From: Cellvibrionales bacterium
Lineage (GTDB): Bacteria; Pseudomonadota; Gammaproteobacteria; Pseudomonadales; UBA7239
NCBI GenBank assembly: GCA_043769275.1
Contig: JAYVJM010000007.1
Coordinates: 1 to 56,001 of the forward strand
DNA: 56,001 bases
Reading direction: 5' to 3'
Part shown: positions 1 to 56,001 of the stretch, piece by piece
Layout: every line of letters begins with the position of its first letter
Position numbering within the stretch: position 1 is the stretch's first letter
The notes under the pieces: model-generated
The model's input: only the letters and a program-made list of their open reading frames with translations
Told to the model about the DNA's origin: nothing
Databases searched by the model: none
Position numbers and translations under genes: made by a program

Positions 1-135
1 ATAAAAGGCCAAAAGCCGCCTTTTACCCACAACCCCACCGCCTCAACAATAGTAACAACACACCAAACGCTGTAGCTAGATTAGGCGTGTTCATAATTCA
101 GACGATAACGTTGGCAGTTGCCTGAAGGTTTGGTG

Positions 136-228
136 TCAAGAATTGACAGCACATGTCAGTTTGCCTTTTTTCGCCAACTGCGCCCGCTTGTGTTTTTGTA
201 AAGAGATAACGGTTTTGCTGTCGCTCAT
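136..228 (-). CDS. Small basic ORF (30 aa, MSDSKTVISLQKHKRAQLAKKGKLTCAVNS), possibly a truncated small protein
   Basis: ATG at 228 overlaps the folK stop (ATGA), the typical translational-coupling arrangement; stop at 136-138. Confidence 0.35.
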   Translation of the reverse strand: MSDSKTVISLQKHKRAQLAKKGKLTCAVNS

Positions 229-752
229 CGCGTTAGCGCCTCGCCCAATACACCATCGCGCCAAACAAAAGCCACAGGCCACAAAGTGTGCTGGGTTTTG
301 TCGCACGCCGCTTGCCACAATTGCGCATAACGCTCGCGCAATACAGGGTGCTGATGCTGTGGAACAAGCTCTGCCAGTGGCCGCAGCACAAACGCATGTT
401 GAAGCAGATCAGGGTGCGGCAGCATGATGCAGTCCAGCTCGCCACAGAGCTCACCGTAGAGCAGAATATCAATATCCAGCGCACAGATATGCGCCTGTGT
501 TTGCTCGCGCACGCGGCCATTGTCATGTTCAATGGCGCGCAGCACGGCACGCAAATCCAGCACAGTCAGCAAGCACTCAAAACCAACCACTAGATTCAAA
601 AAGTGTTCGCCATCATGCCCTACCGCCTCACTTTCGTAGACGGGGGAAATCGCCAGCGTACCAAAGCGAGCTTCCAGAGCATCCAGCGCACAACAAATGC
701 GCTGTTCGCGCTGGCTGTTACTACCAAGGCTCACATACACCTGCACGCTCAA
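225..752 (-). CDS. folK: 2-amino-4-hydroxy-6-hydroxymethyldihydropteridine pyrophosphokinase
   Basis: VYVSLGSN, FLNLVV, LDIDILLYG, LPHPDL..AFVLRPLAE motifs; TTG start at 752 overlaps the folB stop (ORF track extends to 785). Confidence 0.93.
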   Translation of the reverse strand: MSVQVYVSLGSNSQREQRICCALDALEARFGTLAISPVYESEAVGHDGEHFLNLVVGFECLLTVLDLRAVLRAIEHDNGRVREQTQAHICALDIDILLYGELCGELDCIMLPHPDLLQHAFVLRPLAELVPQHQHPVLRERYAQLWQAACDKTQHTLWPVAFVWRDGVLGEALTR

Positions 753-1138
753 AGTCTCGCGCCTCTGGCTGCCAAAACTCCACACGCGCGGTGGCCGCGC
801 TCAATGAGCAAACCCACATCCTGCGCGCACGGCAAGGCGTAAGGTTTGCTTATGCGCAAGCGCAACCACGGCACGGCGAACTCCGTTAAAACCAGCGTGG
901 CGAGTGCTTCCGCCAACCGTTCCAGTAAATAAAAATCACTGGCCGCAACAAATGCAATCACACGATCCGATAGCGTTTTGTAATCCAGCACGTGTGCGAT
1001 ATCGTCGCTTTGTGCCGCAGCCTGTATGTCAAACGCCATATCCAGATCAAGGCTGACCGTCTGTTTGACTTCGCGTTCCCAGTCAAAAATACCGATGCGT
1101 GTTTCGATGCGTAGATCGCGGATATAAACGATATCCAT
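749..1138 (-). CDS. folB: Dihydroneopterin aldolase
   Basis: MDIVYIRDLRIETRIGIFDWER, LDYK, LLERLAE, RISKP..DVGLLIERG. Confidence 0.96.
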   Translation of the reverse strand: MDIVYIRDLRIETRIGIFDWEREVKQTVSLDLDMAFDIQAAAQSDDIAHVLDYKTLSDRVIAFVAASDFYLLERLAEALATLVLTEFAVPWLRLRISKPYALPCAQDVGLLIERGHRACGVLAARGARL

Positions 1139-1156
1139 CTGAACCCCTAGGTTTTT

Positions 1157-2182
1157 TCAAAGCGGGGGCAAAGTATCCATTGCCCAGCGCGGAAAAGCAT
1201 CAATAGCCATGTCCTGCTGCTGACCCGCCAACAGACGCTGGCAGCCTGCGTAGGCAATCATGGCGCCGTTATCGGTACAAAAGGCGGGGCGCGCATAAAA
1301 CACCTCTGCCGCTCCAGCCAACGCGGCTTGCAATTTTTCACGCAAGCGACGGTTTGCACTGACGCCGCCCGCGATCACTAAACGCTGCAAACCTGTTTGG
1401 CGCAATGCGCGCTGGCATTTAATCAGCAAGGTATCTACCACCGCTTCCTCGAACGCCCGCGCAATATCGGCGCAGGTTTGTGGGCAGGGTAACGGCGAAT
1501 CGCCGCGCTCGCGCTGGATAGTCGTCATAGCAAAGGTTTTGAGACCACTGAAACTGAAATCAAGCCCTGGCCGCTCCGTCATCGGGCGCGGAAAAACAAA
1601 ACGCCCCGCCACGCCGCTTTCGGCCAATTTGGCAATTTGCGGGCCGCCTGGGTAATCCAAGTCAAGCAATTTAGCGGTTTTGTCAAAGGCTTCACCGGCG
1701 GCATCATCCAGCGATTCCCCTAGCAGCTTGTACTGCCCGATTCCCTCAACCGCAATCAACTGCGTGTGGCCACCCGATACCAGCAGCGCGACAAAAGGAA
1801 AAGCCGGTGCCGGATTTTCCAGCATCGGCACCAGCAAATGCCCTTCCATATGGTGCACACCAATGGCGGGCTTTCCCAATGCCCACGCAAGGCTGCGGCC
1901 GAAGGTAGCGCCCACTAACAGCGCGCCGAGCAAGCCAGGCCCTGCAGTATATGCAATGCCATCAAGCGCGGTTTTGTCGCACTGGGCTTGCGCCAGCACC
2001 TGCTCTACTAACGGCAACACACGACGCACATGGTCGCGTGAAGCCAGCTCCGGCACCACCCCGCCATACTCGCTGTGCAGTGCCACTTGGCTGTGCAGCG
2101 CCTCGGCCAGCAGGCCGCGCTCGCTGTCGTAAAGGGCAACACCGGTTTCATCGCAGGAGGTTTCTAAACCGAGTACAAGCAT
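1157..2182 (-). CDS. tsaD: tRNA N6-adenosine threonylcarbamoyltransferase
   Basis: [59 protein letters not shown]; start placed at MLVLG. Confidence 0.98.
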
Positions 2183-2289
2183 GCTGTTCTTCATCAATAT
2201 CGGAAAATGGATCGAGGTTGCGGCCAAGTGAACTATAAACAGCACATGCCGTCCAAATTCTATTGTAAGCAATAGATGCTCGCCTAAAA

Positions 2290-2670
2290 ATGAAAACGCT
2301 CTTAATCAGCGCCCATGTTTTTAATGGCAAAGACCACGATATTCGCCGCAGTCAGTTCATTTTGATTAACCAAAACATCATTGAATAAATGGGCGACATG
2401 AGCGGCGCGCCGAGTGACCTCGGATGTCAGATCATCGACCTCAAAGGTCAGTATGTCATGCCCGGGCTGATTGATGCACACGTCCACGTCATGGCCGCCC
2501 AAGTGAATCTGCAAGATGAGGCGCTGCCAGACAGTTACGCGCATATCCGAGCTGCACGTATCCGAGCCGCACGCACGATGGAGAGCATGTTACAGCGCGG
2601 CTTTACGTCTATCAGGGATGCGGGGGGGTACCGATTTCGGCCTAAAAATGGCGCACAACAGAAAATAATG
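2290..2670 (+). pseudogene. Remnant of a metal-dependent amidohydrolase (N-terminal part only)
   Basis: [13 protein letters not shown]...IIE, then in-frame TAA (2386-2388), then IDLKGQYVMPGLIDAHVH (HxH motif) and GFTSIRDAGG; removing one G from the G7 run at 2622-2628 restores ..AGGTDFGLKMA; the rest of the gene is absent. Confidence 0.85.
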
Positions 2671-2794
2671 CTGCTGCTTCCGTCTTGCCGTTACCCTTTT
2701 TGATATGCAACAACACGCGTTTTTTAAGGTCTTGACTGTAGCTCATGCAATTAATGTATGCCTGTCTTGTTGTTTGTGCGATTAGCTATAGATA

Positions 2795-3238
2795 TTATTT
2801 TGGTGGGCATTCGCTGGCTATATAGTTTTTTAGCTCTTTTGTTTTTGCGTATTTCTCTTCAGGGCTCATTATGAAGTTGCTGCCATCTTTATTTTTCATT
2901 CGCACACGTGCTCGCTCGTTGAGGGTTTGGAGCTGCGACTGAGCTTTCTTGCATTCTCTATCTTGGGCGGCCGCAAGTTTTTTCTCTGTTGTTTTGATCT
3001 TTTCTATTTCACTTTCATCTTTTCGGCTTTCGTCTGCTTTAGCATTGGCTTTGCTTGGGTCATAAATGCTTGAGCTGCCCGCATGAGTGCTGACGGTTTT
3101 GGTGGCGCGATCTTTGGGTTGCTCTAGGGTGAAGTGGGTTGCCCCTTTATCGTCGACCCATTTGTAGTAGTTTTTTGCAGAAACATTAACGGCAGTAAAT
3201 AAGGCTAAAAGGCAAATAGTTAATGTTATTTTCTTCAT
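2795..3238 (-). CDS. DUF4124-domain exported protein
   Basis: Signal peptide then YKWVDDKGATHFT, coiled coil with a C-terminal Cys pair; AGGAG RBS. Confidence 0.85.
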   Translation of the reverse strand: MKKITLTICLLALFTAVNVSAKNYYKWVDDKGATHFTLEQPKDRATKTVSTHAGSSSIYDPSKANAKADESRKDESEIEKIKTTEKKLAAAQDRECKKAQSQLQTLNERARVRMKNKDGSNFIMSPEEKYAKTKELKNYIASECPPK

Positions 3239-3378
3239 GATTTGCTCCTGCGGTTAGCGGTGATAATAGCTACTGATTATAGAGTAAACGCCCATATTTG
3301 AAGTGGATGGATAAAAGTGAGAAAACATGTGCCTTTTTCTCAGTCAGGTCACGTTATTATGCCGGTGCTTTTAGTTGA

Positions 3379-3996
<618 letters not shown>

Positions 3997-4042
3997 CTGA
4001 ACTAAGCAAAATAGCAAAATAAATAACAGAGGATAAAAAAGC

Positions 4043-4390
4043 ATGAGCAAATCAAAACGCGCTGTGTGGGCTTGGCGCGTGACGCTGTTGCTTTACCTAG
4101 GCCTGATAACAGGGCTTTCGCTGGATCATCTTCTTATGCGCGATGATTGGCATTGGGTTTTGTGGCTAACGCAAACGCTGCCGTTATTGCTTGTGCTGCC
4201 CGGGCTTGTTAAAAAGCAAGCCCGCAGTGGCATCTGGCTATGTTTTATGCTGATGTTCTATTTTTTGTTACTGGTAGATGACTTTTTCACAGGAAAAAGC
4301 CGTGCTGTTTATGCAGCCTTGCTGTTCATTACCGTTGGATTATTTGTGGCTTCCATGTTGTTTGCTCGTTGGCAAGTGCGTGGTGTTTAG
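4043..4390 (+). CDS. DUF2069 membrane protein
   Basis: Four hydrophobic helices, LPLLLVLPGL...WLCF; usual position after wrbA. Confidence 0.8.
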   Translation: MSKSKRAVWAWRVTLLLYLGLITGLSLDHLLMRDDWHWVLWLTQTLPLLLVLPGLVKKQARSGIWLCFMLMFYFLLLVDDFFTGKSRAVYAALLFITVGLFVASMLFARWQVRGV

Positions 4391-4421
4391 CGTGTTTTTT
4401 TCTCGTTGAAGATTAAATCTT

Positions 4422-6245
4422 ATGAAACGTTTTTTTTTCCTATTTTGGCAGGTGCTGACGTACCTACGTGGTGTTTTTGCCAATCTGCTAACGCTACTCA
4501 TCGTTGTTTTTTTACTTTATGGGATTCTTGGTCATGAAGATGAGATTACTATCCCGAAAGAGGCTGTGCTGTACGTTGATCCAGAAATGATCGTCGAGCA
4601 GCGCAGTAGTTTTGTTAACCCGCTTGAGCGTTTCACCTCTGGAATGCCCAGCGAAACGGTGTTACGCGAATTGATTTCAGCGATTCAAAGTGCTGCAAAT
4701 GACGATCATATTAAAGCGATGGTCATCAATATCGACAAGTTAGGCGGCAATGATCTGGCCAAACTAGACAGCGTTGCACAAGCTATCTCGACCTTTAAAA
4801 AAAGTAAAAAACCGGTCATTGCCATAGGGGATAATTTCAGCCAAGGCCAGTATTTTATTGCAAGCCAAGCCGACAAGATTTATCTCAACCCGATGGGTAG
4901 TGTACACATTTCTGGATTTTCAGCTTATCAAAACTACGCAAAAGAGTTATTGGATAAGCTGGCTATTAAGGTGCATATATTTCGAGCAGGCGAATTTAAA
5001 TCATTTATTGAGCCTTTTGTGCGCAATGATATGTCTGTTGCCGCGCGTGAAAACCTGCAACAGTGGATGGATCAGCAGTGGGCGCATTACGCAAAAACTG
5101 TAGAGAAAAACCGAAAACTCCCAGTAGGCGCTGTAAACAACTACGTGAGTACACAAAATACGCTACTGGCTAAACATGCCAATAATGCTGCGGCAATGGC
5201 AAAAACCTATGGCCTAGTTGATGGTCTTGCTACGCGCGTAGAAGCTAAAGCGCTGGTTGATGCCTTGGTCGCTAAAGCACCGGCCGCAATGGTGGATATT
5301 GATCTTTACTCCCAGCATCTTGAGAACAAGAAAAGCACCTTTAGCATCTTGAAGGATAGACAGCGTATCGCAGTTATTTACGCAGCTGGCGACATTGTAG
5401 AGGGCGACCAGCCTGCCGGTGGAGTCGCCAGTTCAGAAGTCCTTATTGGGCAAATACATTCAGTCAATAAAGATGAACAGGTTGCGGCTGTTGTGTTACG
5501 CATTGACAGCCCAGGTGGCAGCGCATTTGCTTCTGAGCTCATTCGCACGGAACTGGTGGCTCTGCAAGCATCAGGCAAGCCTTTAGTGGTTTCTATGGGC
5601 GGCGTTGCGGCTTCTGGTGGCTACTGGATCGCCGCCAGCGCGGATGAAATTTGGGCGCAGCCGAGCACCATCACAGGCTCTATAGGCGTATTCGGCATTA
5701 TTCCAACCCTAGAAAAAACCCTCTCGAATCTAGGTGTGCACAGTGATGGCTACAGCACAGTTGCACCGAATGACTCCGTGCAGCTTGACCGCCCACTAAG
5801 CCCAATGGCCGCGCAGGTGATGCAACAAGGCGTCGATTTTACCTATGCGGAATTTTTGCGCGTCGTGTCTGCAGGGCGTAAAAGTACGCCCGCTGAAATT
5901 AACCGCATTGCACAGGGTCGCGTATGGACGGGCACGCAAGCACATGCGCTGCATCTTGTTGATCGATTAGGTGATTTGGATGCTGCCATTCTTTCAGCCG
6001 CACACCTGGCCAAGCTCACGGATTATAAAGTTGACTATATAGAGCCGACCATGAGCCAGTGGGAAATACTTTTACAAGGCTTCACGACGCAAACCCAACT
6101 CGGGCTTAAAAAGTTTTTGGGTAGCCAGCTTACTCAAATTATGAGTGCTCTAGCACCGCTCCCTGTACTTTCACACATACAAAGTATGAATGACCCCAAC
6201 CATGTTTATGTGCGCTGTTGGGAGTGCAGTGCGCCACTGCGCTAG
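4422..6245 (+). CDS. sppA: Signal peptide peptidase SppA (67K type)
   Basis: N-terminal anchor, GEFKS (Lys), LRIDSPGGSAFASE, VSMGGVAASGGYWIA (Ser), ITGSIGVFG, AQGRVWTG. Confidence 0.96.
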   Translation: MKRFFFLFWQVLTYLRGVFANLLTLLIVVFLLYGILGHEDEITIPKEAVLYVDPEMIVEQRSSFVNPLERFTSGMPSETVLRELISAIQSAANDDHIKAMVINIDKLGGNDLAKLDSVAQAISTFKKSKKPVIAIGDNFSQGQYFIASQADKIYLNPMGSVHISGFSAYQNYAKELLDKLAIKVHIFRAGEFKSFIEPFVRNDMSVAARENLQQWMDQQWAHYAKTVEKNRKLPVGAVNNYVSTQNTLLAKHANNAAAMAKTYGLVDGLATRVEAKALVDALVAKAPAAMVDIDLYSQHLENKKSTFSILKDRQRIAVIYAAGDIVEGDQPAGGVASSEVLIGQIHSVNKDEQVAAVVLRIDSPGGSAFASELIRTELVALQASGKPLVVSMGGVAASGGYWIAASADEIWAQPSTITGSIGVFGIIPTLEKTLSNLGVHSDGYSTVAPNDSVQLDRPLSPMAAQVMQQGVDFTYAEFLRVVSAGRKSTPAEINRIAQGRVWTGTQAHALHLVDRLGDLDAAILSAAHLAKLTDYKVDYIEPTMSQWEILLQGFTTQTQLGLKKFLGSQLTQIMSALAPLPVLSHIQSMNDPNHVYVRCWECSAPLR

Positions 6246-6316
6246 TTTACCAACAGGGAATTATTGTGATGAGTGATTGTCTACAGTTCTCCATTAGCCG
6301 AAACTTGGAGTTACTT

Positions 6317-7183
6317 ATGCAATTATTTGCATCTCTCAAGACCCTTTTGGGGACGATTTTTTTGCTGTCGACTTTTACCATATATGCTGGGCCCACTCAC
6401 TATTGGATCGATAATACGCACGTATCACCTAACCAAGATGCGCGCGTTAGGCTACTGGTGCTTGGCACAACGGAAACAAAAAGCACGCAAGAGGCTTTAG
6501 ATATATTTATGAATCCTAGCTTGGAAAGAAGCGTTCATTACTTAGTTTCAGATACGCCAGACCCTCAGCACGGTGATGTGGTTGCGGTTTATCCGCTTGT
6601 TCCAGAAGCTGAGTGCGCTTGGAGCAGCGGTGTTAGTTGCGCTGGCAGCAGAAGGAATGTCAACCCCAGTGCCATAGGTGTTTGGAGCCAGCACCAGAGT
6701 TTTGAGACTGGAACAGGTGCTTTAAAGAAAACGGCAAAACCATGGCCAGATGAGCAAGTCGCCGCCTTGGCGGAATTGGCTAACAACATTACCCAAGGAG
6801 CAAAAATCTCGCCTAGGTGGGTCTGGAGCTATTCTGAGGTTAAAGCAATGACGGATGGCTTTGCGCAGGTCATTCTTCCATGGGAGAAGCTGCATAAAGA
6901 ATATGGTATTGGTGCTTGGCCGAAGGAAGAAGACGTGCAACGCTACCAAGCTGAACAAGCAATAACGCGCACGGATACGACGGAAGGCATCAAAACACTT
7001 CAGCAAAAATTGCGCAAGTGGGGTTACACCGGTGTAACGGTCAATGGTGAGATGGATAAAATGACAAAAAATGCAATTATCGCCTTTCAGTTGCACTATC
7101 GGCAGAGCAATTTTGATGGTGTGCCAGACCCTGAAACAATAGCTATTCTGTATTCGCTGCTAGAACAACATCCAAACCAATAA
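6317..7183 (+). CDS. AmiD-like Amidase_2 plus peptidoglycan-binding-domain protein, catalytic residues degenerate
   Basis: Colinear with AmiD (RVRLLVL, SVHYLV, LVPE..AW..GVS, PWEKL..GIGAWP, WGY, IAFQLHYR..DG.PD.ET.AIL..LL); GGAG RBS before ATG 6317; hydrophobic N-terminus. Confidence 0.85.
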   Translation: MQLFASLKTLLGTIFLLSTFTIYAGPTHYWIDNTHVSPNQDARVRLLVLGTTETKSTQEALDIFMNPSLERSVHYLVSDTPDPQHGDVVAVYPLVPEAECAWSSGVSCAGSRRNVNPSAIGVWSQHQSFETGTGALKKTAKPWPDEQVAALAELANNITQGAKISPRWVWSYSEVKAMTDGFAQVILPWEKLHKEYGIGAWPKEEDVQRYQAEQAITRTDTTEGIKTLQQKLRKWGYTGVTVNGEMDKMTKNAIIAFQLHYRQSNFDGVPDPETIAILYSLLEQHPNQ

Positions 7184-7197
7184 GGGGTGGCACGGGC

Positions 7198-7232
7198 TCC
7201 TCTCTTGCTGCGATTGCCAGCACAAGAGAGGA
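7198..7232. terminator. Hairpin between convergent genes
   Basis: TCCTCTCTTG-CTG...CAG-CA-CAAGAGAGGA inverted repeat. Confidence 0.6.
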
Positions 7233-7246
7233 ATGTCTGTTCGGCT

Positions 7247-7726
7247 CTAGCCAGAAGAAACAGCAGCATGGTTGCCGTGTCTATAAATGACTTCTAAGGG
7301 TAAATTTCGCCCAGCACGGTAATCATCAATTACCTGCAAAACCAGTGGGCTGCGCAACTCGCCCGCCTGCTGCTTTTCGCAGATAGTGGCGTAATCTAGC
7401 CATACCGCCGCATGTATGCCCTCATCCAAAGGCATGTTGAGCCGCTCAAGTGCCTGCCCAACGAATGCCACACGTAAATACGTAAAGCCGTTGCTGGGCG
7501 CAACATAACTGTAAAGCCCCAGCCAATAGCGCAACTCAACGCGCCACGCTGTTTCTTCTTGTGCCTCGCGTATGGCGGCATCTAATAGGCTTTCGCCTTC
7601 ATCCCAATGGCCGGCGGGCTGGTTATAGACCATTCGGCCTCGGTCTTTATCCCATTCATGCACCAGCAAAAACAGGCTGTTTTCTTCAACAACAGTAGCA
7701 ACGGTAACGTGTGGAACCCAGTTCAT
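7247..7726 (-). CDS. nudJ: NUDIX hydrolase, NudJ-like
   Basis: PHVTVATVVE, NQPAGHWDEGESLLDAAIREAQEET Nudix box, TYLRVAF, LRSPLV. Confidence 0.85.
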   Translation of the reverse strand: MNWVPHVTVATVVEENSLFLLVHEWDKDRGRMVYNQPAGHWDEGESLLDAAIREAQEETAWRVELRYWLGLYSYVAPSNGFTYLRVAFVGQALERLNMPLDEGIHAAVWLDYATICEKQQAGELRSPLVLQVIDDYRAGRNLPLEVIYRHGNHAAVSSG

Positions 7727-7767
7727 GCAGCCTCCTGTTGAGACTCAAAATTATTGAATTTGAGCCA

Positions 7768-9264
7768 TCAAACCCTGTACTGTGCCAAAAAATTTGCGTC
7801 AAAGTGTTGTTCTAGGCTATCCGCCAGTCGGTTTAAGTCAGCTTCTTGTTGCGCATGGTAGTCAAAGTGTTCGATATCAGCCAAGCCTGCCCACTTTAGC
7901 AAATGCTGTAAAGACTGCGGATCGTCAAATAAGCCATGCACATAACAGCCGAGTATTTGGCCGTCCTCAGAGGCCGCCCCATCGTGGTGATCGCCCAGAT
8001 CAAGCATCGGTTTTTCCAGTGCCGTGCCGCTTGTCGCGCCACAATGAATTTCGTAGCCAGACACACGCACATCGCCACTTCCCGCACAGAAAACACCTTC
8101 CACGCGCAACAGCTTTTTCTCTTGTTCCAGAGTGGTGTGCATGTCAAACAATCCCAAACCTTGAAGTGTGCCGGCTTCGCCTTCAAGTCCGTATGGGTCC
8201 GCAATGGTTTTACCCAGCATTTGAAATCCGCCACAAATGCCAATAAGTTTTCCACCGTAACGCAGGTGCTTTTGCAGCGCGATATGCCAATCTTGCTTGC
8301 GTAAAAAATCCAGATCACCGCGCACACTTTTGCTGCCAGGTAAAATGATTAAATCCGCCACAGGCATTTTTTCACCCATGCGTACGAAGGTTAGATCAAC
8401 TTGCGGATGCAGGCGTAGCGCGTCAAAGTCGGTGTGATTGCTGATACGTGGCAGAACAGGAACTGCCACACGTAAACGCTCATCGCTGTGTTTTTTTACT
8501 TGCTCTGCGCTGATGGAGTCTTCTGATTCTAGGTGCAAGCCGTGCAAATAGGGCAGTACCGCCAGCACTTTCTTGCCTGTACGCTGTTCTAGCCAGTCTA
8601 TGCCAGACCTTAAAAGGCTCTCATCGCCACGAAATTTATTGATAACAAAACCCACTACACGCTGTTGTTCCGAGCGGCTGAGCAATTCTAGCGTGCCATA
8701 CAAATGCGCAAATACGCCACCGCGATCAATGTCCGCTACGATAATAACGGGACAATCAACCGCTTCGGCAAAGCCCATATTGGCTACATCACGGTCACGC
8801 AAATTAATTTCAGCGGGGCTTCCGGCACCTTCCACAATAATCAGTGCATATTGCTGCTGTAAGCGCTGAAAAGAGTCCAGCACGTAGCGCATGGCTTCGG
8901 TTTTATAGTTGTGATAAACCCGTGCGTCCATATTGCCGATGGCGCGACCGTGCACAATGATCTGCGCGCCTGTGTCGGTATTTGGCTTGAGTAATATAGG
9001 GTTCATGTCCGTATGCGGCGGAAGAAAACACGCCTGAGCCTGCACCGCCTGCGCACGACCGATCTCGCCGCCATTCACGGTTACCGCACTGTTCAGTGCC
9101 ATATTTTGCGGCTTGAACGGCGCAACTTTCATCCCGCGCCGAGCAAACAAACGACACAAGCCCGCCACCAGCGTGCTTTTGCCTGCATCGGATGTTGTAC
9201 CCTGAACCATCAGGCAGTTGCTGGCTTTAAATTGTGCCCGATCAATACAGTTTGAAGCTCGCAT
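7768..9264 (-). CDS. cobQ: Cobyric acid synthase
   Basis: [66 protein letters not shown]. Confidence 0.97.
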
Positions 9265-9740
9265 CAGTGTGCGGGTTCATTTGCCGCCTGCATTTGTTGC
9301 TTGTGTGTAAGAGCGTCTTGGTAGAGGGCATCAAAATTGATAGGTGGCAACATCAGTGGCGGTAAAGTGCCCCGCACCATCAGGCTGTCTATCACTTCGC
9401 GCGCGTAAGGAAACAAAATGTTTGGGCACGCAGCACCGACCACTTGTCTTTGCAGCTCGTCATTCATGCCTGTGATGAGAAAAATGCCGGCCTGCTGTAC
9501 CTCCACGACAAAAGCGGGCTGCTCCTTTATTTTTCCGCTTACTGTCAACGTCAATACCACTTCAAAGCGGTCATCACCCAGCGCGCTAGCGTTAGTGGCA
9601 ATTTCCTGATGCACGGATGGGCTCCACTCCTGATTGAATACCATAGCGCCCTGTGGTGATTCAAAAGACACGTCTTTGATATAAATACGCTGTAGGCCGA
9701 ATTGTGGTTCTTGTGTTTTTTCGCTGGTTTGATTTGACAT
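9264..9740 (-). CDS. secB: Protein-export chaperone SecB
   Basis: [40 protein letters not shown]. Confidence 0.97.
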
Positions 9741-9768
9741 GCTTTGCTCCTATTAAAATATTGAGGGC

Positions 9769-10026
9769 TTACTGATCAGCGGCGAGCAGCGCATCTAATG
9801 TGCCTGCTTTTTCTAAGGCATACAGGTCGTCGCAACCACCGATATGCTGTTCGCCTATCCAGATTTGCGGCACGCTGCTGCGTCCAGCGCGCGCCGCCAT
9901 TTCGGCGCGTAGGTCGCGGCGGCCATCAACATTGATGTCTTGAATCGTGATATTTTTTTTGCGCAACAATGCCTTTGCACGAACACAATAGGGGCAGTAA
10001 CTGGATGAATACATCACTACAGCCAT
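9769..10026 (-). CDS. grxC: Glutaredoxin 3
   Basis: CPYC, SVPQIWIG..HIGGCDDLYAL; ATG 10026 preferred over GTG 10044. Confidence 0.96.
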   Translation of the reverse strand: MAVVMYSSSYCPYCVRAKALLRKKNITIQDINVDGRRDLRAEMAARAGRSSVPQIWIGEQHIGGCDDLYALEKAGTLDALLAADQ

Positions 10027-10062
10027 ATGCTTGTTATTCGTCACGTCACTTTATTTTCGGAA

Positions 10063-10476
10063 TCAATTTTTAACAAGCGGCAGCTTGCTCGCAATCCACT
10101 CACTCATGCCGCCATTCAAGCGCGCTACTTGAAAACCCGCCTGTTTAAGCGTGCGGCCTGTGCCAGCACTGTGTTGCCCCATCTTGTCGACCAATATAAA
10201 AGTGCGGCTTTTGTGCGCTTCTAGTTCGCTAAGTCGATCGGCTATTTTGGCAAAAGGAACATTGATCGCATCAATAATGTGGCCTTCCCGAAATTCTTTA
10301 GGTTCCCGCAAGTCCACGACTAAAGCGTTTTGGTTATTCACCAAAGCGGTGAGCTGATGTACTGAGATATTTACGCCTGCACGTTTGCCTTCCGTCCATA
10401 AAAACAACGCCACCATCACCAGCAATGCAGATACGAGCATCCATTGCTCAACAAGAAAATCTAAAAAATGCGTCAT
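10063..10476 (-). CDS. Rhodanese-like membrane protein (YibN-like)
   Basis: N-terminal TM helix, VDLRE..EF.EGHI.DAINVP, LNGGMSEW; conserved position before grxC-secB. Confidence 0.9.
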   Translation of the reverse strand: MTHFLDFLVEQWMLVSALLVMVALFLWTEGKRAGVNISVHQLTALVNNQNALVVDLREPKEFREGHIIDAINVPFAKIADRLSELEAHKSRTFILVDKMGQHSAGTGRTLKQAGFQVARLNGGMSEWIASKLPLVKN

Positions 10477-10582
10477 GAAAATCGCTCAAAAAGAGGGGGA
10501 AAACGGCAAAAACAAAGGGCATCAGTATACACGGCTGCACGCATAACAGAGCAATTCGATAATGAGTAGGCGAAAACGCCGC

Positions 10583-10588
10583 TATAAT
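10583..10588 (+). promoter_or_regulatory. Candidate -10 element (TATAAT) for prfC with GC-rich discriminator
   Basis: TATAAT followed by CGCCGCCC, 30 nt upstream of prfC. Confidence 0.5.
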
Positions 10589-10618
10589 CGCCGCCCATGT
10601 TAAAAGACCCGTTCTCCC

Positions 10619-12214
10619 ATGAGCTTTATAGATAATATTGCCCTGCGTCGTACATTTGCGATTATCTCGCACCCTGATGCCGGCAAAACCACCATCACCG
10701 AAAAGCTGCTGCTGTTTGGGCAGGCTATTCAGGTAGCCGGTTCAGTAAAGGGTAAAAAAGGTGACCGTCATGCTACTTCTGACTGGATGGCCATGGAGCA
10801 GGAACGCGGCATTTCTGTTACATCGTCCGTCATGCAGTTTCCTTACAAAGGTCGCACCGTCAATTTGCTGGATACCCCAGGCCACGAAGATTTTTCTGAA
10901 GACACTTACCGTACGCTTACGGCGGTAGATTCCGTGTTGATGGTGATTGACGGCGCCAAAGGTGTTGAGGATCGCACCATCAAATTAATGGAAGTTTGCC
11001 GCCTGCGCGACACGCCTATTTTGTCGTTCATCAACAAAATGGATCGTGACACCCGCGATACCGTGGAGGTACTGGATGAAATTGAAACCGTGCTAAACAT
11101 TAAGGCCGCGCCGATTAACTGGCCGCTAGGCAACGGTCGTGGTTTTAAAGGTGTGTACAACCTCTACACCGATACGGTGCATGTATACACGCAAGGGCAA
11201 GGAAAAATCATCCCTGATAATATTCAGATCAAAGGGTTGCACAGCCCTGAAGTCGATGCGCTATTGGCACCCTATGCCAACGATATACGCACGGAAATTG
11301 AGCTGGTGCGCGGCGCAAGTCATCGCTTTAACTTGGAGGAGTATCTTGCAGGAAAATTAACGCCGGTATTTTTTGGTACAGCACTGGGCAATTACGGCGT
11401 TCGCGAAATGCTGGATGCCTTTGTGGAATGGGCACCGCCGCCGCTATCGCGTAATGCGGAATTGGTGCGCGATCATTCAACGCGAACAGTTAATCCTTTT
11501 GAGGAAAAATTTTCCGGATTCGTGTTTAAAATTCAGGCGAATATGGATCCGAAACACCGTGACCGTATTGCTTTTATGCGCATTTGTTCCGGCCAGTACA
11601 CGCAGGGCATGAAAATGCGCCATGTGCGCCCCGATAAAGACGTGCGTATTGCTGACGCTGTGACGTTCATGGCCGGCGAGCGCGTGCTGGTGGAAGAAGC
11701 GCTGGCTGGTGACATTATTGGCTTGCATAACCACGGCACCATCCAAATTGGCGATACTTTCAGTGATGGCGAGCTGCTACGTTTCACGGGTATTCCACAT
11801 TTTGCACCGGAATTGTTTCGTCGCATTCGTTTGAAAGACCCTCTCAAGGCGAAGCAATTACAGAAAGGTTTGCGGCAGTTGTCGGAAGAAGGCTCTGTAC
11901 AGGTTTTTATGCCGCTGAATAACAACGATTTAATCGTGGGCGCAGTGGGTGTGCTGCAATTTGAAGTGGTGGCGTATCGCCTAAAAGACGAGTACAAAGT
12001 TGATTGCGTGTATGAAAACATCAATGTGTACACAACACGCTGGTTATCAAGTAAGGATCCGCGCAAACTTGACGAATTCCGCAATAAAATTTCTGAAAAT
12101 TTAGCACTCGATGGTGGTGATTTCCTCACTTACCTTGCGCCTACACGCGTGAATTTAAATTTGACGCAAGAACGTTGGCCAGATATTGAGTTTCGTGCGA
12201 CGCGAGAGCATTAG
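10619..12214 (+). CDS. prfC: Peptide chain release factor 3
   Basis: [54 protein letters not shown]-terminal ATREH. Confidence 0.99.
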
Positions 12215-12257
12215 TTGGTGTTGCTTTATTGCGATGGGAGCAGTTTTGATTAGCCGC

Positions 12258-12770
12258 TTAAATCAGCACGCCTTCTGTTTTCAGTAAAGATTTTTTCAGC
12301 GCTATTCCCCAAGCAAATCCGCCTGGTTGTTTATTGGCAGCCAACACGCGATGGCAGGGAATTAACACGGCCACAGGGTTTCTGCCGACAGCACCGCCCA
12401 CGGCACGAAAGGCTGTTGGTTTGTTGATGGCAGCAGCAATGTCGCCGTAACTTTTTGTTTTTCCCTGTGGGATTTTTATTAGCTCACGCCATACTTTTTG
12501 CTGAAAATCTGTGCCGCGCACATGTAATGCGTGGGTTTTCGTAAGTAAGGCTTGCGTATCCAATGTGTTTTTTGAGAATGTTATGGGGCAGCTTGGCCAG
12601 TATTTTTTCAAATAATTTTCAGCGGCATGCGTGTTGTTTTCCATGATGAACTCAAGCTGGCAGATGCCAATCGGTGTGCTCGCCAGCCACATTTCACCCA
12701 AAACGCCACCCCCGCGCAGTATTTCAATAGGCTGGATGGCGGGCTCTTTTTGCCAGATCAGCGTGTGCAT
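12258..12770 (-). CDS. ogt: Methylated-DNA--protein-cysteine methyltransferase
   Basis: GTDFQQKVW, IPQGKTKSYG, RAVG.AVGRNP, IPCHRV active site. Confidence 0.93.
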   Translation of the reverse strand: MHTLIWQKEPAIQPIEILRGGGVLGEMWLASTPIGICQLEFIMENNTHAAENYLKKYWPSCPITFSKNTLDTQALLTKTHALHVRGTDFQQKVWRELIKIPQGKTKSYGDIAAAINKPTAFRAVGGAVGRNPVAVLIPCHRVLAANKQPGGFAWGIALKKSLLKTEGVLI

Positions 12771-13222
12771 ACGGTATCTGCTGTTGCTTTGCGGCGAGCA
12801 CTGGTGACGGCAAGAAAAATTTCATACAGAAACACGCCAAGAGCACCGATAAAAGAAAGCATCGCGGCTATGAATAATCCTGCGATAAGTTGTGACAGGT
12901 TAATCGACAGAAAAGTGGCACTAAAAGCAATCACAATAAAAAGCCCCACAAACATAGCGCACAAAACCTGAAGGGTGACAGCAATATACACAAGTCGTAA
13001 GCGGCGGGTATTCAGTGCCAGTTCAGCCTGTGTTGATGGGCGTTCCTCTGGCGTCATTCGAAACAGCCGCTCCTCCAATGCGCGCATACGATCAACAATA
13101 CGTGCGATACGTGTGCTGAGTACGTTAATAATAGTGGCGACCGCTGTAAGTAAAAATACAGGCGCGACCGCAAGCTGAATAACATGCGTGATATCGGTGG
13201 TGCTGAGTAGTTCGGTTGTCAT
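12758..13222 (-). CDS. DUF2721 membrane protein
   Basis: IQLAVAPVFLLTAV...RIARIVDR.R, three TM helices, FLYEIFLA. Confidence 0.85.
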   Translation of the reverse strand: MTTELLSTTDITHVIQLAVAPVFLLTAVATIINVLSTRIARIVDRMRALEERLFRMTPEERPSTQAELALNTRRLRLVYIAVTLQVLCAMFVGLFIVIAFSATFLSINLSQLIAGLFIAAMLSFIGALGVFLYEIFLAVTSARRKATADTVCTR

Positions 13223-13249
13223 TATCAGGCCTTCTAAGGCAGGTGATTT

Positions 13250-16129
13250 TTATGCAGGCACTTGTGCAGTTAGCTCGGGAGTTTTTAATAGCAAAGGCTT
13301 TAAAAACTGCCCGGTAAATGATAGCGGCTCCATTGCAACATCTTCTGGTGTGCCGCTGGCAATGATTCTGCCGCCGCCGCCGCCGCCTTCAGGGCCCATA
13401 TCAATTATCCAGTCAGCGGTTTTGATAACGTCCAAATTGTGCTCAATCACAATCATGGTGTTACCTTGATCGCGCAAACGCATCAGCACTTTCAGCAACT
13501 GTGCGATATCGTGAAAATGCAGCCCCGTAGTCGGCTCATCCAGAATATAGACTGTTTGCCCAGTGCCGCGTTTAGATAGTTCACGTGCGAGTTTGACGCG
13601 TTGCGCTTCGCCGCCCGATAGCGTGGTGGCGTTTTGGCCAAGGCAAACATAACTTAAACCAACATCCAATAACGTGGCTAATTTGTTGGCGATGGAAGGT
13701 ACGGGTTTGAAAAACTCAAACGCGGTTTCAATCGTCATATCCAGCACATCGGAAATGTTTTTTCCTTTGTACAGAATTTCCAGCGTTTCGCGGTTGTAGC
13801 GTTTTCCCATACACACATCGCATGGCACGTATACATCTGGCAAAAAATGCATTTCCACTTTCGTGACACCGTCGCCTTCGCAGGCTTCGCAGCGTCCGCC
13901 GCGCACGTTAAAACTGAAGCGTCCAGGTAAATAGCCGCGTGAACGCGCTTCTTGCGTGCCAGCAAACAGTTCGCGTATTGGCGAAAACATGCCTGTATAG
14001 GTGCAGGGGTTTGAGCGTGGCGTGCGGCCAATAGGGCTTTGGTCGATGTCGATACATTTGTCGATCAATTCAATGCCGTGCAGCGCGTGGTGAGCCGCAG
14101 CGGTTAAGGTTGTTGCGCCATTTAATTTTTCAGCCAGCAGTGGATAAAGCGTGTGATTGATCAGCGTTGATTTGCCGGAGCCAGAAACGCCCGTGATGCA
14201 GGTGAGCAGCCCAAGTGGGATTTCTAGCGTCACGTTTTGCAGGTTATTGCATGTCGCGCCCTCCAGAACCAGCATTTTTTGCGGATTGAACAATTGGCGT
14301 TTTGGGGGAATTGCAATGGATTTTTTGCCGGAAAGATATTGACCCGTCAGCGAATTTGGATTGGCAAGAATATCTTTATAGCTACCGCAAGCGACTACTT
14401 CGCCGCCGTGTATGCCAGCACCTGGGCCTATGTCTAGCACATAATCGGCCAAGCGAATGGCTTCTTCGTCATGCTCCACCACAATCACTGTATTGCCTAA
14501 GTCGCGTAAGCGCGTGAGAGTAGATAGCAGCCGCTCATTGTCGCGCTGGTGTAAGCCGATGGAAGGCTCGTCCAGAATATACATCACGCCCACTAAGCCC
14601 GCGCCAATTTGCGAAGCCAGACGAATGCGCTGCGCTTCACCACCGGAGAGTGTTTCTGCACTGCGATCCAGCGTTAAATAATTCAAGCCAACGTCAATCA
14701 AAAATCGTAAGCGTTCTTGAATTTCCTTGAGAATTTTTTCGGCGATTTGTCCTTGTCGACCAGCCAAATTAAGTGTTTGAAAATAATCAAAAGCCGAAAT
14801 GATCGGCAGCACCATGAGCGAAGGCAGATTGCGATTGTCTATGAATACATGGCGCGCTTCACGTTTCAGGCGCGAGCCACCACAATCTGGGCAGCTCTGG
14901 GTACTGATGAATTTCGCCAGTTCTTCGCGCACGGAACTGGATTCCGTATCGTGGTAGCGGCGCTCCATATTCGGGATAATGCCTTCAAACGCGTGTGTAC
15001 GCAGCACACTGCCGCCACGATCATTTTCGTATTTGAATTGAATTTCATCCTTGCCAGAGCCATAAAGCAATTTCTGGCGGTAGGTTTTTTTCAGTTTTTC
15101 CCATGGGCTGTCGACATCAAAGCCGTAGTGTTCAGCGAGCGAAGTTAGCATTTGGAAATAATAAAAATTGCGTCTGTCCCAGCCGCGTATTGCGCCCTCG
15201 CTTATGCTGGCTTCTGGATACGCCACTACACGCTCTGGGTCAAAAAACTGCTTTACACCCAAGCCGTCGCAGCTAGGGCAAGCACCGGCCGGATTATTAA
15301 ACGAAAATAAACGCGGCTCTAAATCACCAATACTGTATTCACACAGTGGGCACGCAAATTTTGCAGAAAAAATCTGCTCGGCTTGTTTTGCGTTTTTGTT
15401 CAGGAGAGCGTCATCGTCCATAAAAGCAATGACGGCGATCCCTTCTGATAATGTCAATGCTGTTTCAAATGACTCAGCCAACCGCAATTGAATTTCAGCG
15501 CGCACACTGAAGCGGTCTATCACCACTTCTATCGTGTGCTTGTTGTTTTTGACAAGCTTGGGAGCTTCATCTAGTTCGCATACCGCACCGTCAATGCGCG
15601 CACGCACAAAACCCTGCGAGCGCAACTTTTCGATCACGTGCGTGTGCTCGCCTTTGCGTTCGCGGATAACGGGCGCAAGCAGCATTAATTTGCTGTCTGC
15701 GGGCATTGCCAGCACGGTGTCGACCATCTGGCTCACTGTTTGCGCGGCTAATGGCAGATTGTGCTCTGGGCAGCGCGGTTCACCGGCACGCGCAAACAAC
15801 AGGCGCAAGTAGTCGTAAATTTCCGTGATAGTGCCAACTGTTGAGCGCGGGTTGTGCGAAGTCGATTTTTGTTCAATGGAAATAGCCGGTGACAAGCCTT
15901 CGATATGATCCACATCGGGCTTTTCCATGATCGATAAAAACTGGCGCGCATAAGTGGAAAGTGATTCCACATAACGGCGCTGGCCTTCGGCATAGAGCGT
16001 GTCAAACGCCAGCGACGATTTGCCGGAGCCAGATAAACCGGTAATAACTACCAGTTTGTCACGCGGTAAATCAACGTTGATGTTTTTCAAATTATGCGTG
16101 CGCGCACCGCGCACGCGGATGTATTTCAT
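13250..16129 (-). CDS. uvrA: Excinuclease ABC subunit A
   Basis: [10 protein letters not shown], two Walker A motifs ([16 protein letters not shown]), two LSGGEAQR signatures, zinc fingers; alternative start 16144. Confidence 0.99.
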
Positions 16130-16174
16130 GGGTGTATTGGGCATTTTTTTCAGCTACTCAGTCTTGTGAGCCTG

Positions 16175-17623
16175 CTATCGAAAACCACTCGGCGGCTTCA
16201 TGCCGCCGCCCAGCCTGTTTATCATGCCAGCACCTAATCCACCCGCGCTTGGCATTCCAGGAATGCTGCCACCTGCGCCGCCCAGTTGGCTGGACAAGCC
16301 GCGCATCATATTGGTCATGCCTTTGCCGCCTTTCATTTTCTTCATCATTTTGGACATTTGTTTGTGCTGTTTGAGCAGTCGATTTAAATCTTGTATCTGC
16401 GTGCCAGAGCCAACAGTGATGCGTCGTTTGCGTGAGCCGTTCAGAATGTCTGGGTCGCGGCGTTCGGCGGGGGTCATAGAGTTGATGATAGCCGTCATGC
16501 ATTTGAACTGTTTAATGCTGGCATCGTTTTGGGCAATTTGCGCCATTTGCCCCATTCCGGGCAATTTGTCTAATAAACCCGCCATGCCGCCCATATTTTG
16601 CATTTGCTGTAACTGGTCGCGCAAATCCTCTAGGTCGAAGCCTTTGCCCTTGTGAATTTTTTGTGCAAACTTTTCAGCTTTTACGCGGTCTATTTTTAGT
16701 TCTGCTTCTTCGATCAGCGATAAAACGTCGCCCATGCCGAGAATTCGTGAAGCGATACGATCGGGGTGAAACGGCTCCAGCGCGTCTGTTTTTTCACCCA
16801 CGCCGATAAATTTAATCGGTTTGCCGGTGACATGCCGCACGGACAGTGCCGCGCCGCCGCGTGTGTCGCCGTCGGCTTTAGTCAGAATGATGCCGGTCAA
16901 TGGCAGTGCTTCATTAAACGCTTTGGCAGTGTTTACTGCGTCTTGGCCGATCATCGCGTCGATCACGAACAGCGTTTCAATCGGGTTCAGCGCTTTGTGC
17001 AGCGCGCTGATTTCGCTCATCAGTTCGTCGTCGATATGCAGGCGACCGGCGGTATCGATAATCAACACATCGGCAAGTTGGCGTTTGGCGGCATCCACGG
17101 CTGCGATAGCAATATCGAGCGGTTTTTGTGTGATGTCACTGGCGAAAAATTTGGCGTTGACTTCAGTTGCCAGCGTTTCTAGCTGTCTGATAGCGGCGGG
17201 GCGGTACACATCCACACTCGCGACCATCACCGTTTTTTTTAGGCGTTCTTTTAGGTATTTTGCGAGTTTGGCGACGCTGGTGGTTTTGCCCGCACCTTGT
17301 AAACCGGCCATCAAAATAATGGCGGGTGGCGTGGTGGCGAGGTTTAGGCTCTCGTTGGCCGCGCCCATAACGGCGATCAGCTCATCCTGAACAATACGCA
17401 CAAATTGTTGGCCTGGGCTAAGGCTGCGGCTCACTTCTTGACCAATGGCGCGCTTGCGCACGGCCTCGACAAAGTCTTTCACGACAGGCAGGGCAACGTC
17501 TGCTTCTAGCAGTGCTTTGCGTACTTCGCGCAGTGCATCTTGAATGTTGTCGTCAGACAAACGGGCTTTGCCAGTAATGGAGCGCAGGGTGCCGGACAGT
17601 CGGTCGGTTAGATTCTCAAACAT
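16175..17623 (-). CDS. ffh: Signal recognition particle protein Ffh
   Basis: MFENLTDRL, GLQGAGKTT, DTAGR, TKADGD, PFHPDRIASRILGMGD, Met-rich M domain. Confidence 0.99.
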   Translation of the reverse strand: MFENLTDRLSGTLRSITGKARLSDDNIQDALREVRKALLEADVALPVVKDFVEAVRKRAIGQEVSRSLSPGQQFVRIVQDELIAVMGAANESLNLATTPPAIILMAGLQGAGKTTSVAKLAKYLKERLKKTVMVASVDVYRPAAIRQLETLATEVNAKFFASDITQKPLDIAIAAVDAAKRQLADVLIIDTAGRLHIDDELMSEISALHKALNPIETLFVIDAMIGQDAVNTAKAFNEALPLTGIILTKADGDTRGGAALSVRHVTGKPIKFIGVGEKTDALEPFHPDRIASRILGMGDVLSLIEEAELKIDRVKAEKFAQKIHKGKGFDLEDLRDQLQQMQNMGGMAGLLDKLPGMGQMAQIAQNDASIKQFKCMTAIINSMTPAERRDPDILNGSRKRRITVGSGTQIQDLNRLLKQHKQMSKMMKKMKGGKGMTNMMRGLSSQLGGAGGSIPGMPSAGGLGAGMINRLGGGMKPPSGFR

Positions 17624-17712
17624 GGGAGGCCTGTATCAAAATCGGATATGAGGGGGAAGGCATCGAAACTAGCTCGACAGTATAAACAAAAACAGAGGCC
17701 AGCTAATTTTGC

Positions 17713-18696
17713 TCACAGTAGCTTTTTTAGGTGCATGACTAAGGTGTTGAAATGAGCAGCATCCAGGGTTATATCAAACACGTCGCGTATTTCGTCGGAT
17801 GTGGAATTAAACGCGATAGTTTTACCTGCGGCGTTGATAACAAATTTGTCGATATAGGCGCTTCCAACATAAACAGACTGAGCCGGTTCTATGCCATATA
17901 AGCTGCAAAGGTAGCGAATGGCATCAGCTTTGCGCTCTTGATCAAATGGCGTTGGGGTCATAGAGCGAATGATGCCATTGGCATCAAAGTGCGACCGGTT
18001 GATAAAAACTTGATCAAACAAAGTGCTGTAATCCGGTAGCAGTACATCTAGAAAAACATCAAGGCTGCCGGATACCAGCGCCAACTTAAATCCACTGTCG
18101 CGTAGTTCTTGTAGCCCTTCTCGTACGCCAGGAAATAGGGTGAATTTTCCAGCCAGCGCTTCCAGTTGCGCTCGTGTGATCTGATGACGGCGATAGATTT
18201 GACAGCACCATGAACACCAGCCTTCGTAAGACATTTGGCCAGTGTGAAAGAGTTTCAATCCTTTTTTGCGCAGCACGCTTTCTTTGCCCAGTAAGCCCCA
18301 CACCTCTTTCCATGAGAGTTGGTAGCCTTGTGTGAGCGTTTGATCCAGCGAGAAGCAAATTAAACGCGCACCATTCTGAATACTGGCTGTGGCAATCGGA
18401 TTGTGGAGATCAGGGCGATTAAAGTGAGCCGCATAGAAAATGCGTAATTCAGGCGCGATGACCTGCCCAGGTTGCAGCAAGATATCCGCCGATGTCTCAA
18501 GCTCAAAGCCGCGCACAATGCCTTCAATATTGCGGGCGCGTGGACGTTCTGTTTTGCCTGTTTCCCATAGGTGATACTGTTTTTTGTCTGGCGTGCCGCA
18601 GCGTTGTGCGGCTTCTTCTTGCGACCAACCATGCTGCAAACGCAGCCACAGTAGTTTTTCTTTGTAGAGTTTCCAGAGCATAGGGCGAGTGTCCAC
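17713..18696 (-). CDS. XRE/Cro helix-turn-helix fused to a degenerate HAD-IB phosphoserine-phosphatase-like domain; putative transcriptional regulator
   Basis: LRLQHGWSQEEAAQRCG..YHLWETGKT.RP (HTH_3); FSLDQTL, LVSGS, RKADA, YVGSAYID HAD motifs I-IV; start GTG 18696 or ATG 18681. Confidence 0.8.
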   Translation of the reverse strand: MDTRPMLWKLYKEKLLWLRLQHGWSQEEAAQRCGTPDKKQYHLWETGKTERPRARNIEGIVRGFELETSADILLQPGQVIAPELRIFYAAHFNRPDLHNPIATASIQNGARLICFSLDQTLTQGYQLSWKEVWGLLGKESVLRKKGLKLFHTGQMSYEGWCSWCCQIYRRHQITRAQLEALAGKFTLFPGVREGLQELRDSGFKLALVSGSLDVFLDVLLPDYSTLFDQVFINRSHFDANGIIRSMTPTPFDQERKADAIRYLCSLYGIEPAQSVYVGSAYIDKFVINAAGKTIAFNSTSDEIRDVFDITLDAAHFNTLVMHLKKLL

Positions 18697-18702
18697 CGAC
18701 GG

Positions 18703-18735
18703 CCAAGCCGCTTGGTATTAGGGTCTGGGAGTATA
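18703..18735 (-). promoter_or_regulatory. Candidate -10 (TATACT, 18730-18735) and palindromic operator CCAAGC-N-GCTTGG (18703-18715) of the XRE-HAD gene
   Basis: Perfect 6+6 inverted repeat lying between the -10 element and the start codon. Confidence 0.4.
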
Positions 18736-18784
18736 ACGCGCAAGTGGCGATGGCTTTGTCGTCGAAGTGGTGTTTTTATAAAGC

Positions 18785-20449
18785 CTATTTCTGTGTTTGA
18801 ATTGCCTCTGAAGGTGTGGCTTCTTCTGCCAGTAGGGCGGCAGTTTGTGCGGGGTCAACACGGTTAATCATCGGGCTAAAGGGTTGAATCGCATGGTTCA
18901 ACAAGGGCATTAATTGGTCTTTCCATGTGAGATCGCACTGCAAAAACTGCATTGTTTTTTCTGCGATAGCGGGCAGAACGGGCTGTAAATAAATCATTAA
19001 AACGCGGAATAAATTCAAGCCCAGCGAGCACACATCAATCATCTGTTGCTGCTGGTCTTCTTGTTTTGCAAGTTTCCACGGGGCTTTGTCGTTGATATAT
19101 AAGTTGGCATCGTCGGCCAGTGCCATAATTTCACGGATGGCGCGGCTGTATTCACGGTTGTCATAGCTCGTGGCAATGGACTGGCTTGCATCAACAAATA
19201 GTTGCCACAAGGCAGGATTTTCAAGGGTGTTTGATAGCGTGCCGCCACTTTTAGTAATGAATCCGGCGCAGCGACTGGCGATATTGACGAGCTTCCCTAC
19301 TAAATCTGAATTCACGCGCTGGGTAAAATCATCGAAATTTAAGTCGATATCATCGACACCGCTGCCAAGTTTTGCAGCAAAGTAGTAACGCACATATTCC
19401 GGATTCAAATGTTTGAGGTAGCTGCCGGCGCGAATAAACGTGCCGCGCGATTTCGACATTTTTTTGCCGTCAACGGTTAAAAAGCCATGCGCGTGTACTT
19501 TTGTTGGTGTGCGAAAGCCAGAGTTTTTTAGCAAAGCAGGCCAAAAAAGCGCGTGAAAATTGATGATGTCTTTGCCGATAAAGTGATGCAGTTCTGCTTT
19601 GGAACTTTCTTGCCAGTAATCATCAAAGTTCAGATTGTTTTTTTTGCAGTAGTGTTTACAGCTCGCCATGTAACCAATGGGCGCATCAAGCCACACATAA
19701 AAATATTTCCCAGGCGCTTCAGGAATTTCAAAGCCGAAATACGGCGCGTCGCGTGAAATATCCCAAGCCTGCAAACCGCTGTCTAGCCACTCTGCAAGTT
19801 TGTTTGCGACTTCTTCTTGAAGGTGTCCGGCGCGCGTCCACTTTTTGAGAAAAGCGGTACAGGCTGGCAGGTCAAAGAAATAGTGCTCTGATTTTTTTGC
19901 AATGGGTTTTGTGCCAGAAACAACGGATACGGGGTTAATTAAATCCATCGGTGCATATGTGGCACCACAGGCTTCACAATTGTCGCCGTACTGATCCTCT
20001 GCTTTACATTTTGGACAGCCGCCTTTGATGTAACGGTCCGCTAAAAATAGGTTTTTCTCTGGATCAAATGCCTGTGTAATTTCTTTGCGAATGATCAGGT
20101 TTTTGTCGTGTACTCGCTGGTAAATCAGCTCGCTGTAGCTTTTGTTTTCGGGTGAATGCGTGGAATAGTATTGATCGAATGCAATTAAAAAGCCGGCAAA
20201 ATCTCGCGTGTGTTCGATATGCACAGCAGCAATGAGCTGCTCGGCCGTCATCCCCATTTGTTCCGCCTTGAGCATAATGGCGGTGCCGTGAGTATCGTCT
20301 GCGCACATGTACAAGCACTGGTGGCCGCGTGCTTTTTGGAAGCGAACCCAGATGTCGGTTTGGATAGTTTCAAGCAGGTGGCCTAAGTGTAAAGACCCGT
20401 TGGCATAGGGTAGGGCACTGGTAACAAGGATGTTGCGAGGGCTACTCAT
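18785..20449 (-). CDS. metG: Methionine--tRNA ligase, short form lacking the C-terminal tRNA-binding domain
   Basis: [12 protein letters not shown], zinc knuckle [23 protein letters not shown]; ends at 554 aa. Confidence 0.98.
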
Positions 20450-20566
20450 GGATGTTTTTTCTGCCTTAAATTGTGGCGCGAACTATAGCGGCTTGACAGT
20501 GTTTTTTCATCTCTAGGGCTTTCGGCTAGTATGCCGGCCTTTAAAAGAGCGTAAAAAGGGTACTTT

Positions 20567-21136
20567 ATGGCAATTAAGGCAGATAAATGGATTAAACGTA
20601 TGGCTTTGGAAAACGGCATGATCGAGCCATTCGAGATGAGCCAAGTGCGTGAGCCTTCGCCTGGCAAGCGCGTAATTTCTTACGGCACATCCAGCTACGG
20701 TTACGATGTGCGCTGTGCGGATGAATTCAAAATCTTTACGAATGTGCATTCAATTACGGTCGACCCGAAAAATTTTGATGAAAAAAGCTTTGTCGATGTC
20801 AAAAGCGATGTCTGCATTATTCCGCCCAATTCGTTCGTGTTGGCACATACCGTGGAGTATTTTCGTATACCGCGCAGCGTGTTGACGATTTGCTTGGGAA
20901 AATCTACTTATGCGCGCTGCGGGATTATCGTTAACGTCACGCCTTTAGAGCCAGAGTGGGAAGGGCATGTGACACTGGAGTTTTCCAACACCACGAATTT
21001 GCCTGCAAAAATTTACGCCAATGAGGGTGTGGCGCAGATGTTGTTTTTTGAATCGGATGAGGTTTGTGATGTGTCATATCGTGACCGCGGTGGAAAATAT
21101 CAGGGGCAGCGCGGGGTAACTTTGCCGCGCGCCTGA
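20567..21136 (+). CDS. dcd: dCTP deaminase
   Basis: [39 protein letters not shown]. Confidence 0.98.
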
Positions 21137-21281
21137 ATTGGCAAAAGATTATTAGTCGTTCTTTTTAGAAGAAAAAAAACTAACGCTTTTCTCTGTGTGA
21201 ACCACACTTTGAGTACCTTTAAGCCTTTTGTTGCCGGTTTGGCGACACGCTGGCTGTGTGTATTTCCAGAGGAAGGATCTT

Positions 21282-22706
21282 ATGCGGAAGGCATTGCTGG
21301 TGCTGTCCATACTCACAAGTACTTTGGCGTATGCAAGACAGCCGACGCACGACAACTTAAGTGCGCAATTTGACACCCACTCCGACGAAACAGATGTGCC
21401 AAGCCAAGCCTATCAAGACGTTACCTCTGACGAGGGACCGATGTCTGAGGAGGAAGTTCTGCGTGCTTATGAAGAAGAAAAAGCCGCAGAGCAAGGCTTG
21501 TGGATATTTGACAAAGTATCGAAAGTTTTTGATAAGCCATATACCTATGTTCGTTGCCATTATCGCCAAGACCCAAGCCCTCGAAATCCGCAAACTGTCT
21601 ACACATGGGCAAAAGATGCGAATGGAAAAGATTATAAGCTGTATGGAGCTTGGGTTTACGGTAAGTCAAAACTGCCCAATAACGCTATGTTTTTTACCGA
21701 CATAAGTCATCATCGTCTTGAGGATATTTGTCGTAACACGCTGAAATCAAAAGGTCTTCCTGGAGATAGGCAGGTAGAGCTTATTGCTGCTGGAAATAAT
21801 GCACTGTCATACGATAGCCAGATATGGAGCCAAGATATTGAAAATCAGCCGCACAAAATGAATCGTTTTGTGGTGTTTGGCGACAGCCTGTCTGACGATC
21901 ACAACATGTTTAATAATTCAAACTGGTTGCTTCCGAATCGCCAAACATGGTCTGGGGGGCGTTTCGCTAATGGGCGTGTATGGTCTGAAGTCGTCGCAGA
22001 TGCTTTTGATTTGCCTATGAATAACTGGGCAATGGGGGGGGCTGCCACTACAACATACAAAAGTCTTGTCCAAGGCTTGAGCCAGCAGGTTGATTCATTC
22101 GCAGGCTATATAAAATCAGCAAAAAACTATCAGCCCCAAAATACATTGTTTGCTGTGTGGATAGGTGCAAATGATTTAAATAATGGCTTTACGGTTGATA
22201 AGATGATGCGCTATCTAAGGTCTTCAATGGAGCATCTTGTCTCGCTGGGGGCGCGTGATATTTTGCTGTTAAATTTACCGGATATTTCGCGTGCGCCTTC
22301 TTTTAAGATAAAAAAAGGCCGTGAGCGGCTGGATATGTCGAATAAGGTAAAAGAGTACAATCGACAAATGGCTAAGATGGTTGATGAGCTTAGGCAAAAG
22401 TACAGATCGCGAGGATTGGAAATTCACTTTTTTGATGCCTATAAGCTCTTCGATCAGCTACTTGATAGCCCTGCGCAGTATGGCATGACCAATGTGAGTC
22501 AATCTTGTCTTGACCTGCCTTCTGGTGCTCCGACGCTTTACTTAAAGACGCAAAAGCTGCGTTCAGAATGCTACAACCCGAAGCTCTTTGCTTTTTGGGA
22601 TTTACAGCATCCAACTGAGCAGACGCATTGGCTACTGGCAGAAAATATCATCGACTTTTTGGTCGGGGGTGGTTTGTCTCGCCCAAAGCCTGACTATCAG
22701 TTTTGA
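21282..22706 (+). CDS. Thermolabile hemolysin / lecithinase (SGNH-GDSL hydrolase with Hemolysin_N-like domain)
   Basis: Signal peptide, YTYVRCHY N-domain, FGDSLSD, GRFANG.VW, WAMGGA, GAND, FWDLQHPT; AGGA RBS before ATG 21282. Confidence 0.9.
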   Translation: MRKALLVLSILTSTLAYARQPTHDNLSAQFDTHSDETDVPSQAYQDVTSDEGPMSEEEVLRAYEEEKAAEQGLWIFDKVSKVFDKPYTYVRCHYRQDPSPRNPQTVYTWAKDANGKDYKLYGAWVYGKSKLPNNAMFFTDISHHRLEDICRNTLKSKGLPGDRQVELIAAGNNALSYDSQIWSQDIENQPHKMNRFVVFGDSLSDDHNMFNNSNWLLPNRQTWSGGRFANGRVWSEVVADAFDLPMNNWAMGGAATTTYKSLVQGLSQQVDSFAGYIKSAKNYQPQNTLFAVWIGANDLNNGFTVDKMMRYLRSSMEHLVSLGARDILLLNLPDISRAPSFKIKKGRERLDMSNKVKEYNRQMAKMVDELRQKYRSRGLEIHFFDAYKLFDQLLDSPAQYGMTNVSQSCLDLPSGAPTLYLKTQKLRSECYNPKLFAFWDLQHPTEQTHWLLAENIIDFLVGGGLSRPKPDYQF

Positions 22707-22760
22707 TCTTATGTTAGGCGTGCCGCGTTGTTATTTTCGGATACCCCTTTTGCATGCGCG

Positions 22761-23087
22761 TCAAAATGGCATTTTGAAACCGGAGGGCAGTTGTAAGCCG
22801 CCGGTCACATTGGCCATTTTATCTTGCTGCGTATTTTCGACTTTACGCACGGCATCATTCATCGCTGCTGCGAGCAAATCTTCCAGCAGCTCTTTTTCTT
22901 CTTTCATTAGGCTGGGGTCTATGCTGACACTCCGCACATCGTGGCGGCCTGTCATTTGTACTTTCACTAATCCTGCGCCAGCTTCACCTGTGACTTCCAG
23001 CTTCGCTGTTTCTTCTTGCAGTTGCTGCATTTTTTCCTGCATGGCCTGTGCTTGCTTCATTAGGTCGTTGATATTGCCTAGTTTCAT
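22761..23087 (-). CDS. ybaB: YbaB/EbfC nucleoid-associated protein
   Basis: [46 protein letters not shown]. Confidence 0.97.
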
Positions 23088-24769
23088 GCTATTTGTTCTC
23101 GAATAGGTTGGGATGCTATCGGTTTAAGCGTGGCTTGCATGGGCTCTGTTTGTGTTGTTGTTATACTGCTTTCAATAATGAGACCAGAAAAACTTTGAAT
23201 GAGTGCTTGTACGGTTGGGTCGTTGCGAAAACTGGATTCGGCATTACCTTGCAATTGTGCGCGCTTTTGCTGTTGGTGCTGGTGGGGCGTGATGGTGGTC
23301 GGTGTGCCCGTCGCGATGGTGACTGTGCAGTTTTGCCCTAGATATAGTTTCAGTGCGTCAGTCAGTCGTTGGGCGTGTGATTCGTCGTAAAGCCCTGCAT
23401 GTTCTTTTTCTAGGGTAAACAAAAAATGTGAGCCATCAACACGGTCTAAACAGCAATGCGCCGCCGTATTGCGAATTACGCCGGCCAGCGGGATGTGTTG
23501 CCAAAGAGCGGGCCAATTCTCTGTTGTGATCGCGCTGTTGGGTGCTGTGTGTATAAAAATAGGTTCTGGCGGTGGTGCGTTGACTGCCGCAGGCGCTGGA
23601 GGCATCAGCTCAGTTTTTTTTTTCTCAATAGCCGGTTGCGCGTGCGCGACAGTGTTTGCTTCAAGTGTCTCAAAGCTCAGAACCCCTTGCGGCTTAAATG
23701 TCAGCATGCGCAATAGTGCCATTTCAAAACCCATGCGTAAATCAGGCGAAAAAGGCATGTCACGTTGCGCATTGAGGCCAATCTGATAATACAGTTGCAC
23801 ATCTTCTGCACTCAGAGAGCCTGCTAGATGTTGTAGGCGGTCGCGCTCGTCTGGCGTTTGCTCAAGCGCAGAAGGTACCGCTTGGACAATGGCTATACGG
23901 TGGAGCAATCCAAGCAGTTCTTCTAAAGCACCGTTGTAATCGGGGTTTTGTTCGGCAAGCTGCGCCACAGATGCCAGCATGGCTTGCGTGTCATTAGCAA
24001 TAATGGCATCTAACAGTGGATGAATTAAGCGGCGATCCAGCGTGCCAAGCATCTCGCGCACTGCTGTCTCAGCCACTCGCTCACCACCAAAGGCGATAGC
24101 CTGATCGGTGAGTGAGAGCGCGTCACGCATGCTGCCGTCGGCAGCGCGAGCCAACAGCCACAAAGCGATCTCGTCGAATGGCAGTATTTCTTGTGTAAGT
24201 ACTGTGCGTAGATAATCTACGATTTTTTCTGGCGGTAAATTTTTAAGATTAAATTGCAGGCAGCGTGATAGCACTGTTACCGGCAGCTTGTGCGGGTCGG
24301 TGGTGGCCAGCAGGAATTTGACGTGTGCGGGCGGCTCTTCCAATGTTTTCAGCAGCGCGTTAAAGCTGCTGGTGGAAAGCATGTGGACTTCATCGATTAA
24401 GTAGACTTTAAAGCGGCCGCGTGATGGGAGATATTGCACGTTGTCGAGAATATCTCTGGTGTCTTCAACTTTGGTGCGTGAGGCAGCGTCAATTTCAATC
24501 AAATCAACAAATCGACCTTCGGTGATTTCACGGCAAGCACTGCATTCGCCGCAAGGGACGGAACTGATGCCCGTTTCACAATTCAGACATTTTGCCAATA
24601 TGCGTGCAATTGTGGTTTTCCCAACACCCCGAGTTCCGGTGAATAAGTAGGCGTGGTGCAGGCGATTGTTATCGAGGGCGTTGATAAGTGCTTGTAATAC
24701 GTGAGTCTGCCCCGCCATGTCGCGGAAGCTCTGAGGACGCCATTTCCGTGCGAGAACCTGATAGCTCAT
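23084..24769 (-). CDS. dnaX: DNA polymerase III subunits gamma/tau
   Basis: [32 protein letters not shown]-terminal tau domain; internal A10 tract. Confidence 0.98.
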
Positions 24770-24799
24770 GAATGTGGGCTTCACGCCATATTAAGTTTG

Positions 24800-24912
24800 G
24801 GTGGTAACCTCACCAGCAATACCTCGGCACATAAATTTACTGCTACCGTTGCTCCCTTCCGGGTCTGGCGGGGTTTACAGCTACTTATTGCGAGGATACC
24901 GGCGAGGCCACC
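24800..24912 (-). ncRNA. ffs: Small bacterial SRP RNA (4.5S)
   Basis: Domain IV GCCAGACCCGGAAGGGAGCAACGG with GGAA tetraloop; terminal helix GGTGGCCTCGCCGG pairing with CTGGTGAGGTTACCACC; located directly upstream of dnaX. Confidence 0.92.
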
Positions 24913-24926
24913 ATAAAGGAGGCGTG

Positions 24927-24955
24927 ATTATGCGGGCTTTATGAAAGTGATGCAA
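24927..24955 (-). promoter_or_regulatory. Sigma70 promoter of ffs-dnaX
   Basis: TTGCAT-17 nt-CATAAT followed by GC-rich CACGCC. Confidence 0.65.
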
Positions 24956-25095
24956 TGTTCAGTGCAGCAGATATGGTGGTGCATATGATGCTAGGCACAC
25001 GCGTATAAGTGTGCCGAATAAAAAAATCTAAATAATTGCGCCCAGTAGCCGCTTCCGCTACTTTGCCCGCCAGTTTTCAGACAGGATTAAAAGCT

Positions 25096-26757
25096 ATGGC
25101 GCAATACGTTTTTACAATGAACCGACTTGGCAAGGTGGTGCCGCCCAAACGCCAGATTTTGAAAGATATTTCGTTGTCTTTTTTCCCAGGTGCCAAAATC
25201 GGCGTATTGGGTTTGAATGGTTCTGGCAAATCTACATTGCTTCGAATAATGGCGGGGTTGGATCAGGATTTTATCGGCGAAGCACGACCAATGCCTGATC
25301 TTAAAATCGGTTATTTGTCACAAGAGCCGCAACTGGATGCCAATAAAAACGTGCGCGGCAATGTGGAAGACGGCCTTGCTGTGCCACTCAACGCATTGGC
25401 GGATCTCGACCGTGTTTACGCGGCTTATGCCGAAGAAAATGCCGACTTTGATGCGCTGGCGAAAAAGCAGGCGGAATTAGAGGATATTATTCAGGCGTGG
25501 GATGCGCACAATCTTCAGCACAAAATGGAAGTGGCCGCCGATGCGCTGCGCTTGCCGCCATGGGAAGCTGACGTGAGTAAACTTTCTGGCGGAGAACGCC
25601 GCCGTGTAGCTTTGTGCCGCTTGTTAATGTCCAAGCCAGATATGCTGCTGCTAGACGAGCCCACGAACCACTTAGACGCAGAATCCGTTGCTTGGCTTGA
25701 GCATTTTCTAAAAGAATTCAGTGGCACTGTAGTGGCAATTACCCACGACCGCTACTTTTTAGACAACGCCGCCGGATGGATTTTAGAGCTGGATCGCGGC
25801 CACGGCATTCCTTACGAAGGCAATTACACTGCGTGGCTGGAACAAAAAGAAGCGCGCCTACAACAAGAAGAGCGCGGCGAAACTGCCCGCCAGAAAACCA
25901 TTGCTCACGAACTGGAGTGGGTACGCCAAAATCCCAAAGGTCGTCATGCCAAAAACAAGGCGCGTTTAGCGCGCTTTGAAGAAATGAATGCGCAAGAATT
26001 TCAGGCGCGTAATGAGACGAACGAAATCTATATTCCGCCCGGCTCACGCTTGGGTGACAAGGTGATTGACGTTGCAAATATCAGCAAATCGTTTGGCGAC
26101 CGTATGCTCATTAACAACTTGTCATTTTCTGTGCCAAAAGGCGCCATTGTCGGCATTATCGGTGGCAATGGCGCGGGTAAATCAACCTTGTTTCGTATGA
26201 TTGCAGGACAAGACAAGCCAGACAGCGGCACGGTTACCCTCGGTGAAACTGTTAAGCTTGCCTTTGTTGAGCAAACACGCGAGAAGCTCGACGACAGCAA
26301 AACAGTGTGGGAAGCGGTATCCGAGGGCTCCGACATTATCAAAATCGGCAATTATGAGGTGCCGTCGCGTGCATACATTGGCCGCTTTAATTTTAAAGGC
26401 TCCGATCAGCAAAAACGTGTGGGCGAATTATCCGGCGGTGAGCGCGGACGTTTGCAACTGGCCTGCACTTTAAAAGAGGGTGGCAACGTGTTGCTGTTGG
26501 ATGAGCCTTCTAACGATCTTGACGTAGAAACCCTACGCGCATTGGAAGAGGCACTGCAAAATTATCCAGGCTGCGCGATGGTTATTTCGCACGATCGCTG
26601 GTTTCTTGATCGTGTCTGCACCCATATTTTGGCTTTTGAGGGTGATAGTAGTGCGGTGTTTTTTGAGGGTGACTACACCGAATATGAAGCCGATCACAAA
26701 GTGCGTTTGGGTGATCGGCAACCTACGCGGATGAAATATAAGCGACTAAAGAGCTGA
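25096..26757 (+). CDS. ettA: Energy-dependent translational throttle ABC-F protein EttA
   Basis: MAQYVFTM, SFFPGAKIGVLGLNGSGKS, two ABC domains, ELEWVR..PKGR.AK linker. Confidence 0.98.
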   Translation: MAQYVFTMNRLGKVVPPKRQILKDISLSFFPGAKIGVLGLNGSGKSTLLRIMAGLDQDFIGEARPMPDLKIGYLSQEPQLDANKNVRGNVEDGLAVPLNALADLDRVYAAYAEENADFDALAKKQAELEDIIQAWDAHNLQHKMEVAADALRLPPWEADVSKLSGGERRRVALCRLLMSKPDMLLLDEPTNHLDAESVAWLEHFLKEFSGTVVAITHDRYFLDNAAGWILELDRGHGIPYEGNYTAWLEQKEARLQQEERGETARQKTIAHELEWVRQNPKGRHAKNKARLARFEEMNAQEFQARNETNEIYIPPGSRLGDKVIDVANISKSFGDRMLINNLSFSVPKGAIVGIIGGNGAGKSTLFRMIAGQDKPDSGTVTLGETVKLAFVEQTREKLDDSKTVWEAVSEGSDIIKIGNYEVPSRAYIGRFNFKGSDQQKRVGELSGGERGRLQLACTLKEGGNVLLLDEPSNDLDVETLRALEEALQNYPGCAMVISHDRWFLDRVCTHILAFEGDSSAVFFEGDYTEYEADHKVRLGDRQPTRMKYKRLKS

Positions 26758-26825
26758 TGTGGTGATCGTTGTCTTTCCTTAAAACGCGCTGACTTTATCA
26801 ATGAACACATTTACCAGAGGTTTTA

Positions 26826-27713
26826 GTGCTTAGTTATCAACATGCTTACCATGCCGGTAATTTTGCTGATGTTCTAAAGCACGGCACTTTGTGTTGGGTG
26901 CTGGATTATCTGCTGCAAAAAGACAAGGCGTTTTATTTTCATGATACGCACGCCGGTCGCGGCCTGTATTCCCTTGACAGTTTGGAGGCACAAAAAACCG
27001 GCGAGCATCAAGATGGCATTGCACGTGTTTGGCAACAGCCTGATATTCCGAGTGTTTTACTGCCGTATATCAATACGCTAAAAACTTTTAATGCAGGCGT
27101 AAACGGCCAAGGTACGGAGGATAAGCTGCGTCGTTACGCGGGATCACCATTATTGGCGCACCGACTATTGCGTCGTGTTGACCGGCTTTGCTGTACCGAA
27201 TTGCATCCACAAGAATTTACTGCGCTTAGGCAGGCGACAAACAATAAGCGCAACATGCGCATTCTGCGCACGGATGGCTATGAGGCACTAAAGGCTGCTT
27301 TGCCTCCGGTTGAGCGACGCGGAGTGATATTGATTGATCCAAGCTATGAGCTGCCCGGTGACGATGCAGCGGTAATTCTGAGTTTGCGTGAGGGATTACT
27401 GCGCTTTCCTGAGGGCATTTTTTTATTGTGGTATCCGCTAGTGCAGCCGGCGCGTTCACGCGATTTGATAAATAAAGCGCAAAAACTCGTTAATCAGAAT
27501 CTTTTGTTGTTGGAGCTGAGCGTGGCTTCAGCTACCGAGCAGGGTTATGTTCGCCAGGGAAAGCGGCGCGGCATGTATGGCACAGGGATGCTGCTGGTCA
27601 ATCCGCCTTGGCAATTAGATATGTTGATGGCGGAAGCTTTGCCTTGGTTGGTGCAAAAGCTCGCGCCTGATACGGGCAGCTCTCGGGTGGAGTGGTTACG
27701 CGGTGCCGTGTGA
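26826..27713 (+). CDS. rlmJ: 23S rRNA m6A2030 methyltransferase
   Basis: MLSYQHAYHAGNFADVLKH, DTHAGRG.Y, YAGSP, IDPSYE, WYP, NPPW. Confidence 0.96.
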   Translation: MLSYQHAYHAGNFADVLKHGTLCWVLDYLLQKDKAFYFHDTHAGRGLYSLDSLEAQKTGEHQDGIARVWQQPDIPSVLLPYINTLKTFNAGVNGQGTEDKLRRYAGSPLLAHRLLRRVDRLCCTELHPQEFTALRQATNNKRNMRILRTDGYEALKAALPPVERRGVILIDPSYELPGDDAAVILSLREGLLRFPEGIFLLWYPLVQPARSRDLINKAQKLVNQNLLLLELSVASATEQGYVRQGKRRGMYGTGMLLVNPPWQLDMLMAEALPWLVQKLAPDTGSSRVEWLRGAV

Positions 27714-27885
27714 GGATTGTCGCTTAGGTAGTTTGCACAGAGCTGGCTTTATAATATCTACCGAAAATGGCATCTTTTTAATATCCAGCTTTATAGATTA
27801 CCGTTTTTAAAAATGGCACGGTCTGGCCAATTGATCGAATGGTGACACTTACTGCGATAGCGCATAAATCTAAAGAGGTGCCTTA

Positions 27886-28908
27886 ATGTTATTTTCCGGT
27901 ACGCATATTCTTTCCGTAACACAATTTGAGCGTGCGGATATCGAACACTTATTTTCGGTGGCAGATAAAATGGAGCCTTACGCACAACGCAAGCGCGTTA
28001 CCCGTGTGCTTGAGGGCGCGATTCTTGGCAATATGTTTTTTGAGCCGAGCACGCGCACGCGTGTGAGCTTTGGATGTGCATTTAATTTGCTGGGGGGGGA
28101 GGTGCGTGAAACCACAGGTTTTGAATCGTCATCCATGAGCAAAGGGGAGTCTTTGTACGATACGGCTCGTGTGCTGTCAGGATATAGCGACGTTGTTTGT
28201 ATGCGCCATCCAGAAGCAGATTCCGTTGCGGCATTTGCCCGCGCTAGTCGAGTTCCTGTGATTAACGGTGGAGACGGAGCGAACGAACACCCGAGCCAAG
28301 CTCTGCTCGATTTATACACGATAAAAAAAGAATTGGTTTCTCGTGGACGCGCACTGGAAACTCTGCGCATCGCAATGATCGGCGATCTAAAATATGGTAG
28401 AACCGTGCATTCTTTGTGCAAGTTGCTTTGTTTTTATCCTCATGCGCAGGTTATTTTGGTGTCGCCAAAAGAATTGGCAATGCCTCCCGCTTTGGTTGAA
28501 CGCATGCGCGATTGTGGGATTACTGTGACGGAAACAGATCAATTGGAAAGCAGTATTGCTCAGGTGGATATCGCCTACTCCACCCGTATTCAGGAGGAGC
28601 GATTTGGCAGCAAAGCGGAGGCAGATTTGTATCGTGGTCGTTTTAGGTTGAACCAGTCTATTTATACGCGTTATTGCCAGCCCAATACTGTCATTATGCA
28701 CCCCTTACCGCGCGACTCACGTGCGGAAGCTAACGAGTTGGACAACGATCTCAATGAAAATCCTAATTTAGCCATTTTTCGGCAGGCGGATAATGGCGTG
28801 GTTATACGGATGGCGCTGTTTGCGTTGATACTGGATGTAGTCGATCAGGTCGATCACCACTCCTTAGATGTGCGCTGGTTTCGCGGCAGTTTGCCAGTGC
28901 CTAGATAA
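27886..28908 (+). CDS. pyrB: Aspartate carbamoyltransferase catalytic chain
   Basis: FFEPSTRTR.SF, KGESLYDT, NGGDGANEHPSQALLD, GDLKYGRTVHSL, TRIQEERF, MHPLPR. Confidence 0.96.
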   Translation: MLFSGTHILSVTQFERADIEHLFSVADKMEPYAQRKRVTRVLEGAILGNMFFEPSTRTRVSFGCAFNLLGGEVRETTGFESSSMSKGESLYDTARVLSGYSDVVCMRHPEADSVAAFARASRVPVINGGDGANEHPSQALLDLYTIKKELVSRGRALETLRIAMIGDLKYGRTVHSLCKLLCFYPHAQVILVSPKELAMPPALVERMRDCGITVTETDQLESSIAQVDIAYSTRIQEERFGSKAEADLYRGRFRLNQSIYTRYCQPNTVIMHPLPRDSRAEANELDNDLNENPNLAIFRQADNGVVIRMALFALILDVVDQVDHHSLDVRWFRGSLPVPR

Positions 28909-28913
28909 GGGGG

Positions 28914-30011
28914 ATGATGACTCAAATAAGGAATGAAGCGATGAATAGTTTTGCTGCTGTAGCTAGGGTTTTTACTCTGTTTATGTTGCTGTTTTGCAGC
29001 ACGAAAATAGGTGCTGCAACGTTAGAAAAACCGTATAGCGTGGACGTGCCAGTACCCACGCAATCGCTGGTAGACAAAAAAACGGCAGAGCTAGAAGGGT
29101 TGCAAATGCTGTTAGCGCGATTGACGGGAAAGTCTGCACGCGACAATAGTCACATCAAAGCGCAGACAGCATCCGGCATCGATAAATATTTGTTGCAATA
29201 CAGTTATGAGGGCGGAAGCACCCCCGGTAGTTACGTGCTGCGCCTAACATTCTCAGAGGCTGCGATTAATCCTCTGTTGCGTGAGGCTGGCTTGACTCTT
29301 TGGCCTTTACATCGCCCACGGGTATTGCTGCTGATGGTAGACACGCAAGCAAAATGGTGGCCAGAACAGCCGGAGCAGCTCGCAACCATTAGCGCGCAGG
29401 GTAGGGCACACGGTGTGCCGTTATTGTTGCTGGATGCAAAAGAGCGATCGTCTATTAGTGCAGAGGCAGTACAGAATTTCAATATGACGGCACTGGAGCC
29501 CGCTTTGGTTCAGTACGGTGAGGTTGTGCTGTTGCCTGGGGTTGTTGGCGGTAACAATCAGGTTGGTTGGCAGGGCAAATGGCTTCTGTCTTTTCATGAC
29601 AAAAAAGAGGTTATTGAGCAAAAGGCATCTACATTAGCTGCGCTATTTGACGGATTATTAAGTGAAGTTGCTCAGCGCTTATCGGCCAGTTATCGAGCGA
29701 TCCATGTGGATGATGGTGGTGCGGCACGCTTGCGTGTACAAGTGGACGGCATAACGAGTTATGCAGCCTATAAGCAGCTAGATAATTACGTACAAAAGCT
29801 CGATGCAGTGCGAAGCGTTCAAATATTAGAGGTGCGTGGCACCAGTGTAGTGCTCAGAGTTGATGTAACAGGCAGGGCTAGTTTTCTGACGTTAATGGAG
29901 TTGAGTAAACATCTGATACAGCAGCAAGAGCCTCTGCCAGAATCGGAAATCAGTACAGATCGTGCACCTGTGAAGCCTGATGCAGTGGTGCATTTTAGCT
30001 GGATTCAATGA
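28914..30011 (+). CDS. DUF2066 exported protein
   Basis: Signal peptide, Y.VDVPV..QS, LLARLTG, YLLQYSY, F...AINPLLREAGL.LWP.HRP.VL; start may be 28941. Confidence 0.75.
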   Translation: MMTQIRNEAMNSFAAVARVFTLFMLLFCSTKIGAATLEKPYSVDVPVPTQSLVDKKTAELEGLQMLLARLTGKSARDNSHIKAQTASGIDKYLLQYSYEGGSTPGSYVLRLTFSEAAINPLLREAGLTLWPLHRPRVLLLMVDTQAKWWPEQPEQLATISAQGRAHGVPLLLLDAKERSSISAEAVQNFNMTALEPALVQYGEVVLLPGVVGGNNQVGWQGKWLLSFHDKKEVIEQKASTLAALFDGLLSEVAQRLSASYRAIHVDDGGAARLRVQVDGITSYAAYKQLDNYVQKLDAVRSVQILEVRGTSVVLRVDVTGRASFLTLMELSKHLIQQQEPLPESEISTDRAPVKPDAVVHFSWIQ

Positions 30012-32382
30012 TTTTCACGTCTCTAAACAAGCGTAGCGCGTTTACAGTGACCAGCAAGGAACTCAGTGCCATCCCCATTGCTGCAGCCACTGGCGGCAAA
30101 AGTCCTGCTGCGGCAATAGGCAATATGCTCAGATTATAAAGCAAGGCCCACCCAACGTTTTGACGAATAACGGAACGTGTGCGTAAAGCAAAACTGCGCA
30201 AAATGAGCAAATCGCTTAATCGGTTGTTTAGCAGCAAAACATCCGCTGCGAGTTGCGCGGTTTGGCTGGCTTCAGCCAGCGTGATGGACACATTGGCGCA
30301 GGCAAGAACGGGGCCGTCATTTATGCCATCGCCAACCATTGCCACAACGCCATATTGTTTTTTAAGCTTTTCCAGTACGGCGACTTTTTGTGCCGGAGAA
30401 CAGGCTTTGTATAAATCGGTAATGCCAAGTTCCTTAGCCACTGTCTCGACGGCATTGGAATGGTCACCCGATAACAAAACGCACCGCAATCCTACCTTCT
30501 GCAATTGGGCGATGCAGTCAGCAGCATCTAGGCGCAGGCTGTCACCCAGTGTGAAGGTAGCCAGCAGAGCTTCCTGCGTGCTGAGTGCAACCTGAATGTC
30601 GGTGTTGTCTGAGGCTGATGTGTTGCTGTTTTTTGGCGGTTTGCCGATATGGTACGAAATGCCATTGATGGTGGCGGTAATGCCGCTGTGCAAGTGCTCT
30701 ATTTTCTTGCTAGCGGTTGAAGCGGCGAGCATTGGGCTATTGGCAAAAGCGCTGGCAATGGGATGCGTACAATCGCGCTCCAGTGTGGCTGCGATCAACA
30801 AGCAGTCTTCTGCCAACATTTTGCCGTGTGTTTGTGTGTGCAAAATTCGCATACGGCCTTGCGTCAAGGTGCCGGTTTTATCAAAAATAAAACAAGCAAT
30901 TTTGGGTAATGTCGCCAGTGCCTGCGCGCTAGTGACCAGAATTCCCCGTCGTCGCAGTTGTAATGTTGCCGCTGTGAGCGCGGTGGGCATGGCTAGTGAA
31001 AGCGCACACGGGCAGCTCGCTACAAGTACGGCTAGAAAAGCAGGCAGTGCTTTTGCGGGATCAATCCAATACCAGAAGAGGCCGCTGCCGGCAGCCGTGA
31101 AAAGCACTAGGGGTGTAAACCACAATGCCAGCTTGTCGTATAAAGTCGCGCTGTGCTTTTTGGCTAATGCGTTTTCCATGCGTTGATGTAGTTGCGCCAG
31201 ATGGCTGTTCTCGCCCCATGCCTGCGCACGCACGGTGATCGACCCACGGAGAAGCCTGCTACCGGCTAGCACTTTGTCGCCTACTTTTTTTTGTACAGGG
31301 AAAAACTCGCCGGTGAGCATTGCCTGTTCAACACGGGCTGTTCCGTTGATGACAACGCCATCGACCGGCATCACTCCAGTATCCACCCACACCAGATCGC
31401 CCATCTGCAAATGATAAAGAGCTATGCGTGTTTGAATGCCATCTTCTAGGCGCGTGCAACTGTGCGGAAACACAGGTTGTTGCGTAAAGGCAGCTAATCG
31501 TCCACGTGCTTGTGTTTCCAGATAACGAGCACCCAACAGCAAAAATACAAACATGCCGATGGAATCAAAATATAGATTGTCTGTTTTTTGCAGTACGCCA
31601 ATAACGCTGGCGATTGCCGCCGCGCTGATGGCGATAGCTACCGGCAAATCCATGCCCGCGTGCCAAACTTTGAGATTACGCCATGCACTACTAAAAAAAG
31701 GCGTAGCAGCATAAAACCAGATAGGCAGCGAGAGGAGAAGCGCGACACCATTCATCCACTGCTGCAATTGTTCTGAAGCGCCAAAATAGTGCCCCATTGC
31801 AATCATGTGAATTTGCATTGCCAGCAAGCCCGTTACACCGATGCGTTGTAGCAATTGTTTCTGTTGCCTGCGGGTATGTTCTTGTTGCTCGGTAGGCTGC
31901 CAAGGCAAGGCGCGGTAGCCGATGCTCGCCAGAGCGGCAAAAATCTGGCTAGTCTGCAACACGTTTTTTTGCCAACGCAAACTGAGTTTATGGCTGGAAA
32001 GTTGCGCATAAACTGTTTTGATGCCGTCCATGCTGGATAGGCGTTTTTCTATTAGCCAACAGCAAGAGGCGCAGTGAATATCCGGAATAAAAAACTGCGC
32101 TTCACAGTCCTCACCATCATGGATAAAGTTTTTCTGGTAAGCGGGGAAATCCATATCCGCATATTCTTGCGTTGCGTTAATTTTGCCGATGGGATTTTGC
32201 GGTTTTTGATCGCGTTGCTGGTAATACTGCTGCAGCCCAAGATGGTGAATAGTTTCAGCCACCACACGACATGCAGGACAACAAAAAAAATGCTCTTTGC
32301 TTGCAATCGTGGCCGAAAATTCGCGAGGATTATGCCGTGGTAGAGGTTCGCTGCAATGAAAGCAGTTATCAGGGTTTGGCAT
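29995..32382 (-). CDS. ccoI: cbb3 assembly Cu-transporting P1B ATPase CcoI/FixI
   Basis: CFHC..CCPAC N-terminus, HCASC metal-binding domain, TGE, CPC, DKTGT, GDGIND. Confidence 0.93.
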   Translation of the reverse strand: MPNPDNCFHCSEPLPRHNPREFSATIASKEHFFCCPACRVVAETIHHLGLQQYYQQRDQKPQNPIGKINATQEYADMDFPAYQKNFIHDGEDCEAQFFIPDIHCASCCWLIEKRLSSMDGIKTVYAQLSSHKLSLRWQKNVLQTSQIFAALASIGYRALPWQPTEQQEHTRRQQKQLLQRIGVTGLLAMQIHMIAMGHYFGASEQLQQWMNGVALLLSLPIWFYAATPFFSSAWRNLKVWHAGMDLPVAIAISAAAIASVIGVLQKTDNLYFDSIGMFVFLLLGARYLETQARGRLAAFTQQPVFPHSCTRLEDGIQTRIALYHLQMGDLVWVDTGVMPVDGVVINGTARVEQAMLTGEFFPVQKKVGDKVLAGSRLLRGSITVRAQAWGENSHLAQLHQRMENALAKKHSATLYDKLALWFTPLVLFTAAGSGLFWYWIDPAKALPAFLAVLVASCPCALSLAMPTALTAATLQLRRRGILVTSAQALATLPKIACFIFDKTGTLTQGRMRILHTQTHGKMLAEDCLLIAATLERDCTHPIASAFANSPMLAASTASKKIEHLHSGITATINGISYHIGKPPKNSNTSASDNTDIQVALSTQEALLATFTLGDSLRLDAADCIAQLQKVGLRCVLLSGDHSNAVETVAKELGITDLYKACSPAQKVAVLEKLKKQYGVVAMVGDGINDGPVLACANVSITLAEASQTAQLAADVLLLNNRLSDLLILRSFALRTRSVIRQNVGWALLYNLSILPIAAAGLLPPVAAAMGMALSSLLVTVNALRLFRDVKIIESS

Positions 32383-32614
32383 TTTGGAGTAGCGTTTGCT
32401 CGTTTTTTTCCTGCGCGTCAATTATTTGATTGATGTCTAACCCGCTTTGGTAATAATTTTCGTCTATTACTGTGTCAGCATTTTTGATGGCGATATAGGC
32501 AAAATAAAGGCTGCTAGTGACTGATATCGTCAGCAAAAAAATGACAAAACAGGGCCAGAAATGTTTGTACCAAGCAGCATTGCTCTTTTGTTGGTTCATT
32601 GTTAATTCGTTCAT
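32369..32614 (-). CDS. ccoH: FixH/CcoH family protein, unusually short (81 aa)
   Basis: WYKHFWP.FVI TM helix, AIKNADTVIDENYYQSGLDIN; lies between ccoG and ccoI. Confidence 0.8.
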   Translation of the reverse strand: MNELTMNQQKSNAAWYKHFWPCFVIFLLTISVTSSLYFAYIAIKNADTVIDENYYQSGLDINQIIDAQEKNEQTLLQNAKP

Positions 32615-34047
32615 TGTGTCGGTCCTGTGAATCGTGTCTCATGTTGAGCGCAAACGGGAACAGCTGTGTTGTTTGGGTTGATCTGGCAGGCATGAAAAGA
32701 AAAGTCTACGTTCTTGCTTTTCCACTTATCCAGCGGCATTTGCAGGCGCAGCGGCTGGCTTAGTACCTCGCCAGAGTCGACCCAAACCAAAGTCCTGCCA
32801 TCAATATGCGCGTTTGGCAAATCAATGCTAATACGGTACTGATGCGCCTTTTGATCGCGGTTGCCCAACTTAAGCGTGTACACGTTTTCAATATTGCCAT
32901 TTCGTTGCTGGAACAAGCTGCTGCGTTCGCGAATCACTTTAAGGTCGGTTGTTTGACGCATTAGCAACGCACCAACAAACAGCCCACACATCACTAACAG
33001 AATGGCCATGTAGCCGATGGTGCGCGGACGCAACCAGTGTGAAGGCTTGCCCGTCATATGGTTTTCTGTACTGTAGCTAATGAGGTGCGGCGGGTAGCCT
33101 ATTTTTTCCATAACGGAATCGCAGGCATCTATACACAATGCGCAGTTGATGCACTCGTATTGCAGGCCTTCGCGGATGTCGATGCCGACTGGGCAAACTT
33201 GCACGCATAATTGGCAATCGATGCAATCCCCCAAGTTTTCTGGTTTGGTTTCGTCGATTTTGCGTGAGCCACGCGGCTCGCCGCGTTTGGTATCGTAGGT
33301 GACAATTAAGGTATCACGGTCAAACATCGCAGACTGAAAACGCGCATATGGGCACATATACAGACACACCTGCTCACGCAGCCAACCGGCATTGAGATAG
33401 GTTAGGCCTGTAAAAATACCGATCCAAATATAAGCGGAAGAATCCGCATTCAGAGCAAAAAAATCCAAAGCAAGTGCGGTAATGGGCGTGAAGTAGCCCA
33501 CGAAGGTAAAGCCAGTTAAAAAGGCAAAACCAACCCAGAGGCCATGTTTGGCGGTTTTTTTACTGAGTTTTTGAAGGCTCCATGGTGCCTGATCCAAACG
33601 AATACGTTGATTGCGACTGCCTTCCGTTTTTTGTTCTACCCACATGAAAATGCTAGTCCACACGGTTTGCGGGCAGGAATAACCGCACCATACGCGTCCA
33701 AATAGTGTTGTAAATAAAAATAGTGCGACAGCCGCTATTATCAGAAGCCAGGCTAGCATAATCAGGTCTTGAGGCCAAAATGTGACATCAAAAATATTAA
33801 ATTTGCGCGCAGGCAGATCAAATAAAACGGCTTGGTGGCCGTTCCACTGTACCCAAGGCAGCAAAAAATAGCCTAACAATAAAGGCCAGCCAGTAAACAG
33901 ACGAATGCGCTGAAAAAATCCTTCAATTTGACGTGTATAAATTTTTTCACGCCGCTGATACAGGTCAATCTCTGCCAGCTCTTTGGGGGCGAGCGAGTCA
34001 ACCAGGGCTATTTTGTCGGGGTCTTGTTGTGGCAATGTTGCCTTCAC
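32611..34047 (-). CDS. ccoG: Cytochrome c oxidase accessory protein CcoG
   Basis: LYQRREKIY, GRVWCGYSCPQTVWT, CPYARFQ, two CxxCxxC..CP clusters; GTG 34047 has a GGAG RBS, while the longer ORF start (34119) lies inside a repeat. Confidence 0.95.
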   Translation of the reverse strand: MKATLPQQDPDKIALVDSLAPKELAEIDLYQRREKIYTRQIEGFFQRIRLFTGWPLLLGYFLLPWVQWNGHQAVLFDLPARKFNIFDVTFWPQDLIMLAWLLIIAAVALFLFTTLFGRVWCGYSCPQTVWTSIFMWVEQKTEGSRNQRIRLDQAPWSLQKLSKKTAKHGLWVGFAFLTGFTFVGYFTPITALALDFFALNADSSAYIWIGIFTGLTYLNAGWLREQVCLYMCPYARFQSAMFDRDTLIVTYDTKRGEPRGSRKIDETKPENLGDCIDCQLCVQVCPVGIDIREGLQYECINCALCIDACDSVMEKIGYPPHLISYSTENHMTGKPSHWLRPRTIGYMAILLVMCGLFVGALLMRQTTDLKVIRERSSLFQQRNGNIENVYTLKLGNRDQKAHQYRISIDLPNAHIDGRTLVWVDSGEVLSQPLRLQMPLDKWKSKNVDFSFHACQINPNNTAVPVCAQHETRFTGPTQ

Positions 34048-34085
34048 GTGGACTCCATTGATGATGTGACTGGTTTCATTATTTA

Positions 34086-34144
34086 CCGTTCGCCCTGAGC
34101 TTGTCGAAGGGCTTTTCATGCTTCGACAATCTCACCACGAACGG
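34086..34144. repeat. REP-like palindromic element
   Basis: CCGTTCG-CCC-TGAGCTTGTCGAAG-loop-CTTCGACAATCTCA-CCA-CGAACGG; perfect outer 7 bp and 13/14 inner stem. Confidence 0.75.
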
Positions 34145-34165
34145 GGCGTTATATTTAGCCAAATC

Positions 34166-35077
34166 CTAAGGTGCTATTTTTTCGGCGGATGCCTCAGGTT
34201 CGCTTGCTTCGTCGGGTAGATTTAACCCATAAATATACGCCGTTAGCAGATGGATTTGCTCTGCCGACAGCAAGTGTTTAAAGGAGGGCATTTGTCCACT
34301 ACGCCCATTAAGAATAGACGTTTTTATTTCGCCCAAAGCACCGCCATAAAGCCAGATGTTGTTCGTTAAATTGGGTGCGCCTATTTTTTGATCGCCTTTG
34401 CCATCCGCTCCATGGCAAACGCTGCAATAGCTTGCAAACACTTGCGCGCCTGCGGGCAATTTTTTGGCTGGATTGCTTTCAGCCACCCAAGCGGCAACGT
34501 CGTTCACCTGTTGCTCGTTTAAGATGTTTTTCCAAGCAGGCATAGTGCCGCGCCGCCCTTCTGTAATAGTCATTTTGATCATTTCTGGGCTGCCGCCGTA
34601 TAGCCACTCGTCATCACGCAAGTTTGGAAATCCCACATTGCCGCCTGCGTCAGAGCCGTGACAAGCTGCACAGTTCATCGCAAACAGATGCTGCCCACTG
34701 CGTCGAGCCTGTTCGTTTTTGGCCAGTTCCTCAATTGGCATAGCCGCATACTTTGAGAGCAAGGCGCTGAACTTGGCTTTTTGTTCGGTTGTATTTTGTT
34801 GCCATTGTTTTTCTTGCGTCCAACCCAGAAACCCCTTGAAGTTGCCAAGTCCAGGATACAGCGCGAGATAAGCAATACTAAAAACAATGGTCAGTACAAA
34901 TAGATAGAGCCACCAAGAAGGCATGGGGTTGTCATATTCTTCAATGCCATCATAGATGTGACCGGTGGTCTTTTCTTCGGTATTGGGGCGAGAGCGGTTA
35001 CCAAACAGTAACCACAGATAGCCAATAATAGAAACAACTGTGAGCAGAATGATCCAGTTACTCCAAAAGTCGCTCAT
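34166..35077 (-). CDS. ccoP: cbb3-type cytochrome c oxidase subunit III
   Basis: TTGHIYDGIEEYDNPMP.WW, two heme motifs CAACH and CSVCH. Confidence 0.97.
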   Translation of the reverse strand: MSDFWSNWIILLTVVSIIGYLWLLFGNRSRPNTEEKTTGHIYDGIEEYDNPMPSWWLYLFVLTIVFSIAYLALYPGLGNFKGFLGWTQEKQWQQNTTEQKAKFSALLSKYAAMPIEELAKNEQARRSGQHLFAMNCAACHGSDAGGNVGFPNLRDDEWLYGGSPEMIKMTITEGRRGTMPAWKNILNEQQVNDVAAWVAESNPAKKLPAGAQVFASYCSVCHGADGKGDQKIGAPNLTNNIWLYGGALGEIKTSILNGRSGQMPSFKHLLSAEQIHLLTAYIYGLNLPDEASEPEASAEKIAP

Positions 35078-35286
35078 GCGCGCTCTCCGTGATGAATAAC
35101 GCCGCGACGCTTCTCGTCAGCCTCTTGAGATTCTCGGTTAATTTCTTCATCCGCAAATGGCAGTTCTGCTGCTTCGTCAAATTCTGGTTTGCGTTTTTTG
35201 CTGTAAGCCCACACACACAAGCCAATAAAAAACAGCATCAGTAACAAAGTAAGTAGGCCGCGCAGTGTGTTGAGGTCAAAATCCAT
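35074..35286 (-). CDS. ccoQ: cbb3-type cytochrome c oxidase subunit IV
   Basis: MDFDLNTLRG..FIG.CVWAYS..RK.EFDEAA.LPF; GAGGAG RBS. Confidence 0.93.
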   Translation of the reverse strand: MDFDLNTLRGLLTLLLMLFFIGLCVWAYSKKRKPEFDEAAELPFADEEINRESQEADEKRRGVIHHGERA

Positions 35287-35296
35287 GGCAGTCTCC

Positions 35297-35953
35297 TCAG
35301 TGCTGGTTATCAATAGTTGCGGGGAGTAGGGTGCCTAATTGCTGCAGATACGCTACCAGCGCATTGATTTCAGCTGTGCCGGCAACAGCGGTTTCTGCGC
35401 CGGCTATGTCGCTATCGGTATACGGCACACCCACAATGCGCAGTGCGCGCATTTTGGCTGCGGTGTCTTTGCCGTCTAGGGTTGCACTCAAGAGCCAAGG
35501 GTAGGCTGGCATTACCGACTCCGGAACCACATCTCTCGGGTTGTATAAATGTATACGGTGCCACTCGTCGCTATAACGGTTACCCACACGCGCCAGATCA
35601 GGGCCTGTGCGCTTTGATCCCCATAAAAATGGATGCTCATATACTGATTCTCCGGCAACCGAGTAGTGACCATAGCGTGCGGTTTCAGCAGAAAGAGGGC
35701 GGATCATTTGCGAATGGCAGCCGCTACAGCCTTCGCGGATATAAATATCGCGACCTTCCAGTGCCAGTGCTGGCAGTGGTTTCAGGCCTTTAATAGGCTC
35801 AATAACTTCTTTCTGAAATGCTAGTGGAACCAATTCCACTAGGGCACCAACACTGATAACGATGAGTATCAATACCATCATCACGCCAATGTTTTTTTCG
35901 ATTTTGTCGTGCGCATTTTTATGAGAAGAGCTATTTTTTTCGTGCAGGCTCAT
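35297..35953 (-). CDS. ccoO: cbb3-type cytochrome c oxidase subunit II
   Basis: [34 protein letters not shown]. Confidence 0.98.
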
Positions 35954-37413
35954 GCGTACGCTCCTGTGGCTGGCGCGAAATCAGCGGGTTGACTGGCAAT
36001 AGCATTGGGCATCCGCACTGTGCGCCAGACGTTGTACGCCATGATTAACATGCCTACAAAGAACATCAATCCGCCGCATAACCTAACCAAGTAGCCTGGC
36101 TGGCTGGCCACAACAGACTCAATGAAACTATATGTTAGTGTTCCGTCGCTGTTGTATGCCCGCCACATTAAGCCTTGAATAATGCCGTTAACCCACATAG
36201 AAGCGATGTATAATACAGTGCCTATAGTTGCCAACCAAAAATGCACGCTGACCAGCGCGATGCTGTAAAGCCGCGGCTTATCAAACAGTACGGGGATTAA
36301 GTGATAAACAGCACCAATGCTAATCATCGCTACCCAACCCAGCGCGCCTGAATGCACGTGGCCGATAGTCCAGTCAGTGTAATGCGACATCGCATTGACG
36401 GTTTTGATCGCCATCATAGGGCCTTCAAATGTGGACATGCCATAAAAAGATAGCGAGATGATTAAAAAGCGCAGTACAGGATCATCGCGCAATTTATGCC
36501 AAGCCCCCGAGAGCGTCATCACCCCGTTAATCATGCCGCCCCAGCTGGGTGCCAACAAAATGAGCGACATCACCATGCCTAAACTTTGCGCCCAATCGGG
36601 CAGTGCCGTGTAGTGCAAATGGTGCGGGCCTGCCCAAATATAAATAGAAATAAGTGCCCAAAAATGCACGATGGACAAGCGGTAGGAGTAAATAGGTCTA
36701 CCAGCTTGCTTTGGCACGAAGTAATACATCATGCCAAGAAAGCCCGCAGTGAGCAGAAAGCCTACAGCATTGTGGCCGTACCACCACTGCACCATGGCAT
36801 CGACTGCGCCAGCATAAATGGAATACGACTTCGTGAACGTAACCGGAATCACCATGCAGTTGACGATATGTAGCACAGCCACTGTGATGATAAAAGAAGC
36901 AAAAAACCAGTTGGCTACGTAGATATGTGACGTTTTGCGCTTCATGATCGTACCGAAAAACACAATGGCGTACAGCACCCACACAACAGTAATAAGCAGG
37001 CCGATAGGCCATTCAAGCTCCGCATATTCTTTGCCACGGGTAAAGCCCATCGGCAGGCTGATGGCCGCCAGCAAGATGACTAATTGCCAGCCCCAAAATA
37101 CCAAAGAAGCAAGGCGATCAGAAAACAACCGAGCTTGACAGGTGCGCTGTACAACGTAAAACGAGCTGGCGAACAGGGCGCTGCCCCCAAAAGCAAAAAT
37201 GACTGCGTTCGTGTGTAGCGGCCGCAAGCGGCCAAATGACAAGTAGGGCTGATCAAAATTAATCCACGGCCACACGAGTTGTGCTGCGATATACACCCCA
37301 ACCGCCATGCCAACAATGCCCCAAACAACAGTCATAATTGTGAACTGCTGCACGACTTTGTAGTTGTAAATAGGGTGGGTATACAGGGTTTGTCTTAAAT
37401 CACTGGTCGGCAT
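35950..37413 (-). CDS. ccoN: cbb3-type cytochrome c oxidase subunit I
   Basis: [47 protein letters not shown]. Confidence 0.99.
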
Positions 37414-37698
37414 AAAGCTTCCTAAGAATATATCTTCAAGGCAAGTAAAAAAAGGGGGGGATGATGCTGTTTAAAGCCGCACAAATGGAAATGGCATTAT
37501 AGGTCGAAAATTGGAAAATAATGGAGAGGGCATAAATAAAACAATACTCTCACGTTGACGACCTAGTTCAATTTTATTACAGGAAGTCTAAAGCGAGAAG
37601 GATATAAATTAAGGCCGAAAATATTGATTGACAGAAGCGGAATACTTTAAGATTATCGCGCTCGCGGGGATAGCGCATCATCAAAAAAGGAGTTCTAC

Positions 37699-38100
37699 AT
37701 GAAGGTTATGTTTTTTTTGCCAAAAATAAGCACGTTTTTCACCAAGACACTGATTGTGAGTGTTTTGTGCATTAGCCCTCTGATTAGCGGTGAATCAATT
37801 GCTAGCGAATCAGTTACCCATAAAACAGTTGCCGTCAGCGCAAATACGGTACGGGCTGCTGATGTAACCAATGCAGTTACCACAGGTGCTCGTACTGCTG
37901 CTGCAAAAATCAATATCAATAATGCTGACGCACAAACTCTAGCTGAGCGCATGAAAGGTATTGGCCTTAAAAAGGCGCAAGCCATTGTTGCTTACCGTGA
38001 ACAACATGGCTCTTTTAAAACGCTGGATGAATTAGACAATGTGAAAGGGATTGGCTCGGCTACATTAGAGAAAAACCGTTCTCTGATTGATATCCAATAA
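37699..38100 (+). CDS. comEA: ComEA family helix-hairpin-helix DNA-binding protein
   Basis: Signal peptide, ININNADAQTL, KGIG.KKAQAIVAYR..HG.F, VKGIG..TLEKN; AGGAG RBS. Confidence 0.9.
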   Translation: MKVMFFLPKISTFFTKTLIVSVLCISPLISGESIASESVTHKTVAVSANTVRAADVTNAVTTGARTAAAKININNADAQTLAERMKGIGLKKAQAIVAYREQHGSFKTLDELDNVKGIGSATLEKNRSLIDIQ

Positions 38101-38123
38101 GCCAATTTTTCTGCTATTCCTAC

Positions 38124-38150
38124 AAAAAACCCAGCAATGCTGGGTTTTTT
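38124..38150. terminator. Bidirectional intrinsic terminator between comEA and purL
   Basis: AAAAAACCCAGC-AAT-GCTGGGTTTTTT. Confidence 0.85.
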
Positions 38151-38186
38151 ATTTTCGTAATCTATGTGCCAGCCTCACGGCAGCTT

Positions 38187-41100
38187 TTACCCAACCCACG
38201 CCCTTGCATTACGAAATAGCCTCAGCCAAGGCGCATCTTCCTGCCACTCATTCGGATGCCAAGAATTGTTTACTGCTCGCACCACGCGTTCTGGGTGCGG
38301 CATCATGATGCTATGGCGGCCATCGGTATTGGTGAGTGCGGTGATGCCCTCTGGCGAGCCGTTGGGGTTTGCGGGAAACATCTCGCTCACGCACAGGTGG
38401 TTATCGATATAACGCAGGCCTACCAACTCTTTACTGTTCAACAGCTTCAAATCTGTAGATGATGTGAATTCTGCCCTGCCTTCGCCATGCGCGGTGGCGA
38501 TAGGCAGACGGGAGCCTTCCATGCCCGCAAACAAAATCGACGGTGATTTTTGAACTTCAACCATTACAAAGCGTGCCTCAAACTGTTCAGAACTGTTTCG
38601 GATAAAGCGCGGCCAGTGTTCAGCACCTGGGATCAGTGCCTTTAGGTGCGACATCATTTGGCAGCCATTACACACACCAAGACTAAAGCTATCTTGGCGA
38701 TCAAAAAATGCCTCAAACATATTGCGTGCGTAGTTGTTGAACAGAATGGTTTTTGCCCAACCACCACCTGCACCCAACACATCGCCATAAGAAAAGCCGC
38801 CACATGCGGCGATGCCTTTGTAGTCGGCAAGATCAACTCTTCCCGTCAAAATATCGCTCATGTGTACGTCAACTGCGGTAAATCCAGCGCGATCAAACGC
38901 TGCCGCCATCTCCACTTGCCCATTTACGCCTTGTTCGCGCAGCACCGCCACACGTGGACGCACGCCAGATTGAATAAATGGTGCGGCGATATCATTATTG
39001 TGATCAAAGCTGAGAGAAACCGACAAACCCGGATTGCTGTTGTTCAGCACGGTCGCTTTTTCTTGCTCGGCACAAGTTGGATTATCGCGTAGGGCTTGCA
39101 AGCGGTAGCTGGTGTCCCACCACAAATGCAACGCTGCGTTTCTGGATGTTAAAAATACCGTTTTCTGCTCACGTGTAAAGCGTAAGCAGTCATCGCCGTT
39201 GATGCTACCTAATCTGTGCAAACAACTACTTAAATCATGCTCAAACGCCAGTGCTTTCAAAGCATTCTCATCCGTCACTTGCACGACGATGCCGAGTTCC
39301 TCGGCAAACAACGCACCAAGGTCAGTGCCGCCCAAACCGTCGAGCGCGATGTCGATACCACAGTGGCCAGCGAAGGCCATTTCTGCCAGCGTGACGAATA
39401 GGCCACCATCAGAACGATCGTGGCAGGCAAGTAGTAGCTGTGTTTCCAGTGCTGTTTGCATCAAGGAGAACAAATTGGCGAGTTGATCAGGGCGGTCGAG
39501 ATCAGGCGTTTCATTGCCCAGTTGAGAAAACACTTGAGCTAATGCAGAAGCCCCAAGTCGCTGCTTTCCATTAGATAAATCAATAAGATATATAGATGAA
39601 TTAATGTTTTTTGTTTGAAGTTGTGGGGTGATAGTTTTGCGTACATCGAGCACCGGCGCGAAGGCTGAAATAATTAAAGACATAGGCGAAGTAACAGATT
39701 TTTCTGCGCCCGCCTCCTGCCATTGTGTACGCATGGACATGGAGTCTTTTCCCACCGGCACAGTGATGCCTAATTGTGGGCAAAGCTCCATGCCCACTGC
39801 ATGCACAGCATCAAACAGCTTTTCATCTTCACCGGCAAAACCTGCTGCGCACATCCAGTTGGCAGATAATTTAACGTCCTGCAATTTTTCTATGCGCGCG
39901 CAACTGATATTGGTGATGGCTTCTGCGATGGCCATGCGTGCGGAGGCGGCGGCATTGATGAGCGCGGCGGGTGTGCGTTCGCCCATCGCCATCGCTTCGC
40001 CTTTATTTGTGTCATAGGCGACTGTCGTCACGGCGCAATCGGCCACGGGCATTTGCCAAGGGCCGACCAGTTGATCGCGCACCACCATGCCGGTTACGGA
40101 GCGGTCACCAATCGTAATCAAGAAATTTTTGCTGGCCACGGCGGGCAGTTGCAGCACGCGCTTCACGGCTTCTGGTAGAGAGGTGCTAGATGTGTCCAAC
40201 GGCGGCTGTACCACCGTTTCTCGATTGAACGCGCGCGTCATTTTTGGCGGCTTTCCGAACAGCAAAGACATAGGTAAATCAACAGGTTGGTTTTTGAAGT
40301 TCGAGTCGTTTACCCACAAGTGTTTCTCGCTGGATGATTCGCCGACCACGGCATACGGGCAGCGTTCGCGTGTGCAGATGGCATCAAAAACAGCGATGTC
40401 TTCCGGTTTCACCGCCAGCACGTAACGTTCTTGCGCTTCATTGCACCAAATGGCCAGCGGCGACATGCCAGTTTCTTCGCTTGGCACTGCACGTAAATTA
40501 AATGTGCCGCCGCATCCGCCATCCTTCACCAATTCCGGTAGCGCGTTCGACAAACCACCTGCGCCCACATCGTGAATAAATTGGATGGGGTTGCGTTCGC
40601 CCAACTGCCAGCAACGGTCAATTACTTCCTGACAACGGCGTTCCATCTCCGGATTTTGGCGTTGCACAGAGGCAAAATCTAAATCCTCTGCGCTCTGACC
40701 AGATGCCATGCTCGATGCTGCACTGCCTCCTAAGCCAATTTGCATAGCCGGCCCACCTAGCACAATTAACTGGTTGCCGGCCGCAAAAGGGGATTTGTCG
40801 ACGTGTTCAGCGCGCACGTTGCCGTAACCGCCTGCCACCATGATGGGTTTGTGATAGCCGCGCATTTCCATGCCCGCAATGCCCTGTGTTAGCTGTTCAA
40901 AACTGCGAAAATACCCGCATAAATTTGGGCGACCAAACTCGTTGTTGAATGCCGCGCTTCCTACAGGGCCTTCCAGCATGATGTTCAGCGCCGAGACGAT
41001 TCGGCTCGGTTTTCCATAATAGTATCCGGCGGCATTGCGCTCCCAAGGTTGCTCAAAGCCAGGAATACAGAGGTTGGATACAGAAAAGCCCGTTAAGCCT

Positions 41101-42092
41101 GCTTTAGGTTTGGAGCCACGCCCAACCGCGCCTTCGTCACGAATCTCCCCGCCGGCACCCGTGCCTGCGCCCGAAAACGGCGCTATTGCGGTGGGGTGAT
41201 TGTGCGTCTCCACCTTCATCAACAGATGGATGTCTTCCTGATGCGCTGCGTACTCACCTGTTTTTGAATCAGGATAAAAGCGCCCAGCACAACCACCCAC
41301 CACGACAGCTGCGTTGTCTGAGTAGGCAGAAAGGACATCGTTTCTTTCTTTTTCATGGGTATTTTTAATCATTTCAAATAGAGAATTTACTTGATGTTTT
41401 CCATCTATGCTCCAGTTTGCATTGAATATTTTATGGCGGCAGTGCTCGGAATTCGCCTGCGCAAACATCATCAACTCAACGTCACTCGGATTGCGGTTTA
41501 ACGCGGTAAAATTGGCGAGCAAGTAGTCAATTTCGTCATCAGCCAGCGCCAAACCTCGTTTGCTGTTGGCCGACACCAAGGCGGCACGCCCGCTGCCCAA
41601 CACATCCACTGTGCTGAATGGTGTGGGTTCTGTCTGCGTAAATAGCTGCGCTACGTCCTCGTCATGAAAAAATACCGTCTCTGTCATACGGTCATGCAGT
41701 AGACAGGCGATCAACGCACGCGCCGCTGGGGATAAACTTCCGTCGATTTCTAAAGAAAACTTAATGCCGCGTTCTATGCGTTTGACTGCCGGCAGGCCGC
41801 AGTTATGCGCGATATCAGTAGCCTTGCTCGCCCAAGGAGATACAGTACCTAATCGTGGTGCCACAATGAAAGTGTGGGTTCCTGCCTCGGGTTCGGCTGG
41901 TATTTCTGTGGAGCCGGTAGCCAGCAAAGCCTGCAGCTTTTGCTGCTCCTTATCCGTCAACGCATGCCTTACATCCACGTAATACACATAATTCGCCCAC
42001 AAACCGACTACAGCCACATGCTCGCGCAGGTGAGTCAGCCGTTTTTCGAGACGAAAAAAAGACAGGGCGGACGTACCGGGTAGAATCAGCAT
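38187..42092 (-). CDS. purL: Phosphoribosylformylglycinamidine synthase (large type)
   Basis: [57 protein letters not shown]; GAGG RBS before ATG 42092. Confidence 0.99.
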
Positions 42093-42338
42093 GGTTACCT
42101 CATGACGTGTTAAGCCGCCTTGTGACGAGGGGCAGGCGCAGATGGAAAAACGTCGTGCATTGTACTGAATGGAGATGCCGAGCACACGGAACAATTATTT
42201 TTGTTCTGGCTGGCTGTTTGTTGGCGGTAGTCGATTAGGTTCGGGGTAGTGGGTCGTTGCGCGTTAACGTGTAATATGCGCAATCTGCTCCAAGCGGGGC
42301 TGATGCAGATGCGGCTCCATTTTTAAGAGGTTTGACGT

Positions 42339-43034
42339 TTGAGCACAGGTGTTCATCACCATCAACATGCTTATGTGTTACTGCGCTCGCCGCGCAAAAC
42401 TATCGCAATTCATGTGAAAGCGGGGCAAGTGGAAGTCCGTGCGCCGCTACGGGTTTCTTTAGCTGATATAGATGTTTTTGTGCGAGCAAAAAACACATGG
42501 ATTACCAGAAAGCTGGCTGAAATAGAGCGCCGCACGGCTGATGTGTTGCAGTTTATAGACGGTAGTTTCGTAGATGTAATGGGCGAGCGCTTGCAATTGC
42601 TTTGGGTCACTGCAAGTAAGCCTCGCGTGTGGCGAGAAAATTATACCGTATGGATCGCGGGCGTTGCACTGGATACTGAGAGTGCCAAAATCTTGTTTTT
42701 ACGTTGGCTGGCAGCGGAAGCCAAACGGATTTTGTTACCGCATGCCGAACAAAAAATTGCAGCTTTAGGGCTTTCCTCTCGCCTAAGTGGGTTCACTTTG
42801 CGCTACACGCGCAGCCTGTGGGGACGTTGTTCCGTGCACGGCAACATCCTGCTTAACCCATTGATTTTGCTTGCTCCATTGCCGGTAGTCCATTATTTGA
42901 TCGTGCATGAAGCATGTCACCTACGCCATATGAATCATGCTGCGCAATTTTGGGCGTTAGTCGCTTTCCACTGCCCAGATTGGCGAACAAGCCGGCGCTG
43001 GTTAAAGACGCATGGCCAGCTTTTGGTTTGCTAG
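42339..43034 (+). CDS. M48/SprT-like (YgjP, DUF45) zinc-dependent protein
   Basis: RSPRKTIAI.V, WG.CS..G.I.LN, YLIVHEACHLRHMNH...FW; TTG start with GAGG RBS. Confidence 0.88.
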   Translation: MSTGVHHHQHAYVLLRSPRKTIAIHVKAGQVEVRAPLRVSLADIDVFVRAKNTWITRKLAEIERRTADVLQFIDGSFVDVMGERLQLLWVTASKPRVWRENYTVWIAGVALDTESAKILFLRWLAAEAKRILLPHAEQKIAALGLSSRLSGFTLRYTRSLWGRCSVHGNILLNPLILLAPLPVVHYLIVHEACHLRHMNHAAQFWALVAFHCPDWRTSRRWLKTHGQLLVC

Positions 43035-43164
43035 GCAAAAATACGGCTTGGCTGGATAAACACGAGCATACTCAGGCTCTAAAGGTTATTTACTCGATAG
43101 GAAAGGCTATTTTTTTGTGCACTCGTTTTTTAGCGGAAGCATATATATCTTGTGGCAAATTCTT

Positions 43165-43200
43165 TTGACAGATCAAGACACTGTCCCTAGAATGCGCGCC
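43165..43200 (+). promoter_or_regulatory. Near-consensus sigma70 promoter of the yceD-rpmF-plsX-fab operon with stringent-type discriminator
   Basis: TTGACA-17 nt-TAGAAT-GCGCGCC. Confidence 0.85.
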
Positions 43201-43202
43201 TT

Positions 43203-43751
43203 ATGCCCACTTTAGCCCCCAAACATACGCTGCTTCGCAGTGCCGACGCATTGAAGTTTTGTCAGCAGCAGGTAGCTGTCTCTGGCGTTGTACGCTTGGC
43301 GGAACTGCCGCGTTTAGCCGCCTCTTTACGCGAAGCGGAGGGCGAGGCGCTAGTAGATGTGGCTTTTGGTGTAGATCAACAAAAGCGCAAGGTGTTGAGT
43401 GGGCGCTTGCAGGCCGTATTGCCGCTTGTGTGCCAACGTTGCCTAGACAGTATCGACTGGCCTGTTGTCGGCCAGTTTTCGTTGGCACTTGTATGGAACG
43501 ATGAGCAGGCCAGTCAGCTGCCCAGCACACTAGACCCAGTTTTAATGGATAGCGAAGAACTTGATCTCTACGCCATTGTGGAAGATGAGTTGTTATTGGC
43601 TCTGCCTCTGGTGGCACACCACGAGGCAGCGTTATGCAGAGCACCAAGCCATACAGTCACTTTGCTAGATATAGATGCTGATCGTAAAAAAAATCCGTTT
43701 CAGGTTCTGTCTGGCTTGAACGTCAAGAAAAAGCCGCTTGAAGGTAGCTAA
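43203..43751 (+). CDS. yceD: YceD/DUF177 23S rRNA accumulation protein
   Basis: L.CQRCL, VEDELLLALP.V..H, NPFQVL; precedes rpmF. Confidence 0.93.
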   Translation: MPTLAPKHTLLRSADALKFCQQQVAVSGVVRLAELPRLAASLREAEGEALVDVAFGVDQQKRKVLSGRLQAVLPLVCQRCLDSIDWPVVGQFSLALVWNDEQASQLPSTLDPVLMDSEELDLYAIVEDELLLALPLVAHHEAALCRAPSHTVTLLDIDADRKKNPFQVLSGLNVKKKPLEGS

Positions 43752-43824
43752 ACATAAGTTAGGGGCGGGCAAAAGCCGCAAAAGTCAACCACAGCAATGG
43801 CAGCAGTGATGCCAGGAGTTTGAA

Positions 43825-44004
43825 ATGGCTGTACAAAAATCTCGTAAATCTCGTGCATGTCGTGGCATGCGTCGTTCTCATGATGCGTTGACCGTCACTG
43901 CGTTATCTGTAGATGCTGTTAGCGGTGAAAAACATCGCCGTCATCAAATGACGGCAGATGGCTTTTATCGCGGACGTAAAGTGTTAGACATCGATAACGG
44001 CTAA
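43825..44004 (+). CDS. rpmF: 50S ribosomal protein L32 (not in the ORF track, 59 aa)
   Basis: [22 protein letters not shown]...[20 protein letters not shown]; AGGAG RBS. Confidence 0.97.
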
Positions 44005-44005
44005 G

Positions 44006-45034
44006 TTGCGGAAGGTGAGCCTGCCGGCTGTAATTACGGTTGCAGTTGACGTAATGGGTGGGGATTACGGAACTCCCACCACTGTGCCTGCTTGTGTGCG
44101 GGCGCTTTCGTTGATACAAGATTGTCATTTTATTTTGTTTGGTAATCAGGCTGAAATTGAGCAGCACCTGCCTCGTCTAAATGCCGAAAAACGTGCGCGC
44201 TTTTGTATCGTTGCCACAGAACAGGTCGTCGGGATGAACGAAAAGCCATCCCTTGCATTGCGAAAAAAACAACAGTCTTCATTGTATCGCGCTATAAATT
44301 GTTTGCGCGAGGGTTCGGCACAAGCTTGCGTTAGCGCAGGTAATACAGGTGCCATGCTGGCCATTGGAAATCATTTGCTGCACGCGTTTTCCAATATCGA
44401 CAGGCCGGCTGTTTGTACGGCTATTCCTACCGAAAACGGGCGGTGTTTATTATTGGATGTGGGTGCAAATGTTAGCCTTCAGGCTGCTCATTTGTACCAG
44501 TTTGCACTGATGGGTTCCGTTTTATCCAACGCACTCTTTAGTATCAAAAAACCACGTGTTGCATTGCTTAATATCGGCGTAGAAGAAAGTAAGGGCAGCG
44601 AGCAAATAAAATCCGCTGCAAAATTATTACAGGCAGATACCACATTAAATTACATTGGTTTCGTAGAGCCGGATCAGTTGTTTTTTGATCGCGCTGATGT
44701 TGCGGTGTGTGACGGTTTTGTCGGCAACATTGCTTTGAAGTCTGCTGAAGGTGCTGCGCGTTTGATTGCACAGAAGATACGTGCAGCAATGGAAAAAAAT
44801 AACTTATTGGGCTTGCTTGCCAAACCGTTATTGCATTCTGTATTTAAACAAATTGATCCAGCTCGTTATAACGGCGCTAGCTTTTTGGGCTTGCAAAAAA
44901 CGCTGGTCAAAAGTCACGGCAGCGCGAATAGCGATGCCTTTTATCAGGCTTTGGAATTGGCATATTTTGAGGCGCGTGCAGAAATTCCGCGCATGATCCG
45001 TGAAAAACTAGAAAAAAATCAGCGTATTGTCTAG
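44006..45034 (+). CDS. plsX: Phosphate acyltransferase
   Basis: AVDVMGGDYG, VSAGNTGA, LLDVGAN, LLNIGVEE.KG, DGFVGN..LK, KSHG; exact start uncertain. Confidence 0.96.
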   Translation: MRKVSLPAVITVAVDVMGGDYGTPTTVPACVRALSLIQDCHFILFGNQAEIEQHLPRLNAEKRARFCIVATEQVVGMNEKPSLALRKKQQSSLYRAINCLREGSAQACVSAGNTGAMLAIGNHLLHAFSNIDRPAVCTAIPTENGRCLLLDVGANVSLQAAHLYQFALMGSVLSNALFSIKKPRVALLNIGVEESKGSEQIKSAAKLLQADTTLNYIGFVEPDQLFFDRADVAVCDGFVGNIALKSAEGAARLIAQKIRAAMEKNNLLGLLAKPLLHSVFKQIDPARYNGASFLGLQKTLVKSHGSANSDAFYQALELAYFEARAEIPRMIREKLEKNQRIV

Positions 45035-45061
45035 AGATTGTTTTGGTGGAGTTTGCCTAGT

Positions 45062-45997
45062 ATGAATCAAGAGCTTGCGTTTGTTTTTTCCGGTCAGGGT
45101 TCACAAAAAATCGGCATGTTGGCTGATATGGCGGATCAATTTCCTGTGGTGCAAAAAACGTTTGTCGAGGCTTCCAGTGTGCTGGGCTATGACTTGTGGG
45201 ATCTGTGTCAAAACGCAGATCAGTCGCGCTTGAATCTCACAGAAACAACACAGCCATTATTGCTAACAGCAAGCGTTTCTTTGTGGCGTGTTTGGCAAGA
45301 AAAAAACGGTGCGCAGCCTGCGCTTTTAGCTGGACACAGTTTGGGTGAGTGGTCGGCGCTTGTGTGTGCTGATGTGGTTTCATTCGCAGATGCGTTGGAC
45401 TTGGTGCGCAAGCGCGGAGCTTACATGCAAGCCGCAGTACCGCAAGGCGAAGGCGCAATGGCTGCAGTGATTGGGCTGGATAATGAAAAAATTATCGCTA
45501 TTTGTCGAGAAGCGTCATCGGCCGGCGTGGTTGAAGCGGTAAACTTTAATGCACCAGGGCAGGTTGTCATTGCAGGGCAAGCAGCAGCGGTTGATCGCGC
45601 CAGTGTGCTGTTAAAAACTGCTGGAGCAAAACGTGTTTTACCGCTGCCGGTGAGTGCGCCATTTCATACATCGTTAATGGGCGCAGCAGCAGAAAAAATG
45701 GCGCGGCATATTGAGGCAACGCACTTTAACGCGCCTAAAATTCCCGTAGTCCACAATGTAAATGCCAAAACAGAAGCCGAGCCTAGCGCGATAAAACAGC
45801 TAATGGTTCGGCAGATAGACCATCCTGTAATGTGGGTTGATTGCGTGAATACGCTCGTTAAAGGCGGCGTTAAAACCGTGCTTGAGTGCGGCCCAGGCAA
45901 AGTGTTATGTGGTTTGTGTACGCGCATTGATAAATCTCTAAATGCCATCGGGCTTGAAGACGTTGCAGGCCTAGCAAACGCGCTAGAGCGCACTTGA
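45062..45997 (+). CDS. fabD: Malonyl CoA-ACP transacylase
   Basis: FSGQGSQ, TQP, GHSLGE, LPVSAPFHT, ECGPGKVL. Confidence 0.97.
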   Translation: MNQELAFVFSGQGSQKIGMLADMADQFPVVQKTFVEASSVLGYDLWDLCQNADQSRLNLTETTQPLLLTASVSLWRVWQEKNGAQPALLAGHSLGEWSALVCADVVSFADALDLVRKRGAYMQAAVPQGEGAMAAVIGLDNEKIIAICREASSAGVVEAVNFNAPGQVVIAGQAAAVDRASVLLKTAGAKRVLPLPVSAPFHTSLMGAAAEKMARHIEATHFNAPKIPVVHNVNAKTEAEPSAIKQLMVRQIDHPVMWVDCVNTLVKGGVKTVLECGPGKVLCGLCTRIDKSLNAIGLEDVAGLANALERT

Positions 45998-46025
45998 TTT
46001 TATTTTTTACGGTGGGTGATCGTTT

Positions 46026-46769
46026 ATGAGTATTGAAGGGAAAGTCGCACTGGTAACTGGCGCGAGCCGTGGAATTGGTCGCTGCATCGCTGAAACTTTA
46101 GGGCGCGCTGGTGCCATTGTGATAGGCACCGCAACGAGTGAAATGGGCGTACAGGCGATTACCGAGCGTTTAGCATCAAATGGCACAAAAGGTTGCGGGA
46201 TGTTGTTGAATGTGACCGATAGCGCTTCTGTTGAGGCGGTCACTAAGGCGATTAATGCCCAGTTTGGCGCTGTTGAGATTCTCGTCAACAACGCAGGTAT
46301 TACAAAGGACAGTCTTTTGATGCGCATGAAGGACGAGGAATGGTATGACGTTATCAACACCAACCTTACATCTGTTTATCGCTTGAGTCGTGCGTGCGTG
46401 CGAGGCATGAGCAAAGCACGCTGGGGGCGCATTATCAACATTGGCTCGGTAGTGGGCGAGATGGGTAATGCAGGTCAAAGCAATTATGCAGCAAGCAAGG
46501 CGGGTGTGGCGGGATTTGCGCGTGCGCTCGCGCGTGAAATTGGTTCGCGCAACATTACGGTTAATACCGTTGCGCCAGGGTTTATCGACACAGACATGAC
46601 GCATGTACTGCCGGCGGAACAAAAGCAGTTTTTGTTGGGCCAAATTCCATTGGCGCGTTTAGGCAAGCCAGAAGAAATTGCAGCTGTTGTCAGCTTCCTT
46701 GCCTCGGGTGCTGCAGCTTATATTACAGGCGAGACGATTCATGTGAATGGCGGCATGTATATGGCGTAA
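46026..46769 (+). CDS. fabG: 3-oxoacyl-ACP reductase
   Basis: TGASRGIG, NNAGIT.D, YAASK, PGFIDTDMT, NGGMYM. Confidence 0.98.
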   Translation: MSIEGKVALVTGASRGIGRCIAETLGRAGAIVIGTATSEMGVQAITERLASNGTKGCGMLLNVTDSASVEAVTKAINAQFGAVEILVNNAGITKDSLLMRMKDEEWYDVINTNLTSVYRLSRACVRGMSKARWGRIINIGSVVGEMGNAGQSNYAASKAGVAGFARALAREIGSRNITVNTVAPGFIDTDMTHVLPAEQKQFLLGQIPLARLGKPEEIAAVVSFLASGAAAYITGETIHVNGGMYMA

Positions 46770-46934
46770 TTATTTGATTATAAAGAGCTGGTTGCTTGCT
46801 TTCCCTTTGCGGAAAAATGAAGGTAGAATGCGCCGTCCCGCTTGGGATAGGCTGGTCTTTAAAGTAGCCAATTCAGGTATTAAAAGTCGATTTAAATAAA
46901 CCAGATTTCCACAAACTAAGAGTGCACGAAGACC

Positions 46935-47174
46935 ATGAGTAGCATTGAAGAGCGCGTTAAAAAAATCGTTGCCGAGCAACTGGGTGTTAAGGAGGAGGAC
47001 GTGAAAAGCGGGGCCTCTTTTGTTGAAGATCTCGGAGCAGACTCTTTGGATACCGTAGAGCTTGTGATGGCTTTGGAGGAGGAGTTTGAAACTGAAATTC
47101 CAGATGAAGAAGCCGAAAAAATCACTACTGTGCAGCTGGCCATCGACTACATTAACACAAATCAAGTCGCATAA
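46935..47174 (+). CDS. acpP: Acyl carrier protein
   Basis: [20 protein letters not shown]. Confidence 0.99.
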
Positions 47175-47233
47175 TTTCTGTTGCAATTGAAAGCTCTTTT
47201 GGCGGGAGTCTATTTAGCATATTAATTTGCCGT

Positions 47234-47272
47234 AAAAGAAAAGCCGTCACGTTATTGTACGGCTTTTCTTTT
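47234..47272 (+). terminator. Intrinsic terminator after acpP
   Basis: AAAAGAAAAGCCGT...ACGGCTTTTCTTTT. Confidence 0.85.
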
Positions 47273-47348
47273 GTGCGGCTGATTTCTGTTTAGTGGCTGC
47301 TTTATATGACTTTTTATTTTTTCATTCAAAACAATAGGAATTGCATGC

Positions 47349-48587
47349 GTGATAGGTAGAAGGGTAGTGGTCACAGGCTTAGGTATGGTGACGCCTTTGG
47401 GTAACACTGTTGATTCAGCGTGGGAAGGGATTCTTGCTAGTCGTAGCGGTATTGCCAGCATTCATCATTTTGATGCGCTGCCTTTCACTACTCAATTTGC
47501 AGGCAATATACGCGGCCTTGATCTTGAGCATTACATACCAATTAAAGATGCTCGAAGAATGGATCTTTTTATTCAGTACGGTTTTGTGGCCGGCGTGCAA
47601 GCAATGGAAGATAGCGGTTTACACGTCACCGAAGCTAACGCAGATCGTTTCGGTGCTGCCATCGGATCAGGTATTGGCGGTATTGGCGCAATTGAAGAAA
47701 GCCGCGATATTGTCGTCAATAAGGGTCCGCGCAAAATATCGCCGTTTTTTGTGCCTGGCAGTATCACCAATATGGTTTCTGGCAATCTTGCTATCAAATA
47801 TGGGTTGCGTGGCCCCAATATTGCGGTAACTACGGCCTGTACTACGGGTACGCATAACATTGGTATTGCCACACGAATGGTTGCGTTGGGTGATGCTGAT
47901 GCCATGTTGGCTGGTGGTGCTGAAATGGCCTGTACTCCTGTGGGACTGGCTGGATTTGCCGCTGCCCGTGCATTGTCCACCCGCAATGACAATCCGCAAG
48001 CAGCTAGCCGTCCTTGGGATAAGGATCGTGATGGTTTCGTTTTGGCTGATGGTGCAGGTGTTTTGCTATTAGAAGAATATGAGCATGCAAAAAAGCGAGG
48101 TGCCAAAATTTACGCCGAGCTGTGTGGTTTTGGTATGAGTGATGACGCGTTTCACATGACATCACCCCCAGAAGACGGTAACGGTGCTGCGCGTTCGATG
48201 AGCAACGCTTTACGTGATGCTGCGATCAATGCCTCAGACGTGCAGTACATCAACGCACACGGTACATCAACGCCAGCAGGTGATGCGGCAGAATGCCGTG
48301 CAGTGAAGTTGGCAATGGGAAATGCAGCCGCTACCGTCGCTGTTAGCTCAACAAAGTCTATGACGGGTCACCTGCTGGGCGCTGCTGGTGCGGTGGAGGC
48401 TATTTTTTCTATTTTGGCCATACGGGATCAAGTCGCACCCCCGACTATAAATCTTGACAATCCAGACACCGATTGCAATCTAAACCTTGTGCCGCATTGG
48501 CCTCAAAAAATGGCGATACGCTACGCTATGTCAAATTCATTTGGTTTTGGTGGCACTAATGGTTCGCTTGTGTTTGGAAAAATATAA
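47349..48587 (+). CDS. fabF: 3-oxoacyl-ACP synthase II
   Basis: [44 protein letters not shown]. Confidence 0.98.
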
Positions 48588-48608
48588 TACGGGTTGCAGC
48601 AGTAGCCC

Positions 48609-49457
48609 GTGAGAGAAGCGGCTTTATATTCTTCTTGTTTAGACTCTTCCGCGGGAGAATCCTGTCTGTGGGAGCGTGCTGTCGCCTACGGCGATGGGGT
48701 GTTTGAGACAATTATTGTATTTAATGGCTTTGCCCCACTGTGGAGCTATCACCGTACGCGATTGCAGTCTTCATTGGCACGCTTACACATACAGGCAGAT
48801 TTGGCTGACATTGAGCAAAAGCTCTTTGCTTTAATGCGCGAAAGCGGTAACGCGTTGTTGAAGCTCATCGTGGCGCGTAGCGGCGGCAAACGCGGTTATG
48901 ATGCCCGTGCCGCACTTACAAGCGTGTTCTCTATCCAGCGTTACCCATTACCACAATATACATCTGATTGTTTGTTGGGAGTGGCTCTGCACGTATGCTC
49001 ACATGTATTGTCGTGCAATCCTGCGCTGGCCGGCATTAAGCACCTTAATCGTTTAGAGCAGGTGTTAGCCGCGAGTGAGTGGAATCGTTCGTGGGCGCAG
49101 GAAGGGTTGCTGCTGAGTGATGCCGGCAATGTGATTGAATGCGTATCCTCCAATATTTTTATAGTGTCTGGCGACGTATTACAAACGCCAAGGCTGGATA
49201 TTTGCGGTGTGGCTGGCGTTATGCGCGCTGTTATTTTGCAGGAAATTGCGCCCGCACTACACATTTCTGTACAGGAAGCACGTTTGACATTAGCTGATTT
49301 TCTGGCCTCAGATGAGTGCTTTGTTTGCAATAGCGTCTTTGGCTTGTGGCCAGTTACACGTATTGACGCAAGCTTCATTGGCAATGGCTCCCACGCATAT
49401 ACCGCAAAAATTTTACAAACGCTGCAACCATTTGGTTATGGGGCTCTGTATGCGTAG
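48609..49457 (+). CDS. pabC: Aminodeoxychorismate lyase
   Basis: R..AYGDGVFETI, LAGIKHLNRLEQV, ECVSSNIF, GVAGVMR, CNSV. Confidence 0.93.
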   Translation: MREAALYSSCLDSSAGESCLWERAVAYGDGVFETIIVFNGFAPLWSYHRTRLQSSLARLHIQADLADIEQKLFALMRESGNALLKLIVARSGGKRGYDARAALTSVFSIQRYPLPQYTSDCLLGVALHVCSHVLSCNPALAGIKHLNRLEQVLAASEWNRSWAQEGLLLSDAGNVIECVSSNIFIVSGDVLQTPRLDICGVAGVMRAVILQEIAPALHISVQEARLTLADFLASDECFVCNSVFGLWPVTRIDASFIGNGSHAYTAKILQTLQPFGYGALYA

Positions 49458-50529
49458 ATTTTTATTGTTGTTTTTAATTCTTGTTATTGCTGTTGTTCTA
49501 TTTGCATGGCTACAGCTCCGTGCGGCGACTATGCAGCACTTAGTCTTACCTGAAGGCTCATATACTCTGCTGGTTGTAGAGGGCGACACCCTCACAAAAA
49601 CAATCTATAAATTACAAGCTCAAGGCATTTTATCTCATGCGCGCTGGCTGCTTTTATATGCGCAATTTCGAAAAAATACTGCAATTCGACAGGGAGAGTA
49701 CAGTCTGACCCCTGACTTGACTGGCGAAGCCTTGTTGCAGCAATTTAATCGCGGGAGGGTGCTTGAGTATCGAATAACATTTGTTGAAGGCAGTACGCTA
49801 GCCGATGCGATACAGTTGTTATCGTCGCAAGAAAAAATGATAAATGATATCGACAGTATGGATGCCAACCACTACAAGGCGCTTTTGGGTTTTACGCAGG
49901 AACAGGGAGAAGGCTGGGTTTTTCCTGATACATATAGCTATGTCAAAGGCACTAAAATGTCTGAAATATTATTGCGTGCTTATCGACGCATGCAAAATAT
50001 CCTTAATGAAGAATGGGAAAAAAAAGCAAAAGATCTACCTTATAAAAGTCCTTATCATGCGCTGATTATGGCAAGTATTATCGAAAAAGAAACGGGAGTG
50101 GCTTATGAGCGCCCTAAAATTGCAGGTGTTTTCGTACGTCGGCTAAAGAAAGGAATGCGATTGCAAACAGACCCTAGTGTGATTTATGGGGTCGGGCGTA
50201 ACTTTAAGGGCGATCTCAAGCGTAGCCATCTGCTTGAGGAGACACCATACAACACATATACAATAGATGGCCTTCCGCCTACACCTATTGCTTTGCCAGG
50301 TAGAGCCGCTATTCATGCGGCATTGCATCCAGACGAAAGCTCTGCGTTATATTTTGTTGCGCGCGGCGATGGCACGCACAGTTTTTCTAACAATTACGAG
50401 CAGCATCAGCGTGCGGTAGCCCAGCATCAGTTACGTCGAGCAGGTGATTATCGCTCTGCACCACCAGAAAAAGTACCAGTGTTTAAAAAGACTGAGTCAA
50501 GCCCGCCTGCGAGCCGCTCTGCGCAATAA
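49450..50529 (+). CDS. mltG: Endolytic transglycosylase MltG
   Basis: N-terminal TM helix, EG..FPDTY, ASIIEKET, RL..GMRLQTDPSVIYG, GLPPTPI, LYFVARGDG. Confidence 0.96.
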   Translation: MRRFLLLFLILVIAVVLFAWLQLRAATMQHLVLPEGSYTLLVVEGDTLTKTIYKLQAQGILSHARWLLLYAQFRKNTAIRQGEYSLTPDLTGEALLQQFNRGRVLEYRITFVEGSTLADAIQLLSSQEKMINDIDSMDANHYKALLGFTQEQGEGWVFPDTYSYVKGTKMSEILLRAYRRMQNILNEEWEKKAKDLPYKSPYHALIMASIIEKETGVAYERPKIAGVFVRRLKKGMRLQTDPSVIYGVGRNFKGDLKRSHLLEETPYNTYTIDGLPPTPIALPGRAAIHAALHPDESSALYFVARGDGTHSFSNNYEQHQRAVAQHQLRRAGDYRSAPPEKVPVFKKTESSPPASRSAQ

Positions 50530-50809
50530 TTGTTTAGGTTCGTGGAGCTTTATCTGTTTTCCCGTGTCAAAATCGCTGCGTTAACTAACTATGGCAATAA
50601 AAAGCCTGCTGTTTAGCATGTCCTGTATGCAGATAAAGAGAGGCTTAGGCCGCTTACTTAACTTCCCTGACAAATAGGGTAAAAGAGTTTTCAGAAGGGC
50701 ATTGGGCATGCGTGCGCGGCACGGGGGGCTATACTGGTTGCCGTAGAGGGGCGCGTTAGCTTTTGCGTTTTATAATATTATTAATATTCAATCTTTAAAT
50801 GGAGATGCT

Positions 50810-51250
50810 ATGGTCCGTTTACTAAGTAAAAATCAGCGGGGCTTTACGTTGATTGAGGTTATGGTTGTTATTGTTATTCTAGGCATTTTGAGCGCACTGA
50901 TAGTCCCCAACATTCTGCATAAAGCCGAAGACGCAAGAGTGGCTGCGGCCAAGAGCGATATTGCAGCCATTGGTCAGGCACTTGATTTGTATAAGCTGGA
51001 TAATTCCGTTTACCCCAGTACAGACCAAGGGCTGGAGGCTTTGGTTAGAAAACCAACAGGAAGCCCTGAGCCGCGCAGCTGGAATCCAGATGGCTATTTG
51101 AAAAAACTGCCTGAAGACCCATGGCATCGCCCCTATGAGTACAGCAGCCCTTCTGATGACGGTGCTCCGTATGAAATTCGTTCGCTTGGTCCAACCGGTC
51201 GCAAAGGTGGTGAAGGTCAGGACGCTGAGATTAGCAGCAAAGGTTTGTAA
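50810..51250 (+). CDS. gspG: Type II secretion major pseudopilin GspG
   Basis: G/FTLIEVMVV prepilin site, ALDLYKLDN..YP.TDQGL.AL, LP.DPW..PY.Y. Confidence 0.97.
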   Translation: MVRLLSKNQRGFTLIEVMVVIVILGILSALIVPNILHKAEDARVAAAKSDIAAIGQALDLYKLDNSVYPSTDQGLEALVRKPTGSPEPRSWNPDGYLKKLPEDPWHRPYEYSSPSDDGAPYEIRSLGPTGRKGGEGQDAEISSKGL

Positions 51251-51903
51251 TGGCAGACAGGTGGCCTTACGCGAAATTTTCACTTGGTGATCGTTTTATG
51301 GTGCTGAGGTCTTCGCGTATTCCTACACAACAGGGCTTTACTTTACTTGAATTGATGGCGGTGATTTTTATTGCCGGCATCATGGCAAGCTTAATTATGA
51401 TGAGCGTAGGCGGTAACAGTGAGCGCGAATTTCGCCGCGATGCAAACCGTCTCCAGCAGGCGCTTAACATGGCGGCTGATGAGGCTCAATTTAATGGACA
51501 GGATCTGGGGTTTTGGTTGGCACCGGACGGCAGCAGCTACAGCTTTTACACTTTTGATAACAAGGCACTTGCATGGACCGCTTATGACAAACAGGGTTTC
51601 ACTAGTTATAAATTGCCGACACGTTATGCAATGGATGTGAGCTTGCTTGGTGAGCCGGTAGATTTGGCTGCACTGTACAAGAAAACTTACAAGCTTAATA
51701 ATTTTAAGGCCGAAAAGTTCGATGAAGCGCCTATACAGCCTTTGCTTGTGTTTTTCTCAGATGGCAATTACAGCGCATTCCGTTTGCGGTTAAGCAACCC
51801 TAATATTAATGGAGTTTATTATAATCTAGAGGGCGACGGGCTGGGTTCCATCACTCTTGATAAAACGGAGGCGCGCCAAAAGCCGCGTACTCGCCGTGGC
51901 TAA
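51250..51903 (+). CDS. gspH: Type II secretion minor pseudopilin GspH
   Basis: QG/FTLLELM prepilin motif; position after gspG; start could be 51298. Confidence 0.88.
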   Translation: MADRWPYAKFSLGDRFMVLRSSRIPTQQGFTLLELMAVIFIAGIMASLIMMSVGGNSEREFRRDANRLQQALNMAADEAQFNGQDLGFWLAPDGSSYSFYTFDNKALAWTAYDKQGFTSYKLPTRYAMDVSLLGEPVDLAALYKKTYKLNNFKAEKFDEAPIQPLLVFFSDGNYSAFRLRLSNPNINGVYYNLEGDGLGSITLDKTEARQKPRTRRG

Positions 51904-52327
51904 AGCACGCTTCTTGTGTCTACGTTACCCGTATTTTTTGCGCAGCCAGACGAAGAGCGCGGCTTCCGGCTTTACTTTGATAGAGGTTATGGTTGCGCTC
52001 ATTATTTTCGCTCTCTTGTCGGTAACCCTACTTTTGCGTATAGGCGACAATCTCCGTGCGCAACAACACTTAGAAAGCAAAAACACTGCAGTACTTGTGG
52101 CTGCAAATACTTTAGCTGGTTTGCGAATACAAAAAGACTGGGACAATGTTCGCAGCAAAACAGAAACAGTCACTATGGCTGGCCAAGATTGGCTTGTAGA
52201 TGCCACGGTTACAGATACTCCCAATAAAAATCTGCGTCGTGTCGATGTGAAAGTTGGCCTAAGGGAACGGAACTCTAGTAAAAATTTGCCAATTTTTACG
52301 TTGACTAGTTTCATAGGTCATTACTAA
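51857..52327 (+). CDS. gspI: Type II secretion minor pseudopilin GspI
   Basis: G/FTLIEVMVAL, MAGQDW, T....LRRVDV.V; true start probably downstream (e.g. GTG 51896). Confidence 0.9.
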   Translation: MIKRRRAKSRVLAVAKARFLCLRYPYFLRSQTKSAASGFTLIEVMVALIIFALLSVTLLLRIGDNLRAQQHLESKNTAVLVAANTLAGLRIQKDWDNVRSKTETVTMAGQDWLVDATVTDTPNKNLRRVDVKVGLRERNSSKNLPIFTLTSFIGHY

Positions 52328-53031
52328 TGCGCGCCTTCTCAAAGACACGCGGCTTTACTTTGATTGAAGTCATGGTCGCTATTTCGATATTTGCAGTTAT
52401 TTCAGCTGGGATTTACCACGTGTTATCAGCTATGGTTGACGTGCAGGGCAAGGTAGTCAAGCACGCAGAGGCATTACATGAAGTGCAAAAAGCAATGTGG
52501 GTTATATCCTCCGATATTGAGCAGATCGTTATGCGTGACGTACATGCTGAGGCCGATTCGCGTTCTCCAGCGATGATAAGTGATGAGGATAATTATCTTT
52601 TGCAATTTACTCGTCAAGGAATTAGTAACCCGTTATTGTTTAATCGTAGTGATATGTTGCGTGTTGCTTATTCTTTAGGTGCGCGACCTGAGCAAGATGA
52701 TGGCGGTGTTCGGGGCGCAGGGGATTCGGATGAAAGTAAAGGGCAGCATCTTTTGCGAACTACATGGCTGGCGCTGGATCGTATTTCAAGTACCAAAACC
52801 TTAACGCAAGTTCTTTTGCGTGATGTTGAAAGTGTAAAGATAGAGTTTTTGCTTGAAGAAAATAAATGGTTGTCTCTTTGGCCAGAAAAACAGCCTGATC
52901 GACGAGCGCATACGCGCGATCTCCCCATAGCCATCAAAATTACTATTAATGCCAAAAATGCCGGCGAAATTCAGCGGGTTTTCCAAATTGGCAATTTGAT
53001 TGAAAAAAAGAAAAAAGTGCCGCAGCCATGA
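52327..53031 (+). CDS. gspJ: Type II secretion minor pseudopilin GspJ
   Basis: RG/FTLIEVMVAI.IFA, FTRQG.SNP...RSDM.RVAY, W..LD, LP.AIKI. Confidence 0.92.
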   Translation: MRAFSKTRGFTLIEVMVAISIFAVISAGIYHVLSAMVDVQGKVVKHAEALHEVQKAMWVISSDIEQIVMRDVHAEADSRSPAMISDEDNYLLQFTRQGISNPLLFNRSDMLRVAYSLGARPEQDDGGVRGAGDSDESKGQHLLRTTWLALDRISSTKTLTQVLLRDVESVKIEFLLEENKWLSLWPEKQPDRRAHTRDLPIAIKITINAKNAGEIQRVFQIGNLIEKKKKVPQP

Positions 53032-54026
53032 TGAATAGAGCGCGCGGTATTGCCGTTATTACTGTACTGCTTGCCTTGGCTTTGGGTGTCTTGATTAGCT
53101 CGGAAATTATTACCCGTGTCTATAACGGAATGAAGCGTTCGGCTAACCAGTTTAATGCTTTGCAGGCATCCGAGTACGCCTTGGGGGGGGAGGCTTGGGC
53201 TCGTCAGCGCCTGCGTGTGGAATGGGATAAAGAAAAAGAAAAAGGCATATTTAAAGACCATATGCATCAAGAATGGGCGCTGCCTGCGCAAACCTTAGAT
53301 GTAGAGGGTGGCTTTATTGAAATTGAAATCTATGATTTGCAGGCACGCTTTAATTTGAACAATCTGATCGACACCAACGGTGCTGTGGTGCCGAAACAGG
53401 TACATATATTTGCTCGCTTGCTGGGTACATTAGCTATTCCGACTAACTATGCCGATATGGCGGCTCGTTGGGCAAGCTATACAGGTGTAGACAATGCATA
53501 TGGCACGACAAGCCTGCCTTATAGAGAGGGGAATACGTATTTTGGCAGTATCAGCGAGTTGCGATTATTGCGCGATATGGATTTGGCAGCCTACAACCGT
53601 CTGGCTCCCTATATTTCCGCCATTCCAATTCTGCCAGATGTGGCCGTAAGTGCGGTAGCTATCAATATAAATACTGCGCCAGAGCCTATACTGTTGAGCA
53701 TGCCGACTAAAACACCAGCGGCTGAGCGTATGCAGCAGTTTTTAAATGAGCGAGAAAGTGATAAAGAGGGCTTTTCTGATACGGGGAAATACATGTCTGC
53801 TATGGGGGGGCAGGTTGATGCCGTCTTGTCGACTAAGAGCAGCTATTTTGAGATTAGGGTTCGCGCGCAGTATGGTGAACGTCGAAGCTATTTAATATCT
53901 GTGGTTTATCGTGATCCGGCGACGGGCGAAATTCGTTTGCTGTCGCGAGATAAAGGACAGCAATTTAGTGTCCGTGGGTCGGCTCAAGACGCTAAAAAAG
54001 CAGGTAAAAACAGTGCAAAAAGTTGA
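53028..54026 (+). CDS. gspK: Type II secretion minor pseudopilin GspK
   Basis: RG/IAVITVL, ALGGEAWA, DLQARFNLNNL, ININTA. Confidence 0.92.
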   Translation: MMNRARGIAVITVLLALALGVLISSEIITRVYNGMKRSANQFNALQASEYALGGEAWARQRLRVEWDKEKEKGIFKDHMHQEWALPAQTLDVEGGFIEIEIYDLQARFNLNNLIDTNGAVVPKQVHIFARLLGTLAIPTNYADMAARWASYTGVDNAYGTTSLPYREGNTYFGSISELRLLRDMDLAAYNRLAPYISAIPILPDVAVSAVAININTAPEPILLSMPTKTPAAERMQQFLNERESDKEGFSDTGKYMSAMGGQVDAVLSTKSSYFEIRVRAQYGERRSYLISVVYRDPATGEIRLLSRDKGQQFSVRGSAQDAKKAGKNSAKS

Positions 54027-54090
54027 TGTATAAAGATAAACGATGGCGTAAAAATATGGTGCTAGCTCGCAGAATCGCAGGGAACGATTA

Positions 54091-55353
54091 ATGAAAAAGA
54101 TGACTATAAGGCTGTTGTGGCCGCAGGAGCAGGCAGAAATAGGGCAGTGGCAATGTGAATACATTCGCGCCAGTGCTACAGACAATAATCCCGATGTGGA
54201 TATGGTTGTGCTCGCCGATATATTGCCTAGTGTCTTTGCCTCTCAAAGTCAGGGTTTCGCGTTACATGTGATTGTGCCAGCAGAAATCGCACTATTTGAA
54301 CGAGTAGTGTTGCCAGCGCGCAATCAGCGCCAAGCATTGCAAGCGCTGCCTTTTTTAGTGGAAGAACAGCTTGCTGATGATGTTGAGAACACCCATCTTG
54401 CGGTTGGCCGTAAGCTTTCAGATGGTAGTTGGCCAGTACTGGCAATAAATACCAGTTGGATGCAGAGCTTACTAAATTATCTACAGGGACATGGCATACA
54501 GCCAAATGCCGTGTATGTTGATGCAAACATGCTGGCTACCAAAGACTCGCAATTGTGTATCATCATGCATGCAAGCCGCGTGTTGTTGCGCTCTCACTCG
54601 ATTGCTGTGGCGATAGATATTGCCAATGCGCCATTGGTAATGCAGTTGCTGGAAAATTTTTCTGCTTACCGGTTTGTTGATATTTATTTAGACCCCGATA
54701 ATGAGAAACAGCAGATATTAGCCCAACAGTGGGCCACCGAGTTTGCGGCTTTAGAGGAAATAAAAACAACGATTGAGCCTTTAACAACGCAGCTTTCTAG
54801 TTTTTTGTCTGCTGAAATGGCAGGCATAAATTTATTGCAGGGGCGCTTTTTCTTTAAGCAAAAATCGGAAGGCCTGTCTTGGTGGCACGTAGGTATTGCA
54901 GCAGTGTTGCTGTTAGTGATTGGACAGACAACATTGCAGTTAACCAGCGGCTGGTATTTCAATGGTGCAGCAGAGATTGCAGAGCGCTCTGCTGAGGATC
55001 AATACCGCAAGCTATTTCCTTCTGCGCGGCAAGTTAGCGACCCACGCAAGCGTCTGGCCTCACGTTTGGCAGAGGCGGGCAGCAGCAATAGTTCTGACAG
55101 TTCATTTGTTACCGTATTTGGTAGCAGCGTGCAAGCATTGAATAGTGTTGCTGATGCGGGTATTACAATCCAGCAATTACGCTACGATGGAAAACGCGCC
55201 GAACTGGGCTTGGACTTGAAAGCAGGGTCTATTGAGCAAATAGATAAATTTAAACAAGCATTGATGAAACGCAGCCTGCAGGCAGATATAGACTCAGCCA
55301 ATGAGAGTGAAGAAGGTGTTTTGGGAAGCATAAAGATTAGGGCTGGAGCGTAA
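54091..55353 (+). CDS. gspL: Type II secretion inner-membrane protein GspL
   Basis: ALPFLVEEQLADDVE..H.A, INLLQGRF, single TM helix, periplasmic domain. Confidence 0.92.
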   Translation: MKKMTIRLLWPQEQAEIGQWQCEYIRASATDNNPDVDMVVLADILPSVFASQSQGFALHVIVPAEIALFERVVLPARNQRQALQALPFLVEEQLADDVENTHLAVGRKLSDGSWPVLAINTSWMQSLLNYLQGHGIQPNAVYVDANMLATKDSQLCIIMHASRVLLRSHSIAVAIDIANAPLVMQLLENFSAYRFVDIYLDPDNEKQQILAQQWATEFAALEEIKTTIEPLTTQLSSFLSAEMAGINLLQGRFFFKQKSEGLSWWHVGIAAVLLLVIGQTTLQLTSGWYFNGAAEIAERSAEDQYRKLFPSARQVSDPRKRLASRLAEAGSSNSSDSSFVTVFGSSVQALNSVADAGITIQQLRYDGKRAELGLDLKAGSIEQIDKFKQALMKRSLQADIDSANESEEGVLGSIKIRAGA

Positions 55354-55355
55354 AC

Positions 55356-55880
55356 ATGCAGCAATTAGTGCACAAATTGACCGTTTTATTAAATGCTCTG
55401 CAGCAAAATTTTGACAAATTATCGACGCGTGATCGCCGCCTTGTGCTGGCGATGGCTGCAGCGGTTCTTTTTATGATTTTTTATTCCATGCTTACAGGTA
55501 GCTACCGCTTCCAGCGGTCAGCGTTAAACTACTACAAAGAGGTGAGTGAAAACAATCGCTGGATAGAGCTTAATATAAAAGAGATAAAAGCTTTTGCCGG
55601 TGCAAAAGCGCCAGCGGTTTCTGGTGCTTCTTCTGATGTGTCTTTGATTAGCATGGCTTCGACCACGGCAAAGCCTTTTGGCATCAGCTTTAAACGTTTT
55701 CAGCCAGAGGGGGATACTGGCTTGCGGTTATGGATAGAATCAGCCGAGTTTGATCAGTTATTACGATGGGTTGGTGTTCTGGGTAAGCAAGGAGTGGTAT
55801 TAGGTCAACTAGATATTAATCGGACAGACAAAAGTGTGGGTTTGGTGGATGCCCGTTTACTTATTGTACGTGAACCATAA
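55356..55880 (+). CDS. gspM: Type II secretion protein GspM
   Basis: LS.RDRRLV TM helix, RFQPEG..GL.LW.E...FDQLLRW; follows gspL. Confidence 0.9.
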   Translation: MQQLVHKLTVLLNALQQNFDKLSTRDRRLVLAMAAAVLFMIFYSMLTGSYRFQRSALNYYKEVSENNRWIELNIKEIKAFAGAKAPAVSGASSDVSLISMASTTAKPFGISFKRFQPEGDTGLRLWIESAEFDQLLRWVGVLGKQGVVLGQLDINRTDKSVGLVDARLLIVREP

Positions 55881-55967
55881 TGAAGGCTTTTTCCCATAAC
55901 TACTGACCTTACCCCCGAAAAACGTACTCCATAGCTGGAGTTAAAATTCAGCAATTGGAGAGACATT

Positions 55968-56001
55968 GTGAACGATAGAAAACAAAAGCAAGCGCGTGGC
56001 A
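55968..56001 (+). CDS. Possible 5' end of a CDS running off the window
   Basis: GGAG followed by GTG AAC GAT AGA..., open to the window end. Confidence 0.3.
   Translation, partial: MNDRKQKQARG

Follow-up and report, generated by a model that had tools for sequence, protein, structure and literature searches.

Organization of the Locus

The window analyzed here, a 56,001-nucleotide stretch of DNA from a Cellvibrionales bacterium, carries on its forward strand an open reading frame at positions 6317..7183, which encodes a protein (P0001) in 288 codons followed by a TAA stop. A Shine–Dalgarno-like GGAG can be read from the sequence at 6307..6310 of the same strand, six bases before the ATG at 6317, and the gene call of a second allele, P0002, begins at the same Met as P0001. 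The initial annotation described the frame as intact and full length. Such a description proved right: all 288 codons and the stop are in place, and the product can be aligned over its whole length to AmpDh2, AmiD and AmpDh3.

Directly after the stop codon, a strong hairpin occupies 7184..7248 of the forward strand (−35.5 kcal/mol, z −4.99, with none of 200 shuffles as stable). It sits between the pseudo-amidase gene and a convergent NUDIX gene and is probably the transcript end; a simple terminator scan missed this hairpin because it has no T run. A scan of 5900–7400 for sigma-70-like promoters returned 0 sites (shuffle mean 2.2). The gene is adjoined by sppA across a gap of 71 bases, and that the two are co-transcribed is only a guess. 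The neighbors are housekeeping genes, among which a partner gene is not evident, while 3.6 kb upstream of the pseudo-amidase gene lies the remnant of an amidohydrolase gene, interrupted by an in-frame stop. In metatranscriptome run X19, one 210-base contig falls within the gene without a mismatch, and nothing was found on the flanks; this is a weak hint of expression only, as such libraries may carry DNA and contigs cannot show its level. As read from the sequence, the gene is preceded by a Shine–Dalgarno site and followed by a strong hairpin, and thus has the layout of an expressed one.

Domain Architecture and Fold

The N-terminus of P0001 (residues 1–24; 6317..6388, forward strand) resembles a signal peptide, with Lys8, a hydrophobic stretch at residues 10–22 and then IYA followed by GP, between which the cleavage site was placed by eye. 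Residues 1–30 have low pLDDT in the AlphaFold model. In the alignment to AmpDh2, 'llagc' stands opposite 'tiyagp', so that the lipobox Cys is replaced by Pro26, as had been noticed earlier, and a lipoprotein signal is lacking. From these features we infer a putative Sec signal, through which the protein would be exported and from which it would be cleaved.

Two domains follow, both with Pfam matches above the cut-offs. The Amidase_2 domain covers residues 41–167 (6437..6817, forward strand; PF01510, E 2.3e-10, 41.4 bits against a cut-off of 26), and its structural counterpart extends to about residue 200 in the alignment to AmpDh2. The PG_binding_1 domain covers residues 222–278 (6980..7150, forward strand; PF01471, E 5.1e-13, 49.4 bits against a cut-off of 23). 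Searched with phmmer against PDB sequences, P0001 matched AmpDh2 (4bol, 5.3e-25), AmiD (2bh7, 5.9e-24) and AmpDh3 (4bxd, 4.5e-20); each alignment spans about 245–265 residues, i.e., runs end to end, at only 27–30% identity. The AlphaFold model (pLDDT 86.6, pTM 0.83) was superposed with Foldseek on AmiD, as the initial annotation had proposed, with E 2e-19 and TM 0.83 for 2bh7. For AmpDh2 (4bj4), TM was 0.84, and over AmiD, AmpDh2 and AmpDh3 the values ranged from E 2e-19 to 3.6e-18 and from TM 0.79 to 0.85 (normalized to the target). Overall, P0001 is a two-domain AmiD/AmpDh2-type homologue with an intact frame, and the fold is predicted with confidence to be kept.

E. coli AmiD (2bh7, 3d2y) and P. 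aeruginosa AmpDh2 and AmpDh3 (4bol, 4bj4, 4bxd) are periplasmic zinc N-acetylmuramoyl-L-alanine amidases. P0001 shares with all three the Amidase_2 plus PG_binding_1 architecture, and with AmiD also an extra loop before the 'Y-LVPE' strand. Unlike them, it is devoid of the three zinc ligands, the Glu, the Lys, the His of AWH and the lipobox Cys.

Loss of the Active Site

In Amidase_2 enzymes, the conserved Glu of the SIGIE motif, the Lys of RKxDPG and the His of AWHAG have catalytic roles. Each of the substitutions listed in the initial annotation is visible in the alignment of P0001 to E. coli AmiD. Gly50 (6464..6466; all codons given here are on the forward strand) replaces the first zinc-binding His ('vlvihyt' versus 'llvlgtt'), and Tyr172 (6830..6832) replaces the second ('vvahadi' versus 'vwsysev'). 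The His of the AWHAG motif has become Ser103 (6623..6625; 'awhag' versus 'awssg'), while the conserved Glu of SIGIE has become Trp123 (6683..6685; 'sigielen' versus 'aigvwsqh'). Finally, Asp180-Gly181-Phe182 (6854..6862) stands where the family has Lys-x-Asp, i.e., the conserved Lys and the zinc-binding Asp ('rkddpg' versus 'tdgfaq'). All six near-invariant active-site positions are thus replaced (His50Gly, His103Ser, Glu123Trp, His172Tyr, Lys180Asp and Asp182Phe), at columns whose conservation in an alignment of 79 sequences is 90% or more in each case, and the full canonical pattern was found in 82 of the 106 matches up to 450 aa. At the zinc-ligand columns, allele P0002 has the same residues as P0001 (Gly50, Tyr172, Phe182).

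E. coli AmiD is reported to bind its zinc through H50, H166 and D176, and Wolbachia AmiD was inactivated by H79A or D207A, the Ala replacement of a single zinc ligand (PMC5543032). As judged from the alignment, P0001 is without all three zinc ligands, without the catalytic Glu and without the conserved Lys, and these losses predict that it does not carry out zinc-dependent MurNAc-L-Ala cleavage. One source labels P0002 as an 'N-acetylmuramoyl-L-alanine amidase', a name that almost certainly misstates its activity.

One might suppose that P0001 is still an enzyme, with a metal site that has moved elsewhere or a metal-free mechanism relying on new residues such as Tyr172, Glu174, Asp180, His126 or Cys100/Cys108, and maybe acting on a different bond. 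In the sequence, new polar or nucleophilic residues do lie close to the former site, and the fold persists, as do some of the SxHY and N116 positions. However, all five residues of the family mechanism have gone together, with bulky aromatic replacements, and the former Lys/Asp loop varies between the two 92% identical alleles (K176T, T179R, G181D). We regard such a scenario as very improbable.

Distribution and Relatives

The lineage of P0001 is tiny: it comprises one 92% identical allele, P0002, found among 1.84 billion representatives (its DNA was taken from contigs of run X7), and one broken paralogue. Sequencing runs that contain the gene account for 20 rows from 14 studies. A search of the 15 other genomes of the family did not recover the gene; each of them has a single Amidase_2 match, of AmpD size. 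This group can therefore do without the gene. Orthologues of sppA in the family are 55–60% identical; in the five stretches compared, none of the downstream window genes follow them, so that the position of the pseudo-amidase gene is uninformative on its origin. A scan of a metagenome collection with P0001 matched 87 pattern stretches, none of them encoding a relative.

In the phylogenetic tree, P0001 and P0002 group with proteobacterial AmiD-like proteins (SH-aLRT 93), e.g., those of Luteibacter, Pandoraea and Aeromonas. A further protein, P0128 (277 aa, encoded on a 1141-base contig), has Gly and Trp at the positions of the first His and the Glu. In two free trees, one of them a quick tree, it was placed elsewhere from P0001/P0002, on a long branch. 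An AU test did not reject a clade joining P0128 with P0001/P0002 (p 0.70), the constrained tree being 17 log-likelihood units better, and the placement of P0128 might possibly be due to long-branch attraction.

Age of the Predicted Inactive State and Domain-Specific Constraint

The genome that encodes P0001 contains a second paralogue, now broken, with 44% identity over 71 residues. In common with P0001, this paralogue has the Gly in place of His and a Cys-less 'YAG' signal end, and it has AWC in place of AWH. Consequently, the dead state is old and has persisted across a gene duplication. The stem branch of the lineage measures 1.39 changes per column against a median of 0.66 for the end branches (1.45 with the trait columns masked), and the 288-codon frame is open in both alleles despite this long stem.

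The two domains differ in how far they have diverged. Compared with 75 canonical proteins, the PG_binding part of P0001 has a median identity of 0.369 against a canonical median of 0.372, and 42 of the 75 are equal or higher. The amidase part reaches 0.288 against 0.457, with none of the 75 canonical proteins as low, which makes the amidase domain of P0001 the most divergent of the 76 compared. The initial annotation had called both the scaffold and the C-terminal domain well conserved; such a statement holds for the PG-binding domain, which stands at the normal level of the family, and fails for the amidase scaffold. Of the family-conserved columns, 20 out of 56 are lost, mostly around the active-site groove, and since these columns line the former active site, binding of muropeptides in the old groove is doubtful.

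The main rival to a functional reading is decay. Under this scenario, the function was lost with catalysis or later, and the gene drifts in a gene-shedding genome, its frame being open for lack of time. Signs of gene loss are indeed at hand. The paralogue is disrupted by a frameshift and the insertion of an IS630-like element, which has at least 26 matches in the 1.94 Mb genome; other gene remnants occur in this genome too, among them the amidohydrolase remnant mentioned above, and absence of the gene from the family relatives searched fits the same picture. On the other hand, catalysis was lost before a duplication that has since left its copies only 44% identical, and a 288-codon frame would not last unselected along a stem of 1.39. 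The PG_binding domain is conserved as in working enzymes. Overall, long-term retention of the gene is supported by the His-to-Gly replacement shared with the paralogue, by the long stem with an open frame and by the normally conserved PG-binding domain.

Differences between the Two Alleles

Divergence between P0001 and P0002 is concentrated in a hot segment at 6752..7040 of the forward strand (residues 146–242). This segment accounts for 27 of the 29 base substitutions and for all but one of the 23 amino-acid differences, and it also contains two indels that compensate each other. The other two substitutions lie in 6317–6751, the 435 bases of the 5' half, and none in 7041–7126. Over 270 codons, dN/dS is 1.09 (25.5 nonsynonymous and 6.5 synonymous changes), and in residues 146–270 it is 1.17. 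The adjoining sppA piece has 0 nonsynonymous and 7 synonymous changes (Fisher p 1.1e-4 versus the pseudo-amidase gene). Along the region, dS varies: it is 0.093 in sppA and, within the pseudo-amidase gene, 0.010 over the 5' half and 0.075 over the 3' half.

The changed positions are those that vary in the working family too. Within residues 146–242, their entropy has a median of 3.15 bits, compared with 1.84 bits where the alleles agree (Mann–Whitney p 9.8e-5). In this segment, P0001 still matches 15 of the positions conserved in the family, and all of these are the same in both alleles; of the 15 conserved positions no longer matched, two changed, both in the former Lys/Asp loop. Charge is added, removed or reversed in 12 of the 23 differences, and in residues 213–231, 13 of 19 residues differ.

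As regards the cause of the hot segment, a diversity-generating retroelement was ruled out, the changes not being adenine-specific (over the whole stretch, C>T 11, A>C 7, G>A 7, A>G 6, C>G 4, C>A 3 and T>C 3). Gene conversion from the broken paralogue, which is of the C98 type, is unlikely, the segment differing in about 10% of its bases and that paralogue in 56% of its protein.

Such data bear on decay in both directions. A dN/dS of 1.09 next to a piece of sppA with no nonsynonymous change among seven is what drift would leave, and the open frame of the second allele, with 32 changes, has little power to tell otherwise, as about one in four neutral cases would stay open by a rough estimate. 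At the same time, the differences avoid scaffold positions, sparing every retained conserved position of the hot segment, and only two of them fall in the 5' half. Taken together with the age of the lineage, this leads us to consider decay unlikely.

A different scenario is that P0001 is functional but acts mainly through a protein partner instead of peptidoglycan, and that its surface is under diversifying selection, either as a decoy or inhibitor of incoming or endogenous cell-wall hydrolases or, in conflicts with phages or competitors, as a receptor-like target. If the conserved positions of residues 146–242 are constrained while dN/dS is 1.17, the variable positions must exceed 1. The frequent charge changes, the density of differences in residues 213–231 and the sharply local divergence point the same way. 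However, only 5.5 synonymous changes underlie that ratio, and its excess over 1 is not significant (Fisher p 1.0 versus neutral expectation). The local pattern also fits the import of a diverged stretch by recombination, with dS varying along the region, and the housekeeping neighborhood offers no evident partner gene. We therefore hold a partner role to be quite improbable.

Overall, the recent evolution of the gene is ambiguous, its dN/dS fitting relaxed selection as well as surface diversification. The earlier proposal that P0001 is retained under selection is thus upheld for the long term and loses ground for the present, since dN/dS against the single other allele is not below 1. This value touches the objection, raised along with the proposal, that this copy might evolve neutrally; the objection is softened by the changes avoiding positions conserved in the working family.

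Comparison with Known Systems

Non-catalytic animal PGRPs are a case in which a protein was kept for another purpose after the loss of its zinc site, with the binding groove kept. Drosophila PGRP-SA, PGRP-LE and PGRP-LCa (1s2j, 2cb3, 1z6i) resemble P0001 in having an Amidase_2-type fold with a lost zinc site, although the Foldseek matches reach only E 0.02–0.08, against 2e-19 for AmiD. However, P0001 does not belong to the PGRP clade by descent, nesting instead among proteobacterial AmiD-like proteins, and it carries a PG_binding_1 domain that the PGRP structures lack. Its groove residues, unlike those of non-catalytic PGRPs, are heavily replaced. The likeness is therefore probably one of principle and not of a preserved groove, as 20 of the 56 conserved columns are lost and the Lys/Asp loop differs between the alleles.

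Within bacteria, mycobacterial CwlM, an Amidase_3 protein, and the LytM factors EnvC and NlpD invite comparison. CwlM (PMC4946905) and EnvC/NlpD (PMC10268282, PMC9662197) are likewise peptidoglycan-hydrolase homologues without catalysis, kept for a non-enzymatic task. They belong to other folds and families, EnvC/NlpD being M23, and CwlM is cytoplasmic; they are widespread and have known partners, whereas P0001 occurs in a single lineage and lacks a known partner. Wolbachia AmiD has a signal peptide without a lipobox, as in P0001, and is thought to be soluble in the periplasm (PMC5543032). This AmiD differs in keeping H79, H187 and D207 and in being an active zinc-dependent enzyme, and its dead H79A and D207A mutants correspond to the natural state of P0001 (PMC5543032).

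Proposed Role and Significance

In our opinion, P0001 is a putative non-catalytic periplasmic peptidoglycan binder, a reading based on its residues and domains to which we assign a probability of roughly 0.6. It would be a Sec-exported, soluble periplasmic homologue of AmiD/AmpDh2, in which the catalytic zinc would no longer be held and water no longer activated, so that peptidoglycan would not be cleaved by the family mechanism. The metal centre would be filled by Gly, Trp, Tyr and Phe, with the fold and the C-terminal PG_binding_1 domain kept. The latter might anchor the protein to peptidoglycan, while the remodelled amidase domain may provide a scaffold or a new surface that evolves fast. 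Binding to peptidoglycan, the absence of any activity and present-day usefulness are all what we infer for P0001. The more specific roles considered in the initial annotation, as an amidase inhibitor, an immune decoy or a muropeptide binder (here taken as binding in the old groove), gained no support from the tests run here.

It is tempting to go further and to picture a lineage-specific, periplasmic bacterial counterpart of the non-catalytic PGRPs. A zinc-free AmiD fold with an aromatic platform of Trp, Tyr and Phe is predicted, under such a scenario, to bind glycan strands or muropeptides uncut, with its surface and linker under diversifying selection in a conflict, for example, by shielding stem peptides from foreign cell-wall amidases or by titrating such amidases. 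We see only a slim chance of this being so; if true, P0001 would represent the first case of an Amidase_2 pseudoenzyme serving protection or sensing in bacteria.

In bacteria, regulation by inactive relatives of cell-wall hydrolases is established, as in the case of EnvC/NlpD and CwlM, and dead Amidase_2 domains gave rise to immune receptors in animals. A full-text literature search did not turn up any bacterial protein of the AmiD/AmpDh type described as having lost the whole catalytic centre. The reach of our observations is limited to two alleles and one broken paralogue, a tiny lineage in which the signs of present-day selection are ambiguous. Still, if P0001 binds the wall and leaves it uncut, it would show the same evolutionary route within bacteria and would provide a natural 'substrate-trap' AmiD for studying peptidoglycan recognition.

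Predicted fold, active site and probable export

P0001, the pseudo-amidase of the window, is encoded at positions 6317-7183 on the plus strand (288 codons and a TAA stop, as read from the sequence), with a GGAG at 6307-6310, six bases 5' of the ATG. Pfam recognizes Amidase_2 at residues 41-167 (41.4 bits, cut-off 26) and PG_binding_1 at residues 222-278 (49.4 bits, cut-off 23). Its closest solved relatives by sequence, with near full-length alignments, are AmpDh2 (5.3e-25), AmiD (5.9e-24) and AmpDh3 (4.5e-20). The AlphaFold2 model, computed from a 79-sequence alignment, has a mean pLDDT of 86.6 and a pTM of 0.83, residues 1-30 and 133-136 being of low confidence. Foldseek matched this model to AmiD, AmpDh3 and AmpDh2 with E of 2e-19 to 3.6e-18 and TM of 0.79-0.85 by target length, as against about 1e-4 for AmpD and 0.02-0.08 for animal PGRPs.

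In alignments to AmpDh2 and E. coli AmiD, the first zinc His is replaced by Gly50, the His of AWHAG by Ser103, the Glu of SIGIE by Trp123, the second zinc His by Tyr172, the Lys of RKxDPG by Asp180 and the zinc Asp by Phe182. All of the substitutions listed in the initial annotation, which described a pseudo-amidase devoid of zinc ligands, are present. In the 79-sequence alignment, conservation at each of these six columns is 90% or higher. The full canonical pattern occurs in 82 of the 106 co-aligned database matches (those up to 450 aa), and the pattern of P0001 is found among them only in itself and in P0002, the second allele. According to an excerpt of PMC5543032, the zinc ligands of E. 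coli AmiD are H50, H166 and D176, and Wolbachia AmiD is inactive after replacement of a single ligand (H79A or D207A).

Beyond the six active-site residues, the losses go further: of 56 columns showing 85% conservation or more among 75 canonical proteins, P0001 has replaced 20, and most of the lost columns sit in motifs around the active site (A104, W109, S119, I122, V125, D174, P177, R179, P183, G184 and F187). The exchange of Glu, His and Asp for Trp, Tyr and Phe suggests a metal pocket that may have been plugged or turned into an aromatic surface, and it seems very improbable that P0001 has adopted a new catalytic mechanism.

Two further AmiD-like proteins among the 106 aligned matches, both Asn/Cys/Ser-rich, on long branches and from short public contigs, are degenerate at the six positions: P0128 (277 aa) has Gly, Cys, Trp, His, Arg and Ala, and P0038 (356 aa) has Phe, His, Ala, His, Ser and Ser. 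Thus, active-site loss recurs in the AmiD-like family.

At the N-terminus of P0001, one Lys and a 13-residue hydrophobic stretch are followed by 'IYAGP', which aligns to the AmpDh2 lipobox 'LLAGC' and places Pro at the position of the lipidated Cys. Judging by these features, P0001 is probably exported by the Sec route and cleaved after Ala24. Wolbachia AmiD provides a precedent for a periplasmic AmiD without a lipobox (excerpt of PMC5543032).

Distribution, neighbourhood and a broken paralogue

HMMER, run exhaustively against 1.84 billion representatives, yielded 1197 matches at E <=0.001, with P0002 (288 aa, 92% identical, the same six substitutions) as the sole close relative; the next-best match is canonical and 38% identical. 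The genome of the window (1.94 Mb, 108 contigs, 92% complete) also encodes, on a different contig, an ordinary 184-aa AmpD in which every motif is present. No matches to P0001 were found in the 15 other genomes of the same family, each of which has one AmpD-size Amidase_2 match, and of 25 genomes that belong to the order but to other families, one has a canonical homologue (34% identity). In the tree of 79 sequences, both alleles group with AmiD-like proteins of Luteibacter, Pandoraea, Aeromonas and unnamed Pseudomonadota (SH-aLRT 93). The gene may have been acquired by transfer.

Its G+C content (0.48-0.49) is similar to that of the flanks. A Peptidase_S49 (SppA) gene of 607 aa stops 71 bases before its start, a NUDIX gene is convergent with it, and the wider neighbours are housekeeping genes (CobQ-like, SecB, glutaredoxin, RF3, UvrA, Ffh and MetG). 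Between the two convergent genes, directly 3' of the stop, lies a hairpin without a T run at 7184-7248 (-35.5 kcal/mol, z -4.99, 0 of 200 shuffles equally stable); it is absent from the output of a simple terminator scan. One 210-base contig of a metatranscriptome library falls inside the pseudo-amidase gene with zero mismatches, a weak hint of its transcription.

Sequence comparison revealed a broken second copy of the dead-type amidase on contig C98 (L005) of the same genome, at about 81-432 on the minus strand. Its signal segment ends in 'VYAGT', without Cys, and 3' of a frameshift near 320 it reads 'VVGITDT', with Gly for the first zinc His, and 'AWCSA'. The fragment is closest to P0001 (44% identical over 71 residues), and an extra loop is common to both. 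Because the Gly and the Cys-less signal are shared by paralogues that are now 44% identical, catalysis was lost before the duplication.

The C98 paralogue is cut off at about base 105 by a contig-end repeat encoding IS630-like transposase fragments, which read 'MGYSQDLKKRVL...', 'FLDETGF...' and '...LPPYSPPLNPIEKLW...'. Copies of the element lie at 1-105 of L005 and at 1500-2215 of contig L037, the latter broken over several frames, and contig L035 carries a shortened form. The repeat has 26 matches in the 1.94-Mb genome, many at contig ends, which points to an IS expansion and would also account for the fragmentation of the assembly. In the window, an amidohydrolase N-terminal remnant at 2290-2746, with an in-frame stop at 2386-2388, covers only profile positions 1-54 and 1-63 of Pfam Amidohydro_3 and Amidohydro_1, respectively. 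A 34-aa minus-strand ORF resembling the IS630-like transposase N-terminus (2642-2746) adjoins its end; the amidohydrolase is another gene destroyed by this element.

Tests of long-term and short-term selection

The stem branch leading to the two alleles measures 1.39 changes per column (1.45 with nine trait columns masked), compared with 0.66 for the median end branch and 0.41-0.95 for the nearest canonical rows. Over such a distance, a 288-codon frame would presumably stay open only with selection. The constraint on P0001 differs by domain: in the PG_binding part, its median identity to the 75 canonical proteins is 0.369, against 0.372 among canonical proteins (42 of 75 equal or higher), while in the amidase part it is 0.288 against 0.457, a divergence that none of the 75 equals.

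For the second allele, DNA sequence came from contigs of a public run; one of these, 1235 bases long, covers window positions 5892-7126, and its translation equals P0002 across all 270 codons covered. This contig departs from the window at 38 substitutions and by a deletion and an insertion of one base each, which compensate one another. By the Nei-Gojobori method, the 270 codons have 6.5 synonymous and 25.5 nonsynonymous changes (dN/dS 1.09), divided into 1 and 1 in codons 1-145 (0.29, too few changes to interpret) and 5.5 and 24.5 in codons 146-270 (1.17); 351 bases of the adjoining sppA have 7 and 0 (dN/dS 0). The substitution pattern differs from that of sppA (Fisher p 1.1e-4), and for the two alleles no difference from neutral expectation was found (p 1.0). 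The initial interpretation is partly supported. Retention under selection finds support in the stem branch and the PG_binding constraint over the long term; dN/dS of 1.09 is the result that the initial annotation named as refuting it and has to be weighed. This ratio, the broken C98 paralogue and the IS-rich genome favour an alternative in which function was lost recently and the gene is now decaying, a scenario we consider unlikely.

The allele substitutions are unevenly spread, with 27 in 6752-7040, 2 in 6317-6751 and 0 in 7041-7126, and the NUDIX-gene side has 2 differences in the 694 bases after 7126. Between the strains, dS is 0.093 in the sppA 3' end, 0.010 in the pseudo-amidase 5' half and 0.075 in its 3' half. 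Such mosaic divergence over window positions 5693-7800 suggests recombination between strains or a local process. Two additional runs contributed pieces that match the window exactly within the gene.

In the segment spanning residues 146-242, the alleles differ at positions that are variable in working enzymes too (median entropy 3.15 bits vs 1.84 for unchanged ones; Mann-Whitney p 9.8e-5). Of the family-conserved positions there, 0 of the 15 still matched by P0001 have changed, against 2 of the 15 that it no longer matches, both in the old Lys/Asp loop. Since the allele changes avoid family-conserved positions that P0001 still matches, the fold appears to be still protected; together with the mosaic divergence, this qualifies dN/dS near 1 as a refutation of selection. 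In the interdomain linker (213-231), 13 of 19 residues differ between the alleles, and this linker and the old catalytic loop appear to be free, or driven to change. A partner-directed role with a diversifying surface appears to us decidedly unlikely.

Meaning for the family

We favour, at a probability of roughly 0.6, the interpretation of P0001 as a non-catalytic peptidoglycan binder. It would be a soluble periplasmic protein combining the AmiD fold with a normally constrained peptidoglycan-binding domain, its catalysis lost, and would attach to the cell wall without cleaving it. P0001 is homologous to AmiD, AmpDh2 and AmpDh3, but lacks the defining catalytic features of that family. Non-catalytic animal PGRPs may illustrate the same principle, as may the degenerate hydrolase homologues CwlM and EnvC/NlpD. 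P0001 belongs to none of these families by descent or fold. The runs compared are labelled leaf litter, freshwater sediment and freshwater, and these habitats neither support nor argue against an animal-immune decoy role. In full-text searches of papers available without subscription, we found no description of a bacterial AmiD-type pseudoenzyme.

That P0001 has a dead active site and has kept its binding domain is solid. It should not be classified or labelled as an amidase, the name that one source gives to P0002.
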